This document shows positions 1 to 64,000 of a stretch of 64,000 nucleotides of DNA, one piece after another; within the stretch, counting starts at the first letter, position 1; each line of letters opens with the position of its first letter. The notes beneath the pieces were generated by a model. It was given only the letters and a program-made list of their open reading frames with translations. It made no database searches and had not been told where the DNA came from. The position numbers and the translations under genes were made by a program. The DNA comes from Macrostomum hystrix (Eukaryota > Animalia > Platyhelminthes): the NCBI GenBank assembly GCA_950097015.1, contig CATNEN010000010.1, forward strand, positions 2,976,001 through 3,040,000. The letters are read 5' to 3'.

Positions 1-143
1 ATGAAATCAACAAATGACACTAAAATTATTAATAAGCGTACGACATTGTCATGTTTAGTAAGATTTATTAATAGCAAAATACACTAGCATGCAAAAACAC
101 AACTAATACAACTAATTTACAACAAGTAGGGCATACAACTCAC

Positions 144-2250
144 CATTTTAACAGCCTGTTCTAGGAAAGCTTTGATCTCTTCAGCGGCCCGCTTCGCTTT
201 TAACTCGGCGCGATTTTGATAATCCTCAACGCAGATTAGTACATGCAGCTCTTCAGACAAGTGCTCCCAGTTCGGCTTGCCACGGTTCTGATCCTCCTGA
301 GTAAGCAGTAGAAAGTACTCTGTCAGTTTGCCTAACTCTTTAAACATCAAGGCTTAAAGCCTGCAACATATCAAAGCGAATGAGTTTTACCTTCTTCTTG
401 TCGCGCATGGAGCCCTTGCCACGGACCATTATCTTGCAGTCCAGGTCAGTCTCCAGCTGCTTGGCTGTCATACCCCGTGGTCCAAGCAGTCGGCCAACAA
501 AGTTATAGCTTGGATTGTCCTTCACAGGAATGAAGACTTTCTCCTGCACAGTCACCATGGGGCCCTCGCCCTCAGGCAGCTCATCAGAGGCACGCTTGGC
601 GCCATTGAAATGGAACAGCTGGCTCCGAACTCGTGTGATCTCTGTTACAGTAGAAAGTCAATGATTATTTGCAGATTTTGTAAAAGTAAAAACTGACTGT
701 AAATGAGCATAAACTTAAACAAAAAATCAATATGCCTAGTGTGTCAAGAAATGCAACAATAGCCAAACTGATTGACAAAATAAATATGTATCTTTTGATA
801 GCATAAATGAAAGTACTGCGAGATACATTTAAACTAGGAACTTATTCACTGCTACTGGGGGGAATCTGTTCTCTACTGCTGGGGGGACATTCGTTTTTTA
901 CTTTTTACTGTTGAGGGGATAGTATTCACATGTACTTTAGTAGCATTAAGCTGAGTTGTATCAAACGTAAGTTACTTGTGTAATTTTGCCCCAATGGGGC
1001 TCTTGGTGTACAGACCAGATGTCTCAGAATGTATTCAAGCTCAGATGGACTATTTTTGCATTTAGTGAGAATTCCAATTCTCTTTGATTTGCAATCACAT
1101 ATATTCGCAATCAGGGAAATTAATACGGACGAAATGAGTTTATGTTTTTGTTTGCTTTCAGGTGTTTTGTCCCTATGCATTGCACAAGATTTTTTTGTCT
1201 GAACATTAGTGTCCCCCAAGGGGGGCTTAGTGGGCTAGTTAATTTACTAAAATATAAATTATTAAAACATTTTTTTGCTTTATACATAGGGGAATTCAGT
1301 TAGCTATTTTAGTTACATGTATGTGTAGTTAACTATATAAAATTGTTATAAAGAAGCTTATCTAGAATTACAAGCATACAATAATTCCTACTTTCTATAA
1401 AAACCATATTTATCAGTATAGTATAGTTTAGAATATTACAACAGCATCGTACTTCAACTTGGCATATAAATCTGTTCATATAAATCAACAAATCACAGTT
1501 AGAACATTGGCCAGACAAATTTAGCATAAAATTATAAAGATTATGGTTGGGACTATATATAATACAGTCTTGATATAATTGTCAAAATCATAAAGAAATT
1601 CAAAAATTCTAGCAGATGACCAGAAGATATAACTATACATGCAAGCAACTTGCAAAGTGCTGCACTAGGCCAACACAAATATTTTTTTGATTTTTGCTGA
1701 AAATAAAGTGTCAAATAAAAACTCTTAATGCAAAAATGAAATATATAGGATATAATATGTATAGTCATAATCTGTTTTGCTAAAGAGGTCCTAGCATACA
1801 CAACTTAGAACACAAATAGACAAAAAATTAGGCATAGCATTTCTAGCTACATTATTATATTATGACAAAAGCTAATGCTCGATTAAAAGTCTGTTGCAAA
1901 AGGCTAGGAATTGAATTAAGGTAATCGAAAAAAAGTTAAAATACAATATAGGATTGCTTCACATCTCTAAACCACATACCTGATTCCAGAATTTTATCAA
2001 GATGATTAAAGAAATTTGGCAAACTCTGCAGATTCTTCTTATCTTTCAAAAGTTCTTGCAGATATTCTGGGGTTATCTTTGGCAAACTGACACTAGATAT
2101 TGCTCCTGCTGACGATGAAGAATGACTGCTAGCACTAGGAGAGTGGTGCATGTGTGGAAGACCAGACGAATTTTGAGAATTTAAATGGTTAGAGTTGTTC
2201 ATCGGCTGCATAATGTTAACAAGTGCTGACTGTGCAATTCCAACAGACAT
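144..2250 (-). CDS. QKI: Quaking/held-out-wings-like STAR-family KH RNA-binding protein, 3'-partial. Exons 2250-1980, 641-391, 296-144; continues beyond the left edge
   Basis: Spliced translation has QUA1 ([32 protein letters not shown]) and KH ([48 protein letters not shown]). All junctions are GT-AG and phase-compatible (271+251+153 nt). Confidence 0.93.
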
Positions 2251-2767
2251 TATATGTACAAAGCTTAAACTAGCAGTGTCATTGACGCCGAATCAGCCAC
2301 GAAACTTTAAAAGCGGCACTATGGGATTAAAAGGCTGTAAAAAGTTTAGTCTTGTACCTTTCAAGCGACTACTCAAATTCTTAATGCCGAGGGAGGCCTT
2401 GACTGTGACGTGGGCTTTTTATGGCCTACAACAGAAAAGCATGTTGTTGATTCTATGAAAATTGCTTTTATAAAGTGTGCGAGATGTTTTTAATTAGTAT
2501 AACAAATGTAACTGTAATGTTTCTCAGAGAACATTTTATTTGTAGTATTTGTGTCATGAAATATATTTTTTGCACATGCATATTTATGAAACAATTCATA
2601 TTTTTATGTGTTATATAATTTTCAAATGCCGATACAATTACGTGGACGCGCACCGCCGCAAGTTAAAGGAATTTAAGTACTTTCTTTTTTCTACGGCTAA
2701 AAGGTTGATTTCCTTTTACGAACAGCCTAAGTCATAAAAATTAACAGTAAACCATTTCTTAGCGAAG
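2251..2767. promoter_or_regulatory. Putative bidirectional promoter between divergent QKI and RPN1
   Basis: Divergent ATGs at 2250(-) and 2768(+) are 517 bp apart. AT-rich, with a short GC-rich patch (ggacgcgcaccgccgc, ~2643-2660). Inferred from geometry only. Confidence 0.5.
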
Positions 2768-5700
2768 ATGGAAAAGACGTTCCTTATCGCTTTTTTCCTA
2801 TTAATGCTTTCTGCATCAAACTGCAGTGAGCACATAAAGAATTCTAAAGTAGTTCGTAAAATTGACCTAAGTACACAAGTAGTTAAGATCGAAACTGTTA
2901 TCTCTTCTGACAATTTCGGTTCAACTTACCTATTTGCTGCAGAGCCAGGATATGAAGATAATATCGCTTTTATTGGTGCATCTGTAAGTTCATATATTTT
3001 ATCTTTTTTCAGCCCTTTTTTGCCATACATTGTGAATTTTTTAATGATGTTTGTGTTGATTTTCTGGTTTTGTTTTCGACGCTGCTTTTGTCTGTAACCA
3101 TTACATGTAATGTTTGTAACCATTTTGAGAGGTGTCATTCTTTATACTTTTTAAATAAAAAATTTAGGAGTTCTTGCCATTTTTATATCATAGCTAGCAT
3201 TCTACAAATGGAAATTGTCATAGGCATCACCTTAATTATTTATATTGGAATCATCAGATGTACTAACAGAAATAGCTAGTGCCAAAAATAATTTAAACTA
3301 AAGTTGAACGAATGCCAACTTTTAACTCTAATAAGATTACTTATCTATTTGGCCTTGTTCAATAACATTATTTTATTAGGCAATGTACAAAGAAATAAAC
3401 TACAAGTACTAAGTACAAATACTTTAAAGTTTTTTTAGAATGACTAGGGAATCTTTTCTATATACATAAAAATGTCTGACACTGATAATAAAAAAACATC
3501 TAAACAAGAAGTAAAAGTTTGTTAGCTTTTACATTACATGTAAGTTATATATTGCTACACTTCAGGGCATAGCTAATGTGCCCAAAAGCTACAAAATTAT
3601 GGACATGACTGCTGTGTCCACACTATAGTCTTGGCTTGCTTATAGACATTGCAGCCATGTTTATAATGTTGGAAGTTCTAGGAACTGCGCATCACTGCCC
3701 CAAAGTAGTATGTCTATGGTTATAAAATGATACCATAGGGTATCAATTTACCCTATTTTATTTTGTTTAGTATATCACATGGTTAGCAGGTTAAAAAGGA
3801 CAAGAAAAATTAAAAAAAATGTAATAAATTATTATTAACACATTTTTCTTTTTTAGCTTGCTAATGCTTTCATTTCAATAATCTTTAAATGAGAAAATAA
3901 TCATTTGCCTTTCACAAAAAACTTAAATTTTTTCAGACAAAGTCTGGTGAGGAATCCCCACCATTACCAATCAAGACTGTTACTAAGAATGGAAAACAGT
4001 GAGTTGATTCAAAGTTTATTTTGGTGATGAAATTTTAAGGATTGACTGTTTGCTGGTTTGATCTAAAGGGAGTGTAATACCCTCAAACCTCAATTTGCCA
4101 CCTGACAGGCTGTACGAAATCGCCATTGGCACGCGTCCCTCAAGCCTGGTGGTGACGGCTCACTACACGCACAAGCTGGTGCCCTATCCCAGCGAGATAA
4201 CCCAGGCTGAGCGGCAGTTCCTGCGCTTCATTGGCAACGCCAAATTCTACTCGCCTTACGCTAGCGACTCTGTCGAGACACAGATTGTCACAGCTAATCC
4301 GAACATTCTGGATTACACCAATCTGCAGCCGGTCAACAAGCAGGAGTCCACTATCACCTATGGACCATTTAGTAATGTGCCCGCCTTCACCCAGCAGGAG
4401 GCAAGTTTACATATGCGCTTACTTTTGTAATTTGACTGAAGTTTAGTACATTTAAGGAAGTTAAAAAGAAGTATCAAAATTTACATTTTATTCCTATCTT
4501 ATCCCGCTTAGGTTAAAAAATCTTGGTCCACTTTTCCGTATCTCAAGACTATAAACCTGTAAATTTCTTGTTTTATTTTCCTCGTCTTACTTCCCGTATT
4601 CCTTGCCAACTTGGCCTATTAAACCGACATTTACTTTTTTCTTTCCATATCTTAGGTAAGCGTGCACTACGAGAACAATGCTCCATTCCTCACCATCGTG
4701 GACATGCTGCGTCATATTGAGGTGTCTCACTGGGGCAACATAGCCGTGGAAGAGAAGGTTCACGTCGTCCACTCCGGCGCCAAGCTGAAGGGCAGCTTCT
4801 CTCGCTACGAGTACCAGCGTAAGAACGACGGCGTCTCCAGCGTGCGCGCGTACAAGACCGTCCTGCCGGCCTCCGCCAAGGATGTCTACTATCGGGACGA
4901 CATCGGCAACATCAGCACGTCCAACCTGCGTGAACTGATCGACTCAGTTGAGATTGAACTGCGGCCCCGATTTCCTCTGTTCGGCGGCTGGAACACCGAC
5001 TACATCATTGGCTACAATGTGCCCAGCTACGAGTACCTATTCAACAGTGGCAACCAGTACGCCCTGCGCATTCGCTTCATTGATCACGTCCACGACGACA
5101 TGGTGGTGGACCGCGTCACCGTCAAGATTGTGCTGCCCGAGCTGGCAACCAACCTGCGCTACGAGGCGCCCTATCCAGTGATTGAGGGACCTCGCGAGCT
5201 AATCAAAACCTACCTGGACACTGTGGGACGACCAGTTCTGGTGCTAAGCAAGGTGAGGCACAGTTTTCATTCCTTAGTTTCCGTTTTTTCCTGCATTGAT
5301 AAACTTTACTTCGTTAACAAAGCTTCATTCTCTTCCTGCAATTCCGCGCAGGCCAACCTAGTTGACCAGCACATCCAGGAGCTGGTGGTTCGCTACGAGT
5401 TCGCCTCCTGGTCCCTGATTCGCGAGCCCCTGATGGCCACCGCCTTCTTCCTAGTGCTGTTCCTCAGCGTCATCCTGGCTGTCCGGCTCAACTTCTCCAT
5501 CGTGCAGGACGCCAGCGTCGAGATGAAGCAGCGCCTCGGCTGCCTGACCTCCGAGATCGTCACCCTTCAAGACAAGCGCTCGGCTCTGTACCAGTGCTAC
5601 GAGGACGCCATCAACAAGTTCAAGGCCGGCAAGGACCACAACCGGTTCAAGGCCGATGTTGCCAAGGTTTGTAGCGCTAAAAGTTCTCAATATAGGAGGA

Positions 5701-6665
5701 ACAATGAGTAGAAACACGGAGAAGACAGGTGCCCATACCCGCTAAAAAATAGGGATGTTTCTTTGGGTGATTCCAGTTGGAATCTGCGGTGTTTCCAGAA
5801 AAAGAAACAGCCGAACGCTGGAAACATACCAATCGGATGATTCCATGCTTAGAATCTACCCATCTGGGCGTTTTCTCGGTGCTTCTTGGTGGCGAAATGG
5901 AATCACCCAAAGAATCCTCCAGTTCGGAAGATTCCATGCTCAGAAACCGCCGAGGAATCGCCCGTAAATAATTTTCTGATTGTCCCATGGGCCACTGGTT
6001 CGGGTGATTCTTCGGCGGTTTCCGCACAATTGACGGTTACATCGGCTGCTTCCTGGTGGTTTCTTTAACTCTTGTGAGATAGGGGGGATTTTGGTAGATT
6101 CCACTCCTATTTTGCACAAAAAACCCGCCGAAGAAGCAGCCGAATTTTTTACAGGGTATTTGCTAGTTCCTGTGGGCCCATGATTTCCTATTTGCGGCCC
6201 TCAGCCGGTCCTACCTGCAATGGCCTTTTTAGGGATGCAGTTTTAGAGGCCAAAACAAGGAGTGTCTAGCAAATCAGATGAGACCCGTGAGCTTTGGAGA
6301 TTCGACTATTTAAAAATGTAATAATATTTACCTTCGCTCATGGCAGTTCTGAGGAGTAAAATTAACCCCATCTTTGCCAGGTCACCGCCGATCACAAGGC
6401 CCTGACCAAGAAGGTCACGGAGCTGATCAATTCTATCCGCAGCGATCCGGGCTTCTCTGCCCCGGCCGACCTGCTGGAACGCCTGAAGGATTTGAACACC
6501 CAGGACGCCCGCCTGGTTGAGCAACTTCAGTCCGCCGCCAGCCAGGCCGAGGCTCTGGTCTCCGGGCGCATCACGCGCCAGCAGTACCTGGAGGCCGACG
6601 CCAAGTACGTCAAGAGCAAGGAGGACGCTTTCGCTCGCATTGAGCAGCTGGTTGAGGGTCTCTGA
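2768..6665 (+). CDS. RPN1: Ribophorin I (oligosaccharyltransferase subunit 1), 588 aa. Exons 2768-2983, 3937-3998, 4109-4400, 4656-5252, 5352-5666, 6381-6665
   Basis: Signal peptide, then V.RKIDLSTQVVK, HYENNAPFLTI, IEVSHWGNIAVEE, GSFSRYEYQ, YYRDDIGNISTS, ELRPRFPLFGGW, TYLDTVGRP and a TM helix (EPLMATAFFLVLFLSVILAVRL). Exon sum is 1767 nt, in frame; intron 3 is GC-AG. Confidence 0.96.
5736..6158. mobile_element. Foldback/MITE-like insertion in RPN1 intron 5
   Basis: Imperfect terminal inverted repeats tacccgctaaaaaa / tttttacagggta. Internal inverted pairs ctttgggtgattcca (5761) / tggaatcacccaaag (~5899) and aaaccgccga (~5944) / tcggcggttt (~6012). No target-site duplication (TSD) identified. 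Confidence 0.4.
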
Positions 6666-7639
6666 GCTCTCGCTGCGAAGTTTTTGGACTATATCTGAGT
6701 TGGAGATGGAGCTGGATTGGGAAGGATCTGTTGCGCAATGCCATCGGAAAAAATTACTATTCAAAGCAACTAATTAACTATGCTTAATACAGTAGTGGAT
6801 GTGGGTGCCTTTTGAATTTCAGTTTCTACTGTTTTATGATTCTAGCGTTCCAGTTCTGTCAGTTAAGAAAACAAATCTTGAAAAGAATATGCTCGTTACA
6901 TAGCTACTACAAGTAGTATAAGGATATTGGGTAGTTTTGGATTATTTGCTCTTTGTTTCTAGTTGTTCTTGTTGTCTTAGTTGTTCGACTGTCAAAACTT
7001 CTCTAGCTAATTAATTAGTTCGTATGCTTTAGGAATAAAATCAATGTTTTAGTCTTAAATGATAACTTATATCCTAGTTGGTACTGGTCATTGCATATAA
7101 AACTGTTTAAATCATTTTCCGGTTCGATCAAACAGCCTGCCGACACATTTTATCTGACTTTGTAGCCCCGGCCGTCAATGAAATCTGAAATTCTTTAGCA
7201 ATCGGCAATAATCATAATTATTCAATAGTAGCGCTGCTTTTTCTCTGTTTGTTAGCACTCTAAAACAATTTCCTCTTCTTTATTAATAATAACTTATAGT
7301 CTGTTGTGTGTTTTCTATTGTTTATCCGCCACCCCCTCACAATACAATTTTCGGTGCGTTGTGTCCGTGCCAAAGCCGCCCCTGGCGCAAGGCGCTGCTG
7401 AGTGCAAAGGTTAACATAAAATCTGACATGGTGAAGTCCTCTGAAGCTATTTAGTTAATACATTATGATTCATTTCTGAATCGGCCTCCTTTTCGCCATC
7501 TTTCTGCCTGTCCCAGTGCTTAAAATTCTACAAGATTCAGATTTTGCTTGATTTTATTTTATTTTTTATTTGCTTTACATGCTAGGCCAATACCAACTTA
7601 GCCTGTAGAGATTCATTTTCTAATGGCGAGTATGGGATT

Positions 7640-7853
7640 AGTGACAGATCAGTAACGAGTACGAATCTTGCACCAAGGTCCCGAAGCTCGAATCCGCGGC
7701 TAGAAAGCTTTAGGAGCTTGTCGTGCAATTTTACTCCTATTGGGGCTAACCCAAGGCCCAGTGGGAGTGTACACTGAGTATAGACAAGACAATAGAATAG
7801 TCCGGGTATATAAGTATATACCTGTGTGAAATAATACTAATAATAATAATTAT
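7640..7853 (+). mobile_element. Possible degenerate tRNA-derived SINE with (AAT)n tail
   Basis: aggtcccgaagctcgaatccgcggc is B-box-like and resembles the head of the SINE at 35352. Ends in taataataataat. Confidence 0.3.
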
Positions 7854-8244
7854 TATTTTTGATTTCACCTGTCCGAACTAAATCAGATGAGCAGTCGACA
7901 GCACAGCCGCAGCTATTGCGCTGCGCATCTGAACGTCTCGCCATAAACAGTGGCCTATCTATAGCACATTTATGCAAGGTTAATAAGCGAATGTAATTTA
8001 CCACATACCTCATCCACACAGTTATCATCATCAACATATGTTCAGAAACAGATGCTTTAGGCTTTGTGTAGTTCCCGAGGTGGGACCAGCCTAGCTTTCC
8101 ACCTGCCTGCGAGCTGGACCATGACGCCTTACCAACCACTATAGTAGATGCAACACCAACATGAGCCATACTCGTGTATGCTTAAAGCTTTTGCCCATGG
8201 CAGACAGAATTCTTACTGACCGAACAAGAGGGGGCGAGTAGCAG

Positions 8245-8498
8245 AGTGTATGAGCTCGATTCCGCGGCGCGGCCACATTGATTTGGGGCGCAGCCGCGGA
8301 GAAATGGCTTGGGGAGTTGTCCTGCATTTTACGCCCTTGAGGACCAAACTCCAAAGCACAGTGAAGTGTACACTGCCTGACGATGAGAAAGTCGGGGCAG
8401 GTGTGCACATTGTTTGAACAGGAGTCAGCGGAATGGGCAAAATTGCCACTGGCTGGCTGCGGGTCTAGTATCACCAAATGTGCCATTGCCCTCCTGCA
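8245..8498 (+). mobile_element. tRNA-derived SINE family B, copy 1 (5'-truncated)
   Basis: Colinear with 35412-35636: gagctcgattccgc.gcg.ggccacatt.atttgggg.gcagccgcggaga ... cactgcctgacgatgagaaagtc.gggcag ... gcgggtctagt.tcaccaaatg. Confidence 0.6.
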
Positions 8499-9126
8499 CG
8501 CAAGACAAAAATGGCCAAGAAGCCACAGGCGCTGTAGTTGCAGGGTGCGATGTTGCGTAGGAGCTTTTGTTTGAGATCGTCTCCGGTACCGGATCCCCAG
8601 AGAATACCTGAGCATCTCTAGATAGATAATAGTTAAAACAGGGGTAACCAATGACTGCTATATCTTTTTACATTGATGTTTGCTTCTGACATTTTATGCT
8701 TAGCCTAATATAATAATGAACCTTTGAGTTTATGAAACTGGGTGATTTTATTGTTTCAGTGAAAGGGAGTGAAAACCAATGGCCGAAAGTTTCCCCTTGT
8801 AGTATTTATGAGGTAACGGATTGTATTGCAGACTGCCAATCAGTTAACCTGCAATTTAGTCGAGAACTCTCATTGGTCAGCTCTGCGGTAGATGTGAGCT
8901 TCCAATGCCTATTAAATGGTTCTCGTGACTGGCCTTGTTCCCAACCAGAATCGTCAGTCAGTTAGTCTTCTAAATGATTAAGTTGCCAGAGAGAGTAGGT
9001 ACGCTCGTATTCCAAACCTTTAGAGAAGCATCCGGTCTGTTAGAGTGCATCGCAACGTCATCATGAGGCTGTTACCGGCTCATGCAGTAGTAATTAAGTC
9101 TCCCTGCCGCGCTGGCTCAGTTTTTT

Positions 9127-11846
9127 GTGCACGCCTTAGCCCGATTCGCCAGCCGCGAAGAATCCATCCAGCCCAGGGAGGACGAGCTGCTGGCTGCTGT
9201 CGTCTCGGACGACACCGACATCATAGAGAGTATCATATCGTTTGGCAAGAATGTCGACAACTTCATCTACATCGATGGACAATTACTGACTCCAGTGATG
9301 ATTGCCTGCCTGTTCGGCAAGCCTGCTCCCCTCGCCAAGCTGATTGGCTACAACGTTGAGCTTGACCGCCAGAACGGACGGAATCACGGCATTGCAGCTC
9401 GCATCAATACACGGTTATCATCAGGTGGTTGCAACCAATCGCTTATCAACGCGTAGGTTGACGTCAATCTTCACGGCTGTTCGCCTCTCTACTTAGCTCT
9501 TCGATTTGGGCATTGTCGAGAGGTTAAACTGCTCATCAATGCTCAAGCTGCAGTTGACTAGCAAGACAACACTGGCGAGTCGCCTCTGCACGCGGCGTCA
9601 CGATGCAGCAGTCATCATCCTGTAGTTGAGCTGCTCATCAGAGCACACGCTGACGTCAATGTTCAGAACAACTCTGGCGAGACACCCTTTATGGCCTGCC
9701 TGTACAGCTATCAAATTATTGAGTCGCTTCTCAGAGTGCGAGCCGACGTCAACGTAAAAAATATGGACGGCGTTTCAGCCCTCCACGCAGCCTCTCTGAC
9801 GGGCGATTCGCAGTTAGTCAGCTTGGCCATCAGCGTTCTGGCGGATGTCAACCTACAAATAAACGCTGGCGATTCAGCACTGTAACATCGCGTCAATGCA
9901 CGGCCACAATCAGGTTGTGGAATCCCTCATCAAAGCTCACGCCGAAGTCAACCTTCAACGAAACATCGGCTCGTCTCCGCTAGACATCGCAGCGTATAAC
10001 GGCCATCACCAGGTCGTCGAGTCGCTCATTAAAGCGCAGGCAGATGTCAATCTGCAAAAAACACTGGCTCTTCCCCACTGTACATTGCCTCACAAAATGG
10101 TCATCATCGAGTTGCCGAGCTGCTCATCGCGGCTCATGTGGAAGTTGATACTAGAAATACTGAAGGTTGCTCACCTCTGTATGTTGCTTCTCAAAATGGG
10201 CACCTGCAGCTGGTGGTTGAGTTACTCATCAAGGCTTTATCAGACGTCAATCATCGGCACGGGGTCTATGGCTGCTTGCCCTTGTACATTGGCTGGCAAA
10301 ATGGTCACAATCGAGTTGTGAAGCAGCTCACCCGAGCGCAAGCCTGCGGTCATACGCTGGAACAATGTGAATGGCTTGTCTCCCTTGGAAATTGCGGTAC
10401 AGAATGTTCAGCGCGATGTTGTGGACTCTGATTAGTTCTCACTTTTCTCATATCTGCCTCCTCTGACCGGAAGATTTAGGCTGGGCTGGCGTCTCAAATG
10501 AGCATCATCGAGGGCCGCGCGGAGGCTCTGTTGATGAGGAGAAACCGAGAGGTCTACAATTCTCCTCATGCATAGAAAGGAAAGGCTTGGGGTGTAAAAA
10601 GCAACAAATTAGAACATTTTTATTGGTTCATCGATCGGAATATATTTTTCCGCTCACCAATCACACCTGGCTCGGAATCTCAATCTGCAATTTCAGTCCC
10701 AGCTGCGCAGAGCTGAGTAAAGAGCTGCATTACGCACTCACTCAGTCGGGGTTCGTACAATCCAGAACTGGCATGCAGAGCGCTGCTACCGATGTGCTTC
10801 AGGCTATCCAGAGAAAAATAAAGTCTGATGACGGAATTCACGTAGTCGGCAGCTTTTCCGAGGGCTGGGGAAACAGCTTGATTACACTCGATGGTAGAAC
10901 GGATATTGAGTTCGATATCGACATGATGCAGCTGCTACCTGGAAGGCCTTTTCACCTGAGAGGACTGTGCGATTGCAAGGTAGAATTCGCACAAACCGTA
11001 GAGTATAGCAATGGACACATTCTGAGCTCTGGCTATGGTGAGACTTGGTTGACTTGATGAATTTGTTTATGAGTGACACATACAAATGCAATGGTGAATA
11101 CGAAATAACCTTAATGACTTCAATGTTGCAGTCGACAACCCAGGGACGGCTTACGTCGGCTCCGCTCTCAGGCCAGCGGTGGATCTATAGTCACCGCCCG
11201 CCGTCTCTGCCGCTACCCTCCCATCGCACCGCTGCACCGCCCGAGCCTCCACCTCTAACATCCCGCATTCGGTGCTGCAGTCGCTCCAAAAAGAGATGAA
11301 GTCGCCTGCCTGTCACGTGGTGCAGGCAGCTACTCCTGGAATGGCGGGCCAGCAGCTCTGTGTGAGCACCAGCTTCTTGGAAAGGCGGCAGCTGCGGTGT
11401 CTGGGAACTTTGCAGGCGGTTTCTCTAAACTGGTTACTGAAGAAGGGCTTCAAGTCCTATCACGCAAAGACAATCACCTTCCGAATGCAGGAGGAACCGG
11501 GTGAGCAGTGGACGCCGAGACGCACGAGCTACAGATGCTGCTTGATGGCATGGAGAGCAGCAGCCGATGTGAAAGACTCGACGGTCGAATCATGCAACAT
11601 TTCTTTCTGAGCGATGCCGCCGTCTACCTCAGAGGGGTTGACCCAAATTCAGAAGACAGCGCGTGGAAAACCTTGAATGCTGCAGCCGACGCCTTGATTG
11701 ACGCCTTCAATCAATTGCCCCAAATGCTTCGGCAATTCAAGGACAGTCTGCAACTTGTCAGCAATGGCTGGTTCCGCTTCCACCCTTCCTGGTTCTTTCA
11801 ACTTTGGACACAAACCTTTTTAAATATTAAAAGTATGCTTTTATAA
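9127..11846 (+). pseudogene. Ankyrin-repeat + Mab-21/cGAS-like nucleotidyltransferase (cGLR-type) gene, disrupted
   Basis: About 11-12 ankyrin repeats (e.g. GSSPLDIAAYNGHHQVVESLIKAQADVN). Then the NTase motif VVGSFSEGWG..DIEFDIDMM, and Mab-21-like CHVVQAA, STSFLERR, KSYHAKTITFRM and MQHFFL segments. In-frame stops at 9454, 9559 and 11188; frameshifts near 9884, 10060 and 11520. Probable introns ~10550-10696 and 11038-11131. The 5' end is uncertain. Confidence 0.8.
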
Positions 11847-13899
11847 GCGCGAATCTGAAGATGAACTCCTCAATCGGCCTCCTTATTTTGGATTTGCTAA
11901 AAATTGTCTTCACTGGGCCGTCGCATGATCTTCTTTGATTTTCTTTTCAAGAGTACAAACCTCTAAAGTGCAATCAGTTTCTTTCCGATTAAACTGTTCA
12001 ACATGATTTAGGAAAGCCAAACTAGTTTGCGATGACTTGATCGGTAAGACTGTAGTTTTCTAAACACACAGTTAGTAAAAAAAATTGCATTTGTGGAATT
12101 TCGACAACCAGTAAAGTGTATAAGGCAACACAAAGTTTTGCTCGTAAAAAGTAAAAAAATTAATTATTGGCGATGCTCACTTAAGATAAGCCATTGAGAA
12201 GTCTTGTCACTGTGCCAGATCAAACTCATTTTTTACGAAGACTAATTGCAAACATGTCTCACGATTTTGAAAACGTGTTGTATATTGGCGCGTATTTAAA
12301 AGACACTATCGAAATAATTATCGGACATTACGTTACATGATTACATACATTATTAGTAAGATAACATACATTGTCGAGACAGATAGCAATCTGTCATTGC
12401 GTTTCGAAACGCCAACACGAAAACACCAACATTGCAGCACAAAGCGGCATTGAAATAATAATTAAAATGGCTTCTTGCTATAATTAAATTTCCTATAAAT
12501 TGCTATAATAACATTTTACACTATTTAAATCATATGATATCTGTGAGTGTTGTACATACACAAGTAGTATTTCAGTAAGGATTAGACAATGAATCAGTCT
12601 GTAAATATAAGCGGAATCGTTTTTCAGCTAGGTAACCATCGCTAAAAAGTTAAGTGCTGAGTGCAAAAGACGGCAAAGCAATTTTAAAAGAGTAAAGATA
12701 AATATTTGTTTCAATTAAGATAAGAGTGTCATCTGTATTGACTTTGGGGCAATATGCGTTTTGAGTTTCAGCACAGAGATGCTTATGGCCTATGCTTAAT
12801 TTTATTCTTATAACTTTTAGTCTACATAGAATTACTTAGGTCTAGTAGTCAATCGGAATCCAAGGCAACAATTCAACAAAGATAGTGAGCTGGAGTGTAT
12901 ATATATTTATACTTCAGTATTAGGCCTAACAAAAAGTGGTATGACTTTGTCCAACTTCCCTTGGTAATTTGCTTAAAATTGGCTTAGTAATTTGCTAGCT
13001 GGGTACACTAACCCCACTTCAACTAGAGGGAGGTTTTAGGGGTTTTGAGTAACAACTGTATGGCTGCTGGTGAGTCGCATATAGTCTAGGCCTAGCCACC
13101 ACATGTTCCTATGCCTAGTTAGTTAGTTAGCATTCTGCAAGGCCTAAATTTTATTTTTATACTGGGTGACTGCAAAACATTAAAAAGGTATGAAAAAGAA
13201 GTTTTAGCTATGAAGCTGTTAATCAAACTACATTACATATTATTTTTTGTGCTATGCTAGATGTCCTATTGGCATTCTCTAAAGATGCTTATAATATTTC
13301 ATATAAAATGTTTTGAAATTTCTAGTTAGCCAGATACATGTTAGCATTATTGATTAGGCCTATGTCTATAATTTCTAGACAAATATCAAAGTATTGCCTT
13401 TTCAGAGGCATTTTTATTAGCATTGGCTTTGTATATTTGCTTAGTAAAATATATATTGAACTTTTTAAGTCATAACTATACAGATACACAATATAAAAAT
13501 GTATACACTTTAAATTTATACTATACTTTTTTATTGGCAATCTTTAGGAGTAGAATTTCAGCAGGGATCCAATGTTTTTTTTACATGGAGTTAGAATTCT
13601 GCCAATGCAGTTCTAAAATTAGCTATGAAATGATAAAATTACTCTGGCTCTTATAGTTATTGTAGCCTACCAGTATTTGAACCATATGTAATTAGCTATT
13701 CACAAATTAATAAATGTAACAGTGTCTAAAACACTTTTGGTTAGTTATCTTCAAGCTTATGGCAACTCTTGCATATTCTAGATTGTGATTTAAAAAGAAA
13801 TACTTTTTTTAGGAAATAGATTTTCTTATAAATATTGTGCTCATAAATGATAAAGAAATAACTTATGAATCAAACCTATTCTTTGCAGTCCTGACATCA

Positions 13900-13977
13900 A
13901 TGTATCAGCATCATAATCCCCACATGCACCAAGCTCCACCCCCTGTGCCACACACAATGTCCATGTCAATGTCGCCC

Positions 13978-14008
<31 letters not shown>

Positions 14009-17000
14009 TTCAGCAGCAACAGTTTCAACAGCAGCAGCAGCAGATGATGGTGATGCCAGCCCCAGCTCGGCAGGACATGATTCCACTAGCCAGGGTGATC
14101 GAATTCGCCTGCCAGAAGGCCTACACAGACCTGAACCTGCTTAGCGAGCTGCTGCATAGCAAGAATGACATAGAGCGCAAAATTGAACTGGTGAAGTACC
14201 TGAGCCGCATTCGCTACACCCTCATCCGCCTCCTGGCTTTGGTGAAATGGGCCAGCGGCGCCAGCCGGGTTGACCAATGCGAACAGATCATTGCCTACCT
14301 GGAAGAGCAGAGCAACCTATTGTTTGGCACCGCCAACTGGCTCATGGACCTGGCCAAGGGTACCCTGACCGGCGCTCGACTGCCGCCATTCGCCACCATC
14401 ACAGCTGTTGACATCTTCACCCAGCACACCTACACCCGGCTGCCCGCCTGTGTCAAGCGGCTGGCCGGAATTCCGCCAGAACCGATCCAGCTCTGGGAGC
14501 AGCGCGAGTGTCTTGAGCAGCTGGACAGTCTGATCCTGTATCGGCTCACCATGACCGAGATACCGCTGGCTATGCGACAGATTAAGGTGCTTATTGGCTG
14601 ACATCTTATCATTCAATAATTACAACCTCATTTAAACCCGAATCACCTAGTGTCAAGCTAAGCGAGCAAATCTCTTAGCATGACCTTAGCTATCATCCTA
14701 ATGTTGGTCTCATCTATCACTCCTAAGTGACCTCACCTCATTCCTAAATTACCTGACCTCACTCACTCCTGAGGGACCTGACCTGACCTCACTCACTCCT
14801 GAGGGACCTGACCTCACTCACTCCTGAGGGACCTGACCTGACCTCACTCACTCCTGAGGGACCTGACCTGACCTCACTCACTCCTGAGGGACCTGACCTC
14901 ACTCACTCACTCCTGAGGGTCCTGACCTGACCTCACTCACTCCTGAGGGTCCTGACCTCACTCACTCCTGAGGGACCTGACCTGACCTCACTCACTCCTG
15001 AGGGTCCTGACCTGACCTCACTCACTCCTGAGGGTCCTGACCTCACTCACTCCTGAGGGACCTGACCTCAATCACTCCTGAGGGTCCTGACCTCACTCAC
15101 TCCTGAGGGACCTGACCTCACTCACTCACTCCTGAGGGTCCTGACCTGACCTCACTCACTCCTGAGGGTCCTGACCTCACTCACTCCTGAGGGACCTGAC
15201 CTGACCTCACTCACTCCTGAGGGTCCTGACCTGACCTCACTCACTCCTGAGGGTCCTGACCTCACTCACTCCTGAGGGACCTGACCTCAATCACTCCTGA
15301 GGGACCTGACCTGACCTCACTCACTCCTGAGTGACCTGACCTGACCTCACTCACTCCTGAGTGACCTGACCTGACCTCACTCACTCCTGAGTGACCTGAC
15401 CTGACCTCACTCACTCCTGAGGGACCTGACCTCACTCACTCCTGAGGGACCTGACCTGACCTCACTCACTCCTGAGGGACCTGACCTCACTCACTCCTGA
15501 GGGTCCTGACCTGACCTCACTCACTCCTGAGGGTCCTGACCTGACCTCACTCACTCCTGAGGGACCTGACCTCACTCACTCACTCCTGAGGGTCCTGACC
15601 TGACCTCACTCACTCCTGAGGGTCCTGACCTCACTCACTCCTGAGGGACCTGACCTGACCTCACTCACTCCTGAGGGACCTGACCTGACCTCACTCACTC
15701 CTGAGGGACCTGACCTCACTCACTCCTGAGGGACCTGACCTCAATCACTCCTGAGGGACCTGACCTCACTCACTCCTGAGGGACCTGACCTGACCTCACT
15801 CACTCCTGAGGGTCCTGACCTGACCTCACTCACTCCTGAGGGTCCTGACCTCACTCACTCCTGAGGGACCTGACCTCAATCACTCCTGAGGGACCTGACC
15901 TGACCTCACTCACTCCTGAGTGACCTGACCTGACCTCACTCACTCCTGAGTGACCTGACCTGACCTCACTCACTCCTGAGTGACCTGACCTGACCTCACT
16001 CACTCCTGAGGGACCTGACCTCACTCACTCCTGAGGGACCTGACCTGACCTCACTCACTCCTGAGGGACCTGACCTCACTCACTCCTGAGGGTCCTGACC
16101 TGACCTCACTCACTCCTGAGGGTCCTGACCTGACCTCACTCACTCCTGAGGGACCTGACCTCACTCACTCACTCCTGAGGGTCCTGACCTGACCTCACTC
16201 ACTCCTGAGGGTCCTGACCTCACTCACTCCTGAGGGACCTGACCTGACCTCACTCACTCCTGAGGGACCTGACCTGACCTCACTCACTCCTGAGGGACCT
16301 GACCTTACTCACTCCTGAGGGACCTGACCTCAATCACTCCTGAGGGACCTGACCTCACTCACTCCTGAGGGACCTGACCTGACCTCACTCACTCCTGAGG
16401 GTCCTGACCTGACCTCACTCACTCCTGGGGGTCCTGACCTCACTCACTCCTGAGGGACCTGACCTCAATCACTCCTGAGGGACCTGACCTGACCTCACTC
16501 ACTCCTGAGTGACCTGACCTGACCTCACTCACTCCTGAGTGACCTGACCTGACCTCACTCACTCCTGAGTGACCTGACCTGACCTCACTCACTCCTGAGT
16601 GACCTGACCTGACCTCACTCACTCCTGAGGGACCTGACCTGACCTCACTCACTCCTGAGGGACCTGACCTCACTCACTCCTGAGGGTCCTGACCTGACCT
16701 CACTCACTCCTGAGGGTCCTGACCTGACCTCACTCAATCCTGAGGGACCTGACCTCACTCACTCCTGAGGGTCCTGACCTGACCTCACTCACTCCTGAGG
16801 GTCCTGACCTCACTCACTCCTGAGGGACCTGACCTGACCTCACTCACTCCTGAGGGTCCTGACCTGACCTCACTCACTCATGAGGGTCCTGACCTCACTC
16901 ACTCCTGAGGGACCTGACCTCAATCACTCCTGAGGGACCTGACCTGACCTCACTCACTCCTGAGGGACCTGACCTCACTCACTCACTCCTGAGGGTCCTG

Positions 17001-20000
17001 ACCTGACCTCACTCACTCCTGAGGGTCCTGACCTCACTCACTCCTGAGGGACCTGACCTGACCTCACTCACTCCTGAGGGTCCTGACCTGACCTCACTCA
17101 CTCCTGAGGGTCCTGACCTCACTCACTCCTGAGGGACCTGACCTCAATCACTCCTGAGGGACCTGACCTGACCTCACTCACTCCTGAGTGACCTGACCTG
17201 ACCTCACTCACTCCTGAGTGACCTGACCTGACCTCACTCACTCCTGAGGGACCTGACCTCACTCACTCCTGAGTGACCTGACCTGACCTCACTCACTCCT
17301 GAGGGACCTGACCTCACTCACTCCTGAGTGACCTGACCTGACCTCACTCACTCCTGAGGGACCTGACCTGACCTCACTCACTCCTGAGGGACCTGACCTC
17401 ACTCACTCCTGAGGGACCTGACCTGACCTCACTCACTCCTGAGGGACCTGACCTGACCTCACTCACTCCTGAGGGACCTGACCTCACTCACTCCTGAGGG
17501 ACCTGACCTGACCTGACCTCACTCACTCCTGAGGGACCTGACCCGACCTCACTCACTCCTGAGTGACCTGACCTCACTCACTCCTGAGGGACCTGACCCG
17601 ACCTCACTCACTCCTGAGTGACCTGACCTGACCTGACCTCACTCACTCCTGAGGGACCTGACCTGACCTCACTCACTCCTGAGGGACCTGACCTGACCTG
17701 ACCTCACTCACTCCTGAGTGACCTGACCTGACCTGACCTCACTCACTCCTGAGTGACCTGACCTGACCCGACCTCACTCACTCCTGAGTGACCTGACCTG
17801 ACCTGACCTCACTCACTCCTGAGGGACCTGACCTGACCTGACCTCACTCACTCCTGAGTGACCTGACCTGACCTGACCTCACTCACTCCTGAGTGACCTG
17901 ACCTGACCCGACCTCACTCACTCCTGAGTGACCTGACCTGACCTGACCTCACTCACTCCTGAGGGACCTGACCTGACCTCACCTCACTCCTAAGTGACTA
18001 GTCCTCACGTCATGTGACCTTATCTTACCCCTAATAGCTCGTTAACTCGAAAACAGAAACACAATTGTGCATTATAGCATCAAAAGTTTGTACAACAGAA
18101 ACGAGTCTCAAGACACCTTATCTCAACTCAAGTGACCATATATTTTTTGCCGATTACCTTGCCTCAATTTCAAGACAAACAACTTAATCCATTCTTAAAC
18201 AGCATATCACCCTAGCTAGCTGCCCCGACCCTTGCCACTCAGGTGTACAATGGTCGCGCGGTGCTGACAGTGCCGCACGAGTTCTCCGTATCCCTGACGC
18301 TGATGTCAGACTCCCTGTCCAATCCGTGGCGCATTCTCAACATCAAATGCCTGCTGCGCGACCTGCACACGGGCCGCGGTAAGCCGCTGGTACACCCTCT
18401 CCAGATGCAGTGGCTGCATCAGCGCTGCCAGGACCGCATCATCAGCAAGGATATCGATCCCAGACCACCGCTGGTGCATCTGTACGACATGCTGCACTCG
18501 TTCTGCACCTTCCTGCAGCTGGACCTACTCTACGAGCAGGCCTGCCGACTGATCCGGCTGAGGTTCGAAGATCTGCTGACTGTGGAAAAGTACACACCGG
18601 GTAGCTCGCTCCAGCTGGTCTATTGGAGAGATCTGAGGCGACCCGCGGCTGCCAGCTATCGGGTGCGCGGGCACAGCCTGCGGCTGCACGCGGACCCGCT
18701 GGACCCCCGGCAGCCAATCTGCATCACGCACTTTCCGGATCTGTCGGCCAGGTGAGTTTAACTTTGTAGAAGTTACTGTGGGAATATTTCAGATTGCATA
18801 TATTTTGCCGACAATTAAATTTAATTTGGCCGCGCCGCCGAATCGAACTCATGGAACTTGTTGCGAGAAACAATGGCATTAGGCCCTTCTGTCACTCACC
18901 CGTCAATCCAGCGATGCCATCTCTATCGGCCGCTGCATCCGGTCTGACGAGCTGTCGCTGGAGCGCCTCCTAGACCGGACAATCCAGTGCCGCAGCCGCG
19001 ACCTGCTGTACAAAGCCTACAAACTGCTGGCCCTGCTAGTGGCCGAGCCGCCAGTCCGCTCCGCTGAGTCCCTCACCATCAGCCTGCTGCAGCCGTCGGC
19101 CAGGCACGAGCGCCTGTCAATTACTGTCAACGCCTATCGCGGTCTCTACGCTGTCCGGCTACCATCCGGATCCCGCCGGCCGTGTCGGCACCTTGCCGAG
19201 CTGGAGGACCGGCTAAACGAGGATCAGCCATCTTTGCGTCGCCTAGCAACGGCACTCGGTGGCCTTCGCGCCTGGCTGCTTTGTCGCCGCGTCCAGGCCC
19301 TGTTCCCTGACAGGCGTGTCGCCTCCAGCCTGCCGACCGCCCGGCCGCTGCCGCTAGCTTTTGCCAGCGTTGTTAACACAGCGCCTCACGTCTGCTATGT
19401 TCAGCTGCATCGCTACCAGAGCAATTACCTGGCACTGGTGCCCACCGGTGGCTTGAACCCCGGTTTCACCTGTTATTACATAACCGGCTCAGCCCAGGCT
19501 GGCTATTATCTGCGGCCCGCCAAGCTGTGCCAGATGCGGCCGCCGGATCTGCTGCAGCCAACGGCCAGGCCGCAGCCCACGGCTGACCCGCTGAAGTTTC
19601 TGGCCAAATGCCGCCAGTCCGGCCCGCTGTCCCTGCCGCGTCCGGCCGAGTCGCGGCTCCTGCAGGCCGCTTGGCTGGGCGAATTTGTGGACTCTATCGA
19701 AGAGGACCACTTGCTGCACCAGGTCATGTGCGAGCTGGCCAGATCCTGCCTGCCGCACAGGGAGTTCTCGCCCGACTCTGCCGGCATGAGAGCGCTCACT
19801 TTGCACAGGTGAGTAGCTGAGAGTCAGTCTCTTGTATCGTGTGTGCGTGTCTGTTGTGCCTCTATTTGTCCCTGTCTCCCTGTCTGTCTTGGGAGTCTTT
19901 TTGTAGCTGCCTGAAGTGTCTGTTTGCGGCTGCCTGAGGTGTCTGTTTGCGGCTGCCTGAGGTGTCTGTTTGCGGCTGCCTGAGGTGTCTGTTTGCGGCT

Positions 20001-22107
20001 GCCTGAGGTGTCTGTTTGCGGCTGCCTGAGGTGTCTGTTTGCGGCTGCCTGAGGTGTCTGTTTGCGGCTGCCTGAGGTGTCTGTTTGCGGCTGCCTGATG
20101 TGTCTGTTTGCGGCTGTCTGAGGTGTCTGTTTCTCCCGGCCGTGTGTGTTTCTGAGCTATCTCGGGTCCCACCAATTTTCTTACGTTCGTTGCTTTCCTC
20201 GATTATTAGCTAGCGAAGAGCGGCCCCTCTCCGCTTTGCGCACCTTCCAGTTTTCCGACCCCGCCCGGCATCAGCGCCGAAGCGGCCGCCCACGCCAGCT
20301 CGCTGGTGCAGTCGCTAACTCTTCGATTGTACAAGACCGGCCAGTACCAGCCGCCTGCCAGCTTCCGCGTGCCGCCGCCCCGAGCCGCCCTGGTGGCTTT
20401 GGTGCGCGAGTGGCGGCTCAGCGGCTGCCCGCTGGATCCGCCCGATCGGCGCGCCCGCACCTGCCCGCCCTGCGTGCACCTGGGCGTCAACGAGCTCGGC
20501 CCATCCAGCCGATGCGCCGAGGCCGTCGGCAGCGTCCTGTCTGAATGGCACCAGCTCTGCCACCTGGTCCAGGTGAGATAGCAGAAAGTTTATCTGACAT
20601 ATCTTATGTTTGTACCTGTTTGTAAATTTGTATTTGTGTGTCCTCTTCTGTTTTTCTGTTGTCTTATGTTTTGGCGCATCCCATCACATTGGCCAGATGT
20701 GCCTGCCGCTGACCCGCCGCGCCAACTGGCCCCCGGACACCTGCCTGGTGTCTTTCGGCTTCCCAGGCCTTCGCATCGCCTACGGCCCAGTCCGGGACGA
20801 AGAGGGCGTCCCAGTGTGGGAGATGCACATGATCCAGAAGGCGGCTGCAGGCCAGAAGCCGGACATCTACATCAACTTTGTCAGCCGGCGCCCGTCGGCT
20901 CCCAATCCGCATTTCCGGGTGCGCGAACAGCTTTCTAAGGATTTCCTGCGGCACCATAGCGTGCTGCATCTGCTCCGCCAGCTGGCCTCCTCGCACCGGG
21001 CCCTGGCGCCACTGGCCTGCTTGGCTGGCGGCTGGCACATCAGCCCACAGCTTGTCTGCTGCCGTCAGACGGTCCTGCTGGCCCATCCTTACCGGCTGCA
21101 GCTGGAGTACCGCGGCCGGGTCACGCTGTCCATCCGGCTGGACGCTGACTCCTGCGTTCGGCTGACCTCACCTCAGCTGACGCCCCTGCAGCTCATTCGG
21201 CTGCACCCGGCTGCCAGGATCGACAGCGACCAGTCGGTGGCACTGCCGGCCGCTGATTGGGCCACTCTGAAGCCGGACCACTGGTTGGCCTGCGCCTGCC
21301 AGTTCCTGTTTCTGTGCCAGGTAAGCTTCTGCTGGTTTGCTAATTAATCGTAAAAAAATCCTATCAAAATCCGCGGAAATTCCCTAGCAATTCAATTTCT
21401 CACAATCTAACATACAATTTTGAATTGTGCATGCCACACAGACCTGCGATCGTCAGCAGCAGCAGCTTCAGCAAGGTCGGCACGAACTACTCGACGATGG
21501 CTGTCAGCTGTCGCTTCGCACCGATCGCTTCGGCTGCCTGATTGTCCGCCTGTGCCTGGAGGGCGTCCTCTGCCACGTCGAAGCCGGGCCTCCCGCTCTG
21601 GCCATGTTCGTTCAGCGCCTGCTGTTCCAGCCGCCCTACCGCTGGCAGGCCGTGCCCTGCCTGATGATTCTGCTGGGCAACCCTGGAGCACTCAGCGCCT
21701 GCCTCTGCCTGGAGGAGCCCAGCCTGCTGCTGCAGGGCCAGCCGTGGCTCACCCAGGTGCAGCTGCTCACGGTCAAGTGGCATCCGGCCACGCCTCCCAA
21801 TCACCTGGGCATGCCAGCTGTCGGCCAGTACCGATCGCACGACCAGCGCACCGAGCTGTACTTCGGCCTCCTGCTGACCGACTGCGACACCAGGCGCAGC
21901 ATTTCCGTCATGCTGCTCTACGACGAATTGAAGAACGAGGCCCGGCTGCTGAACCCATTCGCAGCTGGCGGCAGCGCCGTCACCAGCACGCTGATGCGCC
22001 TGGACGCCGAGGTCGTGAAGCCCGTCCAGGCCAGGTTTGGCAATAGTCCCGACTGCCTACTGCCGCACCTGTTCAGGGCCATGGCCTCCAGGAAACTGAT
22101 TCCCTGA
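13900..22107 (+). CDS. MED14: Mediator subunit 14, about 1234 aa. Exons 13900-14586, 18243-18751, 18912-19808, 20251-20572, 20697-21320, 21442-22107
   Basis: IPLARVIEFACQKAYTDL..LSELL..K.DIERKIELV.Y....R..LIRLLALVKWA, LPPFATITAVDI, NGR..LTVPHEF..SLTLM....PWRIL and HP.Q....H...Q.R match the MED14 N-terminal domain. Exon sum is 3705 nt, in frame, all GT-AG. The exon 4 acceptor could alternatively be 20221. Confidence 0.92.
13981..14043 (+). repeat. CAG/CAA polyglutamine tract (Q9-L-Q4-F-Q6) in the MED14 N-terminus
   Basis: Direct reading of cagcagcag... Confidence 0.9.
14718..18000. repeat. Minisatellite in MED14 intron 1, 25/30-bp units (gacct)1-3cactcactcctgagg, with a 589-bp higher-order period
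   Basis: About 3.3 kb of tandem units. The rare ctcaatcact variant recurs 589 bp apart (15289>15878>16467; 15743>16332). Confidence 0.95.
19908..20128. repeat. 23-bp tandem repeat (tgtttgcggctgcctgaggtgtc) in MED14 intron 3
   Basis: About 9 near-identical copies. Confidence 0.95.
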
Positions 22108-22769
22108 CAGTCCGTGTTCCTGAATTCAATTTCTACAATTAGCCGATTCTCTGAAATTCTAGTTCCCCGAAAATTTGTGCTGTTTCCGAATTTCTGTTCT
22201 TATCAAAAGTTCCTTAGAATTTATGCTTGAAGAAATTTTGTTGTTTTTTATCCTCGGAATTGTTTTTTACCTGCTCTCGCAGAATTGATCCCGTTTTTTG
22301 GCATAAAACTTTGCTTTTCTGAACTGACCCAGTGACTCAACTCGCATGTGAATGCATTTGTAAAACATTAAATCCAAACCTGTTTGCCCACTCAAAATGA
22401 AAAACATGGCTTAAATTAGCAAAAAAATGTTTGTTCCTTTGTTAGTAGAGCAATACCAGCCCGATAATCTGCTGTAAGTTGCTGCTCAGTTTGCGTAAAT
22501 TCAATTAATTAAGCTGATGTTACAACTGTGTCGTTTTCATCTGCGTCGGTCGTGTTTCCAGTTATTTTATGCACACTAATCTTAATAAACAGCTGTGCAT
22601 ATTGTATATAAATTAATATGCATTGTTTGCTAGATCTGACATATTGCGTCTTGAAGTCTTCTTTTTAGTTTGTATTTAAAAGATAAGATATCAATACCTT
22701 TATGGGGCTTACAGCAGATTCTGTAATAAACGTTGATAACTCATTATCTACCTTATTTAGAAATCCCAG

Positions 22770-23382
22770 ATCTATGTATATCCTGATCCCACATCTCTCA
22801 CCTGCCACATCCAGATCCCAGATCTCAGTATATCCCCACCTGTCACTTCCAGATCCCAGATCTCAGTATATCCCCACCTGTCACTTCCAGATCCCAGATC
22901 TCAGTATATCCTCACCTGTCACTTCCAGATCCCAGATCTCTGTATATCCTCACCAGTCACTTCCAGATCCCAGATCTCTGTATATCCTCACCTGTCACTT
23001 CCTGATCCCAGATCTCTATATCCTCACCTGTCACTTCCAGATCCCAGATCTCTGTATATCCTCACCTGTCACTTCCAGATCCCAGATCTCTGTATATCCT
23101 CACCTGTCACTTCCAGATACCAGATCTCTGTATATCCTCACCTGTCACTTCCTGATCCCAGATCTCTATATCCTCACCTGTCACTTCCAGATACCAGATC
23201 TCTGTATATCCTCACCTGTCACTTCCTGATCCCAGATCTCTATATCCTCACCTGTCACTTCCAGATACCAGATCTCTATATCCTCACCTGTCACTTCCAG
23301 ATCCCAGATCTCAGTATATCCTCACCAGTCACTTCCAGATCCCAGATCTCAGTATATCCTCACCTGTCACTTCCAGATACCA
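22770..23382. repeat. 36/38-bp tandem repeat (tatatcctcacctgtcacttccagatcccagatctctg) between MED14 and TRAPPC5
   Basis: About 16 copies; the unit reads like a 3' splice site on the + strand. Confidence 0.95.
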
Positions 23383-23472
23383 GTGTCAAAGGCTTCTGAA
23401 CTCCAGTAGCAGTGCATGAAAATATTCTCAACAGAATATTATCCGTTTGCAGTCTCCAGCTCGGCTAGCCCA

Positions 23473-24033
23473 ATGTCTCAGCTTTCTCGCTCGCCGCTAG
23501 ACCGGTCCCTGCTACGGCCCAAGACCGACCTTCCGGTGGCCACATTCAGCCTGCTCCTGTCCGAGATGATCAAGTACTCGAACGGTCGCTCTCGCACCGT
23601 GCAAGAGCTTCAGTCGAAACTGGCAGACTTTGGCCGGCACATCGGCTCCCGGTCGCTGGATCTGCTGTTCTTTCGCGAAAGGAACGGCCGCAGAGAACTG
23701 CGCCTGAAGAACGCACTGTTTTTAGTTAAGTCCAGCCTGTGGCGCATGCTCTTCAGCAAGGACTGCGACGACCTGGAACAGAGCACTGACGATGAGCGCA
23801 CCTACTACTTCGTGGAGCGAGACCCAGTCACGAACAGGTTCGTGTCCTTCAGCCAGAAGGCCGACACCAACGTCAACTGTGCCGCATTCGTTGGCGGCGT
23901 ACTCGAAGGCGCCCTGTGCTCCGCCGGCTTCGAGTGCCAGGTGGCCACCTTCTTCTCTAACGATGTCACCTACTATGAGGTGAAGTTTGAGCCGGCTGTG
24001 CTCACTAGAGACCGGATGCTGGACAGTCGGTGA
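23473..24033 (+). CDS. TRAPPC5: TRAPP complex subunit 5 (Trs31), single coding exon, 186 aa
   Basis: TFSLLLSEMIKYS..RSRTVQELQSKLADFGRHIG, RRELRL, LWRMLFSKDCDDLEQ, NCAAFVGGVLEG.L...GF and YEVKFEPAVL.RDR are Bet3-family/TRAPPC5 signatures. Acceptor tttgcag at 23446-23452. Confidence 0.93.
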   Translation: MSQLSRSPLDRSLLRPKTDLPVATFSLLLSEMIKYSNGRSRTVQELQSKLADFGRHIGSRSLDLLFFRERNGRRELRLKNALFLVKSSLWRMLFSKDCDDLEQSTDDERTYYFVERDPVTNRFVSFSQKADTNVNCAAFVGGVLEGALCSAGFECQVATFFSNDVTYYEVKFEPAVLTRDRMLDSR

Positions 24034-24309
24034 TGAAGCCAACTAGCTAGCCAAGGCCTGTTAATTAAAAGAATTCTGATAATGTACTGCCGAATGTTAG
24101 TCAACACCCTGGCCCCATTGTATTATTCAGCTTCACTAATTGTGATATAAAATGGTATAGGTCATTTATTACAGCAATTATCAATGTCCTCTACTTTTTG
24201 GCCGTGTCTTTCTTTCTGTGTAACATTCTACCTCTACAGACACCTGAAATTAATAGGTGTCTGTTGTCTGGAATTGAGGTGTCTGAAATTCGTCAAAAAT
24301 CCTAAAAAT

Positions 24310-25100
24310 GACAAATCAGCAGTCACTAAAAATCCCCAATCAACAGACACTTGAAATCCCCAATCAACAGACACTTGAAATCCCCAATCAACAGGCACTA
24401 GGAATCCCCAATCAACAGTCACTAGAAGTCCCCAATCAGCAGACACCTGAAATCCCCAATCAACAGACACTAGGAATCCCCAATCAACAGTCACTAGAAG
24501 TCCCCAATCAGCAGACACCTGAAATCCCCAATCAACAGGCACTAGGAATCCCCAATCAACAGGCACTAGGAATCCCCAATCAACCGACACTTAAAATCTA
24601 CAATCAACAGGCACTTAAAATCCCCAATCAACAGTCACTAGAAATCCCCAATCAACAGGCACTTAAAATCCCCAATCAACCGACACTTAAAATCTACAAT
24701 CAACAGACACTAGGAATCCCCTATCAACAGGCACTTGAAATCCCCAATCAACAGACACTAGGAATCCCCAATCAACAGACACTAGGAATCCCCAATCAAC
24801 AGACACTAGGAATCCCCAATCAACTGACACTAGGAATCCCCAATCAACTGACACTAGGAATCCCCAATCAACAGACACTAGGAATGCCCCATCAACCGAC
24901 ACTAGGAATCCCCAATCAACAGTCACTTGGAATCCCCAATCAACAGTCACTTGGAATCCCCAATCAACTGACACTAGGAATCCCCAATCAACAGACACTA
25001 GGAATCCCCAATCAACAGTCACTTGGAATCCCCAATCAACTGACACTAGGAATCCCCAATCAACAGTCACTAGAAATCCCCAATCAACAGTCACTAGTAA
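24310..25100. repeat. 24-bp tandem repeat (aatccccaatcaacagacactagg) between TRAPPC5 and CAPN7
   Basis: About 32 copies, ending ~40 bp before the acceptor at 25139. Confidence 0.95.
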
Positions 25101-25248
25101 TACCCATCCTTCATATATTCAATTCTCAACTTCTTACAGCTCGGCACAATGAACGTAAACCAGCGAATTTGACCCCAGCTGAGGCAATCGAGCATAGATC
25201 AAGACTTGGATCAAGACCATCGAGCGGGCATCAGAGAGCTGCCAACCG

Positions 25249-28200
25249 ATGTCCAATCAGCAGAACTCGCGCCTGCTCCAGCTGGAAGAGGATGGGAGGA
25301 GTCTGGCCTTGCGAGCCGTCGAACAGGACCGCGCCGGCAACTCCGCCACCGCCTGCTTCTTCTACACCGAGGCCGCACAGGCCCTGCTAGCTGCCAATGA
25401 GGAGGGCTCCAGGCTGCCCAACCTGCTGGCCATTGTGAAGGACTACGTCTCACGCGCCGAGCAGTTGAAGGCTCCGGCTAATTCAACAGCCGCAGCCGGT
25501 GCCAACCCCGCCGCCAGGGCCCAGTCCAAGACGCCGGGGCAGCTGCAGCTGGAGCGAGCCCGCTACCTCCTATCCGAGGCCCTCGAAGACGACGAGAACG
25601 GCCAGAGCGCCGACGCAATCAGCAAATATGTGCAGGCTGTGGAGGCTCTGTTGAGGCTGCAGAAGTCGGCGGGCTCCGATGCCGGCCTCAGACAGAAGTG
25701 CCAGGCTATGGCCAAACAGGTGCTAATAGACTAAGTCGTGTGTTGAGGGCCGAATGGATGACCGAAAAGAGGGCTTGGGGCTTGTTCGATCTACGTACGC
25801 ATCACTGAACACACAAGGCACAATGACTAACTATCAAAAAGTCAGGACAGATGTACATACCTGTGTTAGAGTGTGCCTGCTTACGTATGTGTGTGTATGT
25901 TGCATTCAGGAGTCAGCGGAACAAGCAAAATACTGCTTACTACTATTAAGTAGTGTGTTCAGCATTTCAGCTTTCTGTGCATTTCGCGCTAATCTCCACC
26001 CAGGCTCTGGAGCGGGCCGAGGCTTTGAAATCCAAGACTGCGCCGCCACCGCTACAGCTTCCCAGTGCGCCCACGGACGTGCCCGACGGGCCGCTCAGCG
26101 AGCCGCCGCCTCCGCCGTCGCCGCCGCCGCCACCGCGGCAGCAGCAGCAGCCGAAGCGCCCGCCAAGCGTAGCCGAAGCCTACACCAAAGCCGAGATAGC
26201 CGTCCTGCGGTCAACCTCGCGCATCAACGGCCGCAACTATCTGCCGTTCATGGCCTCCGATGCCCGCGAGCAGTTCGCCTTCCCGCTGCCGTTCACCGAT
26301 CCTGACGGCCTGCTGCCTCTGTCTGCCAAGCAGCAGCGCAGCCTGTCCCGCTGGGCCAGGCCTGATCAGCTGACCGCCGAGCCCAAGATGATCCTGCTGG
26401 TGTCGCCCATGAGCATCACCCAGACCATTGTGTCCGACTGCTCCTTCGTGGCCTCCATGGCCGTGGCCGCCCAGTACGAGAGGCGATTCAAACGGCAGCT
26501 GGTTACCAACATTATCTACCCGCAGAACAGGCGCGGCGAACCGGTCTACAATCCCTGCGGCAAGTACATGATCAAGCTGCACCTGAATGGTGTGCCGCGC
26601 AAAGTCATTGTTGACGACCAGCTGCCGGTGTCCCGCTCCGGCGAGTTAATTGGAGCCTACTCAAACAATTCGGCCGAGTTCTGGGTGTCTTTTCTGGAGA
26701 AGGCCTACATGAAGGTTAGCTTACTTATATGGTACACTCATTATCTGAGTTATCCTACACTCATTATCTCACCTGAATTTTCCTACACTCAATATCTCAC
26801 CTGAATTTTCCTACACTCATTATCTCACCTGAAGTATCCTACACTCATTATCTCACCTGTGTTATCCTACACTCATTATCTCACCTGAATTTTCCTACAC
26901 TCATTATCTCACCTGAAGTATCCTACACTCATTATCTCACCTGTGTTATCCTACACTCATTATCTCACCTGAAGTATCCTACACTCATTATCTCAGCTGA
27001 GTTATCCTACACTCATTATCTCACCTGAATTATCCTACACTCATTATCTCACCTGTGTTATCCTACACTCATTATCTCACCCCATTCGTCTGCAGGTGAT
27101 GGGCGGCTACGACTTCCCGGGTTCGAACTCGAATATCGATCTGCACGCGCTGACTGGCTGGATCCCGGAGCGCATCCCCATAGACCTGGACAACCCGGTG
27201 CGGTTCAAGAAGGAGCAGGTCTTTACTAAGCTGCTGGACAGATTCCACCAGGGCCACTGTCTCATCACGGCAGCCACCGGGCCGATGTCGCAGACGGACG
27301 CGGACCGCGCCGGCCTGGTTGAGACGCACGCCTACGCTGTGCTGGACATCCGGGTGGCAGCTGGGCACCGCCTGCTCATGCTGAAGAATCCATGGAATCA
27401 TCTCAGTTGGAATGGCAACTTCTCGCGTAAGGACTCTCGCAATTGGACACCGGAGCTGGAGCGCCTGCTGAACTATGACACCAAGAGCGCCAAGCTGTAC
27501 GACAACGGCGTCTTCTGGATCGACTACGACAGCCTCTGTCGCTTCTTTGAGGTGCTCTACGTCAGCTGGAACCCGGACCTGTTTCCGCACACCAGCTGCC
27601 TGCACGACACCTGGCCAGCAAAGGAGGGCCCGAAGAAGGACCGCTTCTGCATTGCGGACAACCCGCAGTACCTCCTGACTGTGGCGGCACATCGGCCCTG
27701 CCCAGTTTGGGTGCTGCTCTGCCGACACATTGTGGATAGGCGAGACTTCGCTGATAACCAGGTGAGACTTTGAGACAGTTCATGAGCAGACGAATGTGAG
27801 GCCTACAAAAATTTTAAATCCCTTTGTAGGCAGTGTGAAATTTTGGGGTCAAATGTGCCTTCTAGGAAATTTCAATTTAAGGAATGTTCTTTCTAGAACT
27901 TTTCTGTTTATAAAATGTGCATTCTAAAAAACTTCAATTTCGTGAATGTGCATTCTTGGATATTTTTTTAGTTTAGGAAATATGCTTTCTAGGAAATTTC
28001 AATTTAGGGAATGTGCATTCTTGGACATTTTTTAATTTAGAGAATGTGCATTCTTGGAAAGTACAATTTTGGGAATGCGCATTTTAGGAAGTTTCAATTT
28101 AGAGAATATGCATTCATGGAAATTTGAATTTAGGGAATGCGCATTCTTGGAAAGTACAATTAAGAGAATGCGCATTCTTGGAAAGTACAATTAAGGGAAT

Positions 28201-29641
28201 ATGCATTCATGGAAATTTGAATTTAGGGAATGCGCATTCTTGGAAAGTACAATTAAGGGAATGCGCATTCTTGGAAAGTACAATTAAGGGAATATGCATT
28301 CATGGAAATTTGAATTTAGGGAATGCGCATTCTTGGAAAGTACAATTAAGGGAATGCGCATTCTTGGAAAGTACAATTAAGGGAATGTGCATTCTTGGAA
28401 AGTTCAATTTAGAGAATGTGCATTTTAGGAAGTTTCAATTCAGAGAATGTGCATTCTTAAAATTAGGGTCAAATTTTTCAAATGTGTCATTTGAAGTGTA
28501 ATGTGTATTCCACGAAATGCCAATTTTGGAGAATGTGCTGTTTATGTAATGTTGCAATTTGCAATTCGCAATTTAGAGCGTTTTTAGGAAATGTGCAACG
28601 CATCTCGCCGCTTTTAGCAGGTATCGAACTCGTGACCGCATTTTGTGCACCCCCGCCAACTCCCCCGCCCGCTCTGCCATTCCGCAGGAGTTCATTGCCC
28701 TGGTGGTGTACAAGGGCGTCTCGGGCAGGAAGATTTTTTATCCCAGCGAGCCGGCGCCATTTAAAGACGGCGCCAGAGTGAACTCGCCGCTGTACCTGGT
28801 GCAGATGGTGCAGGAGGCCGGCACCGTCAGTTACCACCTGGTGGTTTCTCAGTACGAGAAGAATAACACTATCAACTATACTATTCGGGTCTACTGCACC
28901 GAGCCGTTCAAGCTTACCAAAGTGAGCTCCTATACTACATGTCCGCTCTTCAGTTAGCCCGGTTAGAGCGTTGGATTCAAGACTTGAAGGTCGAGGTTTC
29001 GATTCCCGACTCCACTGGAACAATTTGTGTCCTTTTAGCAAGGCTTTAGCTTTGATTTGCTTCAGTTCACCCATCTTTTAAATGGGTACCAGCATTAGCT
29101 GGGATAATTGAGGGTGGGTGTGGCGTCCCACTAGTCTGCGGACTAAACAGCCGTACGCAGCCTTCAGATGCGCCGCGGAGATTAGGGCAGGTGTAATAAA
29201 CTATTACTACTCTTAGTGCCTTCTCCCACTCATATTTATGCCTAAATGGATCCGCAGGTGCCGGACCCGTTCGTTCACGAGCGCACAGCATCTGGCGAGT
29301 GGAAGGGCCCCAGCGCCGGCGGCTGCGCCAATCACCCGGACAGCTACAGCCGCAACCCTTGCTACCAGGTGCGGCTTGACAACAGTTACCAGGACAACCA
29401 GCTGCTCATCGAGCTGCGCGGCCCCAGAGACTACTTCACGGGATTCGACCTGACCCAGGAGAACGGCGGCCAGCGAATCACTTCAGGTGCCTTCCGCCAG
29501 GGCTACAGCATGCTGGAGAAGGCACAGCTGCCTGGCGGCCTGTACACAATTGTGCCCTGCACTTTTAACCCGGGCCAGGAGGGACCCTTCATACTGGAGG
29601 TTGCCGCCTCCAGGCCCTTCACTCTCACACGGGTGAGGTAG
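25249..29641 (+). CDS. CAPN7: Calpain-7 (PalB-like: two MIT domains, CysPc, two C2L/CBSW domains), 821 aa. Exons 25249-25719, 26004-26714, 27096-27761, 28688-28921, 29258-29641
   Basis: Two MIT domains (A.RAVEQD..G....A.FFYTEAAQAL; LERARYLL.EALEDDENG). Catalytic triad in SITQTIVSDCSFVAS, HAYAVLD and LKNPW. Also YNPCGKYMIKLHLNGVPRKVIVDD, GGYDFPGSNSNIDLHALTGWIPE and SAGGCANH. Exon sum is 2466 nt, in frame. Confidence 0.96.
26733..27080. repeat. 28-bp tandem repeat (tcctacactcattatctcacctg...) filling CAPN7 intron 2
   Basis: About 12 copies, spanning nearly from donor to acceptor. Confidence 0.93.
27860..28470. repeat. Degenerate 31-bp repeat (gcattcttggaaagtacaattaagggaatgc) with a 93-bp higher-order unit, CAPN7 intron 3
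   Basis: gcattc recurs at 28141, 28172, 28203 and 28234. The shadow ORF repeats a 31-aa block. Confidence 0.85.
28953..29210 (+). mobile_element. tRNA-derived SINE family A (CORE-like domain), copy 1, in CAPN7 intron 4
   Basis: A-box tagcccggttagagc and B-box ggtttcgattccc, then gtgtccttttagcaaggc...tgcttcagttcacccatc..aaatgggtacc. Colinear with the reverse complement of 54004-54220. Confidence 0.75.
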
Positions 29642-29699
29642 GGCTGGATATTGCCGGCTCACAGCACTGCTCCCTGTATTCAGATATAGAGACCGCTTC

Positions 29700-31390
29700 T
29701 TACTGCTTCCCTCGCTTCTCATCCCTTTCCCTCGCATCTCACCCCTTTCCCTCGCATCTCATCCCTTTCCCTCGCATCTCACCCCTTTCACTCGCATCTC
29801 ATCCCTTTCCCTCGCTTCTTACCCCTTTCCCTCGCATCTCATCCCTTTCCCTCGCTTCTCACCTCTTTCCCTCTTATCTCATCTCTTTCCCTCGCTTCTC
29901 ACCCCATTCCCTCGCTTCTCCTCCCTTTCCCTCGCTTGTCATCCCTTTCCCTCGCTTCTCACCTCTTTCCCTCTCATCTCATCTCTTTCCCTCGCTTCTC
30001 ACCCAATTCCCTCGCTTCTCCTCCCTTTCCCTCGCTTCTCACCCCTTTCCCTCGCTTCTCACCCCTTTCCCTCGCTTGTCATCCCTTTCCCTCGCATCTC
30101 ACCCCTTTCCCTCGCATCTCACCTCTTTCCCTCGCTTCTCACCTCTTTCCCTCTCATCTCATCTCTTTCCCTCGCTTCTCACCCAATTCCCTCGCTTCTC
30201 CTCCCTTTCCCTCGCTTCTCACCCCTTTCCCTCGCTTGTCATCCCTTTCCCTCGCATCTCACCCCTTTCCCTCGCATCTCATCCCTTTCCCTCGCTTCTC
30301 ACCTCTTTCCCTCTCATCTCATCTCTTTCCCTCGCTTCTCACCCCATTCCCTCGCTTCTCCTCCCTTTCCCTCGCATCTCACCCCTTTCCCTCGCTTCTC
30401 CTCCCTTTCCCTCGCTTCTCCTCCCTTTCCCTCGCATCTCACCCCTTTCCCTCGCTTCTCACCCCTTTCCCTCGCTTCTCCTCCCTTTCCCTCGCTTCTC
30501 CTCCCTTTCCCTCGCATCTCACCCCTTTCCCTCGCTTCTCACCCCTTTCCCTCGCTTCTCACCCCTTTCCCTCGCTTGTCATCCCTTTCCCTCGCTTCTC
30601 ACCCCTTTCCCTCGCTTGTCATCCCTTTCCCTCGCTTCTCCTCCCTTTCCCTCGCTTCTCCTCCCTTTCCCTCGCATCTCACCCCTTTCCCTCGCTTCTC
30701 ATCCCTTTCCCTCGCTTCTCACCCCTTTCCCTCGCTTCTCACCCCTTTCCCTCGCTTCTCCTCCCTTTCCCTCGCATCTCACCCCTTTCCCTCGCATCTC
30801 ACCCCTTTCCCTCGCTTCTCCTCCCTTTCCCTCGCTTCTCCTCCCTTTCCCTCGCATCTCACCCCTTTCCCTCGCTTCTCATCCCTTTCCCTCGCTTCTC
30901 ACCCCTTTCCCTCGCTTGTCATCCCTTTCCCTCGCTTCTCATCCCTTTCCCTCGCTTGTCATCCCTTTCCCTCGCTTCTCATCCCTTTCCCTTGCTTCTC
31001 ATCCCTTTCCCTCGCTTCTCACCTCTTTCCCTCTCATCTCATCTCTTTTCCTCGCATCTCACCCCTTTCACTCGCTTCTCACCCCTTTCCCTCGCATGTC
31101 ATCACTTTACCTCGCTTCTCACCTCTTTCCCTCGCTTCTCATCCCTTTCCCTCTCATCTCATCTCTTTTCCTCGCATCTCACCCCTTTCACTCACTTCTC
31201 ACCCCTTTCCCTCGCATGTCATCACTTTCCCTCGCTTCTCACCTCTTTCCCTCGCTTCTCACCTCTTTCCCTCTCATCTCATCTCTTTCCCTCGCTTCTC
31301 ACCCCATTCCCTCGCTTCTCCTCCCTTTCCCTCGCATCTCACCCCTTTCCCTCGCTTCTCCTCCCTTTCCCTCGCATCTCACCCCTGTCC
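29700..31390. repeat. 20-bp polypyrimidine minisatellite (ccctttccctcgcttctcac and variants) downstream of CAPN7
   Basis: About 85 copies. Confidence 0.97.
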
Positions 31391-31904
31391 TTCGTTCTGT
31401 ATTAGTGTTTTTTATGAAAGAGTTAACCGCTTCCTTAAGTGTTTAAATTTTGCTGTTTGTGTTTTAAGCTAATAAAAGTTTGTGTTTATCTGGACTTACG
31501 AGCGTATGTTCTGTGATAAATTAACCTTTTTTATTGTAGATGTAAAATATGTTTTAACTGATTTTACTTTTTTTATTAGCATATATTAATATTAATTCAA
31601 CAATATAGTGTTTAACAGTTTTGCTTTTGGAGCTATCAATATTACTTCCTACATTTAATTTCTAATCCCTGTATCTGACGTCTTTGTCATGACTTTGTTT
31701 CGAAAAGCTTTCATATCCTTGATGTAAATTTTCCATGTTCATTGCCATTTGTATATTCCAGGAGCAGCTGATTGAGTTGCAGCCACAGCACACTTGTTCT
31801 GGATGCAACAGGGCATGATCTTAAATGTAGAGTTTGAAATACAACTGTTTTATTTTCCTTTCGTGCTATTTTTTATATTCAGGCCTTCTTTCAGTGTCTA
31901 ATAG

Positions 31905-34790
31905 ATCAGTGCGCAGTCTAATAGATCAGTGCGCAGTCTAATAGATCAGTGCGCAGTCTAATAGATCAGTGCGCAGTCTAATAGATCAGTGCGCAGTCTA
32001 ATAGATCAGTGCGCAGTCTAATAGATCAGTGTCAGCTGTAGTCTAATAGATCAGTGTCAGCTGTAGTCTAATAGATCAGTGTCAGCTGTAGTCTAATAGA
32101 TCAGTGTCAGCTGTAGTCTAATAGATCAGTGTCAGCTGTAGTCTAATAGATCAGTGCGCAGTCTAATAGATCAGTGCGCAGTCTAATAGATCAGTGTCAG
32201 CTATAGTCTAATAGATCAGTGTCAGCTGTAGTCTAATAGATCAGTGCGCAGTCTAATAGATCAGTGTCAGCTATAGTCTAATAGATCAGTGTCAGCTGTA
32301 GTCTAATAGATCAGTGTCAGCTGTAGTCTAATAGATCAGTGCGCAGTCTAATAGATCAGTGTCAGCTGTAGTCTAATAGATCAGTGTCAGCTATAGTCTA
32401 ATAGATCAGTGTCAGCTGTAGTCTAATAGATCAGTGTGCAGTCTAATAGATCAGTGTCAGCTATAGTCTAATAGATCAGTGTCAGCTGTAGTCTAATAGA
32501 TCAGTGTCAGCTGTAGTCTAATAGATCAGTGCGCAGTCTAATAGATCAGTGTCAGCTATAGTCTAATAGATCAGTGTCAGCTGTAGTCTAATAGATCAGT
32601 GCGCAGTCTAATAGATCAGTGTCAGCTATAGTCTAATAGATCAGTGTCAGCTGTAGTCTAATAGATCAGTGTCAGCTGTAGTCTAATAGATCAGTGCGCA
32701 GTCTAATAGATCAGTGTCAGCTGTAGTCTAATAGATCAGTGTCAGCTATAGTCTAATAGATCAGTGTCAGCTGTAGTCTAATAGATCAGTGTGCAGTCTA
32801 ATAGATCAGTGTCAGCTATAGTCTAATAGATCAGTGTCAGCTATAGTCTAATAGATCAGTGTCAGCTGTAGTCTAATAGATCAGTGTCAGCTGTAGTCTA
32901 ATAGATCAGTGCGCAGTCTAATAGATCAGTGTGCAGTCTAATAGATCAGTGCGCAGTCTAATAGATCAGTGCGCAGTCTAATAGATCAGTGCGCAGTCTA
33001 ATAGATCAGTGCGCAGTCTAATAGATCAGTGTCAGCTGTAGTCTAATAGATCAGTGCGCAGTCTAATAGATCAGTGTCAGCTGTAGTCTAATAGATCAGT
33101 GCGCAGTCTAATAGATCAGTGTCAGCTGTAGTCTAATAGATCAGTGCGCAGTCTAATAGATCAGTGTCAGCTGTAGTCTAATAGATCAGTGCGCAGTCTA
33201 ATAGATCAGTGCGCAGTCTAATAGATCAGTGCGCAGTCTAATAGATCAGTGCGCAGTCTAATAGATCAGTGTCAGCTGTAGTCTAATAGATCAGTGTCAG
33301 CTGTAGTCTAATAGATCAGTGTCAGCTATAGTCTAATAGATCAGTGTCAGCTATAGTCTAATAGATCAGTGTCAGCTGTAGTCTAATAGATCAGTGCGCA
33401 GTCTAATAGATCAGTGTCAGCTATAGTCTAATAGATCAGTGTCAGCTGTAGTCTAATAGATCAGTGTCAGCTGTAGTCTAATAGATCAGTGTCAGCTGTA
33501 GTCTAATAGATCAGTGCGCAGTCTAATAGATCAGTGTGCAGTCTAATAGATCAGTGCGCAGTCTAATAGATCAGTGTGCAGTCTAATAGATCAGTGCGCA
33601 GTCTAATAGATCAGTGCGCAGTCTAATAGATCAGTGCGCAGTCTAATAGATCAGTGCGCAGTCTAATAGATCAGTGTCAGCTGTAGTCTAATAGATCAGT
33701 GTCAGCTGTAGTCTAATAGATCAGTGTCAGCTATAGTCTAATAGATCAGTGTCAGCTATAGTCTAATAGATCAGTGTCAGCTGTAGTCTAATAGATCAGT
33801 GCGCAGTCTAATAGATCAGTGTCAGCTATAGTCTAATAGATCAGTGTCAGCTGCAGTCTAATAGATCAGTGTCAGCTGTAGTCTAATAGATCAGTGTCAG
33901 CTGTAGTCTAATAGATCAGTGTCAGCTGTAGTCTAATAGATCAGTGTCAGCTGTAGTCTAATAGATCAGTGTCAGCTGTAGTCTAATAGATCAGTGCGCA
34001 GTCTAATAGATCAGTGCGCAGTCTAATAGATCAGTGCGCAGTCTAATAGATCAGTGTCAGCTGTAGTCTAATAGATCAGTGTCAGCTATAGTCTAATAGA
34101 TCAGTGTCAGCTATAGTCTAATAGATCAGTGTCAGCTGTAGTCTAATAGATCAGTGCGCAGTCTAATAGATCAGTGTCAGCTATAGTCTAATAGATCAGT
34201 GTCAGCTGCAGTCTAATAGATCAGTGTCAGCTGTAGTCTAATAGATCAGTGTCAGCTGTAGTCTAATAGATCAGTGTCAGCTGTAGTCTAATAGATCAGT
34301 GTCAGCTGTAGTCTAATAGATCAGTGTCAGCTGTAGTCTAATAGATCAGTGCGCAGTCTAATAGATCAGTGCGCAGTCTAATAGATCAGTGCGCAGTCTA
34401 ATAGATCAGTGCGCAGTCTAATAGATCAGTGTCAGCTATAGTCTAATAGATCAGTGTCAGCTGTAGTCTAATAGATCAGTGTCAGCTGTAGTCTAATAGA
34501 TCAGTGTCAGCTGTAGTCTAATAGATCAGTGTGCAGTCTAATAGATCAGTGTGCAGTCTAATAGATCAGTGTCAGCTGTAGTCTAATAGATCAGTGTGCA
34601 GTCTAATAGATCAGTGCGCAGTCTAATAGATCAGTGTGCAGTCTAATAGATCAGTGTCAGCTGTAGTCTAATATATCAGTGTGCTGTCTAATAGATCAGT
34701 GTGCAGTCTAATAGATCAGTGTCAGCTGTAGTCTAATAGATCAGTGTGCAGTCTAATAGATCAGTGTGCAGTCTAATAGATCAGTGTCAG
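31905..34790. repeat. Mixed 20/25-bp minisatellite (gtctaatagatcagtgcgca / gtctaatagatcagtgtcagctgta) upstream of MRPL19
   Basis: About 2.9 kb; two interspersed unit lengths share a 16-bp core. Confidence 0.97.
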
Positions 34791-34875
34791 CTGCAGCCTG
34801 CATATGTCAGTTTGCACTCCAATATGTCAGTGTCATCTGATCATCTCCCGCAGCTGCCATTTGCAGCACTCTGAC

Positions 34876-37841
34876 ATGCCAGCAGCAGCAGCAGCAGCAG
34901 GCAGCTGCGCCCTCTCATTGGGCTCCCGCTTTCTTTTCGGCTGCCGGGTGACCGCCGCTCATCGCTTCGCCGCCTCCGGTCTGCTGTCTCAGCCGCCTCA
35001 GCAGCAGCCGTGCCGCCAGGGCCGTCGCTGGCTGAGGCCGGAGTTCCGCGGGGTGTACAAGCCGCGCATGTCGCCGGAGGCCATGCAGGAGTACTGGCGC
35101 CTGTCCGGCATCGGTCCAGATCACAGCCGGGTCAAGCTGGCCGACAAGCAGGCCGAGGTGCCGCCCGAGATCAAGCGACTCTATCAGGACGCCCTGCCGC
35201 CCATTGTTAGCCAGGATTATCGTGATCCCATTGTGGAGTCGCTGCATCGAGCAGAGATGATGCGGCGTAGGCGAGTCATCAACATCCCGGAGTTTCACGT
35301 CGGCTCCATTCTGGCTGTCAGCGTTGCTGATAAGCACGCACCTGGAAAGGTGGGTGTTGCGGGGATCACTGGAATAGTAGTTCACGCGTTTGCCTCTCGT
35401 GCAAAGGTCCCTGAGCTCGATTCCGCAGCGAGGCCACATTCATTTGGGGTGCAGCCGCGGAGAGAAGGCTTGAGGCAACGTATACACTGCCTGACGATGA
35501 GAAAGTCAGGGCAGATGTACACACCTGTGCGAGGGCGTGCCTGCTCAGGAGTCAGCGAATTGGGCAGAATTGCCTGCTCGCTGACTGCGGGTCTAGTGTC
35601 ACCAAATGATGTGCCATTACCCTCAGCCCTCCTGCAATTTTTTTTATTATTAAGTAGGATGTATCGATCAGGATCCCGGTTGGTCTAGGGCTAAGGATCT
35701 CAATGGTATTTTGGGATCATGATCCCTTCGGGTTTCAGCATGATCTCAGTTGGCTTAAAGATCAGGATCCCGATTCATGGTTTAATTGATGCAGAATATG
35801 GTTGGTTTTAGGGATCAGAATCCCGATTGGCTTTAGGGATCAGAACCCCGATTGGTTTTAGGGATCAGAATCCCGATTTTTAAGGATCTGAATCCCGATT
35901 GATTTTAGGGATCAGAACCAGATTGATTTTAGGGATCAGAACCCGGATTGGTTTTAGGGATCAGAATCCGGATTGGTTTTAGGGATCAGAACCCGGATTG
36001 GTTTTAGGGATCAGAATCCCGATTTTTAAGGATCTGAATCCCGATTGATTTTAGGGATCAGAACCAGATTGATTTTAGGGATCAGAACCCGGATTGGTTT
36101 TAGGGATCAGAATCCGGATTGGTTTTAGGGATCAGAACCCGGATTGGTTTTAGGGATCAGAACCCGGATTGGTTTTAGGGATCAGAATCCGGATTGGTTT
36201 TAGGGATCAGAATCCGGATTGGTTTTAGGGATCAGAACCCCGATTGATTTTAGGGATCTGAACCCCGATTGATTTTAGGGATCAGAACCCCGATTGATTT
36301 TAGGGATCTGAATCCCGATTGGTTTAAAGGATCAGGGTCCCACATGGTTTTTTTGTATTAGGAATCAGGATCCATACAACTATTTAAGATCAGAATCCCG
36401 ATGTGTTTATTAAGCACTGTCTCGCCTTGCTTAGGAAGGCCGTTTTATCGTATTGTGAGATCAGTGCGTTCTGCACTGGACATCAATTGGGATCAATGCA
36501 GCTACCGCACCGCCCACTCGCAGGTGAACCGTTTCGTCGGGCTGTGCATCATGCGCCGGCACACCGGCCTGTTCACCACCTTCACCCTGCGCAACCTGGT
36601 GGACCAGGTGTTCGTACAGATCGAATACGAACTCTACAGTCCCAGCATTGTGGCCATACAGCTGCTCAAACTCGAGCGTCGCCTTGACGACAACCTGCTC
36701 TACCTGATGGACGCCCCGGACCATCACTGCACCATCCCCTTCGACATGGTGCCGTTGCCGCACTCGCGACATGAGCCCGTGCCCGTCAACAGAGAGAGGG
36801 TGCGATTGGGAAAAGTGTTCCGCCTCTCGCCGCTCAGATCCCATCTATTCTCCCAGATCCCCATCTATTCTCCCATATCCCCATCTATTCTCCCGGATCC
36901 ACATCTATTCCCCCAGATCCCCATTTATTCCCCAAGATCCCCATCTATTCCCCCAGATCCTTTCTAATCTGACTGATCACCATCTTTTCTCCCAGATCCT
37001 TTCTAATCTGACTGATCACCATCTTTTCTCCCAGATCCTTATCTATTCTCCCAGATCCTTATCTATTCTCCCAGATCCCCGTCTATACTCCCAGATCCCC
37101 ATCTATTCTCCCAGATCCTCATCTATTCCCTCAGATCCCCATCTATTCCCCCAGATCCCCATCTATTCCCCCAGATCTTTTCTAATCTGATTGATCACCA
37201 TCTTTTCTCCCAGATCACTATCTAACCCGTCTGATCACTTCTTTTCTCTTAGATCCTTATCTATTCTCCCAGATCCCCATCTTTTCTCCCAGATCTTTTC
37301 TAATCTGATTGATCACCATCTTTTCTCCCAGATCACTATCTAAACCGTCTGATCACTTCTTTTCTCTTAGATCCTTATCTATTCTCCCAGATCCCAATCT
37401 ATTCTCCCAGATCCCCATCTTTTCTCCCATATCACTATCTAATCCGACTGATCCAATCTATTCTGCCAGAATGTCTTAGATGTTTTCTCCCAGATCCCGT
37501 AGTCAATTCAATCCTTCTGATCTCCTGAACTGCCGCAGGTCCGGCTGAAGCCGCCACCCTGGATGTGCAAGTGGCACCTGCACGGCTACCAGGGCATCGA
37601 CCTGGAGCACATCTACAGCTACCTGGGCGACAAGGATCTGGCCAAGGCCATGGAGCGCTCGAATGCTTACAAGCGCTACGACCTGATGGACCAGTACCTC
37701 AACCGGGTGCCCGTGCCCGACGCTGACTATGCCTTCAAAGACATTTTCATTCGACATCAGGAGCTCCTGATGCATCAACAGCAGCAGCAGCAGCAGTCCA
37801 AGAAGGTGGAAGTAATTAACAAGCTAACCGGGTCCGCATAA
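34876..37841 (+). CDS. MRPL19: Mitochondrial ribosomal protein L19 (bL19m), 350 aa. Exons 34876-35349, 36524-36799, 37539-37841
   Basis: DPIVESLHRAEMMRRRRVINIPEFHVGSILAVSVADKHAPGK, NRFVGLCI, TFTLRNLVD, YELYSPSI and LERRLDDNLLYLMDAP..H.TIPFDM. Arg/Ser/Ala-rich targeting peptide. Exon sum is 1053 nt, in frame. Confidence 0.94.
35352..35645 (+). mobile_element. tRNA-derived SINE family B, copy 2 (near full length), right after the MRPL19 intron 1 donor
   Basis: tRNA-like head ggggatcactggaatagtagttcacgcg...aggtccctgagctcgattcc. Body matches 8251-8498; T/A-rich tail. Confidence 0.65.
35800..36345. repeat. 25-bp tandem repeat (gattggttttagggatcagaacccg) in MRPL19 intron 1
   Basis: About 20 copies with variants. 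Confidence 0.93.
36835..37495. repeat. 20-bp tandem repeat (atctattctcccagatcccc) plus longer ctaatctgactgatcaccatcttttctcccag variants in MRPL19 intron 2
   Basis: About 30 units ending just before the true acceptor at 37538. Confidence 0.93.
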
Positions 37842-38486
37842 GTGATGACTTAAATTCGAAACGACAGTCGATTTAATTGTTGATTTCATTGCTTTTTGGT
37901 CCGGTTTTGTTAGCTGTTGCTCGTACTGTCCAATCCCATGCACCACGTTTCTTGGATACTGTGCTTAAAGTGCCCAATTTGTTAAAAAAGTACATTTAAG
38001 AACAATCTGCCTGGCATTTGAGCTGCTAGCTGACCGCCGTTTGGGCGAGAGGCATTTACTTTAGATCGCCTGATATTGCGATGTCTCAGTGTTTCCAGCT
38101 GTCAGTGTGTCAGTTATGCCAGTGTCTCAGTAATGCCAGTGTGTCAGTAATGCTTGTTGTTAAGTTCAGACAGTGTCAAGAAATCGGTTCTCCGCGCCCG
38201 TGCTTGGGCAATTGTAATGCAATGGAATCTGAAGACCAGAGTCGCTTGCGGGCAGCAGAAACTAACTACCTAAGAGTATGAAACACTTGCCGACATAAAA
38301 GTGCTGCTTATCTGCAATACAGTTTGCGCATTTCCTGCGGTATATTATTTATTGTCAAGGCATTTTGACTCGAAGCAGTGTTTCCAATACAAATACAAAT
38401 ACAAATACAAAGCCTGTCTGAACAATCTCATTGTTCTCATCGCCCTGCAGACAGTTACTGTAAGAGACGGCTCAGCGCGACGGCGG

Positions 38487-40793
38487 TCACTCGTCGCAGC
38501 CGTGCTGCAGCTCGATCACCGTGCCCTGGATGGTCTGCATGCACAGCTGTAGGTCACGTGACAGGGCCTGCAGCGACTGGGCGATGCAGCCAATCAGCTT
38601 TTCCTCGTGGCGCTTCCGCCGACTCGCGGGCTCTCGCTTGGCGCGCCGGCCTCGACTCGGCTCGTCCTGGTCGGGTCGGATCGTCAGGTCGACCAGGTGT
38701 TCGTAGAAGCCGCCGTTGGCGTTCGACTGGTTGCCGTCCATTTGGAGCGCGCCTTTCACTCTGCCATTGTCGACGTCGTGTCGCTGCGGCGAGTCGCCAG
38801 CATCGTCTTCGACGTCGGTGAAGGGCGGACTGCCGAGTTCGCAGGTCACCTCGCAGGTGTGGAAGCGGCACTGCTCGACGCGCGGTGTGCGCGGCTGCTG
38901 GCATCGCTTAATGCTGTCCGGGCTGGATGTGGACGTGGCTGTGGAGGTCGGACCGCCCAGCCTCCACTTCTGGGCCGCCCGGTCCAGCGTTTGCAGCAGG
39001 AGGTCGAAGCTGCCGCCGCCACCGGGGCCTTCACTCCCACAGTCGTGGTCACCGGTCCTGGATTCTGTTTTTATCCATGCACCTTTCGCCGGCTTCGTCA
39101 AGGATTTTTTGTCGGATGTCGCCGAACTGCGCCGGTCATCCTGTCGTTGTCGGCTAGAATTCCGGCTGCTGATGTTGGAGTCTCGGTGAAGGTGTCGCCG
39201 TCTGCGACGCCGAGCTGTCTGCGCTCGCGCCGATCTCTGCGTCCGCATTGTGCTGTTATGGCTGGCGCTGTCCTCTGTGCTGCTCGACCCGTTGAGAACG
39301 GCATTCAGGCTAGGCGACTCGCCAATCAGGGATCGAGCCGTCTCTGATTGGCTGGCCCGTTGCTGAGTGGATGTCCGACTACCCCAAAAGTCGGCGGCGC
39401 CAGTACGGGCTTCCCATGTCTCCGCCTGCTGCCAGTTGCTTTTCGGAGCTTCTAAGATCCGAGCGGCGGAGGACTGCACAGACGGCTCCACTGACACCGC
39501 CGATGCCGACGCTGCAGCTAGGACCGTCGGTGTGCCGCAGCAGCCACCGCGGGGGCAGAAGAAGGCATTCAGACGGCGCCCGACTGTGCGCAAAACTCCC
39601 GCCTGCTCGGCTGCCGCTTCCACCTCAATCAACTGGCTTTGCCTTGGCAGCAGCCACCGCTGCCGCCGTTCGAATCGCTTCTTCAGTCCCTGATGCTTCT
39701 GCCACTGCTGCTCCGCTTTTGCCACTGATTCCCCGCTGGCTAGGAGGGTGACGCCTGGTGGTTGGCCCTGCAGTTTCAGTGGCTGCCACTGAGGCAGCAG
39801 TGCGGCCTCCGAATCTCGGCGCACGGATCCGCTGCTGCGACCCTCTGATTTGCAGCGGCGACGATCCGCTGAAAAGTGCAGCTGCCGAGGCGGCGGCAAC
39901 TCGGGCAATGGAGACGGAAGCGGCTGCGGCTTCTCCTGGGGCTTCTCGATCTCTTCAAAGAAGTCAAGCTCGTCGATCTTGTCTGCCAAGTCTTTGGCCT
40001 CTTCAGTCTGGCTGGCCACGGATTCTGTGAACAGCGGGTCGATCAGGTCAGTCTGGCAAGTCGCTGTGTAGCTTTCGCGACAGCTGAGGCAGTGCGGAGT
40101 CCGCTGCACAATCGGCGGCGGCCGGAGAGGCTGGTCCGGGCCAGAGCAGCGGAAGACGGCGCACATCGGCCGCTCGGCCAGGCCGACCGTGGCGGAGTCC
40201 GGCGCAGGCGGCGGCGGCAGCGGCGCGCACACCTCGGCCTCGGGGTTCTCGGTGGATTCCTTGGCGGCGGCCACCGGCAGGCTGGTGAGGAATGTGCTCT
40301 CGAAGAAATGCCGAGTTCGGTAGCTGGCAACCGACTTTGCATCCTGGGGCTGGGACTGGGGCGGTGGCGGTGGCGGCGCTGGCGGGTGGGCTCCGGACGG
40401 CACGAAGGACCTGCGAGAGCTGCGTCCGGCACGGAGGTGTCCGTGATAAATGGCAGCCCGAACACGGTGGAAATCCCGATCGCTGCCGGTCGCCGTAGCC
40501 TCCTCCTGGTCGCTGCTGTTGAAGGTGATCGTCGGCTCGCGGAGCAGCATGGAAGCGCGGTCCAGTAAGGCGGTGACGCTGTCTTCCGGGTTGGCGGGTC
40601 GCTGCTGTCGGTGGTGCGGGTGCCGCAGTGAGCCGTTGGTCAGCAGCATTTCGCTGTCCGTGTCACCAGCCGCTTCGGTGCTGAACTGCTGAAGCTGGGC
40701 TGGCATATTGCGGTCGGCCTCGTCGCTCGTGCTGAGCTGCAGGTAGAGTCCCGCAGTTGTATCAGAGAGGTCGCCACTGTAACGCGCCCACAT
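38487..40793 (-). CDS. Unknown 768-aa protein, largely low-complexity/disordered, with a C-terminal coiled-coil-like segment
   Basis: One long GC-rich ORF; acceptor-like atcgatccag about 30 nt upstream of the ATG. No family recognised. Confidence 0.6.
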   Translation of the reverse strand: MWARYSGDLSDTTAGLYLQLSTSDEADRNMPAQLQQFSTEAAGDTDSEMLLTNGSLRHPHHRQQRPANPEDSVTALLDRASMLLREPTITFNSSDQEEATATGSDRDFHRVRAAIYHGHLRAGRSSRRSFVPSGAHPPAPPPPPPQSQPQDAKSVASYRTRHFFESTFLTSLPVAAAKESTENPEAEVCAPLPPPPAPDSATVGLAERPMCAVFRCSGPDQPLRPPPIVQRTPHCLSCRESYTATCQTDLIDPLFTESVASQTEEAKDLADKIDELDFFEEIEKPQEKPQPLPSPLPELPPPRQLHFSADRRRCKSEGRSSGSVRRDSEAALLPQWQPLKLQGQPPGVTLLASGESVAKAEQQWQKHQGLKKRFERRQRWLLPRQSQLIEVEAAAEQAGVLRTVGRRLNAFFCPRGGCCGTPTVLAAASASAVSVEPSVQSSAARILEAPKSNWQQAETWEARTGAADFWGSRTSTQQRASQSETARSLIGESPSLNAVLNGSSSTEDSASHNSTMRTQRSARAQTARRRRRRHLHRDSNISSRNSSRQRQDDRRSSATSDKKSLTKPAKGAWIKTESRTGDHDCGSEGPGGGGSFDLLLQTLDRAAQKWRLGGPTSTATSTSSPDSIKRCQQPRTPRVEQCRFHTCEVTCELGSPPFTDVEDDAGDSPQRHDVDNGRVKGALQMDGNQSNANGGFYEHLVDLTIRPDQDEPSRGRRAKREPASRRKRHEEKLIGCIAQSLQALSRDLQLCMQTIQGTVIELQHGCDE

Positions 40794-41378
40794 GGCTCCT
40801 CAGAGCTGAGTATTGCTGCAGCTGGATCGATAAAACTGACTGAGATGGAAGCGTCAAGTTTAAGCAGCAATGCTTCACCGGTTAGCTGCTGCGCGGTCTT
40901 TCGGCCATAGACACGGCCGTGGGGGAAGGAAGGAGGCTAATTTTAGACTGCACTTTAGGCTTTTCTTGTGCACTTGAGCGACCAGGAGGAGGCTTTAGGA
41001 TTTTCAAGGCTCTATCAACTAAATTCAATATTAGTGAGCAAGTGACATCTTTGACATCGTTCCGCTTTTGAGAAGGCACTTGAAAGGTTCTACACGTGTC
41101 TGTAATCTCTTAGTAAAAATGTTTGCACATTTTAAACCAGCGCTATGAGTAGACGAATTTGTACGTGAAGTTAATTTAGTATACATAATTCGCACTTTAA
41201 TTTTCTCATTTTTGTTCAAGAATCGGATTGAGATGAGTTCAAACAACAAATTTGAATTTTAATATTACCGGCACATCAAAGAATCAGACTAGAAGAAAAT
41301 TGGCGGCACGGTCGGATTCGATGCAGCAGTGGTACATAAAGTACATGAGCATTGAGAGGAAATCTGAGCAGAGTGTCT

Positions 41379-43545
41379 TCACGGCCGCGCCCGCTTGGAG
41401 CGCCAGAGGAGCAGGCCGGGCAGGGCCAGCAGGCAGAGCACGGAGGCCGCGTGGCAGGCAGTGTTGGCCAAGTTGCCGAACCTGCAGCACTCCTGGCCCT
41501 GGCAGCCGTTTGTCAGGGTTCCATTGTGCAGCAGAGCGGTGCGCCTGTCGTAAAGCAGGCCCGACTGCACGGTGAGCGGCAGGGCCAGCGCTGTGCCGGT
41601 GAGCAGGATGATTGAGTACAGCCGGCCGAACAGGTGCGGCTGGATGAGCTGGGACAGCAGCACGGGGCCCAGCATAAACTGTGAGGCCACCATCAGGCCG
41701 GACAGGCTGTAGGAGGCCAGGGTGGCGCCCAGCAGAGAGACGCCCGGCTGCGGCAGAGGCAGGGTGATGAGCAGCATGGCGGGCGTGCCGAACACGGCCA
41801 CGCTGAGGCAGATGAGGCCGGCCCGCGCGTGCGGCTCGGCGCTCAGTCTGGGATGAATGTCGAATCGGAGGACAGGGAATCGCTGCGAAAGACTGCAACT
41901 GTACGCTTCGGCTCAATGGTTCAGCGGGGAGCAATAATCACCTGTCTGTTGCGGGGCCGAGGAAGCAGCGCCACAGAATGGAGAGAATGACGGGCAGCCA
42001 GAAATAGGCTACGTCCAGCCGCGTGAAGCCCAGGCTGCGCGTCACGGTGGTGACGTTGAGAAAGACCGCCAGGGACAGGGCCATGGACAGGGCGAAGCCG
42101 ATAAGCAGCAGCAGAAACGGGCCGGACAGGCAGCCGGAGCAGGTGGCGCGCAGGAACCCAACTAATGGCTCATTCTGTCGCGTCGCCGGCTCTTCATCGA
42201 GGTCGCAGTCGTTATCGCTCTCGTCAGGGCTGTGGTTGAACCCTGGAATTAAAATTGCGCTTTCAGAGCAATCGGACTCACCGAAATCACGCGACTGTCG
42301 CGCTAGCGTCACTTGCTAGCGTCACATGTGTAATTTTCCAATGCTGTGTTCAAGGTCAAGTATAGAAAGATAACTAAATGATCACGCAACTGTTGTGTGA
42401 CTAGAAAAATCCGAAAGGTCGAAAAAGAAAACTGCTTAACACAAGAATAGGATTTCGTAAGCTGCGTCCCACCGCTGCACCAAGGACCACAAGGAGCACC
42501 TCGTTAACACTTCTAGCACTTCATACCCTATCGTCCAATTCGGATCCAGGCTAGGTACAGCTGCGAGGCAGTGGGATCGGCGCATGATTCTTCAGCTTGC
42601 CTGATTGGTCAGCCTCCCAGATTGGTCAGCCTCCCTGATTGGTCAGCCTCCCTGATTGGTCAGCCTCCCTGATTGGTCAGCCTCCCCGATTGGTCAGCCT
42701 TCCCGGTTAGTAAGTTCTCTCTATCCGTCGCGGCCCAGCTGTCGCCCTGCCTCGGCGCTCATTAGCAAGAGCGATTACCAACCTATTAGTCTAAAATCAG
42801 AGCCCCAGAGTCTCTTTGCACATGGAAGCAACAAAAATCTATTCAAAATGTCTCGAACCGTCGAATCACCACCCAGAATCGGTGTCCGCTCGCCCATCGG
42901 CAGTTGGTCGTCGCCATTTGCCACTGCAGCCCTCCGCGCCGGGCTGCGAGATGAAAGGGACGGAGAAGCCGTACACAACGGCCGTGAGCACGGTAATTGA
43001 TCGCCTGAGTCCCTACGGCGCTCTGCTCCTCTGGCGGCTTGTTGATGTTGGCCAGCAGCAGATAGTGCACCAGCGCTGTCAGCGGTGCGCCCAGATTGAA
43101 GAAGTTCTCCACCATTGAAGTCACCCGGCCGCACCGGTTCCAGGGGAAGCAGGTCAGAGCTGCCGCCGTGGCTGCCACTTCGGCGTAGTTGAAGGAGTGG
43201 CTGTAGGCGAATAGCAGCAGCCACAGAAGCCACGGCCGGCCGCGCAATGGCTCGGGAAAGGCGAATGCGAGTGTGAGGATCAGCGACAGCACGGTTGAGG
43301 CCACCCCGCCGACGATCACAACGAGGCGACAGCCCCACCGGTCCAGCATGAGGCCGGTGAGCAGGCTGATGACGGTGCCATTGTACAGCATGGACATGGC
43401 CACGTTCAGCTCGCTCCGGTTCAGCCCGAAGGAGGAGCGCATGCAGTTGGCGTAGACAGGCGCTACTCAGCAGGCAGGCGCTGCTCAGCAGCAGCCACTC
43501 GCGCTGCTGCCGATTCGGCCGACCGAAGACTGGGCTGCTCACCAT
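41379..43545 (-). pseudogene. MFS transporter resembling the nodulin-like/MCH1 type, with three apparent frameshifts in exon 1. Exons 43545-42783, 42242-41942, 41847-41379
   Basis: MFS motif A (LTGLMLDRWGCR), FPWNRCGRV, TM7-like FLLLLIGFALSMALSLAVFLNVTTVTRSLG, FGRLYSII, SGLLYDR and the C-terminal C.GQEC. Within exon 1 the hydrophobic segments change frame near 43466, ~43000 and ~42920. Confidence 0.7.
42603..42705. repeat. 17-bp tandem repeat (gattggtcagcctccct) x6 in MFS intron 1
   Basis: Starts at 42603, 42620, 42637, 42654, 42671 and 42688; each unit holds a CCAAT on the - strand. Confidence 0.92.
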
Positions 43546-43554
43546 TGGTGTCTC

Positions 43555-43579
43555 TGCCTGTCTGTGCAGCTGCAGTCAG

Positions 43580-43662
<83 letters not shown>

Positions 43663-43868
43663 ATGTATGTCTGTGCAGCTGCAGTCAGTGTCTGTCTGTC
43701 TGTATGTATGTCTGTGCAGCTGCAGTCAGTGTCTGTCTGTCTGTCTGTATGTATGTCTGTGCAGCTGCAGTCAGTGTCTGTCTGTCTGTCTGTATGTATG
43801 TCTGTGCAGCTGCAGTCAGTGTCTGTCTGTCTGTCTGTATGTATGTCTGTGCAGCTGCAGTCAGTGTC
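43555..43868. repeat. (TCTG)n microsatellite embedded in 40/44-bp repeat units, immediately upstream of the MFS ATG
   Basis: gtgcagctgcagtcagtg(tctg)n tatgtatgtct units. Confidence 0.93.
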
Positions 43869-45224
43869 TTCTTGCACGTGTCCTCCACAATGATGCAACT
43901 CATTATTTGTTCATGAAGCTAAGAGTTTTTAGCTCTAGTTTTCAGCCGGTCTGCCCCAGCTGCACCTCAGTGTACATACTCGACTTGCTGTCTCTGGAGT
44001 CTGTTATTGTGCTCAGCTGAGTACATTAAAAGTTGCTCTAATTGCTCACCTTCCATTAATCTATTCTCAGCTCAATTTTACATTCGTGCCCTTCAGTCTT
44101 GGAGCACAATGAAATATTAGAGTTCACTTTGCCTGGCAAGCTAAGCAATTATTGTCAGGTATGCTTATCCGTCTACTTGAAGAAAAGGATTGAAAATCAT
44201 TTTTTCGATCAAAAGTTTCTTTTCATTAGGAAGCGTAAAAGTACAGAATGTTTAAGTCTGTACTTGATGCGGACTCGTCTCTCCCGTTTCTATACCCAGG
44301 GCTTCATGGTTAAGGTACCATGGGAGTCTCTAATTTGCAGTGCAATAATCCTACTGACAAGTAGGCTATTCGGGACAGAGCAGACGAATTTTAACTTTTA
44401 CAGAGAGGAGAACGTAAACTGAAGGGCGTTCATGGCCACCCGCGCACTTTGGACTAGGAAGGCTGTGTGGGTGTCACCGCTGGGGGAAACGGCTCCCGCC
44501 CCCGCAAATGACGATTAGAATTTCATTGGAGGCTTTCACAAGATAGGAGAAGAGAATCGGCTAATGGAGTTGGGTAACACTTTGATTTCAATAACTCAGA
44601 AAACAATTTGAAATTCAATCGATGGTTTAGTATGGCACGCAACTACACGAACTATTATGAATTTTAGTGGTTACAAAGTAGCGATATTAGTAACGAACGT
44701 GTGTTTTTCGATTCTCAGATAATTGTAACAAATGGACATTATTAGCTTCTTAGATAGAAGCACGATTGTGATTTTTACGTTTCGTTGAGAAAAGTAACGA
44801 ATTTACCATTCGTTTCTTTGATAAAAGTAACGAATTTACCATTCGTTTCTTTGGAAAAAAATATTTTCTTATGTGATTCCTCTAAATTAAAATCCCACAT
44901 TGATTTGCTGATGATCGTATGCACAATAATTAGCGTGAGAAAAGTCCTGTTCTTTTGCCTGATCCATTCTGCATCACACAGGCAATGATGCACTGGCGAG
45001 CAGTCGTGCCAGATATCTGTAATTAGCTCTTTTCTGCCATGCCGTGCCGGGCAGAACACAGATTGGATTGGCCCTAGAGACAGTCTGCTGGGCGACTTCA
45101 TCAGGGGGTGTATCAGTCGGGACGGAAGAAGAGTATGTGAAACCGAAGAGACACGGAGCTTGCTCGTTCCGTGGCCAAGCCGACTGACACTGGCATCTGA
45201 CAGTGAGTACACTATGAGTAGAGA

Positions 45225-46372
45225 GGTGAGTAGAGTGAGGTCAGTAGAGAGTGGGGTGAGAAGAGAGTGGGGTAAGTAGAGAGTGGGGTGAGTAGAGAGT
45301 GGGGTAAGTAGAGAGTGGGGTTAGTAGAGAGTGGGTGAGTAGAGAGTTGGGTGAGTAGAGAGTGGGGTGAGTAGAGAGTGGGGTGAGTAGAGAGTGGGGT
45401 GAGTAGAGAGTGGGTGAGTAGAGATTGGGTGAGTAGAGAGTGGGGTGAGTAGAGAATGGGGTGAGTAGAGAATGGGGTGAGTAGAGAGTGGGGTGAGTAG
45501 AGAATGGGGTGAGTAGAGAGTTAGTTGAGTAGAGAGTGGGGTGAGTAGAGAGTGGGTGAGTAGAGAGTGGGTGAGTAGAGAGTGGGTGAGTAGAGAGTGG
45601 GTGAGTAGAGAGTGGGTGAGTAGAGAGTGGGGTGAGTAGAGAATGGGGTGAGTAGAGAGTTAGTTGAGTAGAGAGTGGGGTGAGTAGAGAGTGGGTGAGT
45701 AGAGAGTGGGTGAGTAGAGAGTGGGGTGAGTAGAGAGTGGGGTGAGTAGAGAGTGGGTGAGTAGAGAGTGGGTAAGTAGAGAGTGGGGTGAGTAGAGAGT
45801 GGGGTGAGTAGAGAGTGGGGTGAGTAGAGAGTGGGTAAGTAGAGAGTGGGGTGAGTAGAGAGTGGGGTGAGTAGAGAGTGGGGTGAGTAGAGAGTGGGTA
45901 AGTAGAGAGTGGGGTGAGTAGAGAGTGGGGTGAGTAGAGAGTGGGGTGAGTAGAGAGTGGGTAAGTAGAGAGTGGGGTGAGTAGAGAGTGGGGTGAGTAG
46001 AGAGTGGGGTGAGTAGAGAGTGGGTAAGTAGAGAGTGGGTGAGTAGAGAGTGGGGTGAGTAGAGAGTGGGGTGAGTAGAGAGTGGGTGAGTAGAGAGTGG
46101 GTAAGTAGAGAGTGGGGTGAGTAGAGAGTGGGGTGAGTAGAGAGTGGGGTGAGTAGAGAGTGGGTAAGTAGAGAGTGGGGTGAGTAGAGAGTGGGGTGAG
46201 TAGAGAGTGGGTAAGTAGAGAGTGGGGTGAGTAGAGAGTGGGTGAGTAGAGAGTGGGGTGAGTAGAGAGTGGGGTGAGTAGAGAGTGGGGTGAGTAGAGA
46301 GTGGGTGAGTAGAGAGTGGGTGAGTAGAGAGTGGGTGAGTAGAGAGTGAATAGAGCGGTGAGTAGAGAGAAA
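45225..46372. repeat. 15/16-bp minisatellite (gagtagagagtggg[g]t)
   Basis: About 72 copies; - strand unit is ctcaccccactctcta. Confidence 0.97.
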
Positions 46373-47044
46373 GTGTGTTGAGTTGTTAGTTCGATCGATG
46401 ACAAGAAAGTAGTCTTTGATGTATTTTCTAGACAGTTCTAAGCTAGGCTTTGTTCAGATAATCTGTTTCTTATTTACCGGCTTTGCATAATGCTCTATTA
46501 TTCATAATTTTTTTATGTTTTCGCCCTTTCACTAATCTGTCTGCCTTCTTCCATTGTGACTTTCCACACACGTCTGTTTCTGTCTGTTTGCCTGTATCCC
46601 CTGGTTCTGCTGGTGCACAGCTGCCTGCCTGCACCGATGCCTCAAACTAGCTCACCTACCTACTTGAGCACACCCCAGCCAACTGCTCACAGTACTCACT
46701 GATTCTGTCTGCGCCTCATCCCTCCTGTGCCCCCAGTCTGCCCCGGGTCCCTTTCTCCCGCTCTGCCCTCCTCCCTCCATCCGCATCGTCTAGTAATAAA
46801 ATTCCCTGAGAAGCTGCCATCCCCTTCGATCCCAAAGTCGTTCTACTTCGACCTGCTGGCTTGGTTGCTTCCTGTCCTAGAAAGGAAAGATTTCCCAAAG
46901 TCCCACAGCCGCAAAAGCTGCCCCTCGCAACGCGCCCGCCCCGGGCAGGCAACTTTGAGCAGTCTTTGAGTAATTTGCATCGAAGCTTGCGAAAATTGGC
47001 AGCATGAGCAGGTGAGATTACAGTCGCAGAGTTCTAACTTGAGC

Positions 47045-47585
47045 TGGGACCTGAAGGTAAGGGTCATGTTAGGAACTGAGGGCCTGAAAGAAGGGCTCTT
47101 GTTAGGAACTGAGGGGCTGAAGGTAAGGGTCATGTTAGGAACTGAGGACCTGAAGGTAAGGGTCATGTTAGGAACTGAGGACCTGATGGGAAGGGTCATG
47201 TTAGGAACTGAGGGCCTGATGGGAAGGGTCATGTTAGGAACTGAGGACCTGAAGGAAAGGGTCATGTTAGGAACTGAGGGCCTGAAGGGAATGATCATGT
47301 TAGGAACTGAGGGCCTGAAAGAAGGGCTCTTGTTAGGAACTGAGGGCCTGAAAGAAGGGCTCTTGTTAGGAACGGAGGGCCTGAAGGGAGGGTCATGTTA
47401 GGAACTGAGGGCCTGAAGGAAAGGGTCATGTTAGGAACTGAGGGCCTGAAGGGAATGATCATGTTAGGAACTGAGGGCCTGAAGGGAATGATCATGTTAG
47501 GAACTGAGGGCCTGAAGGGAATGATCATGTTAGGAACTGAGGGCCTGAAGGGAATGGTCATGCTAGGAACTGAGGGCCTGAAGGA
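47045..47585. repeat. 33-bp minisatellite (ttaggaactgagggcctgaagggaatgatcatg)
   Basis: About 16 copies; - strand reads cctaac..acccttaccttcag. Confidence 0.95.
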
Positions 47586-48009
47586 AAGCGGTAAACAGTT
47601 CCTGAGGAACTGATGCGATGAACGAAGGGACTCCAGCCTCTCAAAATAGCTGACAAAGATCGCCCAGTTGTCCTCCTCCGTGCATGAAAAGAAATACGAC
47701 GTAAAGTGGCTGGAAAAGTCTAAAAATAGAACAAACACAGAACTGCCACTGGGCGGGCAGAAGCGGTGACAGCTTTTCATTAGGACGGGCACAATGCCTG
47801 CAATCAGGCTAAGTCAGGAGTGCCCAACACTGAAGCTAGAAATAGCTAATAAAACTTTGATTTATGAGCATAGCAACCAACTCATTCGAGTTGGCGATAG
47901 CTGGGGCTAATGAGCTCTGCGGGATTTTTAAGCCGATTGAGTCATTTGAGGGGACTGCATGGTAAGGATTGGGAATCGGAATAACTGAGGCACAAGTTGA
48001 AAACGGAAG

Positions 48010-48662
48010 GAGGGAAGCTGAAGGGAAGGAGGGAAGCTGAAGGGAAGGAGGGAAGCTGAAGGGAAGGAGGGAAGCTGAAGGGAAGGAGGGAAGCTGAAGG
48101 GAAGGAGGGAAGCTGAAGGGAAGGAGGGAAGCTGAAGGGAAGGAGGGAAGCTGAAGGGAAGGAGGGAAGCTGAAGGGAAGGAGGGAAGCTGAAGGGAAGG
48201 AGGGAAGCTGAAGGGAAGGAGGGAAGCTGAAGGGAAGGAGGGAAGCTGAAGGGAAGGAGGGAAGCTGAAGGGAAGGAGGGAAGCTGAAGGGAAGGAGGGA
48301 AGCTGAAGGGAAGGAGGGAAGCTGAAGGGAAGGAGGGAAGCTGAAGGGAAGGAGGGAAGCTGAAGGGAAGGAGGGAAGCTGAAGGGAAGGAGGGAAGCTG
48401 AAGGGAAGGAGGGAAGCTGAAGGGAAGGAGGGAAGCTGAAGGGAAGGAGGGAAGCTGAAGGGAAGGAGGGAAGCTGAAGGGAAGGAGGGAAGCTGAAGGG
48501 AAGGAGGGAAGCTGAAGGGAAGGAGGGAAGCTGAAGGGAGGGAAGGAGGGAAGCTGAAGGGAAGAGGGGAAGCTGAAGGGAAGGAGAAAGCTGAAGGGAG
48601 GGAAGGAGGGAAGCTGAAGGGAGGGAAGAAGGGAAGCTGAAGGGAGGGAAGGCGGGAAGCTG
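48010..48662. repeat. 19-bp minisatellite (gaagggaaggagggaagct)
   Basis: About 33 near-perfect copies. Confidence 0.97.
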
Positions 48663-48724
48663 AGCGGCTTGAAGCTCCAGCTCTGACCTATTGTTTGCAG
48701 AGTCCCTCGGAGCGCGGGTCAGTC

Positions 48725-49153
48725 ATGACAGAAGTCGGCTGCTGCTGTCTCTTCAGCCGCTGCTGCCGTTGGGCCAGCGGCAGGACTCCAAGCCGCGCCA
48801 GGCAAACTGCCAAAGTTGCACCCGGCGGAGCAGAAGGCACCGCCGCCGCCGCCGCCGCATCCGCCGTTGTTGAACAGCGAACCTCGACTCCGGCTGAAGC
48901 GCCATCATCGTCGGCGCCGAAGGCCAAGTCAGATTTCCCCTACGAGCCGCACGGCTCCCAGCTGTTCAGGTCCAGCCACGCCATCGACCGGCTGGGCCAG
49001 AGCTTCACCATCAGCCTGTCCAGGGACTGCGACCTGCTCACAGTTGAGCTGGCCGAGGGGAGCGCGGAGGTCGCTAGCGGCGAGGTCGAATCAACGGCAA
49101 CGGCATCAGAAACCGTGGCATCATGGTGGCAACAGAGACCGCAGTCCAGATGA
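48725..49153 (+). CDS. Unknown 142-aa protein with an N-terminal Cys cluster (MTEVGCCCLFSRCC); possibly a truncated 5' gene fragment
   Basis: Acceptor tgtttgcag at 48700, ATG at 48725. Very high GC3 over 48930-49070; aataaataaa at ~49565. Confidence 0.5.
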   Translation: MTEVGCCCLFSRCCRWASGRTPSRARQTAKVAPGGAEGTAAAAAASAVVEQRTSTPAEAPSSSAPKAKSDFPYEPHGSQLFRSSHAIDRLGQSFTISLSRDCDLLTVELAEGSAEVASGEVESTATASETVASWWQQRPQSR

Positions 49154-49718
49154 CCCAGAGATGATCACGGAGCTCTTCTCAATCTTTATTGCTTTTCTTT
49201 ATCCGAACATCGAAAAATATTTGCTCTTCTTACATTACTAAAGCTGCATGAGCTTGATGCTTGTCTTTCAGAATGGAGGTCCCAGGTTCGATGCCTTAAT
49301 AATGCTATTATTTGATCAGTTACGAGCGTACAATGCTCAGCATTAGCAGATGTGCTGACCGCAGCATGTAATAGGCCCCGATAATTAATTAACGTGCAGT
49401 TGATTACTGGGATCTAGCTACTTAATCCTTTCAGCACTGACTTTGCAAATTATATTATTATTATATAAGCATATATTATACTCATTTAGTATATATTTGC
49501 ACTTCTACAGCCGTATACTAATCTCATTTGTGTACTTAAACTGACTGTGCTCATCTGATCACACAATAAATAAAGCTTAACACGCCTTCCTTTATGGAAT
49601 TATTTTTATATTGTCCATAAAATGCGACTCTGCTTTCTTAATCCATGCGACAAAGAAGAAAAACAGTAAAAATAGGAGACGGACAGACGGCACTGAGGCT
49701 GACGATGATAAAGCTCGA

Positions 49719-50785
49719 TTAATGTGTGCCCAGCTTCCTGGCTTCATCCGCTGAGTACTGCAGCGTCCACTCGTTCGCGCCCACCAGCCGCAGCCGCCGA
49801 CCAGCGCTCCTCGACGCCCGCGCCAGCAACGGCTCATCGACATCGTTCCGCTGAAATAGACTTTTATCCGTTCCGCTGTCTACGCGGAACCTTAGCTCTG
49901 AAATTTGATCTGATAATCTGATCTGAAAGACGCCACTGCAACCGCTGCCGGACTTTTTACGGTGGTCTTTGTTCTCTTCTGCCATACGGTGGTCTTTGTT
50001 CTCTTCCGCCATGCAGTGGTCTTTATTCTCTTCTGCCATACAAAAGTAAACCTCCCTGCCATACAGGGGTCTTTGTTCTCTTCTGCCATACGGTGGCCTT
50101 TGCTCTCTTCCGCCATGCAGTAGTCTTTGTTCTCTTTTGCCCGCTGGCGATCTCTTGTGGCCAGTCGGTGTGAGGAAATTTTTTCCAATCTTAGACGATG
50201 GTCTTTGTCGTCTAGCACTCGATACTGGCTTTTGATTTCAGTCGCCCTACAGAGATTATCATACGCGACAATTCGACGCTTGCTTTTGTTGCCTTTTGTA
50301 CGACCCTGTTTTCTTTGGCAATTGCTGTCGTTTTCTTTAAGCCGATGATGGTCCTTGTTGACCTGCATTCGACCTTGGTCCTTGCACTTTATGGCTGCCA
50401 TCCGACAGGGGTCTCTGTTTCTGCTCAGCGCAGTCGGCCTAGGGTTCTCAACGGTCTCCGGACAGTTGTAGCCGACTGGAACCCGCCCAGACCGTATTCG
50501 ACTTTCAATGCACTCTACAAACTGTCCGGAGATCCGATTCACCAGCCGAAAAGTGGCCGACAGCATCTCGCCGATGGAATAGACGCTGCTAATCAGAGAC
50601 CACTGGTGCCGAAAGCTGAAGACTTCGTAGTGGCCATTGGAACGGATGATCGCGTCTCGATGAATCGCGGACTCGGGTCTCGCCCTGCGTTGAGGTTTGT
50701 TGTCGACGCCGCCCTCCTGATTAGACAGCAGCCAAACACAATACCAGTAGAAGCTCTTCAGGACGTCTGGCACCCGCCACGACAT
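49719..50785 (-). other. Orphan ORF pair (50785-49892 and 50039-49719) joined by a frame change within 27-bp MAEENKDHR repeats
   Basis: Repeated atggcagaagagaacaaagaccac units; no recognisable family. Confidence 0.3.
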
Positions 50786-50854
50786 GAAGCTGTCAAAACT
50801 GCGTAACTTTAAGAGGACAAATTATCAGTCTAATCCACACACACAATTTCAAAA

Positions 50855-51030
50855 ATGGTCCGGCAAATGACTAATGCTGAAAGATGGCGTGCTGTTGGAA
50901 TGCTGGAAGTTGGGGTGTCGATCAGCGAAGTTGCTCGCAGATTTGGAAGATCGCGAGCGGCAATTCGAAAACTGCTGACAAAGTCCCGTGAGACTGGCAG
51001 CGTGGAGCACGCTGCGAAAGGCAGTCAGCG
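50855..51030 (+). mobile_element. Tc1/mariner transposase N-terminal HTH fragment
   Basis: MVRQMTNAERWRAVGMLEVGVSISEVARRFGRSRAAIRKLLTKSRETGSVE fits the Tc1-type paired-like HTH pattern (R.RAIGML..G.S...VAR.FG....TI..L..R...TG.V.D). No DDE domain follows. Confidence 0.7.
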
Positions 51031-51099
51031 CCTTGATCTCCGTGGCTCACAGTCAACACGGTGTAGACGGCGTTGACGGAGTTGCAATCGATTCTTTGA

Positions 51100-51440
51100 G
51101 GGAAGGAGAGAGAGGGAGGAGAGAGAGGGAAGGGAAGAGAGGGAAGGGGAGAGAGGGAGGAGAGAGAGGGAAGGGAAGAGAGGGAATGGAGAGAGGGAGG
51201 GGGAGAGAGGGAAGGAGAGAGAGGGAAGGAGAGAGAGGGAAGGGGAGAGAGGGAAGGAGAGAGAGGGAAGGGGAGAGAGGGAAGGGGAGAGAGGGAAGGA
51301 GAGAGAGGGAAGGGGAGAGAGGGAAGGGGAGAGAGGGAAGGGGAGAGAGGGAAGGGGAGAGAGGGAAGGGGAGAGAGGGAAGGGGAGAGAGGGAAGGGGA
51401 GAGAGGGAAGGGGAGAGACGGAAGAAGAGAGAGGGAAGGA
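51100..51440. repeat. 14-bp purine repeat (gagagagggaaggg)
   Basis: About 22 copies. Confidence 0.93.
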
Positions 51441-51892
51441 TGGGAACTTGAGCCTTAAAAGTGGGCTTCACAGTGTTTGTAGACGTATTTTTGACAGTTT
51501 TTTAGAGAAAGCTATTTTTTAAGTGCACCTCGATCTATTTACTACGAGTAAGGTGATGCGAAATCGAGAGTGGAAAATTCTTAGCAACGCGAATGAAATT
51601 TTGCGGTCTGCAAGGATCGCAACATTTGCGCTCATTTGCTATTATAATATAATTGCACAAATACAAAATGCATGGAATTTCAGAGGCCCAGTTTTCGAAA
51701 CCTTGCCAGCCGAGAGCACAGGTGCAAAGTTCTAGCTGCATGGGTCTCGAATTGTAGCCTTCTGAAAAAGGCAATAATAACACAGGGGCATCTCAATGCC
51801 AAATTATAAGCACACACAATGTTAGCCGAGTGACTAGGCGGTAGGTCTGCCCGTCTAGATGCTGCCGACTCCATTCGCATATCAAACACCAA

Positions 51893-52435
51893 GAGTGACC
51901 GGCGAAGAGAGAGTGACAGACGAGGACAGGGAGAGAGTGACAGGCGGGGACAGGGAGAGAGTGACAGACGAGGACAGGGAGAGAGTGACAGACGAGGACA
52001 GGGAGAGAGTGACAGACGAGGACAGGGAGAGAGTGACAGACGAGGACAGGGAGAGAGTGACAGACGAGGACAGGGAGAGAGTGACAGACGAGGACAGGGA
52101 GAGAGACTTTGTGTGACAGACGAAGGCAGAGAGAGACTTTGTGTGACAGACGAAGACAGAGAGAGAGCTTGTGTGACAGACGAAGGCAGAGTGACAGACG
52201 AAGACAGAGTGACAGACGAAGACAGAGTGACAGACGAAGACAGAGTGACAGACGAAGACAGAGTGACAGACGAAGACAGAGTAACAGACGAAGACAGAGT
52301 GACAGACGAATGCAGAGTGACAGACGAAGACAGAGTGACAGACGAATGCAGAGTGACAGACGAAGACAGAGTGACAGACGAATGCAGAGTGACAGACGAA
52401 GACAGAGTGACAGACGAATGCAGGGTGACAGACGA
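51893..52435. repeat. Related 24-bp (gtgacagacgaggacagggagaga) and 18-bp (gtgacagacgaagacaga) tandem repeats
   Basis: Shared core gtgacagacga; unit length shifts from 24 to ~30 to 18 along the array. Confidence 0.94.
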
Positions 52436-54003
52436 CAGCTCTAGCGGTGGTTTTAGATAATGTGAGCAGTTAAAATGTGAGACGCCGCTGACAGGCTATT
52501 TACAGTGAGTAAGGTTATTTCCAAATGAACGCAGCAGTCTGTGTAGCCGCAGTTGGAACATTGCACATTCTTGTGTACCCTAGCCAAATTGCCGGCAAAA
52601 TTTTGCTTTTGTCTGCAGGTTGCTCAACCATGACTAGCTTAGCTGCGGCGGTTTCGTCTGGCATGGCTGCAGCGAACTCGTTCTCACATTTCCTCTCTTG
52701 AGTTTCCATTTCTGCCCCAAAACTGACCTCAGATGGCCGAGCTCTGACCCCTCCTCCTACACAGGAGCTGCTGCTGCTGCTGCTGCTGCTGCCATGCCGC
52801 ATTCGAGAATTCATTCATTGTAAACAGCCCACTTAATCTCATTGTAGAACGGGTAAGCAATTTTACAATAAGCATAAGTTACATATTCTAAGGCTTACAA
52901 TTGAATCTCGACCAAGTGAATAACAATTTTCTATTCTATAGTTAAAGGCAGGCGTTCTTGTTTTCGCCGCAACGAGAACGAAGCCCAGATGTCCAGTGTA
53001 TCTGGCGGCAAAATATTATATCCTTCTAAAAATAGCCAGCTATTTAGGAAGTTGGCTGGTGGCGCTAATCTGGTCCGGAGTTGATCTCATTCTCGGAGTT
53101 CTATTCTCTGTCCTGCCCGGCACCGCATGCCAGCACCTTGTAAGCATGGCTGAAAATACCGGCGCAGATTTGGCATTTGGGGGAGGCTGGTCACGTGACT
53201 TCGCAGATAATTCAAAGCACGATAACAGGCTGTCCTGCCCATGCGGATGCAAGTAGGATATCCTGCCACAGGTGCAAGTGGAACAAATAGCTTTGTAGCT
53301 CGTAAACAACAGGCAATTGATGAGTATGGCTAATTGCTGCAACGCTAGCCTAGCGACAGTCCTGGATGATGATTGCCTATGCCAGAGCATAACACACCTT
53401 TGGGTATAGGAAGAGGTCACGAAAGAGAAAGTCAGCCTTGGCGTGTATCCAAGTAAGTATCAAATCTAAATCTAATCTTGAAGGTCCTCATGCGTAAAAA
53501 AGGTGTACAGCTTTAGCAAAATACAAAGGCTACAGTCAGTGAAAGTGCTCAGGCACAGTCCTGCAGTTAATTGACTGAGCAGAGAAGAGGCGGGTTCGCA
53601 GGGTCCAGTTCAGACCAGTTCCTAATGCAGGAAGAAAAACTTGTAAAAAGTGCTCAGCTTGCATTTCGTATAATCCTGCAGCCACCCTGGGTTTAGAGTG
53701 GAGCATGTAGAGAGGAGGCTGGGGTGGGTGTGGTGCACTTTTAAGGGACTCATTAGAGAGTGCGATGAGTAGCGCCACTTTCCAAGCAATTCTTTCTCAT
53801 TTCTGTCAGATGCTAACGAGAACTGGATGCACCTGCTTTTGCGCTTAGCAACTGTCGCTAGGCGGGAATCTAGAAATCAATAGAATTTCATTCTACTTGG
53901 CTTTTATAAGCACAATGCAAATTCTTCTTTTTAAACACCAGCGTAGAGCCCTGAATACAGAACCTGGACACACAACTGCTCACTAAGCCACCGATTCTCG
54001 AAC

Positions 54004-54220
54004 CTGCGTACGGCTGTCCAGTCCATGGACTGGTGGGACGACATACCCAACCCTCAAATGACCCAGCTGATGCTGGTACCCATTTAACAGCTGGGTGAAC
54101 TGAAGCAATGCAGAGTTAAGTGTCTTGCTAAAATACACAGGTTGTTCCAGTGACGTCGGGAATCGAACCCTCGACCTTCAAGTAGTGAGGCCCACACTCT
54201 AAACACTATAGGCTACAACC
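54004..54220 (-). mobile_element. tRNA-derived SINE family A (CORE-like domain), copy 2
   Basis: - strand: gtagcctatagtgtttagagtg..gagggttcgattcccgac..tgtgtattttagcaagacacttaactctgcattgcttcagttcacccagctgttaaatgggtacc. Matches 28953-29160. Confidence 0.75.
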
Positions 54221-55067
54221 CCCTTGTAGTACTTCCCTTGATGCACTAGCTTGGAGAAAAGCAAAAAAGCACTTTCACTTAGTTTATCTACAGAAGAAAG
54301 TTGAGACCGTGCAAGCACTAGAATTGAGGATCTAGAATTAGAAAAAAATTGAAGCAGTTACTTTATCTTTTATCTGCTAAGCACTCGTATATTTGCTACC
54401 GTACTCTGAGATTCACAGTCTAAAGTGTGAAAGTGAACGCGGTTTCAGGCAGAACCCTCATCGACCAAACTTACCGGTTCTGATACAAAGATAGTGTATA
54501 TTAGATATGTGTATCGCAAATAGATAAATCGAAAGAAATTTGAATCACTGCAGTCTAAAATAAAGCAATGTTCCGACTGTATATTCATTTTTGATCGATA
54601 TTTACATTAGCCTAATGCCTATGTGATGGTGGTCACTAATCTACATTATGAATGTATAGTAAAACAAAAATGCTAAGTGAAAGTTAGTTCACTACGAGTA
54701 CCGGTGAAAGCTAAAGCTTAGGAACTGAACTTAACGGTACACCAAGAAATTGTTACACAAAGCACAAGAGCCCAGCTACCCAGGGGAACTGTACCAGACT
54801 AACTGAAACCTTTGATGCGAACAGATTACAAGTTTGAGAGATTCGACGCCAGACAGCATGACAATGGCTACGCAGGTAACATGAAGGTGCACAAAGTCCG
54901 GGATTTGCATTGATAGATTTGTAAATGTTGAACGATGCATCCAAATGTGACCAAAACCGGCTTTCATGCTTGACAGAGGGATGTTCTGAGCAATTTTAAA
55001 ACCATTGCCAATCCAGGGGCAGGCAAGCATGTGCCACAATGTCCAGTGTCTCTGATTGCGAAAGTCC

Positions 55068-58000
55068 TCACACTGCCTGCTGCTGCTGCCGCTCGATGCG
55101 GTCTGCCTTGAGCAGCGAGATGTTCGACGACAGCGGCTTGGCGTCCGGACCGCCGTCCTCGATCACCTGGGCATCGTTGGCGCCGCGGCAGACCCGTACG
55201 AAGGCCAGGTCCTTGGCGATGTCGTCGAAGCTGCGGTTCTTGGTCTCCGGCATGCAGATGAAGAAGAAGATCCAGAAGGGCACCACAACGCCGAGGTAGA
55301 TGAGGAACACGTAGCCCTCGATAGCCAGCTTCAGGTTGACGAAGGTGGTGGACACCAGCAGGTTGGAGATCCACTGGACGCCCTGGCTCAGCGAGTAGGC
55401 GGCGCTGCGAGGCTCCTGGCGGAAGACCTCGGCAACGATGAAGCCGGGAATTGTGCCCAGGCCGAAGGCGAAGCCGGCTGTGTACACGAAGATGAACACC
55501 ATGAAGGTGATGGAGGCGCCGTACTTCACACTGTCGGAGTCGGACTCCTTGACCAGGACGGCGCTGACGCAGAGAACAACGAGGCTGACAGCCAGCACTG
55601 CCGACGGCGCCAGGAGGAGTGTCCGGCGGCCGAACTTCTCCAGCAGCGGCAGCGAGATCACGGTACACAGCACGTTGAAGAAGCTGAAGCCGAGGTTCAC
55701 GTAGGGCACGGCGGCGCTGGAGATGCCAGAGATCTCCATCATGGCGGTCGAGTAGCTCATGACCTGACAGTTCAGCAAATCAGCTGGAGTTAGAAGAAGC
55801 TTTGCGCCCCACGGACACCCCCCTGATCCCCAGTAGCATGGGATTAATCTGAATCAGCTAGATCCTCTAAGAGCCTCTGCTAATGCCCAAGAATAGAAAT
55901 CCCAGAAAAATATTTTGTCACAAAATTTCCTGTCTGGTGGGAAGGCAAGAACAATGCAACAAGCGCAGCGCCCGCCCGACTGCCTTGGCGACAACAGTGC
56001 TGTTTTGTTAGACAATGCTCCAGTGTTATAGTTGCTAGGCGGGGGAATAAGCTCTGAGTGCTTCATTTGGCATTCGGGAACTAGTGCCTGGACTAAAGCC
56101 GGGGCATTGGGAGCAGCTGTCGCAGCGATAGAACAATTCAATGGCCCAGCATTTCAGTGCGGAAGGCTGAGCACGGCATAGGGGAGGTGGGTGTGAGGGA
56201 GAGAGGCGGATCCCCTCCCTGTTTCTATGAGTTCTCCCCTCCCAATTGCGCTGTGTAAGCCTAGGCGTATGTTGCCGTGACGACCAGCTCAACCGCCCAC
56301 GTGTTTGTTGTCGATGCGAGCGCTAATGCACTGGCAAGATTTGAAGAGAGTCTCAGTTGAGTTGAGGTTCCTTCTCAGCTAGTCCTGAGCTCTCACAGCC
56401 TTTCCAGTTGGATCTATAGCAGGGGTCGGCAAACTTTTTAGCGAGTGGGCCACGGAGAGAACCTATAGGACGACAGCGGGCCGTATTAACTGTAGGAATA
56501 TGAGAAAGGGGAGAGTTGAGACACAGGATAGATAAGAAATGGGAGAGATGATAAATGGGAGAGATGATAAATGGGAGAGATGATAAATGGGAGAGATGAT
56601 AAATGGGAGAGATGATAAATCGGAGAGATGATAAATGGGAGAGATGATAAATGGGAGAGATGAGAAATGGGAGAGATGATAAATGGGAGAGATGAGAAAT
56701 GGGAGAGATGATAAATGGGAGAGATGAGAAATGGGAGAGATGATAAATGGGAGAGATAGGACACAGGATAGATGAGAAATGGGAGAGATGAGACACCGAA
56801 TCGACGAGACAGCGGAGGGATGAGCCAGAGATGAGAATAGATAAGACTGGAGAGACGGGAGACACGGCAGAGATGAGACAGGGGAGAGATAATGAGACAC
56901 AGGACAGATAAGACACTGGAGAGATGAGACAGGATACTATAGGTGGTGGAAGGGGCAACGGGCCAGATTTAGGGGCTTCGAGGGCCGCATCTGGCCCGCG
57001 GGCCGGAGTTTGCCGACCCCTAGCCTGACACACCCCTGCCCATCAACTGCTCAGCGGGCAGCCACTACACGGCTGAGCAGTGCAGACAATGACAGTCGAA
57101 TCTGGTCACATGACACGACGCTATCTTAAATTATTCTTTTGTTTAAGAGGCCCATTTATCCAACTTTATTGTCTTCTGTCTTCTTTCTATGTACTATGAT
57201 TGTACTTTTTGCGAAATGAACAATTGACGCAGGCGTCTTTAAGCAGTAGTTTATTTCTGTCGATGAGGTTACAACTGCCCCATGCGATGCCAGAGCAGAG
57301 TGACAAAGTTCGGAGCAAGTCTCCAGTAAGACTGGACTTTCGAGTTTAGGCCAGTTTTATAATCGACTATGGAAGAAAGGACTGGTAATTTAAGGACAGC
57401 TATATCAAACACTCGGCTGAGCCAAGTTGACCTTGAAAAAAGCACCTTTGTGCGTCAGCTGCAACAGCTGCTACTCCTCACAATTCCACTCTCTGTCTGT
57501 CTGTCTAAGTTCAGGAGAAAATAAACTATAGCATAGCAATGCAGTTTTGCTTTTGATTTCACACCAGAGTGCAGAGTCAGGGCATGATTTTTCCTAATTC
57601 CCAAGGAAGCCACCCCGCTGAGAGGGGGAGCGATTTCGCCAGGAAAGCATTCTATAAATAGTGCCAGTTTAAAAGTACAACCGCCTTCGCCGGAAACGCA
57701 CGGGCGGTTTCTGGTACACCTGCATTCTCTATTCATAAGCAGAACTGATTTCAGCTGCGAAAGTCAGTCAAAGCCAATAACGATGAAGAAAAATTCACTA
57801 ATGGAACTCGCTAATGACTATAGAGAGTGACATAGCGGGCTGCCCGCAGCTGGTCCAATACTAGATCTTTTGTTCGGGCCTCGTCTCTGACGTCAGAGGC
57901 GCTGCGCCGATTCTAGGGGGAGGGGGGCGAAGCACTAATGACGGCTTAACGAGTCCCGGTTCTGATTGACACAGCTTTTACTGCTGGCCACTCAGTTCTT

Positions 58001-60318
58001 GCTTACCGGCCTGTCTGTTCCGCCTCTAATCAGAATATTGGCACGCTCTAGATGTCTGTGAAAGCTTCAACTGACTTAAGAAAGATTTAATTGTACCTTT
58101 AATCCCGGTAGAGATCCCTAGAGAACTCTATAATGTGTCTGTGAAAATTCCTACAACCAATTAACATGCCTTTATTGCTCTAATGCCATTCTAATGTCGC
58201 TCTAATGTCATTCTAATGTACTCTAATGTAATTCTAATGTGCTCTAATGTCGTTTAAATATGCTCTAATGTCGGGCAGCTCGCCGAACTTACAGCGTTGA
58301 TTCCGCTGAGCTGTTGCATGATCTGGATGCCGACAGCGATAGCCACTGGCATGCGCAGGTCGGCCTGGGTGAACAGCTGAACAAACTTGAACTTCTTAGC
58401 CGGAACGGCGACGGTCTCGACGGTCTCATCGGCAGCCTGATCCTCCAGGGCGCAGCTGCCATTGTTGTCCATCTCGCGGCGCATCTCCTCGATGTGCTTG
58501 TTGGGGTCGTCATTGGGGTACAGGCGCTCCAGCGCCTTCTTGGCCTCGGCCTCGCGGCCACGGTTCATGAAGAGGAAGCGCGGCGACTCCGGGCAGAACG
58601 GCAGGACGATCAGGGAGATGACGGCCGGCACGCCGGTGAGGGCCTGGGCCACGATCCACAGGTCGCGGTGGTTCATGGTCTGCTCGAGGCCGGAGCAGAC
58701 GAAGGCGACCAGGATGCCGATGGTGACGGCCAGCTGGTGGCAGGCGCCGATGGCGCCGCGGATGTTGATGGGAGCGATCTCGGTAAGGTAGATGCTGGCC
58801 AGCCCGATGGTCACACCTAGGGCGGCAATGGGTCAGGGGCGTGTTAGACAGGGTGTTAGACATGGTGTTAGACAGGGTGTAAGACATGGTGTTAGACATG
58901 GTGTTAGATATGGTATTAGACATAGTGTTAGACAGTGTTTTAGACAGGGCGTTAGACAGGGTGTTAGACTGGCTAAGCGACCTGTTTTGTGGGTGTCAGG
59001 TGGAGTAGTAAGTGGTTGCTGGGAGCAGTGAAAGCAGCTTACCGCAATTGAAGCCAATGAAAGCGCGGCCGATGTACAGAAGATAGGGCACTTTGGTCAC
59101 CACGGTAGGCGCTGTGATGATGGCTCCGACTATGATGAAGGCATTGTTGAACAGTAGACCGTTGCGCCTGGAAATCGAGGCGGATATTGTGCGATAGTCA
59201 CCATGGAAACGGCCACACCCACCAGAGGACACAAACTAAAGTTTTATGACCTGAGAAAGTGCGTCTTGGAGCTATGCCATCATAAAACTACGATTATAAT
59301 AGCAAAAATACGAATGCATAATAGCTCGTATTGCATTGTAAATGGGTTTTATTGCTTTGCATTCGTCTGGCCCAGCCTTCAGAGTCTCCATGGCTAGAAA
59401 AAATTCAATTGTAGAAATGCGTAACAACTAAATGCATTCATTGCAATGCATTCGCAAAATAATTTCAAAACTACAAACTAAAATGAAGGGCGTGGCCATG
59501 GGTGTCTCCGCTGGCTAGAAGACAGACCAATTCGAGCCTTTAATTGTCGATTTCGAGAAAAGTTCGCTAATTCTAATCTACCCGTCGCCTGTTTACTTTT
59601 GGCAAGCTGATGAAGCTGCTCAGTAGGGAAGGACTGAAGGACCAAAAAGTGTCTCTGCGGGTGGCACTTGAGCCAGCAAAATACCTTAGAAGGCCTCTTC
59701 ATTCGCCCTGCGTCTCTTCTCACAGGCAATGACGTGAGTACACTGTGCAATTGTGCCCAGGACTGTCAATCAAAGCTTCTCAGATGATGAGAACGCATGC
59801 CCACCTAGCTATGTCCAAAGCCTCTTAAAACTGCATCTAAACTGCTCACCTGCCAAAGTAATTGGAGATGGCGCCGGTGCAGAAGGCTCCTATAGCGCCG
59901 AACACAATCCAGACAGTCATTATGAGCGAATAGTACAGGCCGATTTTGTGCTCAACACCGGTGCCACCATCGTTGGTGCCGTTGCTGCCGGGTGCTGGGC
60001 AGGGGCTAATCTTCAGCAGATTCTCGCTCAGGAAGCACTCGATGTGCTGGCATGAGGTTGGGTTGGGAGCTGGTTATGGAGACTGTCCTGCGCTCAGAGT
60101 CTAAATAATCGAAGCTCACCTGCTTAGGCCCGTTGAACACGGAGATGTTGTAGCCATAGAGCAGAGAAGAACCAAAGCAGGTGATGAAGCAGGACAGGAT
60201 CAACCACGGAGTGATCTGAATGCAGGAGCAATATTGGGCTAGCAAAGCAGGCAGTCATATTTGGCATTGCTTGAATTCAGTGCAGTTGTCAGATAAGTAG
60301 ACTCACCACTTTTCCCAT
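55068..60318 (-). CDS. Facilitated hexose transporter, SLC2A/GLUT class I-like, 549 aa. Exons 60318-60307, 60215-60120, 60046-59850, 59167-59043, 58816-58293, 55763-55068
   Basis: FGSSLLYGYNISVFN, FGRRNGL, GRAFIGFNCG, YLTEIAPINIRGAIGACHQL, PESPRFL, QQLSGINAV, EKFGRRTLLL, GLGTIP..IVAEVF.QEPR and PETKNRSFDDI. Exon sum is 1650 nt, all GT-AG and in phase. Confidence 0.95.
56420..57022. mobile_element. Non-autonomous hAT (Charlie-like) MITE in GLUT intron 5
   Basis: Terminal inverted repeats caggggtcggcaaact (56420) / agtttgccgaccccta (57007-57022), 15/16 match. Subterminal ggcccgcgggccg is typical of Charlie-type elements. No matching 8-bp TSD. Confidence 0.7.
56535..56760. repeat. 16-bp tandem repeat (gggagagatgataaat) inside the hAT MITE
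   Basis: About 14 copies. Confidence 0.93.
58835..58970. repeat. 12-bp tandem repeat (- strand tctaacaccctg) abutting the GLUT exon 5 acceptor
   Basis: About 11 copies. Confidence 0.9.
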
Positions 60319-62477
60319 GACTTGTGTGTCGCGTGTGTCGCCTGAGTTCAGTTGAAGAGCCAGAAGCTGAGCTGTGTGGGCTAGACAATCTCTTTTTGGG
60401 GGCCGCAAGAAAGCTCTGCTAAATAGTACGGCGTGCGGGGGTGTGTGACAGGGACGGGGTGTGTTAAAGGAGTGACCAATGGCGCGGCGCGTGGTCTCAG
60501 AAAGACAGCTCTATCCTCTGATCCACCCCAGAATCTGCATCCCACACCCGCGACCCTGCAGTGTCCTCAGATAACCTCTCTCCTAGTAGCGCCGTCAACA
60601 GAGGCAAAAATAGGGATAAAAATAGACTTGGGATTCGTGGCCAAAAGGGAAGGAAATGTCTGGAGAGGGCGCGCCAGCACACCTCAGCTCCTTCTAGATG
60701 GCCTGAATCGATGGGCGGCGCGGCACTGGCCAAATTTGGGCATTGCCCTCCGCCCCACTAGGAAGACAAGCTCCCGGCGGCTTGCTGACGTCTGCGCGGC
60801 CTTCACTGGTGGGTCTGGGGCGGGTCTGCTGTAGCCCTTTGCCTTGAGCCTAACAGATGCAGCAGCCAGCGTTGCGTGAATGGCTGGCTGGGGAAAACAA
60901 CACACCCCCATGCGGACTGGGAAGATGTTTTCCCATTTCACTTGGCGGCTGCTGAATGGGCACTTGGCTTTAGAACCCCAAAAGCTGAAGGTGGATTTTA
61001 CAGGAAACTGGAAAGTTGTCAAGCTGTTCAAGCAGCCCAGTCAACTATTCCCTGTAAAATCCCTCCCCCAGGCTAATCTCTCCCATATCTTACCTCTCCC
61101 TGCCTCATCCCTATCCCTGGCAAGCCAACCAGTTTTCCTCACTCTTAAATTCTCCCTTTCCGTCGAGGCACAAAACTGCCGATCCCTGCTTTGAAATTTC
61201 AAATCAAAGCACATACGAAGTATAACGTTTTCTAAATGGTGCAGCTGAACTATAAAGTTGTTTTTGAGACAGCCATTCAACTTTTTAAATACTTCCAGCC
61301 AGAACAGCTGCGCAGCCGCTTCCCACGCAGCCAGTCTTCAAGCAGGCCTGAAGCTCCGCCAGCTATGACGCAGTTTTTCTGTCGGCTTTCTGGGGCGAGA
61401 AAACTTTGTAGAGATTTGCGCGCCACTTGAGCTTAATTTAGTCTGAAATTGAATTTTAATTGTACTCATCATCCACTGGCACTGCGTCATTGGTGTGACG
61501 TCATTGAGACGACTGAAACTAGTAATTTTCGAGGTTGCTAAAACAGGTAGCAATAGACAACTGGGACAAAAAGGACGGGAAACGTTTCTTAGAAAAAGTT
61601 TAGGAGGCTGGCTTTTGCCGAAAAAATATTCACTTTTATTTAAAATTTTAGCTAGCGTTCTGGATTTTCATGCGATCCGTTTAATATTTAGCAGATACGA
61701 GCTATGAATAAGGAAAAATGCTGGTATTTGAAATACCACTTAGTCTTTCTACTGTTAACATATAGGCCTAGCAAAGCAGAGAGTATGAAGATAAACTTTT
61801 CATGAATAAAGCTTTGTAAACTTTGCTCGAGCAGCATGTTTGGTAAGTTACATTCAAAGAAGAGCTTTGGATCTGCTTCCGATAAAAAACTATCACTATA
61901 TGTAAAAGAGTGAGGATTACTTATCTCCTAAGTGTAGTTTATCGGCGGAGAGCTGCTTTCCAAGAAACGTATTTTCCCGCCTTTCTACTCCTAGAATTGG
62001 ATTGAGAGATGTTTAGTGACAAAGGCAGCATTTTTGCTGCTTCTGTACGGAAAAGCGGATTGGTATCCCTACTGTTAATCACGGCATAAAGCTTTGGAAT
62101 CGCCGATCACGGCCAATAGTCTGATCCCAGTCTGAGCTGGGCCAGATGGAAGCACTAATGAGTATTACGGCCACACAGTTGCATGTAGACAGTGCGCCGC
62201 CAGTCCCACTCCAGCACGCGAGCACTCATGTCCTTCGAGCTGAGCCCAGCCCGGGCGGGTCGATGACAGAGCCCCTGCTACTATTTATATAGCGCCTAGA
62301 TTGTCTCGAATAATGAGCGATCGATTCGCCACCGCGCCGATCGATCGCTCATCCGCTTTAAGCCTCACCAAACTCAGAGCTCATGAATTCGCACTTACAC
62401 GAGTGCGGGGCAGCGAGACATGCACTTTTCTTTTGCGAATCTCTACTTTTTTTAATCATTATTTCAGTTCAGCTGTG

Positions 62478-62780
62478 AGATCAGCAGCCAAGACTGAGGA
62501 TCTGGGAGATCAGCTGTCAAGACTGAGGATCTGGGAGATCAGCAGCCAAGACTGAGGATCTGGGAGATCAGCTGCCAAGACTGAGGATCTGGGAGATCAG
62601 CTGCCAAGACTGAGGATCTGGGAGATCAGCTGCCAAGACTGAGGATCTGGGAGATCAGCTGCCAAGACTGAGGATCTGGGAGATCAGCTGCCAAGACTGA
62701 GGATCTGGGAGATCAGCTGCCAAGACTGAGGATCTGGGAGATCAGCTGCCAAGACTGAGGATCTGGGAGATCAGCAGCTA
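62478..62780. repeat. 29-bp tandem repeat (agatcagctgccaagactgaggatctggg)
   Basis: About 10 copies between TFIIA-gamma and the GLUT 5' region. Confidence 0.95.
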
Positions 62781-63392
62781 AAGCGGGAGATTTACCAAAA
62801 CTTAAGCAAAATCTGCACCTTGCAAATGAACAAAGCCTCCAGTAAAGACGGAATCTTTATGAGATTTTAGCTGCTCAAGTCAAGTACTCTTCCGTGAAAC
62901 TTGCTGCTGCTTTTACAAGCAATGCGAAGCCAATGGAGACAGAAAGGAATTCATATATTTTTAACAGAGCCGGGAACTGTTGTTAATGCAATAAACATTG
63001 TGAACCGAATTTTAGAACTGGGACTAGACAATATACTACTTACATTTTCTATGCCAGTAGTGAGTAGCGATAAGGTGGAGATTAAAAACTGGCTGAAATC
63101 TTAGCTGAGCTAATATCCAAATCAACAGACTTTCTATTTAAAAGTCATAGCAAAAATGTAGACACGCTACTGAAAGTAGGCAGGGCGATTCAGTAGTCGA
63201 TACATTTTTTTCCGATCAGCCATTAACCCGATATGCAAATCTCCGTTAGCTAGTTACAAAGTTATTATTTTTACAACAGCAAAAAACTTCTTTCAATTTG
63301 GAAATTCACAGCATTAAAATGTGTTATGAACAAGCTTAAAATACTTTACTGTCAGATCAGCACGGCAGTTTGTTATAAAAAACGGTTAACTG

Positions 63393-63752
63393 CTAAGCTG
63401 ATGGCCCACCGCCACCGCCGCCGGCGCCGCCTGCCCTGGCGGTAGTTTTGCCTTCGCAGGCAACAATCTTGACTCTGTCAGCGTGCACAATTTCCGTGGC
63501 CTCCTTGAAGTCGCAGCTGCTCAACACGAATGTCCAGACATTGTCGCAGAATCTGTAGGTGTCCAGCTTGCCACGGAATGTGACCCGACTCTTGACCCTG
63601 GAGGACAGGGCGGTGTTGATGCACTGGTCAAAGGTGCGCAGAACCAGCAGTGCCTGATCGCCATTCATCTGGCCATCGCGAACCAGCTCGTCTAGGGAGT
63701 CCTGCAGTGTGAGGCCCAGGGTGGTGTTGCGGTACAGCTGATGAAAGGCCAT
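63393..63752 (-). CDS. GTF2A2: Transcription factor IIA gamma subunit, single exon, 119 aa
   Basis: [49 protein letters not shown] and KIVACEGK. Acceptor ttccag at 63785, 33 nt upstream of the ATG. Confidence 0.96.
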
Positions 63753-64000
63753 GAGTTCCCGATGAGCAGACAGTAACGATTCTGCTGGAAGTTTGAGCAA
63801 AATGGGATTACCAAGTTTAGAATTTCGGAATTGGTTTAGAAATAGGGTAAAAATATAAAAAAAGAAAAATGCTATAGAAAAGTACATGAATATGTTCCTG
63901 CCTACAGACTGGGCTAAATATAGGAATATAAATGAAGGGAAAATAAATCAACAGAGCTACACACAGATCTAGATAGATGTCAGCAAAAAGGCAGTTTTTT

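Follow-up and report, generated by a model that had tools for sequence, protein, structure and literature searches.

Locus and gene content

The analysed window is a stretch of 64,000 nucleotides of the Macrostomum hystrix genome (C10:2,976,001–3,040,000), and the genome searched comprised 220,453,370 bases in 42 contigs. Positions are those of the window. The part of the window considered here contains the following genes.

4662–5708: ribophorin I exon, flanking the pseudogene on one side
9127–11846, plus strand: ankyrin-cGLR copy, in which a nucleotidyltransferase core follows 13 ankyrin repeats; two short introns have GT..AG borders
13837–14598: MED14 exon, flanking the pseudogene on the other side

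The ankyrin-cGLR copy is solitary between the ribophorin I and MED14 genes and lies outside the clusters that its family forms on contigs C1, C3, C18, and C38. The anatomy, homology, and lesions of 9127–11846 were established here, together with the fold of one paralogue, and the copy is very probably a unitary, unprocessed pseudogene of the Macrostomum ankyrin-cGLR family.

Ankyrin array and 5′ end

The N-terminal half of the copy consists of three features.

9127–9129, plus strand: former start codon, now GTG; ATG stands at the identical spacing in the contig C2 paralogue
9127–10432, plus strand: ankyrin array with 13 repeat units, N- and C-terminal caps included (Pfam, repeat HMM, three-frame translations)
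10433–10591, plus strand: degenerate linker and end of exon 1, with a probable boundary; its position matches that of the linkers in the M. lignano proteins P0004 and P0039

In the contig C2 paralogue, the ATG lies 18 codons ahead of an 'EELLAA' motif, and the window copy has GTG at equal spacing from this motif. Reading of the sequence between 9127 and the upstream stop found no in-frame ATG. Pfam searches of the stop-free pieces of the window detected Ank and Ank_2, with E-values of 8e-17, 5e-10, and 3e-13 for Ank. An HMM of the repeat, derived from two family proteins, placed 13 repeat units at approximately 9181–10432, alternating between two reading frames; the ankyrin array reported in the preliminary description is real. 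The array terminates at the TAG codon at 10433. Both P0004 and P0039 have a linker of 40–60 residues after the last ankyrin repeat, to which 10433–10591 corresponds in position; no sequence similarity remains in this segment. Between 10467 and the GT at 10592, frame 0 is uninterrupted.

Introns and enzyme exons

The ankyrin part and the enzyme core are colinear on one strand; the approximately 260 nt that separate them include a plausible intron of 105 nt. The remaining features are as follows.

10592–10696, plus strand: putative intron 1, 105 nt, with GTGTAA donor, TTTCAG acceptor and in-frame join to exon 2
10697–11037, plus strand: exon 2, N-terminal lobe of the nucleotidyltransferase, free of lesions and homologous to paralogue exon 2
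10848–10865, plus strand: GSFSEG (translation)
11038–11131, plus strand: intron 2, 94 nt, GTGAGA..TTGCAG, splice signals intact
11132–11789, plus strand: remnant of exon 3 with the remaining part of the cGAS-like core (paralogue tblastn, canonical Mab-21 profile, DNA identity)
11190–11231, plus strand: VTARRLCRYPPIAP, one frame off
11311–11331, plus strand: CHVVQAA (translation)
11365–11388, plus strand: STSFLERR (translation)
11452–11487, plus strand: KSYHAKTITFRM (translation)
11790–11846, plus strand: unrelated sequence up to a TAA; protein and DNA homology ends at RFHP (11775–11786)

On re-reading of the sequence, the motif coordinates of the preliminary description proved exact throughout. 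The acceptor of intron 1 is homologous in place to the start of exon 2 in the paralogues, and the putative position of the donor derives from the GT and frame continuity only. The phase-1 join across intron 2 gives ..SSGY-V-DNPG.., in agreement with the exon 2/3 junction of spliced P0004. The retention of introns showed that the pseudogene is not a processed (retro-copied) one, and the retention of both indicated that it arose by DNA duplication followed by decay in place.

The exons of the window were searched separately, piece by piece; full-length evidence came from an intronless paralogue and public proteins. Exon 2 is 60–63% identical to paralogue exon 2 over approximately 120 residues (E 1e-43). 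The Gly-Ser at 10848–10853 and the Asp-Ile-Asp at 10914–10922 aligned with the GS and DxD of canonical Mab-21 proteins, and the codon of the third catalytic Asp is 11182–11184. The window copy therefore retains the polymerase-beta-type active site (G-S, [DE]-x-[DE], and a later third acidic residue), and the earlier statement that the dead copy had kept its catalytic Asp pair can be extended to all three acidic residues. The Mab-21_C-like helices of exon 3 extend to the MQHFFL motif at 11592–11609. Because homology to the paralogues ends at approximately 11786–11790, the last 57 nt of the originally described range are unrelated sequence.

Membership in the Mab-21/cGAS-like group

The evidence supported the assignment of the enzyme part to the Mab-21/cGAS-like (cGLR) nucleotidyltransferases. 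We compared the family with the two Pfam models of this group. The Mab-21 model (PF03281) gave no match in the window pieces or in six paralogues, and its only match in the genome was the canonical Mab21 gene on contig C24. The Mab-21_C model (PF20266) exceeded its cut-off of 24.1 bits at 90 genomic loci, including the family gene L043, which lies 21 kb past the right end of the window and scored 31.9 bits; the window's own broken pieces yielded no match to it. Of the two profiles proposed for verification, Mab-21_C thus recognized the family, Mab-21 did not, and neither recognized the window pieces.

All other comparisons agreed on a cGAS-like enzyme. With the enzyme region of the intronless paralogue L045 (L045:3481–5313) as query, an exhaustive phmmer search retrieved only 106 proteins among 1.84 billion representatives, and the weaker of these matches were proteins with Pfam-verified Mab-21 and Mab-21_C domains. 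Two paralogues used as phmmer queries had no relevant match among PDB sequences; a family profile made from ankyrin-poor members had only cGLR1 and cGAS among its top 15 PDB matches, the best being 8gjy (cGLR1) with an E-value of 8.5e-5. Using hhalign, the family aligned with a canonical profile, made from an alignment of Pfam-verified Mab-21 representatives, at a probability of 99.85% (E 5.9e-31) over 288 columns spanning both lobes. The column pairs were GS with GS, SDID with SDxD, PAxDxV with the invariant Asp, CHxV with the 'lVP' strand, RVSTxxLER with WRISFSxxER, LKxYHAKT with SYHLKT, and HFF with YF, and the motif equivalents proposed from the sequence (CHVV for the 'lVP' strand, STSFLER for WRISFS..ER, and KSYHAKT for SYHLKT) agreed with this profile alignment. 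The window sequence was also compared on its own: positions 11239–11520 matched the canonical Mab-21 profile at 96% (E 5e-9), and exon 2 gave a weak match (13%, E 0.002) in which GS and DxD were correctly placed.

The possibility that the enzyme part belongs to another polymerase-beta-type nucleotidyltransferase family, such as OAS, poly(A)-polymerase, or the bacterial CD-NTase-like enzymes, arises from the blindness of the Pfam Mab-21 N-terminal model to the window pieces and every paralogue, and from the unusually long spacer between GS and DxD. Nevertheless, neither the window pieces nor the paralogues had a Pfam match to OAS or PAP, and in two structure searches every one of the approximately 45–50 matches shown for each was cGAS, cGLR, MAB21L1, or MB21D2. 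These data confirmed a cGAS-like bilobed fold for one intact, distant paralogue, approximately 30% identical to the clade of the window copy, and decided the question between the cGAS and the OAS or poly(A)-polymerase types, as raised in the preliminary description, in favor of the former. Such an alternative identity is exceedingly improbable, and we retain the assignment of the enzyme part to the Mab-21/cGAS-like group. The long spacer is itself real, as had been remarked earlier: the GS-to-DxD loop has 20 residues with a conserved GWGN across the family, compared with approximately 12 in canonical Mab-21 proteins, and its conserved length makes it a signature of the family.

Lesions of the window copy

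The reading frame of the copy is interrupted by four in-frame TAG codons (9454, 9559, 10433, and 11188). Within the ankyrin array, the frame changes near 9378, 9432, 9880, 10060, and 10347. In exon 3, a 2-nt TA duplication at 11186–11187, directly 3′ of the third catalytic Asp, gives rise to the TAG at 11188; a further frame shift lies near 11243, where the frame returns, and a deletion of approximately 16–17 nt near 11518 shifts it again. These exon 3 switches were shown by tblastn with paralogue exon 3, and the frame changes of the copy total at least eight. Intact paralogues continue for approximately 250 more residues, forming a family-specific C-terminal tail that is missing from the window copy. 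A repeat or transposon behind the 3′ truncation was sought in the flank at 11790–13800, which turned out to be unique DNA. The preliminary description of a dead copy with three stops and at least three frameshifts was accordingly right about the death of the gene and too low in its count, given the four TAG codons, at least eight frame changes, GTG in place of the start codon, and loss of the tail. The window copy lacks the intact coding capacity of an ankyrin-cGLR fusion and cannot encode a protein of this kind.

We considered whether the gene might be intact in the animal, with the stops and frameshifts introduced by long-read assembly or polishing. The M. hystrix assembly is PacBio-based, so that single-base indels could in principle be errors, and five of the frame changes sit in the repetitive ankyrin array, where polishing can fail. 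However, the lesions include TAG substitutions and the change of ATG to GTG, a deletion of approximately 16–17 nt, the duplication of a dinucleotide that is not part of a homopolymer, and the loss of the entire tail of approximately 250 codons. Moreover, the assembly contains paralogues with longer ankyrin arrays whose reading frames stay open for 950 to more than 1570 codons. Indel errors of long-read sequencing cannot account for the base substitutions, the loss of several bases at once, or the absent tail; an artifactual origin of the lesions is scarcely credible, and we regard the decay of the gene as genuine.

A decayed gene could still be transcribed and act, as a source of small RNA or as a regulatory RNA, on its many paralogues. 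The GT..AG signals persist at both introns and exon 3 is still up to 73% identical in DNA to approximately 20 paralogues, which is compatible with such a role. Conversely, 73% identity is low for RNA-based cross-regulation, and four-base splice signals can persist by chance. A transcribed, regulatory pseudogene is therefore very unlikely, and the copy is presumably a pseudogene devoid of residual function.

Place of the copy in the family

No close duplicate of the pseudogene was found in its own genome, in which the best DNA identity elsewhere was 73%, confined to exon 3; DNA identity to the paralogues ends at approximately 11790. At the protein level, the window copy is 56–65% identical in exon 2 and 57–75% identical in exon 3 to the own-genome clades and M. 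lignano representatives, and these lineages show about the same identity among themselves as they do to the window copy. Since the distance to the paralogues approximates that between sub-lineages, the copy represents an old, orphaned lineage and not a recent failed duplicate.

The ankyrin-cGLR family in the genome

Exon 2 of the window matched at least 145 places in the genome (best paralogues, E 1e-43), and its exon-3 piece matched at least 82 (best, E 8e-31); such agreement greatly exceeds what chance would give. Nearly all family loci have open exons, and stops were present in only 4 of the 145 exon-2 matches. The intact paralogues anticipated in the preliminary description thus exist in large number; dead copies, on which its reading of birth-and-death evolution would depend, are very few.

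The catalytic residues are largely conserved across these loci. GS and DxD were retained in approximately 29 of the 31 sampled exon-2 copies, and the third acidic residue in all but one or two of the 28 exon-3 copies. Among the loci retrieved, L046 was the single copy without GS and DxD, reading GN and AIN in their place, and L039 has Asn in place of the third acidic residue, for which Asp is present by alignment in L045.

One unbroken reading frame encodes the ankyrin repeats together with the GS..DxD lobe in three paralogues, namely L045 (approximately 950 codons, intronless), L043 (718 aa), and L049 (452 aa). Together with the full-length public fusions P0004 and P0039 of M. lignano, these single-frame paralogues demonstrated that the fusion is real and that, as had been assumed, the ankyrin and nucleotidyltransferase parts belong to one gene. 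A further paralogue on contig C2 (L041/L048) starts with ATG and has a single ankyrin exon, longer than 1570 codons, followed by an exon 2 carrying GSFSEAWGNS..DIDSDID and by an exon 3 of approximately 500 codons with PAVDLV, CHVV, LRVSSSFLERR, KSYHAKT, and HFFL ahead of a long tail. The order of parts in the window copy is that of L041/L048.

Relation to known proteins

Among public proteins, the nearest ones all come from Macrostomum lignano. P0004 (PAA65091.1 / A0A267EUB9, 1117 aa) and P0039 (A0A1I8G2N0) share with the window copy the arrangement of N-terminal cap, ankyrin array, and linker, as well as the motifs GSFSEGWGNSL..SDIDV, PAxDxV, CHVV, LRVSTSFLERR, KSYHAKT, and HFFL. They are 65% identical to the window pieces in exon 2 and 73–75% in exon 3. 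These two proteins are intact and full-length with the C-terminal tail, whereas the window copy is broken, tail-less, and from a different species.

Several family members are already labelled as Mab-21 domain-containing in UniProt, and the fusion has been described in a survey of animal cGLRs, in which ANK-cGLR is among the minority domain architectures (Li et al., 2023; bioRxiv 10.1101/2023.02.22.529553, PMC9980059). The domain table of that study includes Ank_2-containing accessions of M. lignano, its screen drew on five cloned M. lignano members of the ankyrin-cGLR family, and its M. lignano example PAA86972.1 contains GSFAEAWGNSL..DLDADVDV (Li et al., 2023; PMC9980059). According to the same authors, cGLRs other than Mab21 are missing from most flatworms. 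A search of the main text of the study for a named Macrostomum enzyme gave no occurrence, and the study treats neither pseudogenes nor M. hystrix. The preliminary description had presented the ankyrin-cGLR fusion as a candidate innate-immune receptor family; its novelty was overstated, the family having been catalogued by Li et al. (2023).

Compared with the structurally characterized enzymes human and mouse cGAS and oyster Cv-cGLR1 (PDB IDs: 7ftu, 4k97, and 8gjw/8gjy), the family is approximately 15% identical in sequence, and nothing in the family alignment corresponds to the cGAS zinc thumb. Relative to cGAS and Cv-cGLR1, its GS-to-DxD loop is approximately 8 residues longer and bears the conserved GWGN motif, and the family adds an ankyrin array at the N-terminus and, as its tail, approximately 280 helical residues without a clear structural match. 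With the developmental proteins MAB21L1/Mab-21 (PDB ID: 5eom; single orthologue at C24:4.85 Mb) it has the fold and the Mab-21_C domain in common. The canonical Mab21 gene scored 129 bits for Mab-21 and 100 bits for Mab-21_C, whereas the ankyrin family scored none and 27–44 bits, respectively; unlike MAB21L1, the ankyrin family keeps the full catalytic triad.

Predicted function and biological meaning

An intact gene of this type would consist of three parts: an N-terminal ankyrin array that may act as a ligand- or partner-binding input, a cGAS-like core with Gly-Ser, Asp-x-Asp, and the third Asp, and a family-specific helical tail that may be an output or regulatory domain. Judged by homology, the intact members would make a nucleotide second messenger on activation.

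As for a receptor, the search for STING to which the preliminary description had pointed yielded a single match in the genome, just below the Pfam cut-off. This candidate STING ligand-binding domain (C2:9,104,529–9,104,996) scored 25 bits against a cut-off of 27 (E 1.4e-5). Its open frame begins with a segment similar to helix 1 of known STING structures. Its PDB matches were weak and all STING; a word search found no homologues of the frame, and a search of the protein atlas returned nothing. The locus could tentatively be viewed as the relic of an innate-immune receptor repertoire, peculiar to flatworms and made up of more than 100 ankyrin-cGLR genes, whose products signal via very diverged, soluble STING-like proteins encoded in the same genome, with copy turnover reflecting an arms race with pathogens. 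We consider this scenario possible and rather doubtful: the family, its fold, and a sub-threshold STING-like gene were established, and the signalling link to STING-like proteins and the arms race are speculation.

Because the ankyrin-cGLR fusion family was catalogued in 2023, the pseudogene locus is an ordinary one; it is one decayed member of a known family and matters little in itself, except as evidence that the family includes lineages that have died out. The Macrostomum ankyrin-cGLR family, truly cGAS-like in fold and with its catalytic residues mostly kept, comprises well over 100 loci, in a genome that is compact at 220 Mb. The useful material for studies of cGLR evolution is the intact paralogues, such as L045, an intronless gene of 948 codons, and the members clustered on contigs C1, C3, C18, and C38.

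Intact and variant members of the family

An intact member of the ankyrin-cGLR family, L043, was located on the same contig as the window, 21 kb past its right end, and a near-identical copy, L052, was found on contig C33 (coordinates refer to the M. hystrix genome, G000).

G000:C10:3056001-3066000, minus strand: L043, open frames and a Mab-21_C match
G000:C33:5291001-5298000: L052, near-identical copy of L043, ankyrin frame broken

The frames of L043 comprised 718 codons encoding the ankyrin array and the N-terminal lobe (N-lobe) of the nucleotidyltransferase, and a 466-codon exon scoring above the Mab-21_C cut-off. The ankyrin frame of L052 was split into two pieces of 276 and 495 codons, and this copy represents either a recent, frameshifted duplicate or an uncollapsed haplotype.

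Degenerate active sites were present in some family members with otherwise open frames.

G000:C39:19901001-19908000: L046, GN..AIN in place of the catalytic GS..DID
G000:C3:11166083-11169400: L039, third catalytic Asp replaced by Asn

In L042 (G000:C18:10001-20000), one copy of the tandem cluster on C18, the 6.5 kb preceding the enzyme exons contained no ankyrin open frame and was occupied by a retrotransposon integrase-like frame. Some members of this cluster may lack an ankyrin exon or have a more distant one.

His and Cys residues of the N-lobe insertion

Alignment of the family (A3) showed that His and Cys residues of the N-lobe insertion were invariant or near-invariant, in the pattern H..G.C.C ... 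GH ... C.YP.

Window 10950-11030 and 11200-11215: His/Cys set (A3 columns H98, C..C, G120-H121, and C154)

These residues could form a metal site distinct from the zinc thumb of cGAS.

Other features of the window

Directly downstream of the MED14 exon, a tandem array (14728-17998) contained ~113 copies of a 30-bp unit with 87% matches and was strongly C-rich on the plus strand. A 360-codon ATG open frame (24308-25387, plus strand) matched Pfam Gp5_trimer_C above the cut-off (E 5e-15), and nearby open frames (25953-26801) had calpain matches. Gp5_trimer_C is a repeat domain of phage T4 gp5; the host being an animal genome, this match is probably repeat-driven.

A STING-like open frame

Contig C2 contained a candidate STING homologue.

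G000:C2:9104529-9104996 (read as L053:1000-2010:-), minus strand: STING-like open frame of 337 codons, Pfam STING_LBD match

The STING_LBD match scored 25 bits, slightly below the 27-bit cut-off (E 1.4e-5), and FAWNFAFTFLRLILPKL near the start of the frame resembled the helix that opens the ligand-binding domain of STING proteins. Matches in the PDB were weak, and all 14 were to STING; a word-based search with the frame found no homologues. The encoded protein may be a receptor for the products of the ankyrin-cGLR family.
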